Shown: in pieces, positions 1-64,000 of the stretch
Numbering within the stretch: the first letter of the stretch is position 1
How the letters are laid out: each line of letters starts with the position of its first letter
Program-made: the position numbers and the translations under genes
The notes under the pieces: generated by a model
Told to the model about the DNA's origin: nothing
Database searches by the model: none
What the model saw: only the letters and a program-made list of their open reading frames with translations
DNA from: an uncultured Spirochaetota bacterium
GTDB lineage: Bacteria > Spirochaetota > Brevinematia > Brevinematales > JAOACQ01
Reading direction: 5' to 3'
NCBI GenBank assembly: GCA_963835575.1
Contig: CAWIGG010000002.1
Span: 704,001 to 768,000, forward strand
Length of the DNA: 64,000 nt

Positions 1-2
1 CT

Positions 3-3000
3 AACGCTTCGTCATTTATCCCGGCAAAAAATGCTGATACTATAATTGTTACCGCGCTTGTTTCCAATCTTAATTCTCTTCCGACAAATGGTGTATGGGA
101 TTTTTATGCGGACAACGGCTCTGTTTTAAATAATTTTCCCAACCCGGATATTACTTATTTTGAACTGACTGATGTCACTATCGGAAGTTCCGGATTATAC
201 GGCACTGAAAGGCCTACAGTCAGCCAGAATGGGGACACATTGACAACAGTCATCACAAACACATTTGATTATGTCATTCAAAACGGGAGTACTTTTAATG
301 GAGAACCGGTCAGTAAAGCCAGAATAGAAATACCCTGGCCGTATACTGCGGTGATCCAGACTATGAATATCGGAGGACAGAGCGCCAACCTCTCGACAAA
401 TGGCGGTTATATATGGCTGAATTACGTTGGGCCGAATTATCTCTCAAGCGGTAATAATACAGCAATTGAAATTAAAACGGTCAAACCTCTTATTTCAGAA
501 GCCACGAATGTTTTATGGAATTGCGATGTCTATTATTTGGATAATTCCAGCAATACGGCTGTCAGTAATGTGAGGGGCGATCCAAGACAGATGATTGTAT
601 TGCCTAACGCATATTTTTACAGCTATGTCTCGCCTAATGATGTGGGAAAAGATGAAATAGGAGTTTTATATACCTTTACTATTACAAATTACGGGGAGAT
701 CGGAAATAACCTGTATAAGATAAAAATAGTGCCGCCGACAACAAATTCAAATAATTTTTTAGTAATGACCAATATTGATAGTATTACATCAGTATTAGCG
801 GGGACAAATACCATATATTCCAATGACGGCTGCGTTTATATCGATTATGGAGCGAATAATACGAATATTGTTTCTAAAGCCATCGATACTGTCAGTTTAA
901 GAGCTTATGACAATCAGGATTCAATCGGTTTTAAGGGCCAATGGGCAGTCTATACGGCTAATGGAAAAACAATGAATCCAACAATTGCGACGGCTGATCC
1001 GGAAACCGGCATTGGAAAAAGCCTCTCTTATAATGTGATTATGCCTGATTATGATTCGACATATTATGTCATTCCCAATAGTGTTTCGACAGTTAGTACA
1101 TCAAATACTATCAAAGTCGTCATTGAAAATGCGGGTAAAGGAACAAACAATATTAACAATGTGAGAATCTATTTACAATATCCTTTCCTGACGAATAATA
1201 TCGCCGTATCAAGTTCAAACGGCGCCGCTTACAGCATGTCTTCCGAGGGAGGGACAAATTATGTTGATCTGCAGTATCCTCCGAATACTTTTGTTACAAA
1301 TAAAGCGGATATTATTACACTCAATATCCAGGATGAAATGAATTACGGCGACACCAATATACTTGTTGATGTAAAAACCCGTTATAATACTTCAGTATTA
1401 ACATATATTCCTTCAAGGATACAATCAGGATTTACGAACCTGATCAGTTTTTTAATGCCTCCGCCTGTTGTCAGCGCAAACTTTGTGTCCGATAGTGTTT
1501 ATACAGTTCAAAGAGATTCAAAGCTGAGGTTCAGGATTATCAATAACGGCCTGGGAAGTAATGAATTAAGGAATATCAGTTTAACTGTTAATAGTTCATT
1601 TACAAACGGTTTAACTATTGCCAGGATTTCTGATAATCTGGCCACAAATATCATTTATGACAGCGCATCCGGTACATATGAAATGAACTACAGCAATTTT
1701 GTTATATTAATGACAAATGATATTGTGCTTGAGGTGACAAATACTAATACGCAGAAAATAAAGAATTTTAATTTTGATATGAGTTTCAATAATGGAATAC
1801 GCAATACAAATTTGTCGCTTTATTTGAATGTTGATACTCCCCCTACCGCATCTCTCTTAACAAAAGAAGTTTATGCGCCAAACTACAGCAATGATGTAAA
1901 GATGAATTTCTTTAATTACAGCAGCGGAAGTTCTTCTATATATTATCTCAGAATAACTCCGCCCAATGTCTTTACAAATCTGCTGAACCCGACAAGCGCA
2001 AAAGGAACAGTTGTGAGTAATCTGGGAACAAATATTGTGATTTACTATGCCTCCGGTCTTGCTAAAACGGATAACGATACAATTGAAATGTGGGCGGTAG
2101 ACAGCAACGATATGGTAGAAACCAGCAATGTTCCCTGGAAGCTGGAAGCTGATAATACCGGAGGCTATTCGGCTGTGGCTGAAGATCAGAGTAATTCTCT
2201 GGAAATGTCTCTTATTATACCTCAACCCAGTGTATCGAATATTGTTTATACTAAATGGTATGTGATCAATACCGGAAGTACAGAGTTAACAAATAGTTTT
2301 ATTCTGATGTTCAGCAATATCGGCGAGGGGGCTAATTCAATATTTTCTAATATTGTGGTGCTTCCCAGCCAGCTATCCACTGTTTTAGCATCAACGTTGA
2401 CTAATACAAAAACAGGTTCCAGGATTAATTTCAGCGGGAATAGTATAATTGTTGAGTATACAAATAGTTCGGGTTTATTCCCGGGAGAATGTGATACAAT
2501 TACGTTTATGTTTACTAATACAGTTACTTCTTCTAAAGATCTCTATCTATCCACGCAGAGTTACAACGGCAGTTCCAAAGGGGACACAGAAGAGACATTT
2601 ATTGTCAGTTTTATTTCGCCGCAGGAACCGACGGAAGGATATGTTGACGGACAAATGTCGATTTACAGCATAGATAATAACGCCGTTATTAAATATCATA
2701 TCAACAACGGCATGTATGACCACGGCATCAGGGCAGTGAGACTTTCATTTGATAACACACAACTTTTTGTGACAAATATTTACTCAACGGTTTTAAATCA
2801 AAACTTAAGCTATAACCTGACACCGTCAAATATTATTATCCATTATAATACCCTGCTTCCTCCCAAACCTACAACCGGTTCATCCGGCAGTAATGAAATC
2901 CTTCTGATTGCGGTTAATTATACAAATAATCACAATTGGACAAATTATATGAATGCCGACGTTTTATATGACGGGGCTTATGATTACGCGCCGGCGCAGG

Positions 3001-4106
3001 TAAAGCCCGGTGAAAATAATTTCCTTCCTGTAATGATAGCGGACTTCGGCAGGGTGACCGGTATTGTTCTTCCCGGGAATTCCAATCCGACCATAAAACT
3101 GTATAATCACAACAGCGCCGTAACCGCGACGAATAAATTAGGGAATCAGATTACAGCAGGCGGCAATTCTACTACCGGCCAGTATACGCTTGATAATATA
3201 CCGGCAGGCACCTATGACATAGGTTTTATAGGGAATCTGTATAAAGAAGATAAAATATCCGGTGTGCAGGTCCTAAATAATGTTATTACCAATATAAGCT
3301 TATTCAAGCTCAGAAGAGACATATTTAACCGTGATTCTACAACTGTTCAGACAACAGTTTCATTGGATGATACAAATTGTATTGTTACAATTCCAGCGGG
3401 GACATTGGGCGATAATTTTTCAATTGATATCTGGATTACAAATGTCAGTGTTGTGAGTGGAATGAGGGAAAAGCTCACAAGCGGCGGCTCAATCAAGTCT
3501 CCTTCCTATCCTGATAATGTTAAAGTATACAATCTTGATATCAGGGGAGTTGACGAGGACAAGAGATATGAACAGGAATTGAAAAACGATGTCATTATTT
3601 CCCTGCATTATAATGACATCGATATAAGCTCACAAGGCTGGAAAGAAGGTACATTGGCTATTTATTACTGGAGGAGTATGACCAAAGAATGGATCAGGAT
3701 CGGAGGCGCAGTGGATACCACCAGAAACATGGTAACGATCAAAGCAAGCTATCTGCATCAGTATTACGCGATAGTTGATGAGAATCCGGGAAGCACGAAA
3801 GTTAAAGGTATTGTCAGCGTAAAGACCGATCCGAAAATATTTACTCCGGGCGTGAATAACAGAACATTTAAAAATATTAAAATATCCATCGGCTTTGAAG
3901 ACGCTCATGATACTTACCAGGTTAAAATTTATGATCTGAGGGGAAATCTTATCAGATCGTTTGTCCGGAGCGGTGAATACAAGCAGGGAGAAATTTACTG
4001 GGACGGCACAGATGAAGATGGATATAATCTGAAGACTGGGGTATATATTTATAAAATTATCGCGGGAACAATTGTTTACAGCGGTACTATAGTGATTGTC
4101 AGGTAA
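3..4106 (+). CDS. Very large exported beta-rich protein with C-terminal FlgD-Ig / T9SS-CTD-like domain (5' end outside window)
   Basis: Frame is open from base 3, upstream of the track start at 240; N/T/S-rich beta repeats; C-terminus 'PKIFTPG...VKIYDLRGNLIR...WDGTDEDG...TGVYIYKI...GTIVIVR'. Confidence 0.8.
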   Translation, partial: NASSFIPAKNADTIIVTALVSNLNSLPTNGVWDFYADNGSVLNNFPNPDITYFELTDVTIGSSGLYGTERPTVSQNGDTLTTVITNTFDYVIQNGSTFNGEPVSKARIEIPWPYTAVIQTMNIGGQSANLSTNGGYIWLNYVGPNYLSSGNNTAIEIKTVKPLISEATNVLWNCDVYYLDNSSNTAVSNVRGDPRQMIVLPNAYFYSYVSPNDVGKDEIGVLYTFTITNYGEIGNNLYKIKIVPPTTNSNNFLVMTNIDSITSVLAGTNTIYSNDGCVYIDYGANNTNIVSKAIDTVSLRAYDNQDSIGFKGQWAVYTANGKTMNPTIATADPETGIGKSLSYNVIMPDYDSTYYVIPNSVSTVSTSNTIKVVIENAGKGTNNINNVRIYLQYPFLTNNIAVSSSNGAAYSMSSEGGTNYVDLQYPPNTFVTNKADIITLNIQDEMNYGDTNILVDVKTRYNTSVLTYIPSRIQSGFTNLISFLMPPPVVSANFVSDSVYTVQRDSKLRFRIINNGLGSNELRNISLTVNSSFTNGLTIARISDNLATNIIYDSASGTYEMNYSNFVILMTNDIVLEVTNTNTQKIKNFNFDMSFNNGIRNTNLSLYLNVDTPPTASLLTKEVYAPNYSNDVKMNFFNYSSGSSSIYYLRITPPNVFTNLLNPTSAKGTVVSNLGTNIVIYYASGLAKTDNDTIEMWAVDSNDMVETSNVPWKLEADNTGGYSAVAEDQSNSLEMSLIIPQPSVSNIVYTKWYVINTGSTELTNSFILMFSNIGEGANSIFSNIVVLPSQLSTVLASTLTNTKTGSRINFSGNSIIVEYTNSSGLFPGECDTITFMFTNTVTSSKDLYLSTQSYNGSSKGDTEETFIVSFISPQEPTEGYVDGQMSIYSIDNNAVIKYHINNGMYDHGIRAVRLSFDNTQLFVTNIYSTVLNQNLSYNLTPSNIIIHYNTLLPPKPTTGSSGSNEILLIAVNYTNNHNWTNYMNADVLYDGAYDYAPAQVKPGENNFLPVMIADFGRVTGIVLPGNSNPTIKLYNHNSAVTATNKLGNQITAGGNSTTGQYTLDNIPAGTYDIGFIGNLYKEDKISGVQVLNNVITNISLFKLRRDIFNRDSTTVQTTVSLDDTNCIVTIPAGTLGDNFSIDIWITNVSVVSGMREKLTSGGSIKSPSYPDNVKVYNLDIRGVDEDKRYEQELKNDVIISLHYNDIDISSQGWKEGTLAIYYWRSMTKEWIRIGGAVDTTRNMVTIKASYLHQYYAIVDENPGSTKVKGIVSVKTDPKIFTPGVNNRTFKNIKISIGFEDAHDTYQVKIYDLRGNLIRSFVRSGEYKQGEIYWDGTDEDGYNLKTGVYIYKIIAGTIVYSGTIVIVR

Positions 4107-4120
4107 AGGAGGAACGGGGT

Positions 4121-5383
4121 ATGTTAAAAAGATATTTAATTATTATTTTATTTATTCTATCTATATCATCAGCTTACTGTGCTTATGAAGACGGGGAAAG
4201 AAATGCGCGGAGCCGGGCAATGGGCGACGCTATTTTTGCCGATTTTGACGGTGTGAACACCATGAATTATAATCCGGCTACCATAGCGCTTGTTCGAAGC
4301 ATACAAACTTACGGGGCCTGGGATACGCCCTATACAGGCTTGAATGACGATACAGGTATCAATACAATTCACTTTGATCTTGTCGTTCCATTCTGGAATA
4401 GTTTTACAATCGGCCCCGATCCCTTCCTGACAAAAAGGGCGGCTTTAGGAATCAGCGTAAAGAGACTTTCAGTAAGCGGCATAGATTCTGACGGCGCTAA
4501 TGTGGAGTTTTATCATGAGGCGGAATACAGTTTAATTTATGCTAAAGATTTGAACGATGCCCTATCAAAAGGAGCGAAAATATCTGTCGGAGTAAAATTT
4601 AATTTGTTTGATATCGGCATTGGAAATACAGTGGATGTTCAAAATAACGAGAATATTGTTCAGCTCTCCAGGCTTTCATTCGGTATGGACGCGGGTTTGA
4701 CTTATGATTTCAGCGAGACTATTCATATCGGCCTGGCTTATAATAATTTAGTGCAGCCTAATATTTCAATAATGCCCGATGGGACAGATGTCCTTCCCAG
4801 CGAATTAAGATTAGGGGCCAACTGGGATATCGGAGATTTTTTATTTTTCAAAAAGGCCAAATTGGGTTTCGGTATAATCAGTTACGGAAGAGATCCGAAT
4901 GATAACCGTCAGGCAGATATGTCCTGGAACCTTGGCTATGAATTCAGGCAGCTGACAGCCAGCGAGATAATTAAAGGGAGTACATTTAAAGGTGAAATGC
5001 TGGCTTTCCGCTTTGGTATGATTTATCTGCAGAAAAAGACAGGAGATGACATTGATTTGTATATAGTTAAACTTACAGGAGATCTTGTTATGACAGGCGG
5101 TCTTGGTTTTACTTATGAATTTAATGAGGCGCATCAGGTAAGTGTTGATTATTGTATTGATTATGGTTTGAACAATGGAGCATTGAGACAAACCGTTGGT
5201 TTGAGTTACCGTTATTTATTCCCGAACAGCGCTTTTGCTTATAAAGAAGAAGAAAGAAAAGAGTTGGAGTTTGAAGAGTTGATGCAAAAGCGCCAGACTG
5301 CTGTCACCAATCAATCTCAAAATAATCAATATAATCTGCCTGTAACTCAGGAGACAAATAAAACAAAAACAAAAGTCAAATAG
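4121..5383 (+). CDS. Outer-membrane beta-barrel, PorV/PorQ/FadL-like family
   Basis: RBS AGGAGG, signal peptide, 'ARSRAMGDA...YNPA' motif, alternating beta-strands. Confidence 0.7.
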   Translation: MLKRYLIIILFILSISSAYCAYEDGERNARSRAMGDAIFADFDGVNTMNYNPATIALVRSIQTYGAWDTPYTGLNDDTGINTIHFDLVVPFWNSFTIGPDPFLTKRAALGISVKRLSVSGIDSDGANVEFYHEAEYSLIYAKDLNDALSKGAKISVGVKFNLFDIGIGNTVDVQNNENIVQLSRLSFGMDAGLTYDFSETIHIGLAYNNLVQPNISIMPDGTDVLPSELRLGANWDIGDFLFFKKAKLGFGIISYGRDPNDNRQADMSWNLGYEFRQLTASEIIKGSTFKGEMLAFRFGMIYLQKKTGDDIDLYIVKLTGDLVMTGGLGFTYEFNEAHQVSVDYCIDYGLNNGALRQTVGLSYRYLFPNSAFAYKEEERKELEFEELMQKRQTAVTNQSQNNQYNLPVTQETNKTKTKVK

Positions 5384-5402
5384 ATCATTTTAAGTAAAAA
5401 AT

Positions 5403-5438
5403 AGAGGCTGTCTTTAGATAATTGGACAGCCTCTTTTT
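5403..5438 (+). terminator. Intrinsic terminator
   Basis: AGAGGCTGTC...GACAGCCTCT hairpin followed by T-run. Confidence 0.7.
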
Positions 5439-5501
5439 ATTAGAAAAATTATTCATTAAGGTGTATAATAAAACCGGCATCAAGCATGGAGGGCTATCTT
5501 C

Positions 5502-7772
5502 ATGGAAATAAACGAAGAGCTGAACCAGATTATCCTTGCCGGATATAATGAAGCCAAGACCAGAAAGCATGAGTTTTATACGCCCGAGCATCTTCTCTAC
5601 GCTTCATTATTTTTTGAAAGCGGTATTGATATTCTTTACCATTGCGGCGGCAATATTGAAAATCTTAAACAAAATCTTGATTCTTATTTTAAAAAATATC
5701 AGGAAGTCATGAATGAAGAGGTTGAACTGCTTGAATCAATGGGACTTCAGAATGTGCTGACCAGAGCCATATATTCAACGTCCGACCCGAGGAAAGAAGA
5801 AATAACCATTGGAGATATTTATGCCGCGCTGATGGATGAAAAAGAATCATTTGCCTCATATTTTATCGGGAAGGAAGGAATTACAAAACTCGACCTGCTG
5901 AATTATATTTCCCATGGCATTTCTGTGATTCCAGGGGATAATTTATCTCAATTGCCTCCTATGGAGATTGAAGATGAAAGTATGGAGGAAAAAGGAAACC
6001 GTCTTGAATCTAAGAACAATATTTTGAGTTATTTTACCTCGGAATTGGTGCAGATGGCTAAGGCGCATGAATTTGAACCTTTAATCGGCAGGGAAGATAT
6101 ACTGGAAAGAACAATTCAGGTTCTTTGCAGACGTTTTAAGAATAATCCGATCCACGTGGGCGAACCCGGCGTAGGTAAAACAGCTATTACACAGGGTCTG
6201 GCATTAATGATTGCCCAGGAAAAGGTACCGCCTGTTTTAACTGGCGCGAAAATATATTCTCTTGATATGGGCGCCCTTCTTGCCGGTACCCGTTACCGGG
6301 GTGATTTTGAGGAAAGGCTTAAAAAGATCCTGAATGAACTGCTCAAAATGGATAAGGTAATCCTGTTTATTGATGAAATACACACTATTGTGGGGGCAGG
6401 GGCGGTTTCAGGCGGGGCTCTGGACGCCTCCAATATACTAAAACCGGCTCTTATGTCGGGAAAAATGAGATGCATCGGAACTACGACATACGAGGAATAT
6501 AAGAAATTTTTTGAAAAAGACAGGGCATTGTCCCGCCGTTTTCAAAAGATTGAAGTGGATGAACCCTCGGTGGATGAAACTTACAAAATTCTTCAGGGCC
6601 TGAAAAAGAATTATGAAGATTATCACATGGTAAAATATCAGGATGCCGCGTTAAGGGCGGCGGTTGAATTGTCTAATAAATATATTAATGACAGGCATTT
6701 GCCGGATAAAGCCATTGATGTGCTTGATGAATCCGGGGCCTTACTCAGAATGAAGAAAGGACCGGCCGATAAAAAAAGGATTGTTGTTAATGCATCTGAT
6801 ATAGAAAAAATCGTGGCTAAAATGGCGCGTATTCCGGAAAAATCGATTTCTCTCAATGAAATGGCAAATTTAAAAAGTCTGGAGCAGGAATTAAAGAAAA
6901 GGATTTTCGGGCAGAATGAGGCAATTAAAATGATCGCCGAAGCGATTAAAAGGTCAAGGGCCGGGTTCCATGATGAGATAAGGCCCGTTGCTTCATTCCT
7001 TTTTGTCGGGCCGACCGGAGTAGGTAAAACCGAATTGGTAAAACAGCTGGCGCAGGTACTCGGCATTCCGCTTATCCGTTTTGATATGAGTGAATATCAG
7101 GAAAAGCATACTGTGGCAAGGCTGATCGGGGCTCCTCCCGGATATGTCGGTTATGAGGAGGGCGGTCTATTAACAGAAGAGATCAGAAAAAAGCCTTATT
7201 CCGTTCTGCTTCTGGATGAAGTGGAAAAAGCCCATCCGGATATCTTCAATACCCTTCTCCAGGTTATGGATTACGCCACACTGACAGATAATACAGGCAA
7301 AAAGGCGGATTTCAGAAATGTCATACTGATAATGACATCAAACGCCGGGGCCAGAAACCTTGAACAGACGGATATAGGATTCAGCGGCATGAATGATAAT
7401 AAAAAATCGGTCGCAAAAGCTATTGAAATACTTTTTTCACCGGAATTCCGCAATAGACTGGACGCTATAGTCCAGTTCAATGCCCTGGAAAAAGAAATAG
7501 TTCTCAGCGTTGTTAAAAAGCAGCTGAAGGAATTTCAGGCCCAGCTGAGGATTAAGAAGATTAAACTGACTGTTTCTGATAAGTGCCTGGAATATCTCGC
7601 CGATAAAGCCTATTCAAAGATTTACGGGGCCCGTGAAGTATCGCGCTGGATACAGGAAAAAATAAAAAAATACTTCGTCGATGAGGTCCTTTTCGGCAGA
7701 TTGACACATGGCGGTTCTGTTTACGCTGACATTATAGATGATAATATAGTGATTAAACCTGTTGAGAAATAA
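5502..7772 (+). CDS. clpA: ATP-dependent Clp protease ATP-binding subunit ClpA
   Basis: Clp N-domain (HEFYTPEHLL), two AAA+ modules (GEPGVGKT, GPTGVGKT), DMSEYQEKHTVARLIGAPPGYVG, 756 aa without ClpB middle domain. Confidence 0.93.
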   Translation: MEINEELNQIILAGYNEAKTRKHEFYTPEHLLYASLFFESGIDILYHCGGNIENLKQNLDSYFKKYQEVMNEEVELLESMGLQNVLTRAIYSTSDPRKEEITIGDIYAALMDEKESFASYFIGKEGITKLDLLNYISHGISVIPGDNLSQLPPMEIEDESMEEKGNRLESKNNILSYFTSELVQMAKAHEFEPLIGREDILERTIQVLCRRFKNNPIHVGEPGVGKTAITQGLALMIAQEKVPPVLTGAKIYSLDMGALLAGTRYRGDFEERLKKILNELLKMDKVILFIDEIHTIVGAGAVSGGALDASNILKPALMSGKMRCIGTTTYEEYKKFFEKDRALSRRFQKIEVDEPSVDETYKILQGLKKNYEDYHMVKYQDAALRAAVELSNKYINDRHLPDKAIDVLDESGALLRMKKGPADKKRIVVNASDIEKIVAKMARIPEKSISLNEMANLKSLEQELKKRIFGQNEAIKMIAEAIKRSRAGFHDEIRPVASFLFVGPTGVGKTELVKQLAQVLGIPLIRFDMSEYQEKHTVARLIGAPPGYVGYEEGGLLTEEIRKKPYSVLLLDEVEKAHPDIFNTLLQVMDYATLTDNTGKKADFRNVILIMTSNAGARNLEQTDIGFSGMNDNKKSVAKAIEILFSPEFRNRLDAIVQFNALEKEIVLSVVKKQLKEFQAQLRIKKIKLTVSDKCLEYLADKAYSKIYGAREVSRWIQEKIKKYFVDEVLFGRLTHGGSVYADIIDDNIVIKPVEK

Positions 7773-7774
7773 GC

Positions 7775-7830
7775 TTATGGCAGTTCTAAAAACTCACATT
7801 TGCCGACATTGTTTTTTGAACCATCCTTAA
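7775..7830. repeat. Short imperfect inverted-repeat element (GGCAGTTCTAAAAAC family)
   Basis: ttatggcagttctaaaaac ... gttttttgaaccatccttaa; related arms at 22914-23040 and 37277. Confidence 0.45.
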
Positions 7831-8154
7831 TTAAACAACCGGCAGCAACTGCCGGAAAGAAAAGGACACCCTCCACGGTTTTCTTTAGTCGCGCGTCTTT
7901 TTAAGACCTATGGGTATTCTTCAGGCATATTATTCATAGAAGCTTGCTTGAATTGATGCCTTTCTCATGTCGCCCTCCCTGGCTTTATTCGAAAGGCAGC
8001 CGCAATCCATTGCGGCAAACACCCCACTTCTTTTATACATTCCTCAGAATACCGCTGACTCATTACTCAATCTTAAATAACTATTCTAAAGACTTGCAGG
8101 GAAAAACCGTAGAGGGTTGCTACGCTTTCTATACGGCTCTTTTACAATTAATAA

Positions 8155-9550
8155 GAGTTATAATAGAAAGTTGTGTATAGGAATAAATATTATAAAAAAG
8201 ATGGCGTACCCTCTATAATTTATTTACGACAATAAACAAAAGGAGGAATACGCCATATGCCGAAGCACAACGAAGATTTTAAGCTCTTAGAGGCTTTTAA
8301 TCAAGATGAAACAGTAGAATTTTTATGTCTTGAAGAATTGGCAAGGATCGGGGCCAGGGAAATAATCAAGAAGGCTCTGGAAGATGAAATTAATGGGTTT
8401 CTTCAGGAGAGAGAGCATTTAACTATCGAAGACGGGAGAAAGGCAATAGTAAGAAATGGGTATCATAAAGCCCGTCAGATTCTCATTGGTGGAGGGGCTA
8501 TTGATGTATGTATTCCGAGAACAAGGAACCGACTCGGAGGCGACAATTTTCAAAGCCTAATAGTACCGCCGTATATGAGAAAAAGCCTGAGAATTGAGGA
8601 AGCCATTCCATTGTTGTATCTCTATGGAGTCTCAGAGATGGATATGGAGAATGCCTTGAGAGGATTGCTTGGTGAAGAAGCGAAAGGATTATCAGCCTCA
8701 AGTATAAGCAGAATGAAACAAGGATGGGGTAAAGAATATGATGAGTGGCGGACATCCGATTTAAGCGATAAAAAGTATTGCTATATATGGGTTGACGGCA
8801 TTTACTTCAATGTACAGGGCAGCGAAGACCGTTTATGCACTCTTGTAATGATCGGAGCCAATGAGAATGGTGAAAAGGAGATTATTCTTGTTGAAGAAGG
8901 TTACAGAGAGAATTCCGAGACTTGGTTAGGGATATTAAGAAACCTAAAAGAAAAAGGTTTGAAAGGTCCTATTCTTTTTATCGGAGACGGAAGCCTTGGA
9001 TTCTGGAAAGCAGCCAAAGAAGTATATCCTGAATCCAGATGGCAGAGATGCTGGGTTCATAAGATAAAGAACATTCTAAACAAGCTGCCCAAAGTATTAC
9101 AGTCAAAGGCAAAAGAGATGCTTCATGAGATATGCAATGCTCCTGATAAGGATAATGCTATCAAAGCTTTTGAATTATTCCAGGCGGTTTTTAATCCTAA
9201 ATATCCAGCAGCTGTCGAATGTTTAGAAAAGGATTGGGAGCTTATGATCGAATTTTATAACTGTCCGGCGGAACATTGGGTACATATCCGTACGACAAAC
9301 GTAATAGAATCTACCTTCTCTACAGTTCGATTAAGAACTAAAAAGATGAGAGGCTGCGGAACCAGGGAAACGATTCTAATAATGGTCTATAAATTACTGG
9401 ATAAGGCATCCAGGCGATGGAGAAAATTAAGAGGTTATGAAAAGATTAGCCTTGTATTGGAAGGCGCTGTTTTTGAGAACGGAGAGCTTGTAAAAAAGGC
9501 AGCATAAAAAAATGAGAGGGTATGTCATACACAACATTTGACAAAAACTC
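8155..9550 (+). mobile_element. IS256-family insertion sequence, copy 1 (1396 bp)
   Basis: Imperfect terminal IRs GAGTTATAATAGAAAGTTGTGTAT / ATACACAACATTTGACAAAAACTC; flanked by direct repeat TTAATAA(G). Confidence 0.93.
8257..9507 (+). CDS. IS256-family (mutator) transposase
   Basis: RNGY, WVDGIY, IGDG..GFW.A, QRCWVH, RTTN.IES motifs. Confidence 0.95.
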   Translation: MPKHNEDFKLLEAFNQDETVEFLCLEELARIGAREIIKKALEDEINGFLQEREHLTIEDGRKAIVRNGYHKARQILIGGGAIDVCIPRTRNRLGGDNFQSLIVPPYMRKSLRIEEAIPLLYLYGVSEMDMENALRGLLGEEAKGLSASSISRMKQGWGKEYDEWRTSDLSDKKYCYIWVDGIYFNVQGSEDRLCTLVMIGANENGEKEIILVEEGYRENSETWLGILRNLKEKGLKGPILFIGDGSLGFWKAAKEVYPESRWQRCWVHKIKNILNKLPKVLQSKAKEMLHEICNAPDKDNAIKAFELFQAVFNPKYPAAVECLEKDWELMIEFYNCPAEHWVHIRTTNVIESTFSTVRLRTKKMRGCGTRETILIMVYKLLDKASRRWRKLRGYEKISLVLEGAVFENGELVKKAA

Positions 9551-9582
9551 TTAATAAGGTTCTTTTTGGTAATAGTATTCTT

Positions 9583-10200
9583 TTATGGAAAAATGGCCTT
9601 TTTTCCTTCATCGGTCAGCGTAAACCTTCCATTCTTCCGGCTGCTGTTAAACCTGACCCATCCCAGTTCCTTGAGGATTTTCATATCCCGGTTCACCGAA
9701 TTGCGCGACGCGCCGGTGATCTCCCTCATTTCGGCGGCGGAAAGCGACTTTTTTTCAGAAATGGAAAGGAGAATTCGAGCCAGCCGGACTGGAATGCTGG
9801 GCTGGCCGAAGTAGATTTTCAATCCGGCCGTCGAGCGTGTGATGATTTCAACTAATTGTTCGGATGATGCAGCACCATCGCCGGGGTTTGTAGACCCAGA
9901 GCCTGTGTTTGCAGCACCAATTTTGTTTGATGTAGACTCAATTATCTCAGATGTAGCACCAGAATTCTCTGATGTAGACCCATTTTTCCCGGATGTAGCA
10001 CCATCGTTGAAGCTTGTAGACTCAAAATTGTCCTTTGTAGAACCAATTATCTGCTTCATAGACTCAAAATCGGAGTATAAAGACTCAAATTCCTCCGTGA
10101 GGGTGGTGCAGAGCGATTGGTGGAGAACGATCTTGTTCCTGAGGCTGGAGAGCTTCTTCTCAAAATCCCTGACCAGCGCTTCGGAATTCCGGTCCGGCAT
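9583..10200 (-). CDS. Winged-HTH protein with N-terminal coiled coil and central heptad (21-bp) repeats
   Basis: C-terminal 'LSAAEMREITGASRNSVNRDMKILKELGWV' HTH; about 11 degenerate heptads; upstream TTGCCC-N17-TACAAT promoter. Confidence 0.7.
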   Translation of the reverse strand: MPDRNSEALVRDFEKKLSSLRNKIVLHQSLCTTLTEEFESLYSDFESMKQIIGSTKDNFESTSFNDGATSGKNGSTSENSGATSEIIESTSNKIGAANTGSGSTNPGDGAASSEQLVEIITRSTAGLKIYFGQPSIPVRLARILLSISEKKSLSAAEMREITGASRNSVNRDMKILKELGWVRFNSSRKNGRFTLTDEGKKAIFP

Positions 10201-10236
10201 ATTTTTCCCCCTTTATTGAAATTCCTACCGCAGGAA

Positions 10237-10265
10237 ATTGTACTCCGGGACGGGGAAAAGGGCAA
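10237..10265 (-). promoter_or_regulatory. Sigma70-like promoter TTGCCC-N17-TACAAT
   Basis: Exact 17-bp spacing, about 35 bp upstream of the HTH gene; similar copy at 14544-14572. Confidence 0.55.
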
Positions 10266-10485
10266 AAATCCGGCTAATTTTCCTGAAGGCGGTTTGCATC
10301 CAGAATAAGGACCCCTGCGGTGCGCCGCCTGCGGAAAACTCCGCAGTAACCTTGATGTAAAAGGACACGGAGGGGAACGGTCAGGGAAAGGACCACAAAG
10401 CAAAGAAGAAAATGAGAAAAACTTCAGATTATCTATTCCGATATGTTATAATATTATAAATTTAGTCATAAGGAGGGGAATTCAC

Positions 10486-10659
10486 ATGGCTAAAAATAAA
10501 CCATATGGAGATGGACATCGTGAAGGAGCGGTTAAAGACCGTTCTCAAGTCCATAATCCGAAAACCGACCGATGGGTCGAGCGAGATACTGGATCAGGCA
10601 GATTCATCAATCAAAAGAGCGATGTGAAGCCTTTCAAAGGTGTCAGGAAGGAAAAATAA
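10486..10659 (+). CDS. Small basic conserved hypothetical protein (57 aa), not in ORF track
   Basis: AGGAGGGG RBS; MAKNKPYGDGHREGAVKDRSQVHNPKTDRWVERDTGSGRFINQKSDVKPFKGVRKEK; followed by hairpin. Confidence 0.8.
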   Translation: MAKNKPYGDGHREGAVKDRSQVHNPKTDRWVERDTGSGRFINQKSDVKPFKGVRKEK

Positions 10660-10667
10660 ACTAGTAG

Positions 10668-10691
10668 AACCCGGTTACAAGCCGGGTTTGA
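10668..10691. terminator. Hairpin between convergent genes
   Basis: AACCCGGTT-ACA-AGCCGGGTT. Confidence 0.6.
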
Positions 10692-10696
10692 TTATT

Positions 10697-11836
10697 TTAA
10701 TAATTATTAGTTCTATAATTTATCATTGATACTGCGTTATTGTAATTATATTTATTTATAATGTAATAACCTGGATGTGTTGATGATAATTGTGATTCTG
10801 GATAAGCCTCATTCCAAGTTAAATCATAAATTGTATCTTCCCATTCGGTTACTGCATGATCCGATTCTGAATGATTTCCAATGATGACCAATTCAGGAGA
10901 GATCCCATATGTTAATCTCATTAAAACTATAAAAAGCATAGCATAAGCTTTACAATCACCTTTTTTTGTTAGCATAGTTACATAAGGGTCTTGCCAATAA
11001 CCACTATCCCCATGCAGATATTCTTCTGAAACATAATTTACATATTTTGAATGCATTTCATGTAAAAATTGCACTGGTGTATAGGAAGAATAAAGATAAT
11101 GAGTATAATAATCCATCTGCAAAATTTTATAAGCATCAATTCGGGAAACAGCATTTTGATTATTTTCGTATATTTTATGATTTCTGCTGTTTCTCAATTT
11201 TTGATTTTGATAAGTAATTCTATCTACTTTTGTTTTATTATCTCCAATATGAAGGTTGGCCATTACTATTCCTAATAGGATTCCAATTATACTTCCGATT
11301 AATAATTTTGACCATAATGATGATTTTGGAATATTATTAGTTGCATATTGTTGTTTTGTGATTCGTTTTTCTTTAATAATTTGGTTGATAGCAGGATTTA
11401 ATTTTGTTTCATAATTTAATTGTGTTTCTTCGCTAATATTATTATTTTCAATTTTATCTTGTTCATTTAGTTCAGACAAAATACGTTCCTTCATTAGCAA
11501 TGCTTCAGTGAAATATGGATTAATTTCAATGGCTTTATCAGCTGCGTATAGGGAGCCTTCAATGTCATTAAGAAAACCTAATGAAAGTGCTTTACAAAAC
11601 CAGGCTTCAGCATAGTCGGGTTTCAACTTGATAGCTTTTTCAAAATCATTAATTGATTCTATATATTTATATGTAGTTTGGTATAAAAAACCTCTATAAT
11701 AATATGCTTCTGCAAAATCCGGATTTAAATTTACGGCTTCATTAAAAGCTATTAGAGCATCATCTGTTTGACCAAGTTTAAATAAAGAAACACCTTTATT
11801 AAAGAAATCTTTAGCATTAATATTAATATTTGCCAT
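10697..11836 (-). CDS. TPR + single TM + transglutaminase-like cysteine protease domain protein
   Basis: Three TPR repeats, TM 'LLIGSIIGILLGIVM', triad-like GDCKAYA / DHAV / YDLTW. Confidence 0.7.
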   Translation of the reverse strand: MANININAKDFFNKGVSLFKLGQTDDALIAFNEAVNLNPDFAEAYYYRGFLYQTTYKYIESINDFEKAIKLKPDYAEAWFCKALSLGFLNDIEGSLYAADKAIEINPYFTEALLMKERILSELNEQDKIENNNISEETQLNYETKLNPAINQIIKEKRITKQQYATNNIPKSSLWSKLLIGSIIGILLGIVMANLHIGDNKTKVDRITYQNQKLRNSRNHKIYENNQNAVSRIDAYKILQMDYYTHYLYSSYTPVQFLHEMHSKYVNYVSEEYLHGDSGYWQDPYVTMLTKKGDCKAYAMLFIVLMRLTYGISPELVIIGNHSESDHAVTEWEDTIYDLTWNEAYPESQLSSTHPGYYIINKYNYNNAVSMINYRTNNY

Positions 11837-12060
11837 CGAAAATAATACCCCCTCATTTATTAAGAGTATTATTATTGATCTATATCTTTAAATCCTTATT
11901 TATCATCAAAAACAATACTTACAATCTTATAATCTTTTAATATACTTCTCATATTATCACTGATAAAAGATGAAAATTCTAAATATATTTTTTTTATAAA
12001 CATAATAAAATTTATATTTAAACATTTAAGAAATAAATTACTGTAATAATTCCCTACATG

Positions 12061-13456
12061 GAGTTTTTGTCAAATGTTGTGTATGACATACCCTCTCATT
12101 TTTTTATGCTGCCTTTTTTACAAGCTCTCCGTTCTCAAAAACAGCGCCTTCCAATACAAGGCAAATCTTTTCATAACCTCTTAATTTTCTCCATCGCCTG
12201 GATGCCTTATCCAGTAATTTATAGACCATTATTAGAATCGTTTCCCTGGTTCCGCAGCCTCTCATCTTTTTAGTTCTTAATCGAACTGTAGAGAAGGTAG
12301 ATTCTATTACGTTTGTCGTACGGATATGTACCCAATGTTCCGCCGGACAGTTATAAAATTCGATCATAAGCTCCCAATCTTTTTCTAAACATTCGACAGC
12401 TGCTGGATATTTAGGATTAAAAACCGCCTGGAATAATTCAAAAGCTTTGATAGCATTATCCTTATCAGGAGCATTGCATATCTCATGAAGCATCTCTTTT
12501 GCCTTTGACTGTAATACTTTGGGCAGCTTGTTTAGAATGTTCTTTATCTTATGAACCCAGCATCTCTGCCATCTGGATTCAGGATATACTTCTTTGGCTG
12601 CTTTCCAGAATCCAAGGCTTCCGTCTCCGATAAAAAGAATAGGACCTTTCAAACCTTTTTCTTTTAGGTTTCTTAATATCCCTAACCAAGTCTCGGAATT
12701 CTCTCTGTAACCTTCTTCAACAAGAATAATCTCCTTTTCACCATTCTCATTGGCTCCGATCATTACAAGAGTGCATAAACGGTCTTCGCTGCCCTGTACA
12801 TTGAAGTAAATGCCGTCAACCCATATATAGCAATACTTTTTATCGCTTAAATCGGATGTCCGCCACTCATCATATTCTTTACCCCATCCTTGTTTCATTC
12901 TGCTTATACTTGAGGCTGATAATCCTTTCGCTTCTTCACCAAGCAATCCTCTCAAGGCATTCTCCATATCCATCTCTGAGACTCCATAGAGATACAACAA
13001 TGGAATGGCTTCCTCAATTCTCAGGCTTTTTCTCATATACGGCGGTACTATTAGGCTTTGAAAATTGTCGCCTCCGAGTCGGTTCCTTGTTCTCGGAATA
13101 CATACATCAATAGCCCCTCCACCAATGAGAATCTGACGGGCTTTATGATACCCATTTCTTACTATTGCCTTTCTCCCGTCTTCGATAGTTAAATGCTCTC
13201 TCTCCTGAAGAAACCCATTAATTTCATCTTCCAGAGCCTTCTTGATTATTTCCCTGGCCCCGATCCTTGCCAATTCTTCAAGACATAAAAATTCTACTGT
13301 TTCATCTTGATTAAAAGCCTCTAAGAGCTTAAAATCTTCGTTGTGCTTCGGCATATGGCGTATTCCTCCTTTTGTTTATTGTCGTAAATAAATTATAGAG
13401 GGTACGCCATCTTTTTTATAATATTTATTCCTATACACAACTTTCTATTATAACTC
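12061..13456 (-). mobile_element. IS256-family insertion sequence, copy 2 (1396 bp, inverted)
   Basis: Same IRs as copy 1; flanked by direct repeat CCTACATG (12053-12060 and 13457-13464). Confidence 0.95.
12104..13354 (-). CDS. IS256-family transposase
   Basis: Identical to 8257..9507 except one residue (EKISL vs EKICL). Confidence 0.95.
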   Translation of the reverse strand: MPKHNEDFKLLEAFNQDETVEFLCLEELARIGAREIIKKALEDEINGFLQEREHLTIEDGRKAIVRNGYHKARQILIGGGAIDVCIPRTRNRLGGDNFQSLIVPPYMRKSLRIEEAIPLLYLYGVSEMDMENALRGLLGEEAKGLSASSISRMKQGWGKEYDEWRTSDLSDKKYCYIWVDGIYFNVQGSEDRLCTLVMIGANENGEKEIILVEEGYRENSETWLGILRNLKEKGLKGPILFIGDGSLGFWKAAKEVYPESRWQRCWVHKIKNILNKLPKVLQSKAKEMLHEICNAPDKDNAIKAFELFQAVFNPKYPAAVECLEKDWELMIEFYNCPAEHWVHIRTTNVIESTFSTVRLRTKKMRGCGTRETILIMVYKLLDKASRRWRKLRGYEKICLVLEGAVFENGELVKKAA

Positions 13457-13921
13457 CCTACATGCCAAATTGGATTTTCTTTTGAATTAATATTATTATC
13501 ATAAATATTATTTATTACAAAATATTCGTCCCCGATTTGACCAAGATTTTTATAATGAAATTTATTGGAAATATCTACTTGAATTGAAGTGCCAACTAAT
13601 TGCCAACCTGCCCCATCAGAAACACTGCTGGATTCTAACCTTAAGATTTCTTGATTGGTTTTAGAAAATGATAAACAATATAAAACACAGAAACAAAAAT
13701 TTAATTCGTCTCTATCTATTGCTTTTATTTCAGCTTCTAAATTAGAATTATCTATATATTCGTTAAGCCCTTTCAAAATATTAATAAAATTATCACCAAA
13801 AAATCTTAAAACTTCGTTTGCTTCTATTTTCCTTTTAAAAATATTTAACATATAACCCTCTTTAAAAAAATGAGTTAAACTAATATTTCCAATTTGACGC
13901 CTTGTTCTCCCGAAAAAATGC

Positions 13922-14434
13922 TTAAAATTCACTCCAAGATGGCTTTCTAAGGTTTTCTATTTTATTATCAACTTTTAATCTTAAATCATTTAATCTACCA
14001 TTAATATCAGATATACATTTTCTCAAAATATCAAAGGCATTTCCTACGGTTTCTTTATCATTTTGATTTTTCTCATAATCCTTATACAATATGTCAAGCA
14101 TACCATTTGTATGAACAATTTCACGATAAGTATCAGATAGTGATTCAATAAAATTAATATCACTTTCAAACTCTGTTATTCTCAATCGGGCATTTTCAAG
14201 ATAGTCATGGTTTAATCTTAAAGTACAAGTTAGATTAGATTTTAGCACATCTTTTATACTATTTGAAACCTTCATCAAATGGTTTATTTCAGCTTTGATT
14301 CCATTAAACCAAGCTTTGGAATCGTTATATATTTTAACTTTATTTCTGTGGCCTTCAATCCAAATATTTATTAAAAATGCAGAAAGAAATGCAGAAAGAA
14401 ACCCAAAAAGAAATCCTAAAAATGTATTTAACAT
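13922..14434 (-). CDS. Hypothetical protein with N-terminal membrane anchor
   Basis: Likely ATG at 14434 with GAGGGA RBS; N-terminal hydrophobic helix then helical domain; AT-rich. Confidence 0.6.
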   Translation of the reverse strand: MLNTFLGFLFGFLSAFLSAFLINIWIEGHRNKVKIYNDSKAWFNGIKAEINHLMKVSNSIKDVLKSNLTCTLRLNHDYLENARLRITEFESDINFIESLSDTYREIVHTNGMLDILYKDYEKNQNDKETVGNAFDILRKCISDINGRLNDLRLKVDNKIENLRKPSWSEF

Positions 14435-14543
14435 AATTCCCTCAACAAATAAAATATTTAACCCCTTGGCATTGAAGCCATAAAAGGAAACCCAGATAAA
14501 AATAATTGACTGATAGAAAAAATTATAATCCCTATCGGAAGAT

Positions 14544-14572
14544 ATTTTACCCCGCGGCGGGAAAAAGGGCAA
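14544..14572 (-). promoter_or_regulatory. Sigma70-like promoter TTGCCC-N17-TAAAAT
   Basis: 17-bp spacing; points into the AT-rich islet; related to 10237-10265. Confidence 0.5.
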
Positions 14573-14687
14573 AAATCAGCCTGGTTTTCCCGACGGAGAA
14601 CCCGCCTCCGGCTGATTAAGCGGCGGCAGTGTTTTTGCAGATGAGTCAATGACGATATTGCCAAAAAGCTTGTTGAAAAATGAAAGT

Positions 14688-15656
14688 CTATGCTACCGGT
14701 AATACCCGGATTTTGTCGTCCAGCTTTTCATTCAGGTAGTTCTGTATCGCGTAGAGAGTGCCGGTCGTACTGGCCGGACAGCCCCTGCAGGCGCCCATAT
14801 AATTAATATAAATATCCGTAAAGCCCTCATTATCCTTGATATCGACAACTTCAAGGCTTCCGCCGTCCGCCGCCAGCATAGGCTTTATTTCATTTTCCAG
14901 AACTTTTTCTATCGCTTTCAATTTCTGGACAACGCCCATACCTTTGAAATCCCTGGTGTTCAAAGTCTCATGTACCTGTTCTTTTTCCATTTGTGCCCTC
15001 ACTTCTTTTAAAATATCGACAAGGTAGTATTTCCTCATTTCATGACCGCCCGGGCGGACGCAAGATTTACAGAAACCCCCTGCCTTTGTATATTGCGTTA
15101 TTTCTTCCACGCTTCTCAGGTTATTAATTCTTATCACGTCTTTTATAGTGCCGAGCGAAACCCTCGCGCATTCGCAGACAATTTCCTCATATTCAAAAGA
15201 GGCCATGTCGACGCCTTTGTAAATCGACGCGGCTTTCTTGATGACATCATAGGCCATGACGCTGCAGTGCATTTTTTGCGGCGGTATGGAAGGTGTGTTG
15301 TCATCGTCCCGCATCGATCTCTCAACATCCAGATTGGTGATCTTAAGCACTTCGTCCACGGTTTTGCCGATGCAGAGTTCCGCCATTGTGTCGCTTGAGG
15401 CGATTGCCGTGCCGCAGCCGAAACTTTTGAATTTTGAATCAAGTATAACATTGCTCTTCGGGTCGACCAGCCAGAATAAGCGGACGGCATCTCCGCAGGC
15501 TTCGGCCCCCCAATCGGCAACGATCAGCTTCGCGCCTTTCGCTTTCGCTTCTTCTTCAGATATCTCGCCTCTATGGACTGGATTATTCATTTTTTCGCTG
15601 ACTTTATTGGAATATTGCTCCCAGAGAGCCCCGCCGATCAAATCGTTTTTTGCCAT
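14688..15656 (-). CDS. nifU: Fe-S cluster assembly scaffold NifU
   Basis: IscU domain (ACGD, FGCGTAIASS, KMHCSVM), BFD-like CEC...C..C, Nfu C-terminus (GACRGC). Confidence 0.92.
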   Translation of the reverse strand: MAKNDLIGGALWEQYSNKVSEKMNNPVHRGEISEEEAKAKGAKLIVADWGAEACGDAVRLFWLVDPKSNVILDSKFKSFGCGTAIASSDTMAELCIGKTVDEVLKITNLDVERSMRDDDNTPSIPPQKMHCSVMAYDVIKKAASIYKGVDMASFEYEEIVCECARVSLGTIKDVIRINNLRSVEEITQYTKAGGFCKSCVRPGGHEMRKYYLVDILKEVRAQMEKEQVHETLNTRDFKGMGVVQKLKAIEKVLENEIKPMLAADGGSLEVVDIKDNEGFTDIYINYMGACRGCPASTTGTLYAIQNYLNEKLDDKIRVLPVA

Positions 15657-15679
15657 CTATTATATCCTATAATAATATT

Positions 15680-16846
<1,167 letters not shown>

Positions 16847-17014
16847 TTATTTTTCTCTCAATACATAAATTTAAATAAAAAACTAAAATTAGTCAACATT
16901 ATCCCTTGTAAAATAAGCGGATTTTATCATTTTTCCTGATTTCGGCGGCGGCACTGGACCGCAGATTATTTTGAGTTTGTGATTAATAAAAAATATTTCT
17001 TTTTTTTAGATTTT

Positions 17015-19258
17015 TCAATCGGTTTTCCCATAAATATTTTCATAGAAATAGCGCGTCTGGATGATTTTCTTTACATATTCCCTTGTTTCATCATATTCGA
17101 TGAATTCAACCCAGAGCTCATTTTCATAGGGATATTTTCTTTTCCAGCGGTTTACCATAGTCTCGCCGGCATTATATGCGGCCAATGAAAACAGATAATT
17201 ATGATGATATTTTTTCAATAAATAGGCCAGGTGCGTTATGCCGATTTCCAGGTTGTCCTGAAAATCATAATAGTTGTAATCTTCCTTTTTCATGTTCTTT
17301 TTAAGGACCGCGGCGGTAGCGGGCATCAGCTGGGTCAGACCGACAGCGCCTGCGGATGACAGGGCATTTTTATTAAAATGGCTTTCTTCCCGGAATGCGG
17401 ACAGAATCCAGAAAGAATCATTGGTATTTGAGACAAGGGAAAAAATATTATTGAATAAATTGTCCGGATAGAGTGTTTTTCTCAGTTTATCATCCAGCAA
17501 AGGATGATACTCCCTTCCTCCGGATAACTTTGTGATATAATTATTCAAACGGGCGACAACAAGGCCGTCCAGCTTGAGAACCCGGTAGAAATCCTGATAT
17601 TGGTATGATGCCTTATAGCGGGTTAGCGGATTATTACAGATTTTTTCAAGATAATTCAATATTTCCAGATTATGGGCCATAATATAGCTGTTGCTTAAGG
17701 ACAGCCATTCAGGAGGAAGTGATGGCACGCTGCTGTTTATCGACAAAGTATTGGTAATACCGGTTTGAAATTCGGCTAAAAGATTTGTAACGTTAAGCAG
17801 ATCATTCCATTCCTTATATTTTCCGGGGTCAATATCACGCAAAGCGATCAAAGAATTGAGCTTATCTTTAAGGGAAAAACGGGATATATTGCTGATAAAA
17901 CCATTCATTTCCTGTTCATAGAGACTGATAAAATTTGTCCGCATGCTTTTTTCATATTCTTTAGATATGATCCATTCGTAGGTAAAGGGCTTATAGAGAC
18001 TGACCCTGAGAAATTTTGAGTAGGCGGATTTTAATTTGTTTTCATTCAGATCAAACAGCGCGGAAATGGTAAGAAAATATCCGTCAGGATCGTCTTTTTT
18101 AAGCGCTTTTGACAGCATGGCCGGGGCATATTTTGATTTACTCTGCAGGAAAAACCGGTAGATATATTTTTCATAATCAGGATCAAGAGCTTTCTTTTTA
18201 GCATACCAGTTATAGAGTTCATCAAATTTATTCAATTTGGTCAATACTTTAATCCAATCATCCTGAAAGATATTACTGTATTTGTTATAAATCAATTTCA
18301 GGATTTGATAGGCTTTTTCATAGTGACCGTTTTGATAGAGTGTATTTAAAAAATATTGTATGGTATTAATGGAGCATTTGCCATGTTTTAAAAAGGCATT
18401 AAAAATTTCAAAAGCTTTTTGAGCATCTCCTTCCTTATATGCGAGGATGGTTTTATTCCGTACAAAAAAATCATCTTCGTTTGATAACTTGGCATATCTG
18501 TTTAATAAGTAAAGCTTTATTTCGGCATTATTTATTTTATTAAATGAAGAGTAGGCGGGAGGTATTTGCGGCGTGCCGAGAGCATCCAGATCGCTTTGTT
18601 CTATTAAATTGGTGATGTCGTTAAACAGAATATGAAAATCCCTTTCTCCGTTAAAATTGATCAGGACGGGAAAAAAGCTTTTATTCCCAAGGGCAAAAAA
18701 CGAAAAAGCCTTGTACATGGCGGAAGTCGTGTTTGATAAAGTCATGTTCGTAATAACGACAAAGTCTTTATTTTTCCATTCATAAAGCAGATAGGTTTTT
18801 AAAACATCCTCATAGTAGATTGAATTGTCTTTTAACAGATGAAACAGGGTGGGAATGATCTTTAAGTTATTTGTTGAACTGTTTAATGGTGATTTTAAAT
18901 AGCATTGATAGAGTAATGATGAATAATAGTAAGCGTAATTTTCGCAGTAAAAATCTGAATAAACATCTCTTTTTAAATCGTTTATATTGACCTGATTGAA
19001 AGCGGCCGCGGCATTATCCTGTTCTTTTAATTCCTGATAATCACGGCCCATAAGATAGTATTCCAGGGCGTTTTTAATCCATTTCGCTTTTAATATGGAA
19101 GCAGAATGCCTGTAGCTGCCTTCCTGATAAAATTTAAGGGCCTCACCATCAATCATGGAATAAGCATGGCCGGTAAAAAGAATAAAGATGCCTGATAATG
19201 ATATAAAGATAATTAACCTGGATAGTAAAAATTGACGCGATTTTATTTTAATACTCAT
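17015..19258 (-). CDS. Soluble lytic transglycosylase (helical N-terminus + SLT domain)
   Basis: REESHF, GAVGLTQLMPATA, AAYNAG, ETREYVKK. Confidence 0.85.
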   Translation of the reverse strand: MSIKIKSRQFLLSRLIIFISLSGIFILFTGHAYSMIDGEALKFYQEGSYRHSASILKAKWIKNALEYYLMGRDYQELKEQDNAAAAFNQVNINDLKRDVYSDFYCENYAYYYSSLLYQCYLKSPLNSSTNNLKIIPTLFHLLKDNSIYYEDVLKTYLLYEWKNKDFVVITNMTLSNTTSAMYKAFSFFALGNKSFFPVLINFNGERDFHILFNDITNLIEQSDLDALGTPQIPPAYSSFNKINNAEIKLYLLNRYAKLSNEDDFFVRNKTILAYKEGDAQKAFEIFNAFLKHGKCSINTIQYFLNTLYQNGHYEKAYQILKLIYNKYSNIFQDDWIKVLTKLNKFDELYNWYAKKKALDPDYEKYIYRFFLQSKSKYAPAMLSKALKKDDPDGYFLTISALFDLNENKLKSAYSKFLRVSLYKPFTYEWIISKEYEKSMRTNFISLYEQEMNGFISNISRFSLKDKLNSLIALRDIDPGKYKEWNDLLNVTNLLAEFQTGITNTLSINSSVPSLPPEWLSLSNSYIMAHNLEILNYLEKICNNPLTRYKASYQYQDFYRVLKLDGLVVARLNNYITKLSGGREYHPLLDDKLRKTLYPDNLFNNIFSLVSNTNDSFWILSAFREESHFNKNALSSAGAVGLTQLMPATAAVLKKNMKKEDYNYYDFQDNLEIGITHLAYLLKKYHHNYLFSLAAYNAGETMVNRWKRKYPYENELWVEFIEYDETREYVKKIIQTRYFYENIYGKTD

Positions 19259-19285
19259 AGATGAAAAAATGGAACTCCATGAAAT

Positions 19286-21052
19286 TCAATCTTTTACGAG
19301 AAGAAGGTCCAGATAACCCTTTTCTATATTGACTTTTTTAACTTGAATTTTAATATCGTCTCCAAGAGTGTATCTCTTTTTGGTTCTTTTGCCGACAGCG
19401 CAATAATTGGCCTCATCATAAATATAATAATCGTCATCCATATCCTGGTATCTGATCAGTCCTTCAACGCCGTATTTCCTGATCTGGGCGAAAATACCGA
19501 AAGATGAAACGCCTGTGATCAACCCGTCGAATATTTTATTGACCCTGCCTTCCATAAACCGGATGGATTTGATTTTATAAAAATCACGTTCGGCTTCCAT
19601 GGCGACCCTCTCCATGGTGGAAATATGACTTGCTATTTTATTCAGCTCCTCTTCAGGATAAAGGGCCTGGTCTGTTTTCTTCTGCAGAATATGCTTGATC
19701 AGGCGGTGGACGATCAAATCGGCATAACGCCGGATCGGCGATGTAAAATGCGTGTAGAATTCAAAGCCGAGCCCGAAATGGCCTATATTGTCCGTATCAT
19801 ATTTAGCCTGCTGCATCGTGCGGAGAAGAAGCTGATTGACCAGTTCCTTATGCGGCTTGTCTTTTACTTCCAGAAGGATCCTCTGCAGTTCCTTGGGCGA
19901 GGGCACGGGAACCCCGTAAATTTTATGCCCGAATTTTAATGCCAGCCTGACAAAATCCTGCATTTTTTCAGCGGTCGGCTCGCCGTGGATGCGATAGAGT
20001 GAAATCCCCTTTTCGGCCAGGAATTTCGCTATCATTTGATTGGCGATCAGCATAAACTCTTCGATCAGCCGCTCTGAATCCTGCCGCTCTTTAAGCCAGA
20101 ATTTGAGAGGCTCGTCGTTATCATCAAGAACGCATTTCTGTTCTTTAAAATCAAAATCTATAGCTCCTTCGCGGATCCTTTTTTCATAAAGAATTTTAAA
20201 CAGGGTCTTCATTTCGCTCAGGCTTTTTTCCAGGTCAATAGAAGGATAGGATTCGATCCCGTCCAGATAAGCCTGGACTTTATCATAAGTCAGGCGGTAC
20301 CTGGTATGGATGATTGAATTATGTATGGTATAATTTTCCACAGCGCCGTTCTTATTAATCTGCATAAATATACTGAGAGTGAGGCGGTCTTCCTGCGGAT
20401 TAAGACTGCAGATGCCGTTTGAAAGGATTTTAGGGAACATGGGAACAACTTTGTTGATAAAATAAAAGCTGTTTGCGCGTTTTAATGCTTCCTTATCAAG
20501 ATGGTCACCCTTGGGGACATAATGCGACACATCGGCAATGTGAACCCCGAGTTTCCAGCCATTCTGATTTTTTTCTATTGAAACGGCGTCATCCAGGTCT
20601 TTGGCGTCAGCCCCGTCAATAGTGAATATAAGGTCTTTCCTCAGGTCCAGCCTTTTTTTTACTTCATGCTCGGGAATTGTAATATTAATGCTTTCCGCTT
20701 CACGCATTGCCGAAGGCGGAAAATCCTTCCGGATATGGTATTTTTCAATAATTGAATCAAAATCCTGAACCGCTTCCTTCTTTTTTTTCTTTATGCTGAA
20801 ATTATTGAGGTCCCATTTCTTTTCAGTTATTTGAGGCTGTACAGGTTTTGATTTAGGGGGTTCTTTTTTAATAATACTGTATTTTTTTGTGTTCTGATCA
20901 AACCTGATTATCTTTTCTTTCAGATATTCTGTCAGAATCCTGTACAGCCTTTTCTGAGAGTTTTTAGCCGTACATTCGAAAAACGAATATAAATCCGCCA
21001 AATTTACCTGCTGAAGCTTTTCAATCTGATCAAGTACTTCCTGTCGTGTCAA
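19286..21052 (-). CDS. rnr: Ribonuclease R (RNB + S1)
   Basis: TIDGADAKDLDDA, VHIADV, YTHFTSPIRRYADL, C-terminal S1 domain. Confidence 0.88.
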   Translation of the reverse strand: MTRQEVLDQIEKLQQVNLADLYSFFECTAKNSQKRLYRILTEYLKEKIIRFDQNTKKYSIIKKEPPKSKPVQPQITEKKWDLNNFSIKKKKKEAVQDFDSIIEKYHIRKDFPPSAMREAESINITIPEHEVKKRLDLRKDLIFTIDGADAKDLDDAVSIEKNQNGWKLGVHIADVSHYVPKGDHLDKEALKRANSFYFINKVVPMFPKILSNGICSLNPQEDRLTLSIFMQINKNGAVENYTIHNSIIHTRYRLTYDKVQAYLDGIESYPSIDLEKSLSEMKTLFKILYEKRIREGAIDFDFKEQKCVLDDNDEPLKFWLKERQDSERLIEEFMLIANQMIAKFLAEKGISLYRIHGEPTAEKMQDFVRLALKFGHKIYGVPVPSPKELQRILLEVKDKPHKELVNQLLLRTMQQAKYDTDNIGHFGLGFEFYTHFTSPIRRYADLIVHRLIKHILQKKTDQALYPEEELNKIASHISTMERVAMEAERDFYKIKSIRFMEGRVNKIFDGLITGVSSFGIFAQIRKYGVEGLIRYQDMDDDYYIYDEANYCAVGKRTKKRYTLGDDIKIQVKKVNIEKGYLDLLLVKD

Positions 21053-21261
21053 CTTGTTTCTCCGTATAAAATATTAATCACTTTTAGAGAGGGACGTATC
21101 TGCCTGTCTTTTAAAAAAGAGGCGTTATTCCTTCTTTAAAACATATCTTCTTTAAAGTATAATACAAAACTGCAAAATAGGAAAGAAACTGAAAACCCTG
21201 CATTGAATCGTCTTAATAGAGAGATTATTTTAGAAAAAGCTTATTAATATGTCAGGATCAG

Positions 21262-21957
21262 CTATTTCCGCCTTCCTGTAATTCTGAGAAGCATGAGGAA
21301 CAGATTGATAAAATCGAGATAGAGCGTCAGGGCGCCCATGATCGCTTCTTTTTTATCCTCTTCTGTTCCTTCATTCCCAATAATATTCAGGTTTTTTATT
21401 CTCTGCGCGTCATAAGCTGTCAGGCCGACAAAAATAAATACGCCGACTATTGTTGTAATCCAGTACAGGATTTTATTAAAAAAGAAATAATTGATCACAG
21501 AAGCGGCAATAAGACCGATGAGGCCCATAAAGGCAATGCTTCCGATGCCGGTCAGGTCTGTTTTGGTAAATAAACCGTAAATACTCATGGCGCCGAAAAT
21601 ACCGGCTGTGATGAAAAAAGTCGAAGCGATGGATTCATGCGTATAAATAAGGAATATCATGGAAAAAGTAAGACCGTTCAGGACAGAATAGAGAAGAAAA
21701 AGAAATATAGCCAGGGTTGAGTTTATTTTTTTAATGAGATAGGCAAGCATAACGACCAATAAAAACTCACCGATGATAATTCCCCAGAATAAAAACGGGT
21801 TTCCGGCAATAGCTTTTATCATTATTGGATTTTGATAAGTCAGATAAGCTGTAAGCCCTGTAATGCCCAGAGCAAAGGTCATCCAGGCAAATACTTTGGT
21901 CATAAAAGATCTCTGTTCCAGTTCTTCTTTTGATAATGCGGCGGTAGATACAGCCAT
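21262..21957 (-). CDS. Bax inhibitor-1 / YccA family membrane protein
   Basis: 7 TM; GLTAYDAQRIK, GALTLYLDFINLF. Confidence 0.9.
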   Translation of the reverse strand: MAVSTAALSKEELEQRSFMTKVFAWMTFALGITGLTAYLTYQNPIMIKAIAGNPFLFWGIIIGEFLLVVMLAYLIKKINSTLAIFLFLLYSVLNGLTFSMIFLIYTHESIASTFFITAGIFGAMSIYGLFTKTDLTGIGSIAFMGLIGLIAASVINYFFFNKILYWITTIVGVFIFVGLTAYDAQRIKNLNIIGNEGTEEDKKEAIMGALTLYLDFINLFLMLLRITGRRK

Positions 21958-21988
21958 GAATACCTCCTTGTTATAATGAATAAGAAAT

Positions 21989-22321
21989 TCAGTCGATTAT
22001 ATCAATAATTGTTCCTGTGCCTTCTTCCTTGGGTGCTGGCTTGTAAACAGCAGGCTCCTGATTGGTATTTTTTTTAGCGCCCTTCTTTCCGGAAAAACCC
22101 TGTTCATTACTTTCTTTTGATTCAGGGTTGATCTTATTAAATTCCTCGGAATACTCGTCTAAATTTTTGACCTTCGCATTAGTTTCATTGCTTTCACGGT
22201 GGATTTTTTCATTTTCCATTATTTTGCCGGATTGAGCAGCATTTACGGTACGGGCTAAATTATCCGATAGTTCAGACGCTTTTGTCAGGTTAACCTGCAG
22301 ATCAATAGGTAATACGCTCAT
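21989..22321 (-). CDS. Conserved hypothetical protein
   Basis: RBS GAGAGG; MSVLPIDLQ...GTGTIIDI termini. Confidence 0.7.
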   Translation of the reverse strand: MSVLPIDLQVNLTKASELSDNLARTVNAAQSGKIMENEKIHRESNETNAKVKNLDEYSEEFNKINPESKESNEQGFSGKKGAKKNTNQEPAVYKPAPKEEGTGTIIDIID

Positions 22322-22354
22322 AAGCCCTCTCAGGTTACTTATAATATTATAATA

Positions 22355-22860
22355 AAAAGCAGGCCTGTAAGCCGGGTTCTGTTTCCCTCACCATTTTGTG
22401 AGCCCCGGCGGGAAGACCTGCAAAATGGTGAGGGACGGGAAACATCTATCTGGTTTTATTCTTACGAATAAACTCCAGCGGTTTACCCGCATTCCCTGAT
22501 TTATCATCAGCCGCAAAGCCGCGGCATGGAATGCCTATTTAACCTTGCATCCCAGGGGGTTTGCAATGCCGGGCTGTTTACACAGCCCGCGGTGGTCTCT
22601 TGCACCGCCTTTTCACCCTTACCCAGCACCACTTACGCATCAGGTATTCGCCGAAGGATATAGATTGATGCGTAAGTGGTGCTGGACGGTATATTTTCTG
22701 TTGCACTTTCCATCCCTGCAAAAGCAGGGTCCGGCTGTTAACCGGCCTGTTGCTTTTTGATGCCCGGACTTTCCTCCCAGCACCACTTGCGCATCCGGTC
22801 TTCATCAGAGGATATAGATTGATGCGTAAGTGGTGCTGGGCGTTTCCCCGGCCTGCTTTT
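22355..22860 (-). ncRNA. rnpB: RNase P RNA (class A), unusually long
   Basis: Minus strand has GAGGAAAGTCCGGGC, GGAAAGTGCAACAGA, GGGTGAAAAGGCGGTGCAAGAGAC, ACAGAACCCGGCTTAC; P1 AAAAGCAGGCC pairs with GGCCTGCTTTT. Confidence 0.95.
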
Positions 22861-22913
22861 ATAATATCGGCTATATTCTGTAACTGAAAAGGCTATTTGT
22901 CAAGTGATTATAT

Positions 22914-23040
22914 TAAGGGCACTTCTAAAAACCAACATTATACTTAATAATCGAGAACATCTTTGTCTCTAACTATAATATTTATAGCGTTTCCAAAAAC
23001 TTAAATTTAATAATTATGGTAGTTTTTGGAACCGCCCTTA
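22914..23040. repeat. MITE-like 127-bp element with 19-bp imperfect terminal IRs
   Basis: TAAGGGCACTTCTAAAAAC ... GTTTTTGGAACCGCCCTTA. Confidence 0.6.
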
Positions 23041-23052
23041 TTTTGTTATCGA

Positions 23053-24039
23053 TTAAAGAGTTGGAGCTTTATTGTTTAAGGCGTACTCCTTTTCATTTAA
23101 AAAAGGATAAATATCAAAAATTTTAAGGCTGTTTTTCCCATGTCGGATTTCTAAATAGAGGCCTGTATTGCCAATGAAAGAAATATATCCGGCATTTCCA
23201 ATTGGCTGATTTTCCGAAACATTTTCTCCTACATGAACCGATATCTTACTCAAAAAACCGTATACGGAATAAAGTTCATTATCATATTGAACAATAACGA
23301 CATTATTATATCCGGACATGACGCCGGCATATTTAATGATCCCCTTTTTTATCGTCCTTATGAGAGTATCTTTTTCCAGATAAACAATGATTCCCCGTCC
23401 GTTATTTTGTACATAATGGACGTCATTTTTATTGACAGGGAAAAGAGGGTTTTTTTCTATATAATTTTTATTTGAATATTTTCTAACAGCCGGCGCTTCT
23501 TCTTTTTTATTTGAATTTATTAATAGTTTTTCACCGCAATAGATCGTATCTGATGTTTTTTTATTTCTTTCTTTTAATTCAGCCTTAGTAACATTGAATT
23601 TTTTAGATAGAGTTAAAAGGGTATCTCTTTTTTTAACCGTATAATAATTTAAAATATCATGTTTTGTTTCATTATCAGCCTGATTTGTCATAAAAAAAGC
23701 TATTTTTAATTTCTGACCTTCAAAAAGATCAATTTTATTTAAATTATTAAGTTCAGAGATTATTTCTATTTTCGAATTGTTTTCCAGAGCGATTTTAGTG
23801 AGATTATCTCCCTTTTTAACAATATATTCAAATATTTTATCCGGGATAATAAGTTTTTGACCTATTAAAAGTTTATTATGAATTTTGTTAATAGAAGAAA
23901 TATTTTCTTCACTGATATTATACTTCTTTGATATACTCCAGATCGTATCGTCTCTTCTCACTTCATGAATAATGCAATGTCCTGCCTCAAATAATAAGAA
24001 AGATAATAAAAAGCCGCATTTCAGCTTTTTTAACAGCAT
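23053..24039 (-). CDS. LysM x3 + degenerate M23 domain protein
   Basis: Three LysM repeats; M23-like fold lacking His ligands; probable start MLLKKLK. Confidence 0.8.
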   Translation of the reverse strand: MLLKKLKCGFLLSFLLFEAGHCIIHEVRRDDTIWSISKKYNISEENISSINKIHNKLLIGQKLIIPDKIFEYIVKKGDNLTKIALENNSKIEIISELNNLNKIDLFEGQKLKIAFFMTNQADNETKHDILNYYTVKKRDTLLTLSKKFNVTKAELKERNKKTSDTIYCGEKLLINSNKKEEAPAVRKYSNKNYIEKNPLFPVNKNDVHYVQNNGRGIIVYLEKDTLIRTIKKGIIKYAGVMSGYNNVVIVQYDNELYSVYGFLSKISVHVGENVSENQPIGNAGYISFIGNTGLYLEIRHGKNSLKIFDIYPFLNEKEYALNNKAPTL

Positions 24040-24124
24040 ATAACCATCCGATTCAGCCTGCTTTTTGCCATTTCTATTGTCGGAAGACAAAGACTGATAC
24101 TGAATATAAAAGGATTTATTAAAT

Positions 24125-24156
24125 AAAAAACCCGCCTCTCTATTGAGAGGCGGGTT
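24125..24156 (-). terminator. Intrinsic terminator of ABC ATPase gene
   Basis: AACCCGCCTCTC-TATT-GAGAGGCGGGTT with A-run on the left. Confidence 0.8.
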
Positions 24157-24171
24157 ATAATTCAGATTAAA

Positions 24172-25278
24172 TTATATGATAGACAGTTCTGTTTCATTAT
24201 CATATAAATGAGCATTCTTTAAATCAAAAATAAATTCCACATTAGTGTCGCCGATATGAAGAATAATGGATGGTTCATATTTTGCAACAAAGGCAGTATT
24301 TGTAGTTGAGAAAAAGATATGCTGCTCAGAGCCGAGATGTTCGACGATTTCCACATTTGCCGTGCCGAAATTGTTGTCAACCTGGCCGAGGAATGTGGTT
24401 TTGTCATAAATATCTTCAGGTCTGATCCCAAAAGTGACGTCCTTACCGGCATAAGGTTTGGCTTTTTCAACAAACATAGCCGGCAGCTTCATCTGGAAAT
24501 CTTTAAAGTCAGCCCAGATGGCTCCATGCTTTTCTACTAACGTAACGCTGAAGAAGTTCATGGGCGGCGTGCCGATAAATCCGGCGACAAATTTGTTGAT
24601 CGGGTGGGAATAGACTTCCATAGGAGTGCCGATCTGCTGTATGACCTGGTTGTTCATGACAACAATCTTTGTGCCCATTGTCATAGCTTCGAGCTGGTCA
24701 TGAGTCACATAAATGGATGTGACTTTCAGTTTGGCATGAATTTTAATGAGCTCCGCTCTCATCTGGACCCTTAACTTCGCGTCCAGGTTGGAAAGAGGTT
24801 CATCAAATAGAAATACCTTAGGTCTTCTGGTGATGACTCTTCCGATGGCAACCCTCTGTTTCTGACCGCCGGAAAGGGCTTTAGGTTTTCTTTTTAAATA
24901 ATCAGCCAGACCGAGGATTGTAGCGGCATCATTCACTCTTTTCTTGATCTCTTCCTTGGGATAATTTCTAAGCCGGAGACCAAAAGCCATGTTTTCTTCC
25001 ACGGTCATATGCGGATAAAGAGCGTAATTCTGGAAAACCATTGCGATATCCCTGTCTTTAGGCTGTTTGTTATTGACAAGGACATTGTCAATAAAAATCT
25101 CGCCTTCGGTAATTTCTTCCAGACCGGCAAGCATTCTCAAAGTAGTTGATTTCCCGCAGCCGGAAGGTCCGACAAGGACGACAAACTCTTTGTCTTTGAT
25201 TTCCAGATTGACATCTTTAACAGCGACTACACCTCCTTCATAAACTTTCGTGACGTGTTTAAACAACACTTCAGCCAT
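24172..25278 (-). CDS. Sugar ABC transporter ATP-binding protein (MsmX/UgpC/MalK family)
   Basis: GPSGCGKST, VFQNYALYPHM, LSGGQKQR, DEPLSNLDAKLR, TOBE domain. Confidence 0.93.
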   Translation of the reverse strand: MAEVLFKHVTKVYEGGVVAVKDVNLEIKDKEFVVLVGPSGCGKSTTLRMLAGLEEITEGEIFIDNVLVNNKQPKDRDIAMVFQNYALYPHMTVEENMAFGLRLRNYPKEEIKKRVNDAATILGLADYLKRKPKALSGGQKQRVAIGRVITRRPKVFLFDEPLSNLDAKLRVQMRAELIKIHAKLKVTSIYVTHDQLEAMTMGTKIVVMNNQVIQQIGTPMEVYSHPINKFVAGFIGTPPMNFFSVTLVEKHGAIWADFKDFQMKLPAMFVEKAKPYAGKDVTFGIRPEDIYDKTTFLGQVDNNFGTANVEIVEHLGSEQHIFFSTTNTAFVAKYEPSIILHIGDTNVEFIFDLKNAHLYDNETELSII

Positions 25279-25526
25279 TTGTATCCTCCTAATATTTTTT
25301 TTACAATAAATAATGAGATATTACTAATTTCCGCATACTATATTTTAAAGGGAAAAAAGAATTGGTCAATATTTTTGATGTAAAAAACATTGAAAATTCT
25401 TAAAATTAAGCAATTCTTTTTTAATTTTAACTAATATATTTATTATTTTAACATTATCTGATGGTCCTGAAATCCTTGATTAACACGTAAAATAACCACA
25501 AATTATGGAACTACCTGTATAACACT

Positions 25527-25554
25527 TTGACAATTAGATTTAATCCTTTATAAT
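25527..25554 (+). promoter_or_regulatory. Sigma70 consensus promoter
   Basis: TTGACA-N16-TATAAT 40 bp upstream of ATG 25594. Confidence 0.65.
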
Positions 25555-25593
25555 ATACGAATATTATTAATATTGTATTTTTGAGAGGTTTTA

Positions 25594-26859
25594 ATGGCTG
25601 TTGGGGATTTTAATCTGGTCCGTTTTCAGAAGGGCGCTTATATTTTGATGGAGGGACAGCCGGAAAACAGTGAATTTTACATCATCAAGCAGGGCGGCAT
25701 CAAAGTCAGCAGTTCTATAAATTTTGTGGCCCAGCAATCGGCAGAGGGAAAATTGACAGCCGGGGATTTTTTCGGTGTTATATCCTGTATGGCAAGGCGG
25801 CCGAATCTTGAAAATGTTTATGCGGATGAGGAAACCATAGCTATTGTTGTTCAGTGTGAAAAATTCGGCCAGCTGATACAGAGTAATCCGGCCATCGCTC
25901 TGAAAATAATACGGTATTTCAGCCAGCTTCTGAGATATTATGATTCTTTTCTTGCTAAAATGGTTTCAAAAACCGAGAGCGTACAGATAGAAGAGGACAG
26001 CCCGGAGAATTTATTTCAAATGGGAGAATATTTTTTTACCAGGAAAAGTATTTATGCTTATGCCGGTTATGCCTATCTGCAGTATATTCAAATGCTGCCC
26101 AACAGCCCTTATTGTGAAAAAGCCAGGGAAAGGCTGGAAAGGATTGATAAGTCAAGCATAAAAATAGCCCCGGTAAAAGAAGGGAATCTTTATATTTATG
26201 AAGATAAACAGATTATATTTCTTCAGGGAGAAGTCGGGCAGGCTCTTTATGTTATCCAGGAAGGAGAAGTTAAAATTACCCGTTTTTATAATAATCAGGA
26301 AGTTCTCCTGGATGTCCTGAAAAAAGGCGATATTTTCGGTGAAATGGCCATACTTGAAAATAAACCGAGGAATGCAAACGCCTTTGCGAACGGCCGCCTC
26401 AAGCTGATGCTGATAACAAAAGAAAACTTTGATTTTGTCGTCAAAAGTTATCCGCAGATCGTCACAAAGATCATTGAAATCCTTTCCGACAGGATCTGGA
26501 TTATCTACCGGCAGATGGTCAATATGCTGATTACCAATCCCGAGACAAAATTATATGACGCGCTTTATACCCAGCTTCTTAAGAACAGGGTCCAGACTGA
26601 TCAAAAAAGGCTTTATACTTTTAATTTCGGCGCTGAAGACCTCCTTAAATTTTCCGGGATGTATAACGAGGAAGGATGGCAGGTCTGGAGGGAGCTTAAA
26701 AAGAATGACAGGAATTTAGAAACGTCATCTGAAGGTAAAATTATCTACAATGATATTTCGCAGATCGAAAGAAAAATCAATCTTATCCGCAGGGAAAAAG
26801 AGATCATCCGCAACCTGCAGGCGCAGTCTGAAAAGGATAATAACAGCAAAAAAACTTAA
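25594..26859 (+). CDS. Tandem cNMP-binding (Crp/Fnr-like) protein
   Basis: Two cNMP domains (GDFFGVIS; GDIFGEMAILENKPRNANA). Confidence 0.85.
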   Translation: MAVGDFNLVRFQKGAYILMEGQPENSEFYIIKQGGIKVSSSINFVAQQSAEGKLTAGDFFGVISCMARRPNLENVYADEETIAIVVQCEKFGQLIQSNPAIALKIIRYFSQLLRYYDSFLAKMVSKTESVQIEEDSPENLFQMGEYFFTRKSIYAYAGYAYLQYIQMLPNSPYCEKARERLERIDKSSIKIAPVKEGNLYIYEDKQIIFLQGEVGQALYVIQEGEVKITRFYNNQEVLLDVLKKGDIFGEMAILENKPRNANAFANGRLKLMLITKENFDFVVKSYPQIVTKIIEILSDRIWIIYRQMVNMLITNPETKLYDALYTQLLKNRVQTDQKRLYTFNFGAEDLLKFSGMYNEEGWQVWRELKKNDRNLETSSEGKIIYNDISQIERKINLIRREKEIIRNLQAQSEKDNNSKKT

Positions 26860-26996
26860 AAAAGAAAATAAAAGCAGCAAGAGAATAAAAAAGATTCCCG
26901 ATCAGTAAAGAATACCTTCGGCTTTGAGGAATTCTTCTTTATTTAATTTCTTAAAAATGCTATAATTCAGAGTAAAATATAAGGCAGGATAAACCT

Positions 26997-28421
26997 ATGG
27001 CAATTTATAATAATCCCCTGGAAACCCGCTATGCGTCAAAAGAAATGCTTTCATTATTTTCCGAAGAAACAAAATTCCTGACATGGCGCGACTGCTGGAT
27101 CGCCCTCGCCGAGGCGGAAAAAGAACTCGGCCTGAATATCACAAAGGAGCAGATAGAGGACCTTAAAAAAAACAGGGACAATTTGAATCTAGAAAGAGCG
27201 CGCGAAATCGAGAAGGAAATCCATCATGACGTTATGAGCCATATCCGGGCTTACGGCGAAGCGGCGGAAAAAGCGAAGGGGATCATCCATCTCGGCGCGA
27301 CATCCGCTTATGTCACGGACAATACGGATATGATCATATTTAAAAAGGCCCTCCTCCTGATAAAACAGCGGCTTGTAACCCTGATCAATGAATTAAAGGA
27401 CAAATGCCTTGAATATAAAGATATGCCGGTGCTCGGATACACGCATCTTCAGCCGGCCCAGCCGACAACGCTCGGCAAGCGGATGAGCCTCTGGCTTTAT
27501 GACCTTGTTCTTGATTTTGAGGACATGGAATTCCGCCTATCGCGGTTTACGACACGGGGCGTCAAGGGAACAACGGGGACACAGGCCAGCTTCATGGAGC
27601 TCTTTGAAGGGGATAATAAAAAAGTTAAGCGATTGGACTATCTTGTGGCCCAAAAGCTGGGTTTTGATTCGAGCGTACCCGTCAGCGGGCAGACCCTTTC
27701 AAGAAAGTTCGATGTGCAGATCCTCGATCTTCTTTCGGGAATAGCCCAGTCTGCCCACCGCGCGGCCAATGACATCCGGCTTCTCCAGCACAGCTGGCAG
27801 ATCGAGGAGCCTTTTGATAAAAAGCAGGTCGGTTCTTCCGCCATGCCGTATAAGCGGAACCCGATCCTGGCGGAAAGAATGTCATCGCTTGCTCGCTATG
27901 CCATCAATAATGTCCTGAACGCCGCCTACACCTTCTCATTTCAGTTTCTCGAAAGGACCCTGGATGACTCGGCCAACCGGCGCATCTCGATGGCGGAGGG
28001 ATTCCTGGTCGCAGATTCGATCCTGATCATATATCAGAAGCTGATGAAAGGCCTGAATGTTTATCCGGACGTGATAAATACGCATTTAAAAAACAATCTG
28101 CCCTTCTTTGCCACCGAAAACATCCTGATGAAGGCAGTCAAACATGGCGGAAACAGGCAGGAGCTCCATGAAGTGATCCGCGATTTTGCCATGAGGCAGG
28201 TCGAAGCGATCCGCAAGGGAGAAAAATACGACATGCTTTCTGAAATGAAAAAAAGCGGCAGGTTCAATCTTCCTGAAAATGAATGGAATACCATCGGAAA
28301 TTTCAGCAGCTACACCGGCCGCGCGCCTCGGCAGGTCGAGGAATTTATCAGTGAAACGGTTGAACCCATCCTCAAGAAGAACAAGGAATTCATAGGGATT
28401 AAAGCCGAGATCAGGGTGTAG
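26997..28421 (+). CDS. purB: Adenylosuccinate lyase
   Basis: PLETRYAS, HDVMSH, THLQPAQPTT, GSSAMPYKRNP. Confidence 0.95.
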   Translation: MAIYNNPLETRYASKEMLSLFSEETKFLTWRDCWIALAEAEKELGLNITKEQIEDLKKNRDNLNLERAREIEKEIHHDVMSHIRAYGEAAEKAKGIIHLGATSAYVTDNTDMIIFKKALLLIKQRLVTLINELKDKCLEYKDMPVLGYTHLQPAQPTTLGKRMSLWLYDLVLDFEDMEFRLSRFTTRGVKGTTGTQASFMELFEGDNKKVKRLDYLVAQKLGFDSSVPVSGQTLSRKFDVQILDLLSGIAQSAHRAANDIRLLQHSWQIEEPFDKKQVGSSAMPYKRNPILAERMSSLARYAINNVLNAAYTFSFQFLERTLDDSANRRISMAEGFLVADSILIIYQKLMKGLNVYPDVINTHLKNNLPFFATENILMKAVKHGGNRQELHEVIRDFAMRQVEAIRKGEKYDMLSEMKKSGRFNLPENEWNTIGNFSSYTGRAPRQVEEFISETVEPILKKNKEFIGIKAEIRV

Positions 28422-28768
28422 ACACCAAGGGTAACCCGCGAATGCACGCGAATAAACACGCGAATGAGAAATAAAAGCTGGACGCTGAGTAACCGCAGTG
28501 TTGCTTTACGGTCACTTCGATATGCGGTTTTGCCGCTACACTTTGACTAATGCTCAGTGCGGCGCTCAGTGACCGATCTTTTAAAATAAATGCGGTGTAT
28601 CGAAGCGTCCATATAAATAATCATTTATTATAAAATCCACACCATTCGCTTCTTCCGCGTGCAATTGGGATATTAAGCAAGGATTTTAAATTAATGACTT
28701 TTTATATTAAAATTAACACCAGTAAAACAACTTTGTGGATCTTGGCGGTTCTTTGTGTCTTGGTGGTT
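28421..28768. repeat. Nested intergenic inverted-repeat elements (CACNAAG, CGCGAAT and CTTCGA/GCTCAG REP-like families)
   Basis: Arms at 28434-28465/28644-28670, 28480-28610 and 28731-28768. Confidence 0.7.
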
Positions 28769-28791
28769 AATTAAAAGCATAAGGATAAATC

Positions 28792-31467
28792 ATGCCGGAT
28801 GAAGAATTAAAAGAGGAAGAACAATTAACTTCTGCTCAATTGACTCCGATGGTACGTCAATATCAGGAAATTAAAGCCCGCCACAGGGATAAAATCCTTC
28901 TTTTCAGAGTAGGGGATTTCTATGAGATGTTCTTTGACGACGCGAAGGAAGCCGCGCAGATTTTAAACATCGCGCTGACAGCCCGTAATGATATGCCGAT
29001 GGCGGGATTCCCCTATCACGCGGCCGCCCAGTATATTTATAAACTTATTTCCGCCGGGAAAAAAGCGGCAGTCTGCGAACAGCTGGAAGACCCGTCAAAA
29101 GCCAAAGGCCTGGTCAAACGCGACATCGTCAGCATTGTGACGCCGGGCACAGTGATAGATGATAATTATCTTGGAAAGAAGCAGAATAATTATCTCCTTT
29201 CGATATACGGCAATGCAGAGAGTTTGGCGCTGTCTTTTATCGATATTTCCACTGGAGATTCTTGTGTTCTCTCATCGAAAAGCATTCCGACGGGAAATGA
29301 AAAATACCGTGTTCTGCAGGATGAAATAGCGCGGTTTTCTCCTTCTGAAATCATATACAATGAAAAATTGAAGGATGATCCGGGAATTAACCTGGAGCTT
29401 CAAAATTCCGGCGTCCTTTATGAGGCTTTCCCGGAGTGGTATTTTGAGGATTTTTCAGAAAGCAGTAAAAAATTGAACTACTTAAAGGAAATTAAAGATG
29501 TCCCAGTTCTCAGGAAAAGCCTCCTGGGCGCCGTCCATTACCTTTTTGAGACCCAGGGCGGAAGCGTTAATATCAACGCGGATGATTTTTATAAAAATAT
29601 CCAGTCTGTCTTGAATAATACGCAGATCATGAATAAAAACAGCCTTGTGGAGATGGATGATTTTACCATACGGAATCTGGAACTGATCAAAAATATGCAG
29701 GATGGAGGTAGAAAATTCACACTGCTTGAAGTTCTGGATTCGACGATAACGCCGATGGGCGGCAGGCTTCTCCGGGCGTGGATCCTGATGCCCCTCTATG
29801 ATAAGCAGAAAATTTATGAAAGACAGAATTTTACTGAGGCCTTTTTTGACGACGGCATCCTGACAGCGAAAGTCAGGGATATTTTAAAGAAGATCAGCGA
29901 TATTGAAAGGCTTTCCGCGAGAATTGCCTTGAAAAGGGTTATCCCGAGGGAACTGCCGTCGCTTTCATCTTCTCTTAAACATACTGTTGAATTAAAGAAT
30001 ATTCTGATTTCCAGAGACGATTTAAAATCTCTTGCCGGACAGATTATTGAGCTCAATGATGTGTCTGAACTGATCGACCGTTCCATTCTGGAAGAGCCGT
30101 CTTCCACGTTCGGCGGGGAAGTGATAAAAGAAGGCTATGATGAAGAGCTTGACAGGCTCAGAAAAATGATGCGGGAAGGCAAAGACTGGATCATCAAGCT
30201 TCAGAACCAGGAGAGGGAAAAAACAGGGATTAATTCGCTTAAAGTGAAATATAATAATATCTTCGGTTATTTTATCGAGATCAGCAAGGCGAATCTGGAC
30301 GGTGTGCCGCCGCATTATATCCGTAAACAGAGCCTTGTCAACGCCGAGCGTTATACAATTCCGGAGCTTTCCGAATATGAAATGCAGATCAACAGCGCCA
30401 CGGAAAAAGTAGTCAAACTGGAAGAGGAAATATTCAGCCGGGTCGTTGATGAAGTCGCCCAAAAAACCCCTCTCCTACAGAAAATCGCCCATACGGTGGC
30501 ACTTATTGACATTTATTCAAACTTTGCCGTAACGGCAAAAGAAAATAATTATGTAAAGCCGTCGATTACCGAAGAAGGGGATTTTCATATCATTGAGGGC
30601 AGGCATGCGGTCGTTGAAAAATATATGGGAAAAAACCTCTTTGTGCCGAATGACACCATTCTCGATAATGATGAGAACAGGATCCTGATCCTGACAGGTC
30701 CGAATATGGCCGGTAAATCCACATACCTGAGGCAGAACGCCCTTATTTCGGTAATGGCGCAGATCGGGAGCTTTGTGCCCGCGCGGGAAGCCCGTATAGG
30801 GCTGGTGGATAAAATCTTTACCCGCATCGGCGCTTCAGATAACCTCGCGCAGGGCCAGTCCACGTTTTTGGTCGAGATGCGGGAAGCGGCCAATATCCTG
30901 CGCAATTCCACGAAAAAGAGCCTGATCATTATGGACGAGCTCGGGCGGGGTACTTCCACGTATGACGGACTTTCCATAGCCTGGGCTGTTGTCGAATATC
31001 TTCATGAACACCCTGAAAAGGGCGGCAAGACTCTCTTCGCGACGCATTATCATGAACTGACCAGGCTCGGCGAAAAAAAGGGCATCCAGAATTACAATAT
31101 AGCCGTCAGGGAATACAAAGACGAGCTTGTTTTCCTCCGCAAGGTGATCGCGGGTCCGGCAGACCGCAGTTACGGGATTTATGTGGCCAAACTTGCCGGA
31201 ATACCGCAGGAGATCATAGATAGGGCCAAGATCATTCTGGAAACCCTGGAAGCCGGAGGCAACCAGGCGAAAAACAGGATCGAATCCATATTTGATAAAG
31301 AATACAGGAAATCAAAACAGGAGCTTAAAACATCCTCTGAAATAGACCTTTTTACAGACCAGTCCTACCAGAATATAATCGATAAGATCAGGAACATCGA
31401 TATCAACCGCATCACGCCTCTTGAGGCCATTACATTCCTTGCGGAGCTGAAGAAGCTGATAAAATAA
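28792..31467 (+). CDS. mutS: DNA mismatch repair protein MutS
   Basis: TPMVRQY, GDFYEMF, TGPNMAGKSTY, STFLVEM, DELGRGTS, FATHYHEL. Confidence 0.97.
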   Translation: MPDEELKEEEQLTSAQLTPMVRQYQEIKARHRDKILLFRVGDFYEMFFDDAKEAAQILNIALTARNDMPMAGFPYHAAAQYIYKLISAGKKAAVCEQLEDPSKAKGLVKRDIVSIVTPGTVIDDNYLGKKQNNYLLSIYGNAESLALSFIDISTGDSCVLSSKSIPTGNEKYRVLQDEIARFSPSEIIYNEKLKDDPGINLELQNSGVLYEAFPEWYFEDFSESSKKLNYLKEIKDVPVLRKSLLGAVHYLFETQGGSVNINADDFYKNIQSVLNNTQIMNKNSLVEMDDFTIRNLELIKNMQDGGRKFTLLEVLDSTITPMGGRLLRAWILMPLYDKQKIYERQNFTEAFFDDGILTAKVRDILKKISDIERLSARIALKRVIPRELPSLSSSLKHTVELKNILISRDDLKSLAGQIIELNDVSELIDRSILEEPSSTFGGEVIKEGYDEELDRLRKMMREGKDWIIKLQNQEREKTGINSLKVKYNNIFGYFIEISKANLDGVPPHYIRKQSLVNAERYTIPELSEYEMQINSATEKVVKLEEEIFSRVVDEVAQKTPLLQKIAHTVALIDIYSNFAVTAKENNYVKPSITEEGDFHIIEGRHAVVEKYMGKNLFVPNDTILDNDENRILILTGPNMAGKSTYLRQNALISVMAQIGSFVPAREARIGLVDKIFTRIGASDNLAQGQSTFLVEMREAANILRNSTKKSLIIMDELGRGTSTYDGLSIAWAVVEYLHEHPEKGGKTLFATHYHELTRLGEKKGIQNYNIAVREYKDELVFLRKVIAGPADRSYGIYVAKLAGIPQEIIDRAKIILETLEAGGNQAKNRIESIFDKEYRKSKQELKTSSEIDLFTDQSYQNIIDKIRNIDINRITPLEAITFLAELKKLIK

Positions 31468-31473
31468 TTTTCT

Positions 31474-31604
31474 AAACACCTGGACAAAAAGACACTAAGA
31501 TTCACAAACGGGGTTATCCGCGAATGCACGCGAATTTACGCAAATTGGAATAAAGTTTTGAATCGAATAATTTTCATTAGCGTGTATTCGCGTGACTTCG
31601 CGGA
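31474..31604. repeat. CACNAAG-type arm followed by complete CGCGAAT-type inverted-repeat element
   Basis: TCCGCGAAT GCACGCGAAT TTACGCAAAT (31517-31545) vs ATTAGCGTGT ATTCGCGTGA CTTCGCGGA (31576-31604). Confidence 0.75.
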
Positions 31605-31615
31605 AGACTTGTTAT

Positions 31616-33547
31616 TTATTTCAAAAACCTTTCGAACCAGTCGATGTTCCGCTGTATGCAGTCTTTCCTCATCTGCGGGTCAGCTATATTATGAGGCTGT
31701 CCCTGGTAAATAACGAACTCTGTTTGTATATTGCGCCTCTTCAGGGCTGTGTAGAGTTCCCAGGCCTGACTGACAGGGACGCGGACGTCCTTCCCGCCAT
31801 GCTGTATCAGGACAGGGGTTTTAATTCTTTCCGCGTAATAGAGAGGCGAATGTTTCAAATATAATATTTCCTGCCGGTACGGCGGGCCTTTGAAAAAAGT
31901 ATCCAGCCAATCAGGTATGTCAATTGTGCCGTAAAGGCTGTAGATGTCGGAAATGCCGCCGCCGACGGACGCGGCTTTAAAGATGTTAGTATGAGATATG
32001 GTCCATGCGGTAAGATAGCCGCCGTAGCTCCAGCCCATCACGCCCAGTCTGTTTTTGTCTGCCAGCCCTTTATTGAAGAGCATATTGATCCCGGCCAGAA
32101 TATCACGGTAATCGCCGCCGCCCCAGTCCAGCCTGTTCGCCTTCCGTATTTTATCGCCGCAGCCGCTGGAACCCCTGGGATTGGGCATGAAAACCATATA
32201 ACCCAGGCCCGCGAAGACCTGCGCGGGGTAAGCCGTCCGGCCGTTTAAAAAGCGGATGCTGAAGCATGATGTCGGCCCGCCATGGATGATTGTCAGCAGG
32301 GGATATTTCCGCCCATTTTGAAAATCAACAGGCTTGACAAGAATCCCTTCCAGTTTCCATTTGCCGTTTTTCCATTGAATGATCTCTGTTTCACCCTTTT
32401 CAATGGCTTTTAAAGTTCCATTAAAAGCCGTTAAGGGCTGACCATTCATATCGTCTATACTTGAGATGTAAATTTCCGGCGGATGTTCGGAATCCTCCAT
32501 AATAAAAGCGGTCTTCAGGAAATCTTTATCAAAACTGAAATTTTCAAAAATCGAATTGCCTGCCGTCAGCTGTTCTGTTTTACCGGAAGCCGTATCAACC
32601 CTGCAGAGCTGGTATGTGACACCTTTTTCAGTCTGGAAATAGATAAATTTACCATCAGATGACCAGTCATAAAGCGAAGAAATATCCCCGCGGCCGTCTT
32701 TTATGCCGTCGCTGATGATCCGGCTGTTAAGCCGTATTATTTTCAGGCGGTATTGTTCGAGCCAGTCATTCGGTTTGTTTCTTGATAAAAAGGCTATATT
32801 CCGGCCGTCCGGCGACCAGCGGACCGCTCCATAGGACCCCGGTTCGGAAACAAGTTCCTGAAGAGAAGCGGTTTTAATGTCAACCGTATAGAGCCTGGCA
32901 AAGAAGGAATCCTGGTCCTTGAATGACGGTTTTGCCGAGAATGCAAGCGAACCGCAGCCGGGCGACCAGGCAAAAGATGTGATGACAAAAGCCCCATCCG
33001 TCAATTGATAATTGGTTTTCTTTTCAAAGTCATAGATCCGGAGATTCTGATATTGTGTTGTTTGATCCACGACAATGATATTTGAAGGCAAATAATTATT
33101 ATCCCGGGATATTGGAAGAGAAGGCATGGTATACGCGATATAACGGCCGTCCGGCGACCATGCAAAATAAGCGACATCCCTGGGGCCGTATGTCAGCATC
33201 TCGCTATTTGTCCCGTTTTCCGGCCGGCTGAAGATCTGAACAACGCCGTTGGCGCTTTTAAGGAACGCTATTGTTTTACTGTCCGGGGACCAGATCGGCA
33301 GACTGCCCGCCGCGATTTTTACTGAATTTGAAGGGTCTGAATTTGTGTTTATCAGGTAAATACCGCTTGATATAATGTTGGATATTATGTTAATGGATTT
33401 TACTGTGCAGAGGACGGCATGTCTGTCAGGCGCCAGTCTGACAGACTCGATTGTTTTTAAGGAAAAAACATCGTCAATGGACATAACTCTCGCATATGAA
33501 AGTGAATAACTTATAAAGAATAGTAAATTAAACAGAAATTTTTTCAT
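31616..33547 (-). CDS. S9 family (acylaminoacyl/dipeptidyl) peptidase, exported
   Basis: Signal peptide, WSPDG propeller repeats, HGGP, GWSYGG, D.RV, H catalytic motifs. Confidence 0.92.
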   Translation of the reverse strand: MKKFLFNLLFFISYSLSYARVMSIDDVFSLKTIESVRLAPDRHAVLCTVKSINIISNIISSGIYLINTNSDPSNSVKIAAGSLPIWSPDSKTIAFLKSANGVVQIFSRPENGTNSEMLTYGPRDVAYFAWSPDGRYIAYTMPSLPISRDNNYLPSNIIVVDQTTQYQNLRIYDFEKKTNYQLTDGAFVITSFAWSPGCGSLAFSAKPSFKDQDSFFARLYTVDIKTASLQELVSEPGSYGAVRWSPDGRNIAFLSRNKPNDWLEQYRLKIIRLNSRIISDGIKDGRGDISSLYDWSSDGKFIYFQTEKGVTYQLCRVDTASGKTEQLTAGNSIFENFSFDKDFLKTAFIMEDSEHPPEIYISSIDDMNGQPLTAFNGTLKAIEKGETEIIQWKNGKWKLEGILVKPVDFQNGRKYPLLTIIHGGPTSCFSIRFLNGRTAYPAQVFAGLGYMVFMPNPRGSSGCGDKIRKANRLDWGGGDYRDILAGINMLFNKGLADKNRLGVMGWSYGGYLTAWTISHTNIFKAASVGGGISDIYSLYGTIDIPDWLDTFFKGPPYRQEILYLKHSPLYYAERIKTPVLIQHGGKDVRVPVSQAWELYTALKRRNIQTEFVIYQGQPHNIADPQMRKDCIQRNIDWFERFLK

Positions 33548-33727
33548 ATTTTTATTTCCTCAGTAAAGATATTTTAATTAAACAAAATTCATTACATGAT
33601 TACTGTTTCTAAAAACAATATATTTTATGAATAATTATCGGCCGTTTGAAAAATCATCCGCAAAAAACCATTCATCTTCTTGATTTTTTGAAAGTGCCGA
33701 ATTATAATTATGCCGAATATTATTCAT

Positions 33728-33800
33728 TCCCCTGTAGCTCAGTTGGCAGAGCAGGTGACTGTTAATCACCGGGCCGTAGGTTCGAGCCCTACCGGGGGAG
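33728..33800 (+). tRNA. tRNA-Asn (GTT), CCA not encoded
   Basis: TCCCCTG acceptor / CGGGGGA-G, anticodon loop CTGTTAA, GGTTCGAGCCC T-arm. Confidence 0.96.
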
Positions 33801-33809
33801 CAATTGAGG

Positions 33810-33836
33810 CAGGCAGGCTTAAAGCCTGCCTTTTTT
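33810..33836 (+). terminator. Intrinsic terminator after tRNA
   Basis: AGGCAGGCTT-A-AAGCCTGCCT + T-run. Confidence 0.8.
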
Positions 33837-33864
33837 ATTACTTTATTCAATTTATCGGGAATAA

Positions 33865-34887
33865 ATGGTCGATAATAATGTACAAGAGGAGGAGTTTTTG
33901 GTCTATTTAGTATCCTTAAGGAATTACACTTTCACATTCATTAAGACGTTTTTTTTTGTTTGTATAATGCTGCTCGTCTATTTAATTATTGAAATCATAT
34001 CATTGAAGTCAACCGGCTCGGCCTCTGTATTTACTGAAAGTTTGAAGAATTACGGATTATTGCTAATTAAGGCCCTGCCTTTTACGGTACTCTTTTCCAG
34101 CTGCCTTTATTTCTCGTCTATCGGCATGGAAAAATCTTTTATTATTACCATGGTCCCGTTAGTTGCCGTATTTAATACAATCATAATCCTTCTCTGCTTC
34201 TGGATGAACGGCGATTTTCATGAATTCAATTCCCAGTATCAATTTTATTATTATCCTGAGATTAAAGAAGGCGGGATCACCGCAATCGGCGATTATCAAA
34301 TAGCTGTAACTGGCGGCAGGAAAGGCATTCTCTTTTACAAAAATGCCTACTTATTCAATGATTTCAGGACCGGACAGAATGATATCACTGTCAATACTTA
34401 TCAGGCGGCAGGAAATACTTCCGTGTATTCCGCTTATAATAGTTTTACAATACCGTATAAAACCCCCGTTTTAAAACTTAGGGAAACCGGCATTACATAT
34501 TTTGTCATGAAAAATTTTATTGATTATGTTAAGTATTCTCAAAATATTTTTAATATTACATTCAACGGCGGCAGCATTATTTATTCTATTATATCGTTTT
34601 TATTTATGAACCTGGGATTTTTCGCGGTTGTCTGCGGTGTTGCGGGATTTTTCAGTGAAACGAGGACGCTGGCGCTTTCCTGGTCAGCCCTCATAGTCCT
34701 GACCGCATTATTATTTATAATATATCCTCAATACTTAAGTCTTATGTCGTTTATTAAATTCGGATTCAAAGATAATATTTTAAGATTACTTATTTCCAGT
34801 GTAACAGCCGGCCTTCTGGGCGGAGTAATCGGATATGCCCTGATTCAAATGAGGATCATGTTCCAGCATAAAAGAGAAGGTTTATAA
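33865..34887 (+). CDS. Membrane protein, 3TM-periplasmic-3TM (LptF/LptG-like)
   Basis: Hydropathy pattern; 'IKALPFTVLFS' in TM2; tandem with similar gene. Confidence 0.5.
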   Translation: MVDNNVQEEEFLVYLVSLRNYTFTFIKTFFFVCIMLLVYLIIEIISLKSTGSASVFTESLKNYGLLLIKALPFTVLFSSCLYFSSIGMEKSFIITMVPLVAVFNTIIILLCFWMNGDFHEFNSQYQFYYYPEIKEGGITAIGDYQIAVTGGRKGILFYKNAYLFNDFRTGQNDITVNTYQAAGNTSVYSAYNSFTIPYKTPVLKLRETGITYFVMKNFIDYVKYSQNIFNITFNGGSIIYSIISFLFMNLGFFAVVCGVAGFFSETRTLALSWSALIVLTALLFIIYPQYLSLMSFIKFGFKDNILRLLISSVTAGLLGGVIGYALIQMRIMFQHKREGL

Positions 34888-34906
34888 TGATTTCCGGAAG
34901 GAATAT

Positions 34907-35941
34907 GTGAAAAAGTTGAACAGTTTTATCGGCCTGTTCATTGTGATTACGCTTTTTATTACCGTGCTTTCATTGTTTTATTATCTCAGATTTGAAAAAA
35001 TCACATCATTATGGCTCTTCTATTCTATCTGCAACGAATTAATATTCACCATGCCGGTCAGCGCGTCTCTCAGTATTTTGTGGCCTCTGGTTTTCAGGGA
35101 CAGATCGGAAGTTAATAATCCGGTCAGCCGTTCGGCAGTTCCCTTTAATGCGACTGTTTTCATGTTTATTATTATGGCTTTGGCATTTCTCTTTCAGGAA
35201 TTCGGAATCCCGAAAATCTATAACTGGATCAGTTTTCATGAAACGCTTAAATCAAAAGGAATCACAAATCCGGTTGCTGTAAAAGACACGACCGGGGAAA
35301 AATTCTCTCTTTCTGAATTCAATCAGGTTAATTATATGCCGGTCAAATATAATATCGCTTTTACTTCAGGAAATTCATTCATCTATTTTGATAAAATGTA
35401 TGACGGCAGCGGCGCGTATTATGTTGAGGGATTCCGGTTCTTCGGCTTTACCGGGAATAAACAGCTGGATTACATCATTACCGCTGATTATGCGAAAATT
35501 GTGGATGACATTCTTTATGCCGTCAATCCGATGTTTCATCAGTATTCAAAGGGGACGCCGGCTTCTTCTAAAAGGATTAACGGAGTTAAAAATATCATCA
35601 TGATCTATCAACCTGCCGGGATTTACGCGCTCAGTTCGGAATCTTCATCCGGCCCGGTCAGCCTGATAGACGTATTTCTCTATAATGATTATGTTTTTAA
35701 TTCAGGCATAAATTTTTTCCATATCGGCAATATTATATTTAATAAAATCGCTTATTATATTATTCTTATTTTTATGATGGTCCTTTCATCCACTTTCGGT
35801 TCCGCCTTTAAAAATCAAAGGCTCCTGCACAGGGAATACATTCAGACGGCTTCTTTTTATATCATATCTTTTTTCATTATAACTTTATGCTATGATACCC
35901 TTGCCGCAGCCGTCAATATGATCTACAGCATGGTTATATAG
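34907..35941 (+). CDS. Membrane protein (LptF/LptG-like)
   Basis: 3 TM, beta-rich periplasmic domain (YIITADYAKI), C-terminal TMs. Confidence 0.55.
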   Translation: MKKLNSFIGLFIVITLFITVLSLFYYLRFEKITSLWLFYSICNELIFTMPVSASLSILWPLVFRDRSEVNNPVSRSAVPFNATVFMFIIMALAFLFQEFGIPKIYNWISFHETLKSKGITNPVAVKDTTGEKFSLSEFNQVNYMPVKYNIAFTSGNSFIYFDKMYDGSGAYYVEGFRFFGFTGNKQLDYIITADYAKIVDDILYAVNPMFHQYSKGTPASSKRINGVKNIIMIYQPAGIYALSSESSSGPVSLIDVFLYNDYVFNSGINFFHIGNIIFNKIAYYIILIFMMVLSSTFGSAFKNQRLLHREYIQTASFYIISFFIITLCYDTLAAAVNMIYSMVI

Positions 35942-35990
35942 TAGAGACGATGCATTGCATCGTCTCTACTATATTATCAAGGAATCATTA

Positions 35991-36383
35991 ATGAAAGCTT
36001 TAATATTAACTATCATCCTCGCGACCAATGTGCTGAACCTGGAAGTGATGTCGACAAAAGAGCAGAAAGAGCTGGGGCTTATGAACCGCAGAAGCTGGGG
36101 CAGTATTGACGGAATGATTTTTATAAATGATGAACCGGAAGCTGTCGCTTACTGGATGAAAAACACTTATCTCAATCTTACGCTTTATTATCTGGATGAA
36201 GATATGAGCATTATAGAACAATATAACCCGGTGCCTTTATCGGCAAGGATAATACAGTCAACTTCCGAGAATATCAAGTATGTTTTAGAAATAAATCCGG
36301 CGATGACCAACTATCTGATTAAGAATTACGCCTTATTCCGGAAAAAGGCTTTAGATAAACTGGCGGATTTGACGAACAAATAA
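35991..36383 (+). CDS. DUF192 family protein
   Basis: GLMNR, GMIF, YWMKNT, YVLEIN. Confidence 0.85.
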   Translation: MKALILTIILATNVLNLEVMSTKEQKELGLMNRRSWGSIDGMIFINDEPEAVAYWMKNTYLNLTLYYLDEDMSIIEQYNPVPLSARIIQSTSENIKYVLEINPAMTNYLIKNYALFRKKALDKLADLTNK

Positions 36384-36389
36384 AAAAAC

Positions 36390-36430
36390 AAAAAACAAGG
36401 CTGTCTTTCATTAGACAGCCTTGTTTTTTT
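36390..36430. terminator. Bidirectional terminator
   Basis: AAAAAACAAGGCTGTCT...AGACAGCCTTGTTTTTTT between convergent genes. Confidence 0.85.
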
Positions 36431-36446
36431 GATATGAGAAATTCAA

Positions 36447-37070
36447 TTATCTTTTAAAGTATAGATTGACGGTCATTGTCTCATCAGCGATCTTCAGCTT
36501 GTCTTTTGTATCAACATAACCGGAATAAAAGACTGTGGTAAGATAATACTTTTTCCCCACGTCGCCGGCTATATGCTTTTCCTTGTTGATAATCAGATAT
36601 ACATCGGTGTCCTTTTTACTTCCCGAACTGGTTACTCCGCAGGAATCCTTTTCATTATCTTTGAGGCTTGTTGTTTTCACGACTTCCCCATCCACTTCTT
36701 TTTCATAAATAAAATCCTTAGAGACAGGATAGTAAGTATAATATTCCACCATATCAGAATATTCAAATTTAACGGCATACCATACCTTTACATCATAAGA
36801 GATGGAATTTTTAAGAAGTATGTCAACTCTCAGGCTATCCGCATCATAGCATGATATAACGCCATTGATATCACATTCCGGGGCATTGCCGACTTTTGTT
36901 TCGCTGACAAGGTCGTCATCCGGCGAAATAACCCAATCGCTTGCAGTATAAGGATCAAACGCATTTGTTACTTCATCCGCGTCGCGGCTTGGTATTTTTT
37001 TGGCAATACCCAGAACAGGGATGAGCAATACCAGTGTCAGAGCTAAAATAAGCATTCTTTTTGCTTTCAT
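36447..37070 (-). CDS. Exported hypothetical protein
   Basis: AGGAGG RBS, signal peptide, beta-rich. Confidence 0.8.
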   Translation of the reverse strand: MKAKRMLILALTLVLLIPVLGIAKKIPSRDADEVTNAFDPYTASDWVISPDDDLVSETKVGNAPECDINGVISCYDADSLRVDILLKNSISYDVKVWYAVKFEYSDMVEYYTYYPVSKDFIYEKEVDGEVVKTTSLKDNEKDSCGVTSSGSKKDTDVYLIINKEKHIAGDVGKKYYLTTVFYSGYVDTKDKLKIADETMTVNLYFKR

Positions 37071-37461
37071 TTGACTGCCTCCTTAATATAAATAATAACA
37101 ATTGAATAGTGAAATACCCGATTAAATAGAAATATTAAACCAAATTAATATAAAATGAGGTTATTATTACAATTTTTTATATATTATCATATTTTGTAAT
37201 TTAATCAATATATTTTATAAAAAATATTTTGTACATTAAAAAAGCATCTTAATTATGCATAAAATTTTAAAAGCAGGCAGTTCCAAAAAAAATAATGTTT
37301 GATCTGCCGGCGGAAAGTTTCAGGATGAACTCTGTCTATTATTAAAACTATTGCCGGAAAAATTACCAGGAATAGTTATAAATACAATAAAGCTTTTTTT
37401 GCATGGAACAAAAAATGAATTTAAAATGATCTCTCAATATTTATCAGGATGAGGCATCAGG

Positions 37462-37926
37462 ATGAAAAAATTAATAATTGTATAAGCTTTAATATTGATT
37501 TTTTCAGGGTCAGGCAATATTTTCGGCAGGACATTCGGCATCGGGATCATTACCGGGGAACCGACGGGAATAAGCGCCAAATACCGGCTTGATAAAACAA
37601 TGGCTTTGAATTATACCGCGGGCTGGTCGTTTGTGGGAGAGGGTTCGTTTTATATTCATGGCGATTATCTCTGGCATAACTTTGATCTATTAAAAGTCAA
37701 AGAAGGAAGCCCGGCATTCTATTACGGCCCTGAAATTTATCTCCATATGAGAGCGCAGTCTGCAATGGACGCCAGGTTCCCGGTCGGCCTTGATTACTTT
37801 TTTGAAAGCGCAGCCATTGATATTTTCATGGAGGTTGTTCCGATACTGCAATTAGCGCCCGCTGCAATTCCCGGTTTAAACGGCGGGATAGGCATCAGGT
37901 TTAATTTTTGTACTTCGGAGGCAAAT
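37462..37926 (+). pseudogene. Small outer-membrane beta-barrel (DUF3996-like) pseudogene, reading in frame into argF
   Basis: ATG AAA AAA TTA ATA ATT GTA TAA (stop in signal peptide at 37483); FGIGIITGEPTGISAKY...GGIGIRFNF; no stop before argF. Confidence 0.7.
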
Positions 37927-38850
37927 ATGCTTGAAGGAAAGAAAGATTTTTTAGATACTGAGGATTTTTCCCGGGATACGCTTGTGCATCTTATTAAACT
38001 GGCTGTCAAAATGAGGAAGAACAAGGAAAAATACTGTAAAGCGCTGAAAAATAAAAAGCTGGCTATGATTTTTGAAAAATCATCCACGAGGACGCGCGTC
38101 TCTTTTGAGGCCGGTATATACGAGCTGGGCGGCATGGGAATATTCCTGAGTTCAAGGGATATTCAGATCGGCAGGGGCGAACCGATAAAAGATACGGCTA
38201 AAGTTCTTTCCCGATATGTGGACGCGATAATGATCCGCACTTTTAAGCAGGAAGATGTCAAGTCATTGGCGGAAAACGCGTCGGTCCCTGTTATTAACGG
38301 GCTGACGGACCTTCTTCATCCATGCCAGGCAATGGCGGATTTTCAAACCATCCTTGAACATAAAGGCCGTCTGGAGGGATTGAAGCTCTGTTTTATCGGA
38401 GACGGCAATAATGTCGCGAATTCGCTCGGGCTTTTAGCCGGCAAAATCGGCATGGATTATTCCATTGCCACCCCGGAAAATTACGGAATGGATAAAGCGA
38501 TAATACAGAAGATTATGACCAACGCCGGAAAATCAGGCGGTAAAGTGCTGATAACAAACGATCCAGCGGAAGCTGTCCATAATGCCGATATTGTCTATAC
38601 GGATGTCTGGACATCCATGGGAAAGGAAGAAGAAGCATTAAAAAGAAGGGAAGCTTTTCAGGGCTTTGAAGTCAATTCAGCGCTGGTAAAGACGGCGGCC
38701 CCGGATTATATTTTTATGCACTGCCTTCCCGCTCACCGCGGAGAGGAAGTTTCCGCCGAAGTGATAGACGGGGACCATTCGGTTGTTTTTGACGAAGCGG
38801 AAAACAGGATCCATGCCCAGAAAGCGATCCTGTTAGAAATAATGAGGTAA
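37927..38850 (+). CDS. argF: Ornithine carbamoyltransferase
   Basis: GGAGG RBS; KSSTRTRVSFE, HPCQ, DVWTSMG, HCLP. Confidence 0.95.
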   Translation: MLEGKKDFLDTEDFSRDTLVHLIKLAVKMRKNKEKYCKALKNKKLAMIFEKSSTRTRVSFEAGIYELGGMGIFLSSRDIQIGRGEPIKDTAKVLSRYVDAIMIRTFKQEDVKSLAENASVPVINGLTDLLHPCQAMADFQTILEHKGRLEGLKLCFIGDGNNVANSLGLLAGKIGMDYSIATPENYGMDKAIIQKIMTNAGKSGGKVLITNDPAEAVHNADIVYTDVWTSMGKEEEALKRREAFQGFEVNSALVKTAAPDYIFMHCLPAHRGEEVSAEVIDGDHSVVFDEAENRIHAQKAILLEIMR

Positions 38851-38854
38851 AACT

Positions 38855-40210
38855 ATGGCGAAACTCTGGCAGAAACAGGGCTTAAAAAAACTGCATCCGG
38901 ATGTCGAAAAATACGAGGTCGGGGCCGACTATTTACTGGACGGCCGATTATTCTTTTATGAGCTTGCCTCAAGCCTGGCCCATGCCAGGATGCTCAATAA
39001 GATCGGCATTCTGACAAAGAAGGAAATGTATAAAATCAATAAGGAAATAAATATACTTTATAAAAAACACGGCCGGACATTAACGCTTGAAGTTTCTGAT
39101 GAGGATATTCACTCAAAGCTGGAGAACATGCTGACGCAGTCAATCGGGGAAACAGGCAAAAAAATTCATACCGGACGGAGCCGTAATGACCAGGTCCTGA
39201 CCGTTCTCCGTCTTTATGAGAAAGACCGGCTTTTCGAAATAGCTGCCGGATATATCGATTGTTTATCGGCGCTCGCCGGCATGGCTGAAAAAGAAGGAAA
39301 GAAAATACTTCCCGGCTATACTCATACAAAACAGGCCATGCTGATGAATGTTAAATTCTGGGCCGGCGCCTTCATTGAAGCGGGCCTGGATAATATCAAG
39401 CTTTTAAAAGCCCTGCTCGATTTGATTGACGCCAATCCGCTGGGAAGCGGCAGCGGATTCGGCGTTCCCATTCCCCTGGACCGGAAAATGACTGCCAGAC
39501 AGCTTGGTTTCTCGCGGGTGCAGGACAACGCCATGGCGGTCCAGAATTCCCGCGGTAAATATGAGGGCTTGATCATCGACGTGCTCTGGGGCATGATGAG
39601 CGATTTTTCAAGGCTGGCTTCCGATTTGATCATGTTTAATATGGATGAGCTTCTTTATGTTAAAACAGACTCATCCATAACAACCGGCAGTTCAATCATG
39701 CCGCAGAAAAGGAACCTGGATGTGATGGAGCTTGTCAGGGCCCGCACATATACAATGCTTTCCTTTTCCACAGCCGTTAAAAGTATTTCCAGCGGCTTGA
39801 TTTCCGGTTATAACAGGGACCTCCAGGAAACAAAAGAGCCATTGATGAAGGCCCTGGACCTGATGATAGACACAATCCGGGCTATAAAAGCCGTTATTGA
39901 AAATATAGCTTTTGATGAGGAGTCCGTAAAAAATAAACTGACTAAAGGGATTTTCGCGACGGACATTGCTTTTAAAGCGGCTGCTGACGGGGTACCTTTC
40001 CGTGACGCTTATAAGACCGCGGCAAAAGGTATTGATGATATTGAACTCAATGATAATACAATTCAGTCAAGCATCAGGAAGCGGATATCACAGGGGTCTC
40101 CCGCTTCCATCAATATTCTTTATTACAGGAAAAATCTGGCTGTTGAAAAAAAATATTTTGATAAATTAATTGAAAACTTCCGGGGTAAGCTTAATACTCT
40201 ACTTAAGTAA
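38855..40210 (+). CDS. argH: Argininosuccinate lyase
   Basis: HTGRSRNDQ, PGYTH, TGSSIMPQKRN, GYNRDLQ. Confidence 0.93.
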   Translation: MAKLWQKQGLKKLHPDVEKYEVGADYLLDGRLFFYELASSLAHARMLNKIGILTKKEMYKINKEINILYKKHGRTLTLEVSDEDIHSKLENMLTQSIGETGKKIHTGRSRNDQVLTVLRLYEKDRLFEIAAGYIDCLSALAGMAEKEGKKILPGYTHTKQAMLMNVKFWAGAFIEAGLDNIKLLKALLDLIDANPLGSGSGFGVPIPLDRKMTARQLGFSRVQDNAMAVQNSRGKYEGLIIDVLWGMMSDFSRLASDLIMFNMDELLYVKTDSSITTGSSIMPQKRNLDVMELVRARTYTMLSFSTAVKSISSGLISGYNRDLQETKEPLMKALDLMIDTIRAIKAVIENIAFDEESVKNKLTKGIFATDIAFKAAADGVPFRDAYKTAAKGIDDIELNDNTIQSSIRKRISQGSPASINILYYRKNLAVEKKYFDKLIENFRGKLNTLLK

Positions 40211-40224
40211 AAGGAAGGAAAGCC

Positions 40225-41082
40225 ATGTTTAGTAAAGTATTATTTCCCGTCATTATGACAGAGCACACGGAGCAGATGGTGGACTGCCTCGGCGGAATCG
40301 TTCAGAACGGCGCAAAAGAAGCGCTCCTTTTTCATGTCCAGAGCGTTTCAGAAATCGCCGCGGGGAATGTCAATATTCAGTATGATGAGAAACTTCTTGA
40401 AAAATGGAAAAAGACCCTTCAGGAATCGGGGATCCGGGTGGATTATAAGATTGCATCAGGCGTCCCCTGGATTGAGATTGTCGACCTGATTGAAAAGGGG
40501 GATTATTCCTTTACCTTTATGGGATCGCATGGAAATTCATTTTTAGACCGCATGTTTCTCGGCAGCGTAACGGAAAATGTTGTGCATCATTCCTCTAAAC
40601 CGGTGCTGATCTATAAAATACAGAAAAACGGTTTAAAAGCCCCACCATACTGCCGGAATATCTTCGGGAAAATACTTTATACAACGGATTTTTCGGAAAC
40701 ATCAAAAAAGTGTATCCCTTATATTGAAGAAATGCATAATATGGAAAATCAGGGCCTGACAATTCTGCATGTCCAGGATATGAGAAATTTAAAGCATGTC
40801 TCATCGGAAAAACTTTCCGAGTTTAACCGGATTGATCTGGAAAGACTGGAAGAGCTGAAGCAGTATTTTCTAAGCAAAGGCTTTAAAAGAGTGATGTCGC
40901 TTCTGACGACCGGTTACTCCATACCGGAAATATTGAACTACGCCCATACGGAAGACGCGACGATTATCGTGATGGGAAGAAAGGGGAAAAGCAATATCAA
41001 GGAAATGCTTCTCGGCGGCGTGGCGGAGACTATCATTCACAAATCGCCTGTGCCCGTTTTCCTGGTTGAGGAAAATAAATAA
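40225..41082 (+). CDS. Tandem universal stress protein
   Basis: Two USP domains (MGSHG...LGSVTE; MGRKG...LGGVAE). Confidence 0.92.
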   Translation: MFSKVLFPVIMTEHTEQMVDCLGGIVQNGAKEALLFHVQSVSEIAAGNVNIQYDEKLLEKWKKTLQESGIRVDYKIASGVPWIEIVDLIEKGDYSFTFMGSHGNSFLDRMFLGSVTENVVHHSSKPVLIYKIQKNGLKAPPYCRNIFGKILYTTDFSETSKKCIPYIEEMHNMENQGLTILHVQDMRNLKHVSSEKLSEFNRIDLERLEELKQYFLSKGFKRVMSLLTTGYSIPEILNYAHTEDATIIVMGRKGKSNIKEMLLGGVAETIIHKSPVPVFLVEENK

Positions 41083-41086
41083 AACG

Positions 41087-42148
41087 CTATTTTAAAGCAT
41101 TATACAGAGCATTGCTGTAAATTATATTTTCGGGGTCGACATTGAAATCGGAAGGCAGGATATCGCCGCTATTTTTATACAGTTCGGAAGAAAGAATGAA
41201 TAGATTATAAGCTGAAAAAGAACTGTTATTATTAAAGAAACCCATGCATTCCTGTTTTCCGGTGAAATGGATATGTTTAAATAAAGTCATCGCTTCCTGG
41301 GCCCCGCCCTTCATACTGTAAAAATCAGCCATCATACCCGCGACCTGCGCCTGATTGTTTGTATCTTTGGAAAAATAATCATAGCCTTCAATCAGTGCTT
41401 TGACAAAGGCATCGATGATCCTGGGATATTTTTTTATGAAATCCTCCCTTGCCAGAAAAACATCTGCGATCAAACCGTATCCGGCGTTTCCTTCCGCGGT
41501 AGTCGTAAACAGGGAAGCGCCTTTAATAAAGGAAGGGCTTTTTTGATTGGTTGCGTAATAAATAAAAGGGGCGGCTGCCACACAGGCATCAATGGTCTTA
41601 TCCGTGGCAAAAGACATCCCGGCGTCAATTGTTGAGGGGATGAAAAGCGTTTTTACGTCATTCAGTGAAAGCCCGCCCTGTTTAAGAAGATAAAGCATCA
41701 GAAATTGGGAAGCCGTGTTTTGCGTCAGTACGACTTTTTTGCCTTTAAAGTCCCGAATATGCTTGATATTACCCCTGACTACGATCCCATCCGCTCCGGC
41801 CGAAAAATCGCTGACAGCCAGAATTTGTGGTGCGATTCTCGAGTCCTTTCCGGCGGCTTCAAAAAAGAGAGGGACCATATCCATGGTCAAACAAACTATG
41901 GGATAATCTCCGTTTGTAAAGCCTGTCAGGCAGTCGGCGGAATTTTCTTCTTGGATAAGCTGTACTTTGAATTTGCCGTATTTATAAAATAAAGAATTTT
42001 CATTCGTCTCGGAGCCTTTATTCGCTGATAAAAGGACCGCGGAGGACCCGTATGACGCCAAAGGCAGCTGTATTATCATTTCTTTAGGTTTATTATTGCA
42101 TCCCAGTAATATTCCGGATAAAATAATAAGCGGCAGTATTTTCTTCAT
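41087..42148 (-). CDS. ABC transporter substrate-binding lipoprotein (NMT1/SsuA-like)
   Basis: Lipobox LLGC; SAGADGIV, DFKGKKV. Confidence 0.8.
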   Translation of the reverse strand: MKKILPLIILSGILLGCNNKPKEMIIQLPLASYGSSAVLLSANKGSETNENSLFYKYGKFKVQLIQEENSADCLTGFTNGDYPIVCLTMDMVPLFFEAAGKDSRIAPQILAVSDFSAGADGIVVRGNIKHIRDFKGKKVVLTQNTASQFLMLYLLKQGGLSLNDVKTLFIPSTIDAGMSFATDKTIDACVAAAPFIYYATNQKSPSFIKGASLFTTTAEGNAGYGLIADVFLAREDFIKKYPRIIDAFVKALIEGYDYFSKDTNNQAQVAGMMADFYSMKGGAQEAMTLFKHIHFTGKQECMGFFNNNSSFSAYNLFILSSELYKNSGDILPSDFNVDPENIIYSNALYNALK

Positions 42149-42351
42149 TGCGGTTCCCTTCCTCTCATAATTGATAGTACCATTGATTTTACAGCAAAAC
42201 AGGAAATATTTCAAGGAGATGCGTTTTTGGGAATATTAATATTCTCCCTCTTGATAAAAATCCTTTAATCAATTACAATTAATCAAGGTCAGTTCATGAA
42301 AAATGCTCTTCCGTTATAAGTAATACAAATAAAATAAAAAGGTGTGAAAAA

Positions 42352-42816
42352 ATGGAAGAAAAAATTATCGATTTTCTTCGAAATCCGAAAATCTTCAGCG
42401 ATTTGAAGCCCGAAGAGCTCGAAAGGATAGCGAATACCATGGTGATCAAAAGTTACAATGAAAACGACCAGATTTTTCAGGAAGGAGAGCTGGGGAATGA
42501 ATTTTATGTCATCCTTTCCGGGAGCGTGTGGGTCCGTAAAAAGGACAGCGCGGGGAATGAACATCAGCTGACAGTCATTAATACCGGCGAAGGCTTCGGA
42601 GAGATGGCGCTTGTTGATGAGCTTCCACGGTCCGCCGGTGTAAAAGCACTGGAAAAAACAAGGGTGGCGGTCCTGTCGAGGGATGCATTTATGAAAATGA
42701 AGTCAGAAAATATCGCGGTATACTGCCATATCCTGGAAAATATTGTCAGAGAATTCAGCACCCGGCTCCGCAGTATGGACCTCAAATATGTCAAGGTCAT
42801 GAATTTCCTTTTCTGA
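42352..42816 (+). CDS. Cyclic nucleotide-binding domain protein
   Basis: FQEGE.G..FYVILSG, FGEMAL...PRSA. Confidence 0.9.
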   Translation: MEEKIIDFLRNPKIFSDLKPEELERIANTMVIKSYNENDQIFQEGELGNEFYVILSGSVWVRKKDSAGNEHQLTVINTGEGFGEMALVDELPRSAGVKALEKTRVAVLSRDAFMKMKSENIAVYCHILENIVREFSTRLRSMDLKYVKVMNFLF

Positions 42817-42832
42817 TTGAATATCAATTTTC

Positions 42833-43438
42833 ACCACGAAGACACGAAGAACACGAAGATCACAAAGAACAATGCAATAAAAGTATATTTGATTATTTAA
42901 GCTTTGAGTATTGTGTTTAAGCAATATTTATTGATAATAAGAGAAAAAGCGGAAATAAATATGGAAACAAATCAATTTATAGACGGGATAGAAAAGATGG
43001 CTAAGGATATTGTCGATTGCGCTTATAAAGTACATTACAGTTTAGGACCGGGCTGTATATGAAGAATGCATGTCATATGAATTAAATAAGAAAAATATCC
43101 CTTATAAAAAGCAATGCAGTGTTCCCATTAATTATGAAGGGGTCAGACTGGCGACTGAACTGAGGCTTGATTTTCTTGTTGATGATAAAATAATTGTGGA
43201 ATTAAAAGCCGTGGAGCAGATGAATAAAATATATGAATCACAGCTCTTAACCTATTTGAAATTAACCGGGAAAAGACTTGGGTTTTTAATTAATTTCAAT
43301 GTTAGTAAAATTAAAGACGGTATTAAGAGAATGGTTTTATAAATATTCAAAAATTATTTAAAAAATAAATAATCCCCAGTTAGTGATTCTTGGTGCCCGG
43401 AGCTTGTCCTGAGCGCAGCGAAGGATGTCTTTGTGTTT
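42833..43438. mobile_element. Putative GxxExxY-carrying element bounded by tandem-unit inverted arms
   Basis: Left arm ACCACGAAG ACACGAAG AACACGAAG ATCACAAAG; right arm GTTAGTGATTCTTGGTG..TCTTTGTGTTT; same arms without a gene at 55300-55401. Confidence 0.55.
42961..43342 (+). pseudogene. GxxExxY protein (PD-(D/E)XK-like), frameshifted
   Basis: IVDCAYKVHYSLGPG, then frameshift at 43054, then VYEECMSYEL...RLDFLVDDKIIVELKA...QLLTYLK...GFLINF; the LLES motif residues are missing (about 11-nt deletion). Confidence 0.88.
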
Positions 43439-43472
43439 AAGAAAAAGAATGTAAAATAAATAAAGAGAGTAA

Positions 43473-44588
43473 ATGTTTATGCAAGCTGAAACCAATAAGA
43501 GAATACCCTTTGATACAATGGAAAAATTTATGGTCGATGTATTTATCTGCGCCGGCGTGCCTGAAGAGGACGCGAAGGTCTGCGCCGATGTGCTCATCAC
43601 TTCCGACAAAAGAGGGATCGATTCGCATGGAATAGGCCGGCTCAAGCCTATCTATATTGACAGGATCCGCACCGGGCAGATCAACCCCAGAACAAAAATC
43701 GACGTGATTAAAGATGGGCCTACCACGGCGGTATTTGACGGCAATAACGGCATGGGCCAGGTGATAGGCAGGCATGCCATGCAGACGGCGATCGATAAGG
43801 CGAAGAAATACGGAATGGGTATGACAACGGTCAGGAACTCCAATCATTACGGTATTGCCGGCTATTACGCGCTGATGGCTGTGGAAAACGGCATGATCGG
43901 TATAACCGGCACGAACGCGCGCCCGTCCATCGCGCCGACATTCGGCGTTGAGAATATGCTGGGAACAAACCCGCTGACATTCGGAATGCCCACCGACGAG
44001 GAATTCCCTTTTGTGCTTGACTGCGCCACGTCCATCACCCAGCGCGGAAAGATCGAGGTCTATGCCAGGCAGGGAAAAAAACTGCCGGAAGGATGGGTGA
44101 TCGGGATTGACGGACAGGCAAAAACAGACGCCATCAGCGTTCTGGGCGAGCTGGTGGAAGGCTCCGCGGCGCTGACGCCTCTGGGCGGCATCGGCGAGGA
44201 AACGGCGGGCTACAAAGGCTACGGCTACGCCGCGGTTGTCGAAATCCTCTCCTCGGCGCTCCAGGGCGGGGCATTCCTTAAAGGGCTGCTCGGTTTTGAG
44301 GGAGGCAGCATAGTGCCCTACCGGCTCGGGCATTTCTTTATGGCCGTCGATATCAGCTCTTTTACCGAACCGGACAGCTTCAAAAAAACAACGGGAACTA
44401 TCCTCAGGGCCCTCCGCGCCTCGGAAAAAATGCCGGGCAGGGAACGGATTTATACTGCCGGTGAGAAGGAATACATGGCCTGGCTGGACAGAAAGGACAG
44501 CGGCGTGCCCATCGATGAAGTCCTGAAGGAAGAGATCCTGGAACTGCAGAAGGAATTCGGGCTGGAGCGGTATAAGTTCGAGTTTTAA
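43473..44588 (+). CDS. Ldh_2 family (type 2 malate/L-lactate dehydrogenase-like) oxidoreductase
   Basis: GIDSHG, SNHYG, GTNP, LDCATS, GYKGYG. Confidence 0.92.
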   Translation: MFMQAETNKRIPFDTMEKFMVDVFICAGVPEEDAKVCADVLITSDKRGIDSHGIGRLKPIYIDRIRTGQINPRTKIDVIKDGPTTAVFDGNNGMGQVIGRHAMQTAIDKAKKYGMGMTTVRNSNHYGIAGYYALMAVENGMIGITGTNARPSIAPTFGVENMLGTNPLTFGMPTDEEFPFVLDCATSITQRGKIEVYARQGKKLPEGWVIGIDGQAKTDAISVLGELVEGSAALTPLGGIGEETAGYKGYGYAAVVEILSSALQGGAFLKGLLGFEGGSIVPYRLGHFFMAVDISSFTEPDSFKKTTGTILRALRASEKMPGRERIYTAGEKEYMAWLDRKDSGVPIDEVLKEEILELQKEFGLERYKFEF

Positions 44589-44590
44589 AA

Positions 44591-44769
44591 TTGCCACAGA
44601 CACAGAAGTCACAGAGGACAGGGCGAGAATTTGGGTGTTTAAATGTTTGCCGCTTCTCAAAGTTTTAAATACAGACATTTATTAAAATAGAAAGTTTTGG
44701 AATAGCCACGGAGAACACAGAGGATAAAAATATAGAAAATTCTCCGTGCCCTCTGCGCCTCTGTGGCAA
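44591..44769. repeat. CACAGAG-type tandem-unit inverted-repeat element
   Basis: TTGCCACAGACACAGAAGTCACAGAG ... GCCACGGAGAACACAGAG ... CTCCGTGCCCTCTGCGCCTCTGTGGCAA. Confidence 0.7.
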
Positions 44770-44804
44770 ATATTAAAAGCTGACATGGCATTGAAATCAG
44801 GAAT

Positions 44805-46679
44805 TCAATAAAAGCGGATGCTTTCTATCTTCATTTCCCCTTTGCCCTGGCCGCCGGGAAGGAATATCTCGATGTTTTTTAAGGCCTGAAGGGCTATTGT
44901 CTTGTCGCCGATCTAGTTGCCCCACAAAAAACGCTGGACAAAGGAATCGAAATCGAACCTGTAGGTTTTTGATAAACCCGTTCCGAGCGCTTCTTCAGAC
45001 GAGAAGCTCTCGCCGTCCGCACCGTTTAAAACTTTATCGTAATCCTGGTCCGGAGCGTCAGCGAGAGCCTCGTTCAGGTTAATTGAAAAACGGACATTCG
45101 TTTCCAGGGTTATTATGATTTCGACCCCTTTATATCCTCCGGCGCTGAAAAACCCCTTTTCATAGTATTCCGGACTTTCTGGCGTCAGGGAAGCCGTCAA
45201 ACCCCAATCGTCGCCTGTTTTGTAATTGATTTGAAGAGATTTATTATCCTGGTCTGGCGGCAAAAGTCCGGAAGCGGCGGCGACGCACATAAAAGAGACA
45301 TTGGCTTTGACCCCGGAAGAAATATCCAGAAAGACCGGCGGCATTTTTATTCCGGATTCTCTATTAACGAGAATCCTGCCGTCAAGCGGGATGGCCGATT
45401 TTGGAAGTTCCTCTTTTGTATTCCTGCGGATTGCGACGGCATTCGTATTAATGCTGCGCATAACATCGCATAATTCCCTGTAAGGATTTCCGTCATGATC
45501 CACGATGCCGTAATTGGAATCCTCGCCGTCAAAGAAACGGCCTGAACTCGGTTCGTCAAAAAACTGGAACCAGTGATAGCCGATGATATAGGGAAGGTTT
45601 AAGAACAATTCCGCGTATTTCTTGAATCTTTCCGCCCTTTCCTTCTGCGTTTTTACGGTATTATTAACACCCTTTGCGTTCTTGAGGCCTGAGGAGTTTT
45701 CCGCAGCCCGGATCGCAAATTCGGTGATAAAGACAGGCCTTTGGGAATAATAGGCGAGGGCGTCCAGAAAACGGCGGTCGATCTGCGGATAGGGCTTATA
45801 ATAATTGACAGCTATGACGTCGCAATACTCGCCGGCAGCCTTCAGGACCTCTTCCGGCACGGAATTGGCATAGCGGTCTGAAAACAAAAGATGGTTGGGA
45901 TCGGCGCTCCGGACTACTTTTGAAGCCAGACCGTAAAAATGCCTTGCCGCTATGAATAAGAATCCGCTCCTGACTTCTTCCAGCGCTTTTTTCGGGATGA
46001 CCGCTTTTTTTATGTTGTACAGCGCCTCGAATGCCGGATAGGAAGTTCCCCAGGCCTTATTCAGGGCCTCGATGGTCCTGTATTTATCCCTTAGAAAAAA
46101 GACAAGGCGCTTCTTGCCGGGCGATGAGCCGTCCAGTTCCAGGTATTGATCGAAAAGAAAAGAGGAATGCCCCGTGTACCATGGATAATCCCCGTACCAG
46201 GGCAGGTCATTATCTATAAAATAACCCAGGAGCGACATGTCGCCGGCATGTCCGGCGCATTCGCCGCCCATCCGCTTTCTGATGACGGTGATATAAATTG
46301 GGTCAAAAATATCGACTAAAAGACGGCTTCCTCCGAGTTTTAGCTGCAGGGCGTAATAAAATGGGCCGTTCAGCCCGGGATACGACCAGCTTCCGGCGGT
46401 GTTGAAGCCGAGGTTTGAAAGAAAGGAGACAGTATTAGCGAGCCAGGCGTCAATGGCCCTGTTTTTCAGGCCGTTATAACCGGCTGATCCGAAAGGCGCC
46501 GAATCGTCAAAGGGCTTTATGGTATTGACCCCAAGCGACAGGAAAGGTTCGCCGCCGGTCCCGGCAAAAAAATATCTGCCATTTTGCAGAGAGACTGTCA
46601 CAAATTTCCCCCCGTTTGTCCCGGAATAGGCGGACGCGGTCAGAATAATTATGCCGATTAAAAACAAGGAATATCTCAT
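44805..46679 (-). CDS. Clan-A glycoside hydrolase (GH50/beta-agarase-like) with C-terminal CBM-like domain; in-frame TAG at 44913 truncates the last 35 aa
   Basis: Signal peptide; LGFNTAGSWS, GYFIDND, DPNHL, PVFITEF, GYHWFQ; frame continues after TAG (IGDKTIALQALK...IESIRFY*). Confidence 0.7.
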
Positions 46680-46845
46680 AATATTTCTCCTGATATATCG
46701 TTTTGAAAACTTATAATCCATCCATTGTGCGTCACCTGAATGTTTCCATGTCATTACTTGATAGCCGTTTTAAATTATGTTAGCATGATTTTCTTCAATT
46801 CACAATAAAACCGCAGAATATTTGCGGAAAGGAGGGCCCAGCCGG

Positions 46846-49800
46846 ATGCCCAATACGCTCATCATAGTCAAAACAGCCGTTCTGGGGTGCGCCGTCCTTG
46901 TCCTCATCATGCTCTACCGATTGTCCCGGCGTCCGGGCGGGCCGTTCAGAAAAACACTTATAGTACTATCGCTTTTCTTTTCGTCCGCATATATCCTCTG
47001 GAGGATTTTTTACACTTCGCCCTACAGAACGCCCGAGGATAATCCCGTCTTCCTGATTTTTTTCATTATTCTGCTCCTGATGGAATTTCTGGATTTCCTG
47101 AATGCCGTTGTCCTCAAGATGATCTCATGGAACCCATACGTCCCGCCAAAAATCCCGGACAATGACGAAGGGACGGTGCAGTCCGTCGATGTTTTGGTCC
47201 TGACATTCCATGAGGATATCGGGCTCCTGGAAAAAACAGCCGCCGCATGCCTCCGTTTGAAGTACGCGGGAGATTTTCTGAGAATTCATATCTGCGACGA
47301 CGCCGCCCGCCCCGAAGTGGAGGAACTGAGCCGCCGCCTGAATATCAATTATATAAAGAGGGATAGGCCCGACAACGCCAAGGCCGGGAATATCAATAAT
47401 GCCCTCGGGCAGACAAGCGGCGCGCTCGTGCTGGTCCTGGACGCCGACATGATCGTCCGGCAGGACTTTCTTGAGAAGACGGTCCCGTATTTTTTACGGC
47501 CGGAAACGGGGTTCGTCCAGGCCCCGCAGACATTCTACAACCCCGATCCTTTCCAGCACAACCTGCGCCTGGACCGGCGCGTTCCGAACGAGCAGGACCT
47601 CTTTATGCGGCATATCGAACCCTGCCGCGCCTCGGCCAACGCCGTCCTCCATGTCGGCACGAACGCCGTGTTCAGGAGGAGCGCATTGGAAAAAGCAGGC
47701 GGCGTACCATATGGAAGCGTCACGGAAGACCTGGCGCTGGGCCTTTTGGTCGAGTCTTTGGGTTATGAGGGCTTTACTATCGGCACGGGGAAAGACTGCA
47801 TAAAGGTTGTCAGCATTGAAACGAATGCTTTGAGCAATCTGACGGGCTTTACGGTTTCGAACGCCGCGGACGAGCCTTTCAATACAGGCGCAATCCGCGT
47901 TGATAACCATGGCCTCTCCTACAGCATGGCGCAGACCGGCGTCAAGGAAAACATCTTCAATAATTACAGTTATCCTTCGGGGTATGATCCGGGCCTTGTC
48001 CGTATTTCGGACTGGGACATCGGACTCTTTACTTACACAAATGGCGGGCTGACGAACGCGGCCTCGGGCCTCTTCGCGGCTGACATCTTTAACTCCTTTA
48101 ATCATGGTCTGACGCCGGAAGAACAGAACGGTAGCTTTACGGTCCTGGCGGACAACCCGTCGCAATTTGTCTACAGGACGTTCGAACAGGGCATGCCGTC
48201 GACAAACGGGGATATTTTCACGAACGTCTGGGACGGCGTGAACGAGAATACCGGCATGGTGATGCCTGACGGCGTGTATTACTCGAAAGTTTACTCGTTC
48301 GACGCCGCGTCCAACCAGTCGGCGCGGACCATCCCGTTCGAGATCGACAATACGCCGCCGTCTCTCGCCGTGACATATCCCGTAACGGATCAAACTGTTG
48401 GCGGGATGATCGACATCACCGGCTCGATCATCGATAAAAGGCTTGCGTATTACACGGCCGTCATATCGAACAACGGCGTAGGGTACGATGTTTCCTCGGG
48501 AACCGGCGTCGTTTCGAACGGCGTCATCGGCAGTTTCGATACCCTGGGCCTTGTAAATAACATCGAAAGCCGGCTGTATATCACCGCTGTGGACGGCGTA
48601 AGCAACAGCGCCTCAATCTGCGTTCCCTTTATAATCACTAACAGCGAGGACGTCGTCTTCAGGATCGTGAAGGTGGAGAACAGCGTCCTGAATTCGAAAG
48701 GCAGATTAAGAATAACGTATTATTATAAAGACGTTACGGTTTCCATTCAGGACGCAGGGATGCCGGTATTCCAGACAAATTATACAACAGAGGGAACGGA
48801 TGTCTTTGAGTTCACGCCGGCGGGAAAGACGGATGGAAATTATACTCTTGCATTCCAGGCCCTTGTGAATATACCCGGCAGAAATCCCGTTGTCCGGAAT
48901 GTTTCCTACGAAGTGGACAACACGCCCCCTGCTCTCGCGATGACCGGCTTAAGCGGCGGCGGCATTCTGCGCGGAGTGATCGGTTTTGACGGGAGCGTTA
49001 TAGATAAAAACCTCCTCAGCTATAGTCTCATATTGTCCAACAGTACGGGCGATGAAGAGAGCGTGATTGTTTCGGAAGGCATGACCGGAATTTCATCCGG
49101 GAGGATCGGGGTCTTTGACAGCGCCGGCATCAACGCGAACTCGCCCTTTGACGGGACAAACCAGTATGCCGTCATCCTGAGGGCTTATGATTCCGCCGGG
49201 AATACGAACGAGATCGTAAAAACCATATATATCGATAATGCGGAGCCGTTTGCCGACCTTACGGCCGGCAGGAAATACAGGCTTTCCGGCCTGAATGGAC
49301 CGGCGGCCCTGACCCTGACGGCTCAGGACGTGCACCTGGCCGGCGCTTCGCTTTACACAATGGACAGCGGCGGGATCTATCATAAAACGGTTGACTGGAG
49401 CGGTATCGTTTCCGGCGTCAACACCGTCACTTGGAACTGTTCGTCATTGTCGGGAACTGTTCCGGCGGCGCTTTATACCTATGACCTGGCGGGGAACACG
49501 AATACAAGGACTTACACATTTACAATTGATAATAAAGTTCCCGAGATCAGGAATCTGACTGCCTCTCAGGCCATGACCAGGCTTATCCTCTCCGCCGATC
49601 TCTGGGACAACGATCTTCTGGCGCGTTATGAAGTGGGCGTTCAGAGCGGTCCGGAATACCGCGTCTACGCATCGGAGGATATGGAAACGAACGAGAGATC
49701 AATCTCCGTTGACGAGGCCTTTGCGGACTTCGAAGCCTCCGCCGCGACGGTGTTCGTCAAGGTGTGGGATTTTGCCGGCAATGAAACGGTCACGAATTTT

Positions 49801-52800
49801 GATATCACTGCGGACAGCCTGCCGCCCGTGGCGGGAATAGAGACGCCTTCGGACAATACCGTAAGCGGCGGCGTCATGCATTTCAAGGGAACGCTGCTTG
49901 ACAACAATATGGCGCGCGCGGAGCTCCTGCTGGACGGTACAGTCATATACAGCGTCCTCTGCGGCGCTTTTTCCAATACAATTGAGTATGATCTTGATAC
50001 AAAGGGCCTGCCCGACGGGACGCACAGCCTCACATTGCGCGGTTATGACTATGCCGGAAATGTCGGCGCGGCCTTTGTCCGCTTTACATCGGACAATACG
50101 CCGCCGCTGATCAGCCTGCGCGCCCTCAGGAATGGAAGCGACGCTTCCATAGGCGCGTCCGCCGGCGCTCTCGATTTCTATCTCAATTACAGCGACGCGA
50201 ACCCCGCTTCCTATAAGCTGACGTTCATAAACGGCGGCATTCAGGAAACGGCGCTGGAAGGGACAGTGGAGAGTATCTACAGCGGCCGGTTTATCGGAAC
50301 GCTGGATACGGCAGTGCGGAACCTTAATGGAATATATCAATTTATGATTGAAGGCGTTGACCTTGCGGGGAACAGATCGACAAATTATCTTACTCTTGAC
50401 ATAGACAACTCGGCGCCTGTTCTTGCCTGGAACTCGCTGGATTCCGGCAGGGCTTTTGACAGCCCCGGTTTCCTCCCGAAGGTCAGGGGCATTGTCAGCG
50501 CGGGCTTTACGCTGACGGACGCTCACAGCGTTAATTATACCGCTTCATGCGGCGCTCTGACCTCTACAGGCACCGTTAACAGCGGCGCTGTCGTATGGCC
50601 TCTTGACACGGCTCTTATGGGCGAAGGATTGCAGAGTCTTGAAATAACGGCCGTCGACGCTACGGGCAACAGGAGCAGCTGGACAACCAATTTTATTGTG
50701 GACAGGACGGCCCCCGCGCTCAGCCTGACGGCAGGCCCTGAAATATACTCGCCGCTGGTACCGGACAATAAGCTGAATATCAATGTGACTGCGAATGAGA
50801 CGGTTAAATTACAGTCTGTAGAAATAGACGATGAAACAGGCCTGAAAGGGAAGCTGGATATAACCGGCGTTATACCGGCAGGCAGTTCGCTGTTTGCCTG
50901 GGACGGAAGGACCGCCGGCGCGGCATTGCCGGATGGAAATTACCGCATTAAGGTAACAGCCTCGGACGAAGCCGGAAATACCTCGGAAGCCTGTTCGGGA
51001 ACTATTTTCTATAGAAACGATAACAGGCCGCCTCTGGTGACGGTCCTGGAAACGAACAACGTCTTCTCGCCCGCGCTGAGGCCGTTCAGGATCAGGTATG
51101 AAGCCCTGAATGATTCAACCGACCTTTCTAATATAGTCATCAGTACGCTGACTGTCAGTTCGGCGGGAATGGATGTTTTCAGGATTGTTGCGACAAACCA
51201 GGAAGGTGTTATCGGATTGGAATGGAACGGCCTTAACTCAACAGGCAGGGCGCCCGATGGAAATTATGACGCGATTCTCAATGTCGCCGATGCCGCCGGG
51301 AACGCGGTACAGGTCCGCTTCGTTATCACTGTTGATTCTGTTCCGCCTGTTCTGGAGCAGTTGACGCTAAGCAGGGTGAAAATATCGAAGAATAATCCGT
51401 TGAAGAACCAGAGCGAGATTCATCTCGCGGTCAGCGATAAAAACTTGATTGAATCAATGATGTACAGTATCGACAGGTATGATATGAATATACTGGAAAC
51501 AACGAATGAGGTTGGTTTATCAAATTATATTCTTGACAGCGTATTTAAAGAAGAGGACAACGCTCTTTATACAATCAGCTTCTCTTTCATCGACTCCGCG
51601 TCCAACGAGTCGAAATTTACCACCAATATTGAGGTGGATAATAATCCGCCTGACTTCGGACTGGATATGAAAGGAAATTACTTTACGACGAATGACGGTT
51701 CTGAATTAAAGATTTTTGTCAATACGAATGTAACGGTCAGGCCCGTCATCGAATCGGCCGATACTGCCGCGATGTACTGGGGCCTTGTGCCGGAAGGAAC
51801 AGCCCCGGTCCTCGCTGAATGCACGACAAATGATGTCATGAAGCTTGAAGGAAAAGCGGACGGGAGATACATGTTTACAAGGGCGGCCGTGGATGATGTG
51901 GGCAACGGATTAACCAATTCATTGATATTTACCGTAGACGGAACTTCCCCGTTTGTTTCACTGAACTACCCGTCAAATCAAATTGGGATTGGCCTTCTGA
52001 CTAACGGCGGGAAGAAATATCTTTCTTTCAGCAACGAAATTATTGTTCAGGGGAGCGACAGCGGAAGCGGTCTGGCCGGATTATGGATCAGGGTTGAGAA
52101 CCTCTCGAACGGCTATTTTGATGAAATACCTCTGGAAGATCCTTCCAACAGCCTGAGCTTTGACAGCCTGGGGATTAACGAACCCGGTGATTATCTCATA
52201 ACGGCTGTTGCTTTCGATCATGTGACGAATATCGGCGTGACCTGGGATTATGTCAGCCTGCCTCTGCCCGACAGGACCCCGCCTGTCAGCGCCCTTGCCA
52301 TAAGCGGAAGCTATAACGTTATCAACGGCGATGTTTACGCCAGTTCCAACACGACGTTTATCATCACAGCCGCGGATAATCCAGGCCTGAATGACGGCTG
52401 CGCTTCAGGAGTCAACAGGACCGAGATATCCATAAACGGCGGAGACTGGCAGACCTACAGCGTTCCAGTAATATTTACAATGAGCGGAACATATGTCATG
52501 GAATACAGGTCTGTGGATAACGCCGGCAATATTGAAGAAGCTAAAACGGTCAGGGTTATTGTTCAGAATAGCGTAACGGCGGTATCAGGCCTCCGCAGCC
52601 TGGTGCTTGACAGGACAAATATCATCTATCAGTGGAATATCACAAACAATATTGCGCCGGAAAACTTTGAGTTAACGGCCCTCGGCACCAACTTTACAAC
52701 AACGAACAGCTATTTTATATTGACTAACATTGCTCTTGCCCTGACCAATATGCCTCTCTTTGTCGAGGCAAAAGTGAGGGCTGTCAATCAGGCCGGGCTC

Positions 52801-55296
52801 TATTCCGCGTACCTGATTATGACAAATATTCTGGATACTATCATAGACATCCGCCAGCCTTCCATGGGAGGCACAAACTATTTTAAGGAAGCGATACCTG
52901 TTTATTCGGAATTCCAGAATGAAGACCGCTCTATAAAGACCCTGGATTATTACGGTTATTTATCGAATGACGCGCTGATGGTCCCGACAAACTGGACGCT
53001 TGTTTCTGAGGATGAAAATTATAATAATGATAATAAGCTTTCTGAATATATCTGGAAACAGGAAGGCAATAATCAATACCCTGTTCTGGGCGACGGGAAA
53101 TATGCCGTTCGCGTCGGCTATTCTGATGTTAAGGGTAATATCCGCACCGATGCCAGGTTTGTGAATGTGGATAATACGCCGCCCGCTGCCGAATGCCTTG
53201 TTGACGGTATAAAGCCGGCATCGAATTTTGTTCAGGCGGTCAATTCCTGCATTTTCAGCATTAATGCTTCTGATCCTGTGTCCAATGGGGTCTCTTCCGG
53301 CGTCAGGAGGATATGGTACGCTGTGGATCAACAATCCTATAATAAACAAATAGTGAATTTCCAGCCTGATAAAGATTTCATCAGCCGCTGTATCAGTAAT
53401 AACGGAAGCGGTGATGATTATCAGGTTTACACAGGCCCGATCAAACTGACAAAAGGTGTTTATACGATCGCATACTTCGGCGAGGACTGGGCGCAGAAAG
53501 CGGATATTATAGATGATATTGAAAATAATGGTATGAATAAAAATGAAGAAAACTGGGAAGGCAATTTGAGCGAAGCTCAATTTATTACAATCGAAGTCAG
53601 GGAAGACAGCACAGTACCTGTTGATGTGACGCCGCCTGTAATTACAATATCCGGCGTATCTAATTCGGCATATTATAATAAGCCGGTTAATATCACTGTG
53701 AGCGCTTCAGACGCCGCGCTCAGCGGAATAAAAGTAATACTTGACGGCAATGAACAGACTCATAACGCGTTTACCGTGAGCGGCGAGGGCAGTCATATCC
53801 TGAAAGCCTCTGCCTGGGATATGTCCGGCAATACAAACAGTATGGAGCTTTCTTTTGTGATAGATACGGTCTCTCCGCTGATCACTGTCAACGGCTTGAG
53901 CAATACAAACCTCATAGTTCCGGCGCAAATCTCATATACAGTCAGCGATGAGAATCTGGATTCTTATTCGGCGCGGCTGAATGGAACGCTTCTGACGACT
54001 AATTCGTTTGTTGTCTCCAATGCCGGTTCATACACACTGTCCATAACAGCGCTCGACAGGGCGGGGAATGTGTCCATATATGCAGGGACGTTCACAGCTT
54101 CCGAAATTGATATAACGCCGCCTGTTATTACGGTTACCGGGGTCGGGGAAGGAAGGTACACAAATATTAATCTTTATCTGACAATCACAGTGGAGGATAA
54201 AAATCTCCTGACAAACAAGACTGAAATATTGGCGGACGGGAAATATTATGCAATTACTAATGGAAAGGCTTATGTATCATTCAAATCCGAAGGGTCGCAT
54301 GTTCTTTCGATCTACGCGGAAGATAAATATCATAATGTCTCGGCTTACTATAAGGAAATCATCATCGATAGGAAGGCGCCCCTGATAGAAGTATTGAATG
54401 TTTTTGATCAGCACAGCTATCTGCGGGTGAAGCCGCTTGTCAGGATTACGGATGATTCCGGCAGTATTGTTAACTCGGACGAGTATCTGGTGAAGAATGG
54501 AAATGTCACGAATATCTATACTAATTCTATGATCACCAATACAGGCAGTTATTCGCTCTTTATTATGGCGATAGATGAGGCGGGTAATGCGGCTTATACC
54601 AATATCCGCTTTAATATAGTTAAAGATCCTGACAGCACGATTCTCCTCTATGCCGGGTTTGAGTACCGTGATTCTGCGACAGTATTCTATGGAACAGGCG
54701 GGAATACTATTGCCAATATGACTAACCGTCCTCAATATATCGACGGGTACTATGGCCAGGGCATCATTGCCCATAAAAAGGATTCTCCTGGAGTATCTTA
54801 CAGTATGAAAAGCAATGTTATATGGAACCCGGTTAAAGGCGCTGTCGAATTCGCCTTTAAAAAGTTCTGGTATGAATACTTCTATTGTCATTATGAAAAG
54901 ATGACGCTGTTTGAGGTTAAAGATGATAGTTCCCCTGTCTTCAGCATTTATGTAGACCGGACATACCGCATTATTGTGTCTGCCGGCGGGACAAATTGTG
55001 TTTTGGATGAGAACCGGGATAATGAAGGTGATGAACATGAGCATGATTGGGACAGATGGAGCAAAGTAAAAGTGGTCTATGACCTGAACCCGGCAGACGG
55101 TAAACCTGTGATCAAGCTATATATAGGTGATATTTTAAAAGGCAAATGGTTTATCACAGCACCGGTTATAAATGCGGCCGGAAAGAACTACCGGATTAAT
55201 TTCGGCTTCGGCGAAGGCGAAAAGTGTTATACAGACGAACACATGCACCTGGATGAGTTGAAGATTTTTGAGGATTTTATTGATTTAAAGGATTAA
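46846..55296 (+). CDS. In-frame chimera: truncated cellulose-synthase-like GT2 fused to a giant Ig-like / FlgD-repeat surface protein
   Basis: GT2 motifs DD, KAGNIN, DAD, QAPQ.F, TED up to about 47770; no QxxRW; then D.TPP / D.AGN Ig repeats, three W(D/N)G...PDG.Y motifs and a LamG-like C-terminus. Confidence 0.75.
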   Translation: MPNTLIIVKTAVLGCAVLVLIMLYRLSRRPGGPFRKTLIVLSLFFSSAYILWRIFYTSPYRTPEDNPVFLIFFIILLLMEFLDFLNAVVLKMISWNPYVPPKIPDNDEGTVQSVDVLVLTFHEDIGLLEKTAAACLRLKYAGDFLRIHICDDAARPEVEELSRRLNINYIKRDRPDNAKAGNINNALGQTSGALVLVLDADMIVRQDFLEKTVPYFLRPETGFVQAPQTFYNPDPFQHNLRLDRRVPNEQDLFMRHIEPCRASANAVLHVGTNAVFRRSALEKAGGVPYGSVTEDLALGLLVESLGYEGFTIGTGKDCIKVVSIETNALSNLTGFTVSNAADEPFNTGAIRVDNHGLSYSMAQTGVKENIFNNYSYPSGYDPGLVRISDWDIGLFTYTNGGLTNAASGLFAADIFNSFNHGLTPEEQNGSFTVLADNPSQFVYRTFEQGMPSTNGDIFTNVWDGVNENTGMVMPDGVYYSKVYSFDAASNQSARTIPFEIDNTPPSLAVTYPVTDQTVGGMIDITGSIIDKRLAYYTAVISNNGVGYDVSSGTGVVSNGVIGSFDTLGLVNNIESRLYITAVDGVSNSASICVPFIITNSEDVVFRIVKVENSVLNSKGRLRITYYYKDVTVSIQDAGMPVFQTNYTTEGTDVFEFTPAGKTDGNYTLAFQALVNIPGRNPVVRNVSYEVDNTPPALAMTGLSGGGILRGVIGFDGSVIDKNLLSYSLILSNSTGDEESVIVSEGMTGISSGRIGVFDSAGINANSPFDGTNQYAVILRAYDSAGNTNEIVKTIYIDNAEPFADLTAGRKYRLSGLNGPAALTLTAQDVHLAGASLYTMDSGGIYHKTVDWSGIVSGVNTVTWNCSSLSGTVPAALYTYDLAGNTNTRTYTFTIDNKVPEIRNLTASQAMTRLILSADLWDNDLLARYEVGVQSGPEYRVYASEDMETNERSISVDEAFADFEASAATVFVKVWDFAGNETVTNFDITADSLPPVAGIETPSDNTVSGGVMHFKGTLLDNNMARAELLLDGTVIYSVLCGAFSNTIEYDLDTKGLPDGTHSLTLRGYDYAGNVGAAFVRFTSDNTPPLISLRALRNGSDASIGASAGALDFYLNYSDANPASYKLTFINGGIQETALEGTVESIYSGRFIGTLDTAVRNLNGIYQFMIEGVDLAGNRSTNYLTLDIDNSAPVLAWNSLDSGRAFDSPGFLPKVRGIVSAGFTLTDAHSVNYTASCGALTSTGTVNSGAVVWPLDTALMGEGLQSLEITAVDATGNRSSWTTNFIVDRTAPALSLTAGPEIYSPLVPDNKLNINVTANETVKLQSVEIDDETGLKGKLDITGVIPAGSSLFAWDGRTAGAALPDGNYRIKVTASDEAGNTSEACSGTIFYRNDNRPPLVTVLETNNVFSPALRPFRIRYEALNDSTDLSNIVISTLTVSSAGMDVFRIVATNQEGVIGLEWNGLNSTGRAPDGNYDAILNVADAAGNAVQVRFVITVDSVPPVLEQLTLSRVKISKNNPLKNQSEIHLAVSDKNLIESMMYSIDRYDMNILETTNEVGLSNYILDSVFKEEDNALYTISFSFIDSASNESKFTTNIEVDNNPPDFGLDMKGNYFTTNDGSELKIFVNTNVTVRPVIESADTAAMYWGLVPEGTAPVLAECTTNDVMKLEGKADGRYMFTRAAVDDVGNGLTNSLIFTVDGTSPFVSLNYPSNQIGIGLLTNGGKKYLSFSNEIIVQGSDSGSGLAGLWIRVENLSNGYFDEIPLEDPSNSLSFDSLGINEPGDYLITAVAFDHVTNIGVTWDYVSLPLPDRTPPVSALAISGSYNVINGDVYASSNTTFIITAADNPGLNDGCASGVNRTEISINGGDWQTYSVPVIFTMSGTYVMEYRSVDNAGNIEEAKTVRVIVQNSVTAVSGLRSLVLDRTNIIYQWNITNNIAPENFELTALGTNFTTTNSYFILTNIALALTNMPLFVEAKVRAVNQAGLYSAYLIMTNILDTIIDIRQPSMGGTNYFKEAIPVYSEFQNEDRSIKTLDYYGYLSNDALMVPTNWTLVSEDENYNNDNKLSEYIWKQEGNNQYPVLGDGKYAVRVGYSDVKGNIRTDARFVNVDNTPPAAECLVDGIKPASNFVQAVNSCIFSINASDPVSNGVSSGVRRIWYAVDQQSYNKQIVNFQPDKDFISRCISNNGSGDDYQVYTGPIKLTKGVYTIAYFGEDWAQKADIIDDIENNGMNKNEENWEGNLSEAQFITIEVREDSTVPVDVTPPVITISGVSNSAYYNKPVNITVSASDAALSGIKVILDGNEQTHNAFTVSGEGSHILKASAWDMSGNTNSMELSFVIDTVSPLITVNGLSNTNLIVPAQISYTVSDENLDSYSARLNGTLLTTNSFVVSNAGSYTLSITALDRAGNVSIYAGTFTASEIDITPPVITVTGVGEGRYTNINLYLTITVEDKNLLTNKTEILADGKYYAITNGKAYVSFKSEGSHVLSIYAEDKYHNVSAYYKEIIIDRKAPLIEVLNVFDQHSYLRVKPLVRITDDSGSIVNSDEYLVKNGNVTNIYTNSMITNTGSYSLFIMAIDEAGNAAYTNIRFNIVKDPDSTILLYAGFEYRDSATVFYGTGGNTIANMTNRPQYIDGYYGQGIIAHKKDSPGVSYSMKSNVIWNPVKGAVEFAFKKFWYEYFYCHYEKMTLFEVKDDSSPVFSIYVDRTYRIIVSAGGTNCVLDENRDNEGDEHEHDWDRWSKVKVVYDLNPADGKPVIKLYIGDILKGKWFITAPVINAAGKNYRINFGFGEGEKCYTDEHMHLDELKIFEDFIDLKD

Positions 55297-55299
55297 ATA

Positions 55300-55401
55300 A
55301 ACCACGAAGACACGAAGAGCACGAAGGACCACAAAGGAAAAAGGGTATTAAGAATAATACCAATGTTAGTGAATCTTGGTGTTCTTTGTGTCTTAGTGGT
55401 T
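55300..55401. repeat. Empty (102-bp) CACNAAG-type inverted-repeat element
   Basis: AACCACGAAG ACACGAAG AGCACGAAG GACCACAAAG ... GTTAGTGAAT CTTGGTGTT CTTTGTGT CTTAGTGGTT. Confidence 0.8.
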
Positions 55402-55461
55402 AAAAATAAGAATTTATTAAACCAAAAATCTTACTTTATTGAATGATAATAGGAGAATTTT

Positions 55462-56106
55462 ATGAAATTTGTTTTATTAATCGTTTTCATACCCGCCCTG
55501 CTGTTTTCGACAACCATACAGGAAATATATCAGCAGCTTGACGTCTATCAGAAAAGGATCCAGTCGCTTCAGGCGGAATTTTTGATCGAAATCCATGGAA
55601 CAAAGCGGACGGCCTCTGTCCAGAAAGGAGTTTTTACCTATCTGGATTATTACGGAACGATGCTCCAGTATAACGAACCGGTCAAAATGACTATTGAGCT
55701 CAGGAATAACGGTGATATCGTATTTAACGGAAAAAAACAACAGACAATGACCAATTCTTATCAGATGGGGGACATCTATTTCCTCTATTATTTAAATAAT
55801 TACAGCCTGAAGATAGACAAGGAAGATACGGGCATTGTTTATATTTCAGGTTATGAAAAAAGCGATGTTAAAAAAGTAAATGTGAAAAGAATTCTGAAAT
55901 TGAGGTTTGATAAAGGCCTGCATGTTATTGATAAAATTCAGTATATAGGCAATGAAAACGATTTCCCGTATGAAATATTGGCCGGATATTTAGTGATTCA
56001 GGGAATTCCAGTTATGCAGAGGCTTGACATGAATATTTCAGCCTATTCGGTCAGCGTAAATTCCGTGTTCCGGCTGTCCAATATAAATTTGATAATGAAG
56101 CAATAA
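55462..56106 (+). CDS. Exported LolA-like protein
   Basis: Signal peptide; 'IQSLQAEF...QKGVFTY...LQYNEP'. Confidence 0.6.
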   Translation: MKFVLLIVFIPALLFSTTIQEIYQQLDVYQKRIQSLQAEFLIEIHGTKRTASVQKGVFTYLDYYGTMLQYNEPVKMTIELRNNGDIVFNGKKQQTMTNSYQMGDIYFLYYLNNYSLKIDKEDTGIVYISGYEKSDVKKVNVKRILKLRFDKGLHVIDKIQYIGNENDFPYEILAGYLVIQGIPVMQRLDMNISAYSVSVNSVFRLSNINLIMKQ

Positions 56107-56245
56107 CAGCCGCAGCCTTTTCTTTAGCCATGCCGGAATAGGTTCCAGTCTGACAGCCGGCAGAATACCTATGACAGTCAGTATTATCAGCATTTTTAAT
56201 AAAAGTAAAAACCAGGAAGAGCTGTCCGGGAATTTTTAAACGCAC
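56105..56245 (-). pseudogene. Degenerate prepilin/pseudopilin N-terminal fragment
   Basis: Minus strand reads LPGF/T/LLKMLIILTVIGILPAVRL/GTYSGM with frameshifts, matching LPAYTLLEMLIVLTIIGILLTVGLATYS at 63790. Confidence 0.5.
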
Positions 56246-56452
56246 AAGAATACTCCCATATTTGATTATAAATTATTGCATTAGAATAAAAAAAGAAAAA
56301 TATTATGACTGGTTTAAAAGAAAAGTTGATTATTTATTCAAAACTCAGTATAATTATTTCTCTTTAAAAGAGTTAGAATAAATTTAAAGCCGGGAATATC
56401 TCTGTTAAATTACAAAACGGCTGTGTATTTATATCTTATGAACGAGTGTTTT

Positions 56453-56947
56453 ATGAAGAAATCATCCTGCATACCGGCATCATTATACCTTTTACTGTTT
56501 TTTGCTCTCCTATCGTTCCAATGCTCAAAATCCGGGAATGGAAGCAGCCAATCCTCATACCAGACAAACGCTGTCCTGCCGAGTATTACAAACAATAATA
56601 TGAAAGTATTTAAACATGTACAGATATTGAAAAAAAAACTGGTGAGAAAGAAGGAAAATGAACCTTTTATAAAGAAAAGCGATAAAAAAATCATGGGCCC
56701 TTCTGTTGAAGGAAAAAAACCAGTCTATGTTTCAGCGTCAAATGACAGCAGTTTATCCGTTATAAAGGATGGTGTACAGCAAACCAATCAAATAAATAAT
56801 GACGGGGAATATTTCATCAAGTTCTATCAGAAAAGCAGGACTAATGTCTGGATTAAGAAGGATTTGTCCAATAAAACCACCGATGAAAAAGAGGAAGGCC
56901 TTGTCGGAGAAGAAGGCAATGTTCTTTATCAAAAGGTCACCCAATAG
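56453..56947 (+). CDS. Putative lipoprotein
   Basis: MKK start, hydrophobic stretch, LSFQC lipobox-like motif. Confidence 0.65.
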   Translation: MKKSSCIPASLYLLLFFALLSFQCSKSGNGSSQSSYQTNAVLPSITNNNMKVFKHVQILKKKLVRKKENEPFIKKSDKKIMGPSVEGKKPVYVSASNDSSLSVIKDGVQQTNQINNDGEYFIKFYQKSRTNVWIKKDLSNKTTDEKEEGLVGEEGNVLYQKVTQ

Positions 56948-56969
56948 GTGCGGCAGAGGAGGAAAGAAA

Positions 56970-58337
56970 ATGAAAACCAGAGTAATTGTTATTTGTATGC
57001 TTTTTATCTGTTTTGTGATTAAAGGAAGTATTGCGCAGGAAACAACCATGGACTCGGAAGGAAGCACCATCATCCAGCTGAAGGACAACCTGGTTGAAAA
57101 CCTGAGCGGCGACTTTACAGCGACCTTTCAAAATACCCCTGTAAAAGACGTGTTCAGGATATTCGCCCTGCAGAGCGGATTGAATATCATGGTGAGCCCT
57201 AACATAAAGAATAATGTCACGGCCAATTTTACAAAGGTATCGATAAAGGACGCTTTTCTGGCAATCCTCTCGGCAAACAGCATTTATTATCTTGTGCAGG
57301 GAGCAATAGTCAAAATTATGACTCTCCATGAATATAAAAATGAACTGCTCAGGAATTATGTCACAACAAAAGTATATGACGCATCTATTATCGATATAAA
57401 AAATCTGCCTGTGATCCTGAAGCCGCTTCTTTCGCCCGGCGTCGGCAATTTTGCCATAGACACGCAGTCTTCGAAAATCATTATAACGGACATCAAGGAC
57501 AATTTTGACCGGCTTGATAAGCTCTTTAAAGAACTGGCCAGCCTTCCTAAATTGGTAGAAATAGAGACAAAGATTGTCGAGATCGATTTCAGCGATGCAA
57601 ATCAGGTTGGAATAAATTGGTCGGCCCTGAATATTCAGGGAATGGGCAACATTTCCCTGACGACTATGGTTTCGAACGGGATCAATTCCGCTTCGGCCCT
57701 TAATGTCAGCGCTCATTACATGGATCCGCTGGGAATGACGGCCGATGCTCTTCTTTCATTAATAGGGCAGGACCATAAAACCAGATTGATATCCCAGCCG
57801 CGCATACTGGCCATAAACCGGGAGGAAGCGGTAATTCACATCGGCGGTAAAACGCCTTATATCAGCAGTGTCATACGGTCCCAGACAACCTCGGATGTCA
57901 CTTCCCAGGTCGCTTTTATAGACATCGGCATCAAGATTACCGTTACTCCGATGATCACACCGGATGACGAGATCAAAATTGATTTGAAAGGCGAGGTCAC
58001 TTCGGCCGATTTGATCAATCTCTCAACTGATGTCAAGGCGCCCCAGATAACCACAACGGAAATCAGCTGTATGCCGATTGTCAAGGATAACCAGCCTATT
58101 ATTATCGGCGGGCTTCTCAAAACAACAGTTACAAGAGACCGTACCGGGGTGCCTATTTTAAAGGATATTCCCCTCATCAACCTGCTGTTTTCTTACACTG
58201 CAGATACAATTACCCGTTCCGAAATGGTGATATTTATAACCCCTCGTCTGATAAAAGACGGGAAAAGTAATATTACCTTTAAAGCGGTATCGGACAATGT
58301 CCTGAATGAAGTAGGCATGACCAATACTAATAAATGA
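56970..58337 (+). CDS. Secretin (GspD/PilQ family)
   Basis: GGAGG RBS; N0/N3 domains, VEIETKIVE, IIIGGL, VPILKDIPLINLLF, IFITPRLI. Confidence 0.9.
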   Translation: MKTRVIVICMLFICFVIKGSIAQETTMDSEGSTIIQLKDNLVENLSGDFTATFQNTPVKDVFRIFALQSGLNIMVSPNIKNNVTANFTKVSIKDAFLAILSANSIYYLVQGAIVKIMTLHEYKNELLRNYVTTKVYDASIIDIKNLPVILKPLLSPGVGNFAIDTQSSKIIITDIKDNFDRLDKLFKELASLPKLVEIETKIVEIDFSDANQVGINWSALNIQGMGNISLTTMVSNGINSASALNVSAHYMDPLGMTADALLSLIGQDHKTRLISQPRILAINREEAVIHIGGKTPYISSVIRSQTTSDVTSQVAFIDIGIKITVTPMITPDDEIKIDLKGEVTSADLINLSTDVKAPQITTTEISCMPIVKDNQPIIIGGLLKTTVTRDRTGVPILKDIPLINLLFSYTADTITRSEMVIFITPRLIKDGKSNITFKAVSDNVLNEVGMTNTNK

Positions 58338-58466
58338 ATTGGGGACAGTCATGAAAAAGATAAAACTCAGCGATTCTGCCGGCACCGCGGAGTCCCGTTT
58401 CTTATGCCAGTGCAATGAGCGGATAAGGGCTGACGCGTTTCCCGCCGGTGCATTGAGGAGTTTTTT

Positions 58467-60113
58467 ATGAGCAAATACCTGGGCATTTTATTATTGGAAA
58501 ACAATATCATCAGCCAGAGGGAACTGGAAGAAGTCCTGAAAATACAGGAAAATTCCGGTAAAAAACTGGGAAGAATACTCTGTGAAAAAGGTTTTATCGA
58601 TGAGCCGACCCTTTATACCTATCTGGAAAAACAGATGGGCGTGAATTTTCAGTCTGAAATCCCGGAAAGGCCTGAAGATAAGGATTTTAAACAGCTTTCA
58701 TATGAATACTGTAGGGAAAGATTGATAGCCCCGAAAGTAATAGATCAGTCAAAAATCAAGATATATATTAACGATCCCGCCAATACCGCGCTTAATAATG
58801 AGCTTTCCTTTATTACCGGGAAAACGGTCCATCCGGAATATGCGACAGAAAGCGCAATACTGAATTACCTTAATCAATATGAGTCCGGAAAAACACAAAA
58901 AACTCCCAGGAAAACGAAAGAGTCCTCGGAGATCCTGGCTCCCGCGATTCAATATGTTGATAAAGTGCTGGAAAAAGCGATAGAGGGGAACGCCTCGGAC
59001 ATCCATTTTGAGTTGTACAAGGAAAAAAGCTTTTTAAAATACAGGCTTAATGGAGTGCTGACTTTAATCGAAGAAATTGATCCTTCCTTATATTCATCTT
59101 TCCTGTCCCGTATCAAGGTTTTATCCGATCTGGATATTTCCGAAAAAAGACTGCCCCAGGACGGCAAGTTCGCTTTTTCATACAATGACCGTCTGGTTGA
59201 CATCAGGGTTTCGGTAATACCGGTAATTTATGGAGAGAACGCGGTTCTCAGGATCCTGGACAAGGAAAAATCGGTGCTTCAGCTGGAGCAGATAGGCCTG
59301 CCTGACGACAAGGTGGAATTGCTGAAAAAAGAGGCCAGGAAGCCGTTCGGAATGATATTGTTTACCGGACCCACCGGGAGCGGGAAAACTACGTCGCTTT
59401 ATGCCATTCTTCAGTATTTGAAACAGTTCGGCCAGAAAATCATTACCATAGAAGATCCTGTTGAGTATCAGATTGACGGGGTCTCGCAGGTCCAGGCCCA
59501 TACTGAAATCGGCCTTGATTTTGCGCGCGGGCTCCGCTCGTTTTTAAGGCATGATCCGGATATAATCATGGTCGGAGAAATTAGGGATAAAGAGACGGCG
59601 GAAGTCGCGATCCGTGCGGCATTGACCGGACATATGGTGTTATCGACAGTTCATACAAACAACACAGCCAGCGCTGTGGCCCGTTTTCTTGAAATGGGCA
59701 TTCCATCGTATTTAATCAGCTCGACCATCAATCTGGTGATCGCGCAAAGGCTGGTCAGGGAGATATGTCCCTCCTGCAAAATAGAAAAAAAACTGGAAAA
59801 GGAAGAACTTCATGCCTATCATATTGAAAACAGGTTTAAGGAAGGGGAGAAGGTTTATTTTGGGAAAGGATGCAAAAATTGCCGAAAGACCGGTTATATC
59901 GGCCGGAGGGCTGTTTTCGAGATCATGAAAATGACGAAAACCATTAAAAATGCCGTTTTGAGCAATGCCAGTTCGCTTGAAATCGGACGGCTGACTGAAG
60001 AGGAAGATATGATCACCCTGAAAGAATTCACTATAAATCTTGTCAAAGCCGGAATAACAACCCTGGAAGAACTGGATAGGGTTGTTGATGTCGTGGAAGA
60101 AAACGATTTGTGA
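58467..60113 (+). CDS. T2SS/T4P assembly ATPase (GspE/PilB)
   Basis: MshEN-like N-terminus (LGILL/LGRIL), RLPQDG, GPTGSGKTT, EDPVEY, GEIRD, TGH, tetracysteine. Confidence 0.95.
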   Translation: MSKYLGILLLENNIISQRELEEVLKIQENSGKKLGRILCEKGFIDEPTLYTYLEKQMGVNFQSEIPERPEDKDFKQLSYEYCRERLIAPKVIDQSKIKIYINDPANTALNNELSFITGKTVHPEYATESAILNYLNQYESGKTQKTPRKTKESSEILAPAIQYVDKVLEKAIEGNASDIHFELYKEKSFLKYRLNGVLTLIEEIDPSLYSSFLSRIKVLSDLDISEKRLPQDGKFAFSYNDRLVDIRVSVIPVIYGENAVLRILDKEKSVLQLEQIGLPDDKVELLKKEARKPFGMILFTGPTGSGKTTSLYAILQYLKQFGQKIITIEDPVEYQIDGVSQVQAHTEIGLDFARGLRSFLRHDPDIIMVGEIRDKETAEVAIRAALTGHMVLSTVHTNNTASAVARFLEMGIPSYLISSTINLVIAQRLVREICPSCKIEKKLEKEELHAYHIENRFKEGEKVYFGKGCKNCRKTGYIGRRAVFEIMKMTKTIKNAVLSNASSLEIGRLTEEEDMITLKEFTINLVKAGITTLEELDRVVDVVEENDL

Positions 60114-60131
60114 TCTGAGAAGTTATCGTCC

Positions 60132-62063
60132 TTATTCAAGACGCATTATCTTTTTTATCAAAAAGGGCCGGGGAAAATACATAAAAGGCGTATTTTCGAG
60201 CTCAATATCGTTAGTCAGGAAGGAGTCGTAAAAGAAATTTGCTTTGAGGAACCTGAGATTTTCCATTTTAAAATCGTTTTTTTCCATGGAAAAAAATGCC
60301 CCGCCGAATATATTTATAGTAGGATCCGGCATCTCTTCTTTTCCTTTTACAAGGTATATGCCGTCCAGAGGGGAACAAATATAAACCCTGTTCAGTATAA
60401 TGGAATTTTCATTTGTGTTTTGAAACGCCCAGACCCCCTTGCCTGAAATAATAAGAACGGGTTTCCCCTCGCGTTTCGAATTGATGTTCTCGAGATAAAT
60501 GTTTTCGGTGGACAGGATAGCGGTTGGAAAGGCGGCTTCTCCCTTGACAATAAGGGGAAGTTTTGAAAATATGACTCCATACCTTGGAGGCGATGATAAA
60601 TCCAGATCAAGAATACAGGCTTCTTCTTCCTTATCGATGTAAACGCCGTCATTAGGCATTGGCGGGTATTTTTTTATAAACAAGGGAGGCGGGCGGAACC
60701 CGAGAACATCGGCGCCGTAAGGGGGAGGTGTTGTCAATTCAATTATACCGCCTCCGATCCTTGCGTCCACTCTTTTTTTTCCGACATAAATGATCGGTAT
60801 GGAAAAATGGGTGAGGGGAAAGGTCTTTCTAACACCGTCGCCGGTGCCAATATGTTCGACATAATCATGAAAAAACTTGGTTGAAATAAAACGAAGCTCG
60901 CCGGTTTCCGGATAATATTCAAAATCACTCCCCTCTATCAGCTCGTTGACAAGATTAACACGGACAATAAACAGGTTTTCAATATTTTCCGCCGCTCCTA
61001 TGGCTGAATAATCTTTTCCTCTCAAGTAAACGGTTCCCAGGTCTCCATAAGCTTCATTCGGCACTATGATAGGTAAGATTTCTTCCGAAGCTTTTAAATG
61101 GATCTTTTTATTAATGACCTGGAAAAACCCTTTATTGATATCGCCCTCGCCGTAAGAATAGACCAATGAGGGAACTTTATTTTTATCGCTGTTTTTGGTA
61201 ATTTTTTTAATATAAACACGGTTGATGGAAGGTCGGTCTATGGAGAATCTTGTTGTAACGCCGTCGCCGATGCCGATAAGGTCTTTTTCTGAAAGGAAGG
61301 GATTGACAATCTTTTTTACCGGCAGACCCATACCCCTGTCGATGATAAAAGCAGAATCCTTGTAATGACTGAAAACATTCCAGATCTTTTCAATTGTCGG
61401 AAGGTTGACTTTCTCCGTCTGCCGGGAAAAACGGATGCTGGAAGGGAATAAGGCGCTGGGGAAAGTAAAATTTTTATTGGAAAAAAGTGAATGGGGCGAA
61501 TTGGTAAAAGTCAGAGCTTTCAAATCCGGCATATTTTGAAAGTAATCCATTGAAGAATCCCTGTATAAATAGATCTGGTAATCTTTTTGGGCGGCTGCCT
61601 TCCAATCTCCATAAGAGCCGATCTTGCCGCTGATAAAGACGGAACTTCCAAGCGTACTGTCATAATCCTTTCCGTAAAACAGCACATAGTCATAAAGAGG
61701 GAAGAAGAGATACTCATATAAATAAGATATATCATATTTGTTTTTCCATTTTAAACTGGCTTTCAGGCTGTTGAGGTTTTTCTGCTTTCTGTCTATTTCA
61801 ATAGTATAAGGGATCATTTCATTTTCGTTTTTGTAGGTAAAATCGAACCTGCCCTCACTGAAATGAGACCCTCCGTTTATCAGGGCATCAAAAAATTCCT
61901 GAACCCTTCCCTGCAGAAACCATTCGCCTTCTTTAACATTCAGATCTCTTCTATAGTTCAGGCCGAAAAACGCAATCTGCGTCAGGATGACAAGTATGAT
62001 CAGGGAGAATATGGATATTGCCACCAATACTGAAACGAGAGTGGATGACTTAACCTTAAACAT
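60132..62063 (-). CDS. Large minor pseudopilin-like (PilX/GspK-like) protein
   Basis: N-terminal 'KSSTLVSVLVAISIFSLII' pilin-type helix; located in T2SS/T4P cluster. Confidence 0.5.
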   Translation of the reverse strand: MFKVKSSTLVSVLVAISIFSLIILVILTQIAFFGLNYRRDLNVKEGEWFLQGRVQEFFDALINGGSHFSEGRFDFTYKNENEMIPYTIEIDRKQKNLNSLKASLKWKNKYDISYLYEYLFFPLYDYVLFYGKDYDSTLGSSVFISGKIGSYGDWKAAAQKDYQIYLYRDSSMDYFQNMPDLKALTFTNSPHSLFSNKNFTFPSALFPSSIRFSRQTEKVNLPTIEKIWNVFSHYKDSAFIIDRGMGLPVKKIVNPFLSEKDLIGIGDGVTTRFSIDRPSINRVYIKKITKNSDKNKVPSLVYSYGEGDINKGFFQVINKKIHLKASEEILPIIVPNEAYGDLGTVYLRGKDYSAIGAAENIENLFIVRVNLVNELIEGSDFEYYPETGELRFISTKFFHDYVEHIGTGDGVRKTFPLTHFSIPIIYVGKKRVDARIGGGIIELTTPPPYGADVLGFRPPPLFIKKYPPMPNDGVYIDKEEEACILDLDLSSPPRYGVIFSKLPLIVKGEAAFPTAILSTENIYLENINSKREGKPVLIISGKGVWAFQNTNENSIILNRVYICSPLDGIYLVKGKEEMPDPTINIFGGAFFSMEKNDFKMENLRFLKANFFYDSFLTNDIELENTPFMYFPRPFLIKKIMRLE

Positions 62064-62205
62064 GACAACCACGCTTATTACTGAATTTTAATGCAACCTT
62101 ATTATAAAACAAAATTGTCTTTTTGTATATTCGCTTTAAATTTAAAGTGTTTTCTTTTACGCAAAAAACCATATTTCAGAAACCCCGGCGTTTGATTATT
62201 AACCG

Positions 62206-63396
62206 TCATTTTATTATCTGGGAAAGATTTAAGATGGGCAGGAAAAGGCTGAAAATAATAACGCCGACAATGACGCCCGTAATGAGGATGAGGATAGGCG
62301 TCAAAAGAGAGGTGATTCTCTCAACCGAGGCATCCAATTCCTTCTCATAAAAATCTGAAAGACTCCCGAAAAGCACCCCGGTTTTCCCGGATTCCTCTCC
62401 TATAGAGGCTGCCTGCACTAATAGCGGCGGAAGATAGGGATTGTCCCTTAGCGTATTGGAAAAACTTTTACCTTCGGTGATATCTTCAACCGTTTTTTGA
62501 ATATTATTTTTAAAGAGATCATAAGAGACTATGTCCCTGCTTACTTCAAGTGCATCTTTCAGGGGAACGCCGTTTTTTAGAAGAATGGAGAAAGTCCTGG
62601 AAAAAACAGAGGCTGTATTCTTCCGGATAATATTTCCGACGATGGGGAATTTAAGCATATAAGTTTCCCAGATCAGCCTTCCTTTTCCTTTTTTTATCCA
62701 TTGCCTGAAGAAAAAGACTATACTCCCTATAACGAGAAGGATTACCAGGAAATAGCGTTGTATTACCGCAGAAAACCTCACCAGAATCAGGGTGGGGAGG
62801 GGTAATTCACTGCCGAATTGAGCGTAAGTTTCCTGGAACCGTGGAATCAATACCGACATAAAAAAGCCGAGGACCAGAATGGCAACGGCTAAAACCAAAC
62901 CCGGGTATAAAAGAGCCCCCTGTACCTTCTTTTTAACCTCATCCTGCTTCTGAATATATTTATGAATATACTCGACGGTACCTGCAAGCTTACCGGACCT
63001 TTCGCCGGTTTTAACCATATATATATAGAAGGGTTTGAATATTTTTTCGAAGAGAGACAAAGCCTGTGAAAATGATTTGCCGGCATTCAATTCATTCACC
63101 AGCGTTATTATTACCCAGCGGAAACTGTTCTTGGCCGGGAATTCTTCTAAAATGATTTCCAGCGATCTGGACAGCGATATGTGAGCCGAGAGAGCCGTAG
63201 CGAGGAGCTGGGTAAAGGTTATTACCGTTTCCGGTTTTACAGAGCGTATCTTCAGGGATTGGTCCAGCAGCACCAGTTCATCCACTATCAGATTCTGCTG
63301 ATAAAGCTGATAATGAGCCTCTTCCCTTGTTTGTGCCTGAATTGTTCCAAAAAAAGATTCCCCCTCCCTGTTAAAAGCTTTATAATTATAAACCAT
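62206..63396 (-). CDS. T2SS/T4P inner-membrane platform protein (GspF/PilC)
   Basis: YNYKA, FTQLLAT, GERSGKL, ALLYP, LP.PT, GEESG, SLFLPI; start chosen from RBS (track starts at 63495). Confidence 0.92.
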   Translation of the reverse strand: MVYNYKAFNREGESFFGTIQAQTREEAHYQLYQQNLIVDELVLLDQSLKIRSVKPETVITFTQLLATALSAHISLSRSLEIILEEFPAKNSFRWVIITLVNELNAGKSFSQALSLFEKIFKPFYIYMVKTGERSGKLAGTVEYIHKYIQKQDEVKKKVQGALLYPGLVLAVAILVLGFFMSVLIPRFQETYAQFGSELPLPTLILVRFSAVIQRYFLVILLVIGSIVFFFRQWIKKGKGRLIWETYMLKFPIVGNIIRKNTASVFSRTFSILLKNGVPLKDALEVSRDIVSYDLFKNNIQKTVEDITEGKSFSNTLRDNPYLPPLLVQAASIGEESGKTGVLFGSLSDFYEKELDASVERITSLLTPILILITGVIVGVIIFSLFLPILNLSQIIK

Positions 63397-63610
63397 AAAC
63401 ATCTCCATTACTAACCGGGGTTTTGAGATAAAACCTATCTGCCTTATTATGGTTTTTTTACAACCCTTCCGGCTTTTTTGTCCAGTATTTATCATAAAAC
63501 CTCATCCTGGAATTAACAAATATTTACACTTTTCAAAAAATTCAGACCCGGCAGGGCAATTTTTTCAATGCTGCCGTTTCGGTCCGTTATGATTTCAGCG
63601 GATGCATTCC

Positions 63611-63638
63611 TTGACAAATTTAATCGGTGCATTATAAT
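63611..63638 (+). promoter_or_regulatory. Sigma70 consensus promoter
   Basis: TTGACA-N16-TATAAT upstream of pseudopilin gene. Confidence 0.55.
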
Positions 63639-63789
63639 ATAATGAGTCTTGGAATTCCTTTAATTGCAGTAAGATAGTAGTCTCGGTGATGTGGTCTTTA
63701 ATTAAAAATAGAGACATATTATATTTAATATTACTGCATTTTTTGAAGGATTATTGGTCTGTAGCGACACTGCTATACAGGAGACGCCA

Positions 63790-64000
63790 ATGAAAAGAAA
63801 AAAGGTATTGTTTACCCGGCTTCCGGCTTATACGCTGCTGGAAATGCTTATTGTACTGACTATAATAGGGATTCTTCTGACCGTAGGTCTGGCTACTTAT
63901 TCTAAAGTCCAGACAACTGCCATGATAAAATCGGCCCAGATTGAGCTCAGGCAATATCATATAGCCATTCAAAGCTTTAAAGCCGATTTGAATGCCATGC
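63790..64000 (+). CDS. Prepilin-type major pseudopilin (GspG-like), truncated by window end
   Basis: AGGAG RBS; MKRKKVLFTRLPA|YTLLEMLIVLTIIGILLTVGL...AIQSFKADL. Confidence 0.85.
   Translation, partial: MKRKKVLFTRLPAYTLLEMLIVLTIIGILLTVGLATYSKVQTTAMIKSAQIELRQYHIAIQSFKADLNAM

Follow-up and report, generated by a model that had tools for sequence, protein, structure and literature searches.

Predicted GxxExxY nuclease genes lie between inverted arms of a lineage-matched tandem repeat in Spirochaetota and other bacteria

Introduction

Two described systems come closest to the locus reported here. According to the accessible text on the first, Ssn nucleases are encoded by tiny single-domain genes that carry their own repeat (NTS/SRM) on both sides, with hundreds of gene-less repeat copies, lineage-specific repeat variants, and no transposase (PMC11893778). 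The second group comprises RAYT/REPIN systems, REPtrons, and TIRtrons, which are described, in the accessible portions of the sources, as inverted doublets with a variable spacer and asymmetric ends, a bias toward positions downstream of genes, one repeat type per enzyme lineage, and higher-order nesting (PMC3116915, PMC3733652, PMC6006769). In addition, Xanthomonas genomes contain arrays of about four intergenic GGGAATC heptamers, many of them in inward pairs, that are close to the upstream ORF and rare between divergent genes; the accessible part of that report links no enzyme to the arrays (PMC4692102).

GxxExxY proteins (PDDEXK_3) are widespread and, as far as the accessible text goes, listed as being of unknown function (PMC3424549). 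One literature account, available in part, places a GxxExxY gene next to a reverse transcriptase. Here, we describe GxxExxY genes enclosed by inward-facing arms that are built from a tandem 7-base word. The nuclease-repeat system is real, phylum-spanning, and apparently undescribed: a literature search, covering mainly openly accessible texts without their supplements, turned up no account that ties the gene to such arms. Apart from the GGGAATC word and the lack of a linked enzyme, the traits listed above for Ssn/SRM, RAYT/REPIN, and the Xanthomonas arrays recur in it. It works like Ssn/SRM and RAYT/REPIN and belongs to neither.

Results and Discussion

A broken GxxExxY gene between inverted arms

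The window, a 64,000-nt stretch (positions 704001 to 768000 of contig C2) of a 4.39-Mb Spirochaetota assembly that is 94% complete (G000), contains the focal cassette at 42833-43438. It is located between two host genes on the plus strand, encoding a protein with a cNMP-binding domain (42352-42816) and an Ldh_2 family protein (43473-44588). The left arm (42833-42868, plus strand) starts 17 nt past the stop codon of the cNMP-binding gene and consists of four CACNAAG units with a spacing of 8/9/9. The right arm (43380-43438, minus strand) is inverted and is split by a 25-nt insert (43401-43425, plus strand) of a second short repeat family. The enclosure of a GxxExxY gene by a four-unit left arm and an inverted right arm, as proposed in the initial annotation, is therefore confirmed, with a broken gene and an interrupted right arm.

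The gene itself (42961-43342) matches PF13366 (97 bits) and TIGR04256 (104 bits) above their cut-offs, and it is frameshifted. Its 5' piece (42961-43062, plus strand) runs from an ATG for 33 aa to a stop and shares 48% identity with the N terminus of protein L111, whereas the 3' piece (43052-43342, plus strand) lies in a different frame and retains the D, ExK, and QxxxY motifs. Relative to the family pattern, about 11 nt are absent, including the codon of the invariant, eponymous Glu, which is lost at the break; no intact frame with this residue is present. The focal copy is a dead copy of the cassette and, as a pseudogene, is ruled out as the autonomous partner that it had been taken for. In L111, the nearest sampled relative of the focal protein (62%), arms of the focal four-unit type recur at a different site. 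No outside match of at least 60 nt to the focal cassette was found by blastn, a promoter scan stayed at chance level (4 versus 3.7), and a metagenome scan with the cNMP-binding protein returned a single weak locus, which was uninformative.

Several other arms are present in the window. A gene-less inward pair of the same subfamily lies at 55301-55402, with about 28 to 30 nt between its arms, as first described (about 28 bp), and has only these arms in common with the focal cassette. As RNA, this pair folds with -45.7 kcal/mol (z of -9.4; none of 200 shuffles was equally good), and either strand, like the DNA form, gives a good fold (z of -9.4, -8.1, and -7.1). The gene after the pair was not found in five relatives with one query. 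Two further arms, at 28731-28768 and 31474-31513, are indeed there, but the earlier label of single arms does not hold, since both are parts of nested composites. The first is an inverted four-unit arm in the purB-mutS gap (composite at 28423-28768) and faces a truncated CACNAAG unit and a CGCNAA arm of a second family (28437-28465). The other is a degenerate CACNAAG arm, followed by a CGCNAA 10/10 alpha/beta pair (31519-31545, plus strand, and 31576-31602, minus strand; composite at 31474-31608). A gene-less pair of the CACNGAG subfamily is located downstream of the Ldh_2 gene (44705-44768, with the pair at 44707-44765).

Covariance models of Rfam families gave no match on the arms; their matches in the window were RNase P RNA (22352-22859, minus strand, 508 nt versus a 367-position model) and a tRNA (33728-33800). 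The window also holds a 2824-aa ORF (46822-55296) with an N-terminal family-2 glycosyltransferase, many Ig-like domains, and an FlgD-like domain.

Arms are intergenic, inward paired, and conserved in their word

The arm unit can be generalized as CRCNRAK, repeated three to four times at 8- to 10-nt spacing. Genome-wide, 278 arms of at least three units were counted, compared to 0, 1, and 3 in three shuffles, which excludes chance; under a slightly stricter spacer the count is 277. The arms are spread over 178 gaps. According to crude ORF calls, 262 of the 277 are intergenic and 15 are genic. Convergent gaps are enriched in arms (79/262 versus 347/2103) and divergent gaps are depleted (25/262 versus 482/2103). 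An inward partner within 700 nt was found for 174/277 arms and an outward one for 31/277. Together with the folding, this reproduces the inverted extragenic hairpin doublets of RAYT/REPIN systems. Unlike these, the arms lack a GTAG/CGTC tag and are not self-palindromic. They differ from the Xanthomonas arrays, as described in the accessible text, in having another word, spacers of one to three variable bases, and no quadruplex-forming G-tracts (PMC4692102). An SRM is, in its accessible description (PMC11893778), one hairpin of 20 to 50 nt, whereas a GxxExxY arm is a tandem array that is not itself a palindrome and has its partner arm as the only pairing mate.

Several arm subfamilies exist, and partner arms are mostly of one subfamily. 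The largest subfamily has two distinct ends (49 alpha and 46 beta), which are combined in each of its 23 inward pairs. No covariation between arms was detected in 6 variable columns of 23 pairs. Since alpha pairs with beta without covariation, the ends are defined by conserved sequence words more than by base pairing. REPINs, in contrast, show compensatory changes, as reported in the portions available (PMC3116915, PMC3733652, PMC6006769). The sense strand is the more stable one in 31/53 pairs, and pairing has no strand preference.

With 28% GC, the interiors are rich in AT; most of them are unique or 75 to 89% alike. An outside match of at least 40 nt was found for 37/98 interiors, 33 of which match at below 90%, and only 2/252 distant arm-flank matches exceed 90%. 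Conversely, 19 fixed arm positions show no mismatch in 115 arms, one in 28, and two in 14, compared to approximately 43, 66, and 48 arms expected at 7.5% decay; A/G swaps, which the word permits, account for many of these changes. Copying followed by decay would leave either a larger share of near-identical copies or arms in a more decayed state. With near-identical copies rare and fixed positions almost intact, copying alone is insufficient, and the arms seem to be maintained in place. What would keep them intact after insertion is either conversion that follows cutting or selection by the host.

No target duplication was detected at 88 pairs: the longest shared flank word measures 5.09, versus 4.85 +/- 0.11 for shuffled flanks. 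Neither was a fixed-position repeat found flanking these pairs, and old copies could have lost a duplication. The suggested IS/MITE analogy fails on these missing duplications and on the unique interiors. Gene-bearing and internally deleted forms do share their ends, as in IS/MITE pairs, but a DDE enzyme, a cognate transposase with the same ends, and families of near-identical copies are absent. A genuine 99-bp IS1182 MITE in the same genome is, unlike the arm pairs, near-identical across copies. The absent duplication and the probable lodging in an older arm (see below) fit homing endonuclease elements, in which the enzyme cuts the empty allele and repair copies the element without a duplication; for GxxExxY, such cutting is a prediction.

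GxxExxY genes and arms occur together and match by lineage

By eye, all nine GxxExxY genes of the genome have arms, of various subfamilies; the strict pattern is present at eight, and L005 has variant words. Six of the nine copies are open frames and three are broken. In a GTDB sample of 80 loci across phyla (the best hits to L001, hence mostly members of a single clade; 6 were left out because their flanks were short), an arm lies within 250 nt at 72/74 loci and an inward pair encloses 53/74, compared to 0/62 inward pairs in far-flank controls. For Ssn, the corresponding proportion of genes flanked on both sides is 42% in the accessible text (PMC11893778).

Among 31 relatives, all 11 gene-bearing genomes have arms (12 to 299), and 17 of the 20 gene-lacking genomes have none. 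The gene was not detected in the remaining three, G001, G008, and G025 (73% complete), yet these have 16 to 35 arms. Within the genus, arm number is patchy, from 0 to 299. A phylum sample of 151 genomes, in which kin are not independent, includes 31 genomes with a strong gene match and 120 others. At least 5 arms occur in 24/31 versus 17/120 of these, and at least 50 arms in 9/31 versus 0/120; 7/31 gene-bearing genomes have fewer than 5. Both associations that the initial annotation had put forward for checking, arm enrichment at the flanks of the gene and co-occurrence of arms and gene per genome, are thus borne out.

The word of the arms follows the protein tree. On a tree of 108 proteins, 29 word changes are needed, compared to 51 with shuffled labels (minimum of 43); the trees (a quick method and FastTree, 117 columns) have mostly weak forks. 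The 18 of 126 proteins without a CRCNRAK arm were left off this tree, and several of them show other words by eye. A link between residue 3 and base 5 is concordant in 87/102 cases, which amount to four independent pairs only (p of 0.5). Arms of words outside CRCNRAK (e.g., ACAGGAT-type) were observed for the GxxExxY lineages L138, L139, L145, L147, L149, L151, and L155.

Filled and empty junctions, deletion derivatives, and nesting

The cNMP-Ldh junction is informative in one congener, G004, where it is about 40 nt long and element-free; G001 to G003 carry another gene after the cNMP-binding gene. The junctions that hold cassettes L001, L002, and L004 are short and arm-free in all syntenic relatives (4, 5, and 1 genomes), namely, porA-porB in 4/4, oppC-oppD in 5/5, and lemA-DUF2207 in 1/1. 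The purB-mutS gap is arm-free in 4/4 congeners as well, with at most 77 nt between matches. The proposed comparison of orthologous sites thus yields five junctions that are filled here and empty in relatives. Insertion breakpoints could not be mapped because the relatives are only about 70% identical.

The neighbors of 126 GxxExxY genes (240 ORFs in 206 clusters) are mostly housekeeping genes, e.g., porA/porB, oppC/oppD, and atpE/atpF. Among the 22 multi-member clusters, with 49/240 neighbors scanned against Pfam, no recurring transposase was found. Cassettes are co-oriented with the upstream gene in 99/122 cases. Two Methylococcales (L097 and L107) have the GxxExxY cassette between an atpE and an atpF-like gene.

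Interior sequence of cassette L006 recurs at 11 loci that are gene-less or decayed, and two of them keep the gene start before the deletion. Judged by their sequence, these loci are true non-autonomous derivatives. The earlier notion of an autonomous and non-autonomous pair consequently stands for the CACAGAT subfamily but not for the focal one, for whose cassette interior no gene-less derivatives were found. Gene-less copies at distant sites can also be homologous (87% over 123 nt).

One Bacteroidales site illustrates nesting. L091 carries a CGCAAAG cassette there, while in L047, L073, L086, and L100 the same site has a stub of an L091-type arm and, next to it, a cassette of a different lineage with the word CACAGAG. 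These four are 77 to 85% alike, whereas the flanking proteins are 52 to 70% alike; L056 has the second (CACAGAG) cassette without the stub. This suggests that a cassette landed in the arm of an older one.

GxxExxY proteins are predicted RecB/Cas4-type nucleases

E23, D63, E73-x-K75, and Q87 are invariant and Y91 is near-invariant in the family. These residues match RecB motifs I to III and the QxxxY motif, as listed for Cas4 in the accessible text of PMC8610317. The predicted structure (pLDDT of 96) has a PD-(D/E)XK core, and its best structural rows are to Cas4 SSO0001 (Foldseek E of 0.002; Z of 7.9, rmsd of 3.3, 96 aligned residues), a weak match that lacks specificity, as its Z score is tied with those of restriction and repair enzymes. 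Foldseek gave no hits at an E of ≤0.001, and no PDB sequence relatives were found at an E of ≤1. On motifs and model, GxxExxY is predicted to be a RecB/Cas4-type nuclease. Unlike Cas4, it has only about 125 aa and lacks Fe-S cysteines and a CRISPR link. The fold also separates it, by profile and model, from Ssn, which is of the GIY-YIG type (cd10448). In contrast to RAYT systems, the cassette has no HUH/Tyr transposase, and the gene between the repeats is of the PF13366 family. The protein shows purifying selection (dN/dS of 0.03 to 0.09 in 8 of 10 pairs not saturated, with synonymous sites near saturation).

A selfish cassette and its alternatives

Our preferred reading, to which we give an even chance, is a selfish, transposase-free cassette: the nuclease would cut its own arms, and host repair would copy the cassettes. 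Binding and cleavage by the predicted RecB/Cas4-type nuclease would be directed at arms of its own word, probably on single-stranded DNA or a mismatched hairpin, by analogy with Ssn. Host repair would then fill the break with a copy of DNA bounded by arms, whether or not this includes the gene. The reading builds on the anatomy of the cassette, the match of word and protein lineage, insertions at junctions that relatives have empty, derivatives with internal deletions, the nesting in older arms, and the purifying selection on the protein. PD-(D/E)XK enzymes hydrolyze DNA, and we know of no strand-joining chemistry for this fold, so spread would need host repair. Several observations argue against this reading: the few signs of recent copying beside arms that barely decay, the arms of G001, G008, and G025 and of the 17 phylum genomes mentioned above, in which the gene was not detected, the 7 gene-bearing genomes with fewer than 5 arms, the 18 genes that lack a CRCNRAK arm, the few independent pairs behind the residue-base link, the unspecific fold match, and the arm pairs within IS1182-type ends (see below). 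More tentatively, and less likely than not as a whole, it could be extended to a new class of mobile DNA. In this class, a 125-residue RecB/Cas4-type nuclease would read a tandem 7-base word and cut such arms, host repair would paste the cassette and gene-less or cargo-bearing pairs into operon junctions and older arms, and each protein lineage would have one word.

Fairly unlikely is a domesticated system, in which host selection preserves the arms, the nuclease serves their function, and movement is rare and old. Placed behind stop codons, the arms would then act as marks or as hairpins, either in mRNA stability or in the screening of single-stranded DNA, incoming or looped out, as with Ssn; SsnA is described, in the accessible text, as modulating transformation (PMC11893778). 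The fixed positions that barely decay between diverging interiors fit this explanation, as does the concentration of arms in intergenic and convergent gaps and their depletion from divergent ones, and it keeps its standing because the arms seem to be maintained in place. It sits poorly with the patchy arm numbers in the genus, the three broken genes of nine, several unrelated GxxExxY lineages in one genome, and the lack of both strand preference and covariation between partner arms.

We consider it unlikely that a conventional transposase (IS1182 DDE, RAYT, or IS91-type) moves the arms in trans, with GxxExxY as cargo or an accessory binder. The genome has a 1701-bp IS1182-type element (DUF772 and DDE_Tnp_1_6; L161, C6:115052-116752) and six other copies of it; IS1272 offers a comparison, as far as its accessible description goes (PMC5678879). 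Five of the seven copies are inside CACNGAG arms, at one constant unit position, and two copies join the first halves of facing arms, as if the interior had been replaced. Several CACGAAG pairs are located within IS1182-type ends, and some arm pairs could have moved there as passengers. However, the ends of the element differ from the arms, which serve as its targets. Likewise, the distance between a RAYT-like Y1 transposase gene (L167, C2:500552-501097) and an arm cluster is about 250 nt, but this gene comes with GTAG palindromes of its own, one of which falls within the coding sequence. A search of the genome for PF04986 (IS91) gave no match, but its control was silent too, so that this result weighs little against an IS91-type enzyme. 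The absence of a recurring transposase beside the 126 genes, the word that tracks the GxxExxY tree, and the lack of target duplication at 88 pairs all argue against a transposase in trans.

Very unlikely, finally, are arms that serve the gene solely as operators or as stems for RNA processing, as in cassettes resembling intervening sequences, and spread by ordinary recombination and slippage, with gene-less pairs as relics of many old gene insertions: the deletion series in one subfamily and the co-orientation of most cassettes with the upstream gene agree with this, but cassette entry into some 178 gaps, homologous gene-less copies at distant sites, and intact arms on relics are left unexplained. 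An assembly artifact was rejected, as arms occur in many genomes, as were a G-quadruplex role, given the lack of G-tracts, and a Tn7-like TnsA role, given that no DDE partner was found.

For GxxExxY, the arms are a named, lineage-matched candidate substrate, which makes its function testable with oligonucleotides. If the selfish reading is right and GxxExxY drives the spread, it would be the third enzyme fold in repeat-associated selfish systems, after HUH (RAYT) and GIY-YIG (Ssn), and would account for intergenic repeats that number in the hundreds and occur in many phyla. If its word reading is truly lineage specific, the family would offer a library, provided by nature, of sequence-specific nucleases of very small size.

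Other sequences in and between arms

Low-GC single genes occur between inward arms, often of different subfamilies, as in a possible capture of cargo (C3:96930-98081, C4:112503-114165, C4:370487-371944, C4:995673-997566, and C2:1434564-1435464 in G000). One of these possible cargoes is what we take, from its sequence, to be a nucleotidyltransferase/HEPN-like pair. Fifteen near-identical copies of the 99-bp MITE share IS1182-type ends and lie mostly in another short repeat.

The arms double as landing sites for the IS1182-type element and for the short repeat seen in the focal right arm. This 24- to 26-nt repeat has a CTGAGC...CGAAG core and is inserted in arms at a similar unit position, in the window (43401-43425), at C2:528906, C2:1613242, C4:223914, and C4:234580 of the genome, and at L006 and L110. 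It recalls the small dispersed repeats of cyanobacteria reportedly described by Elhai et al. in 2008.
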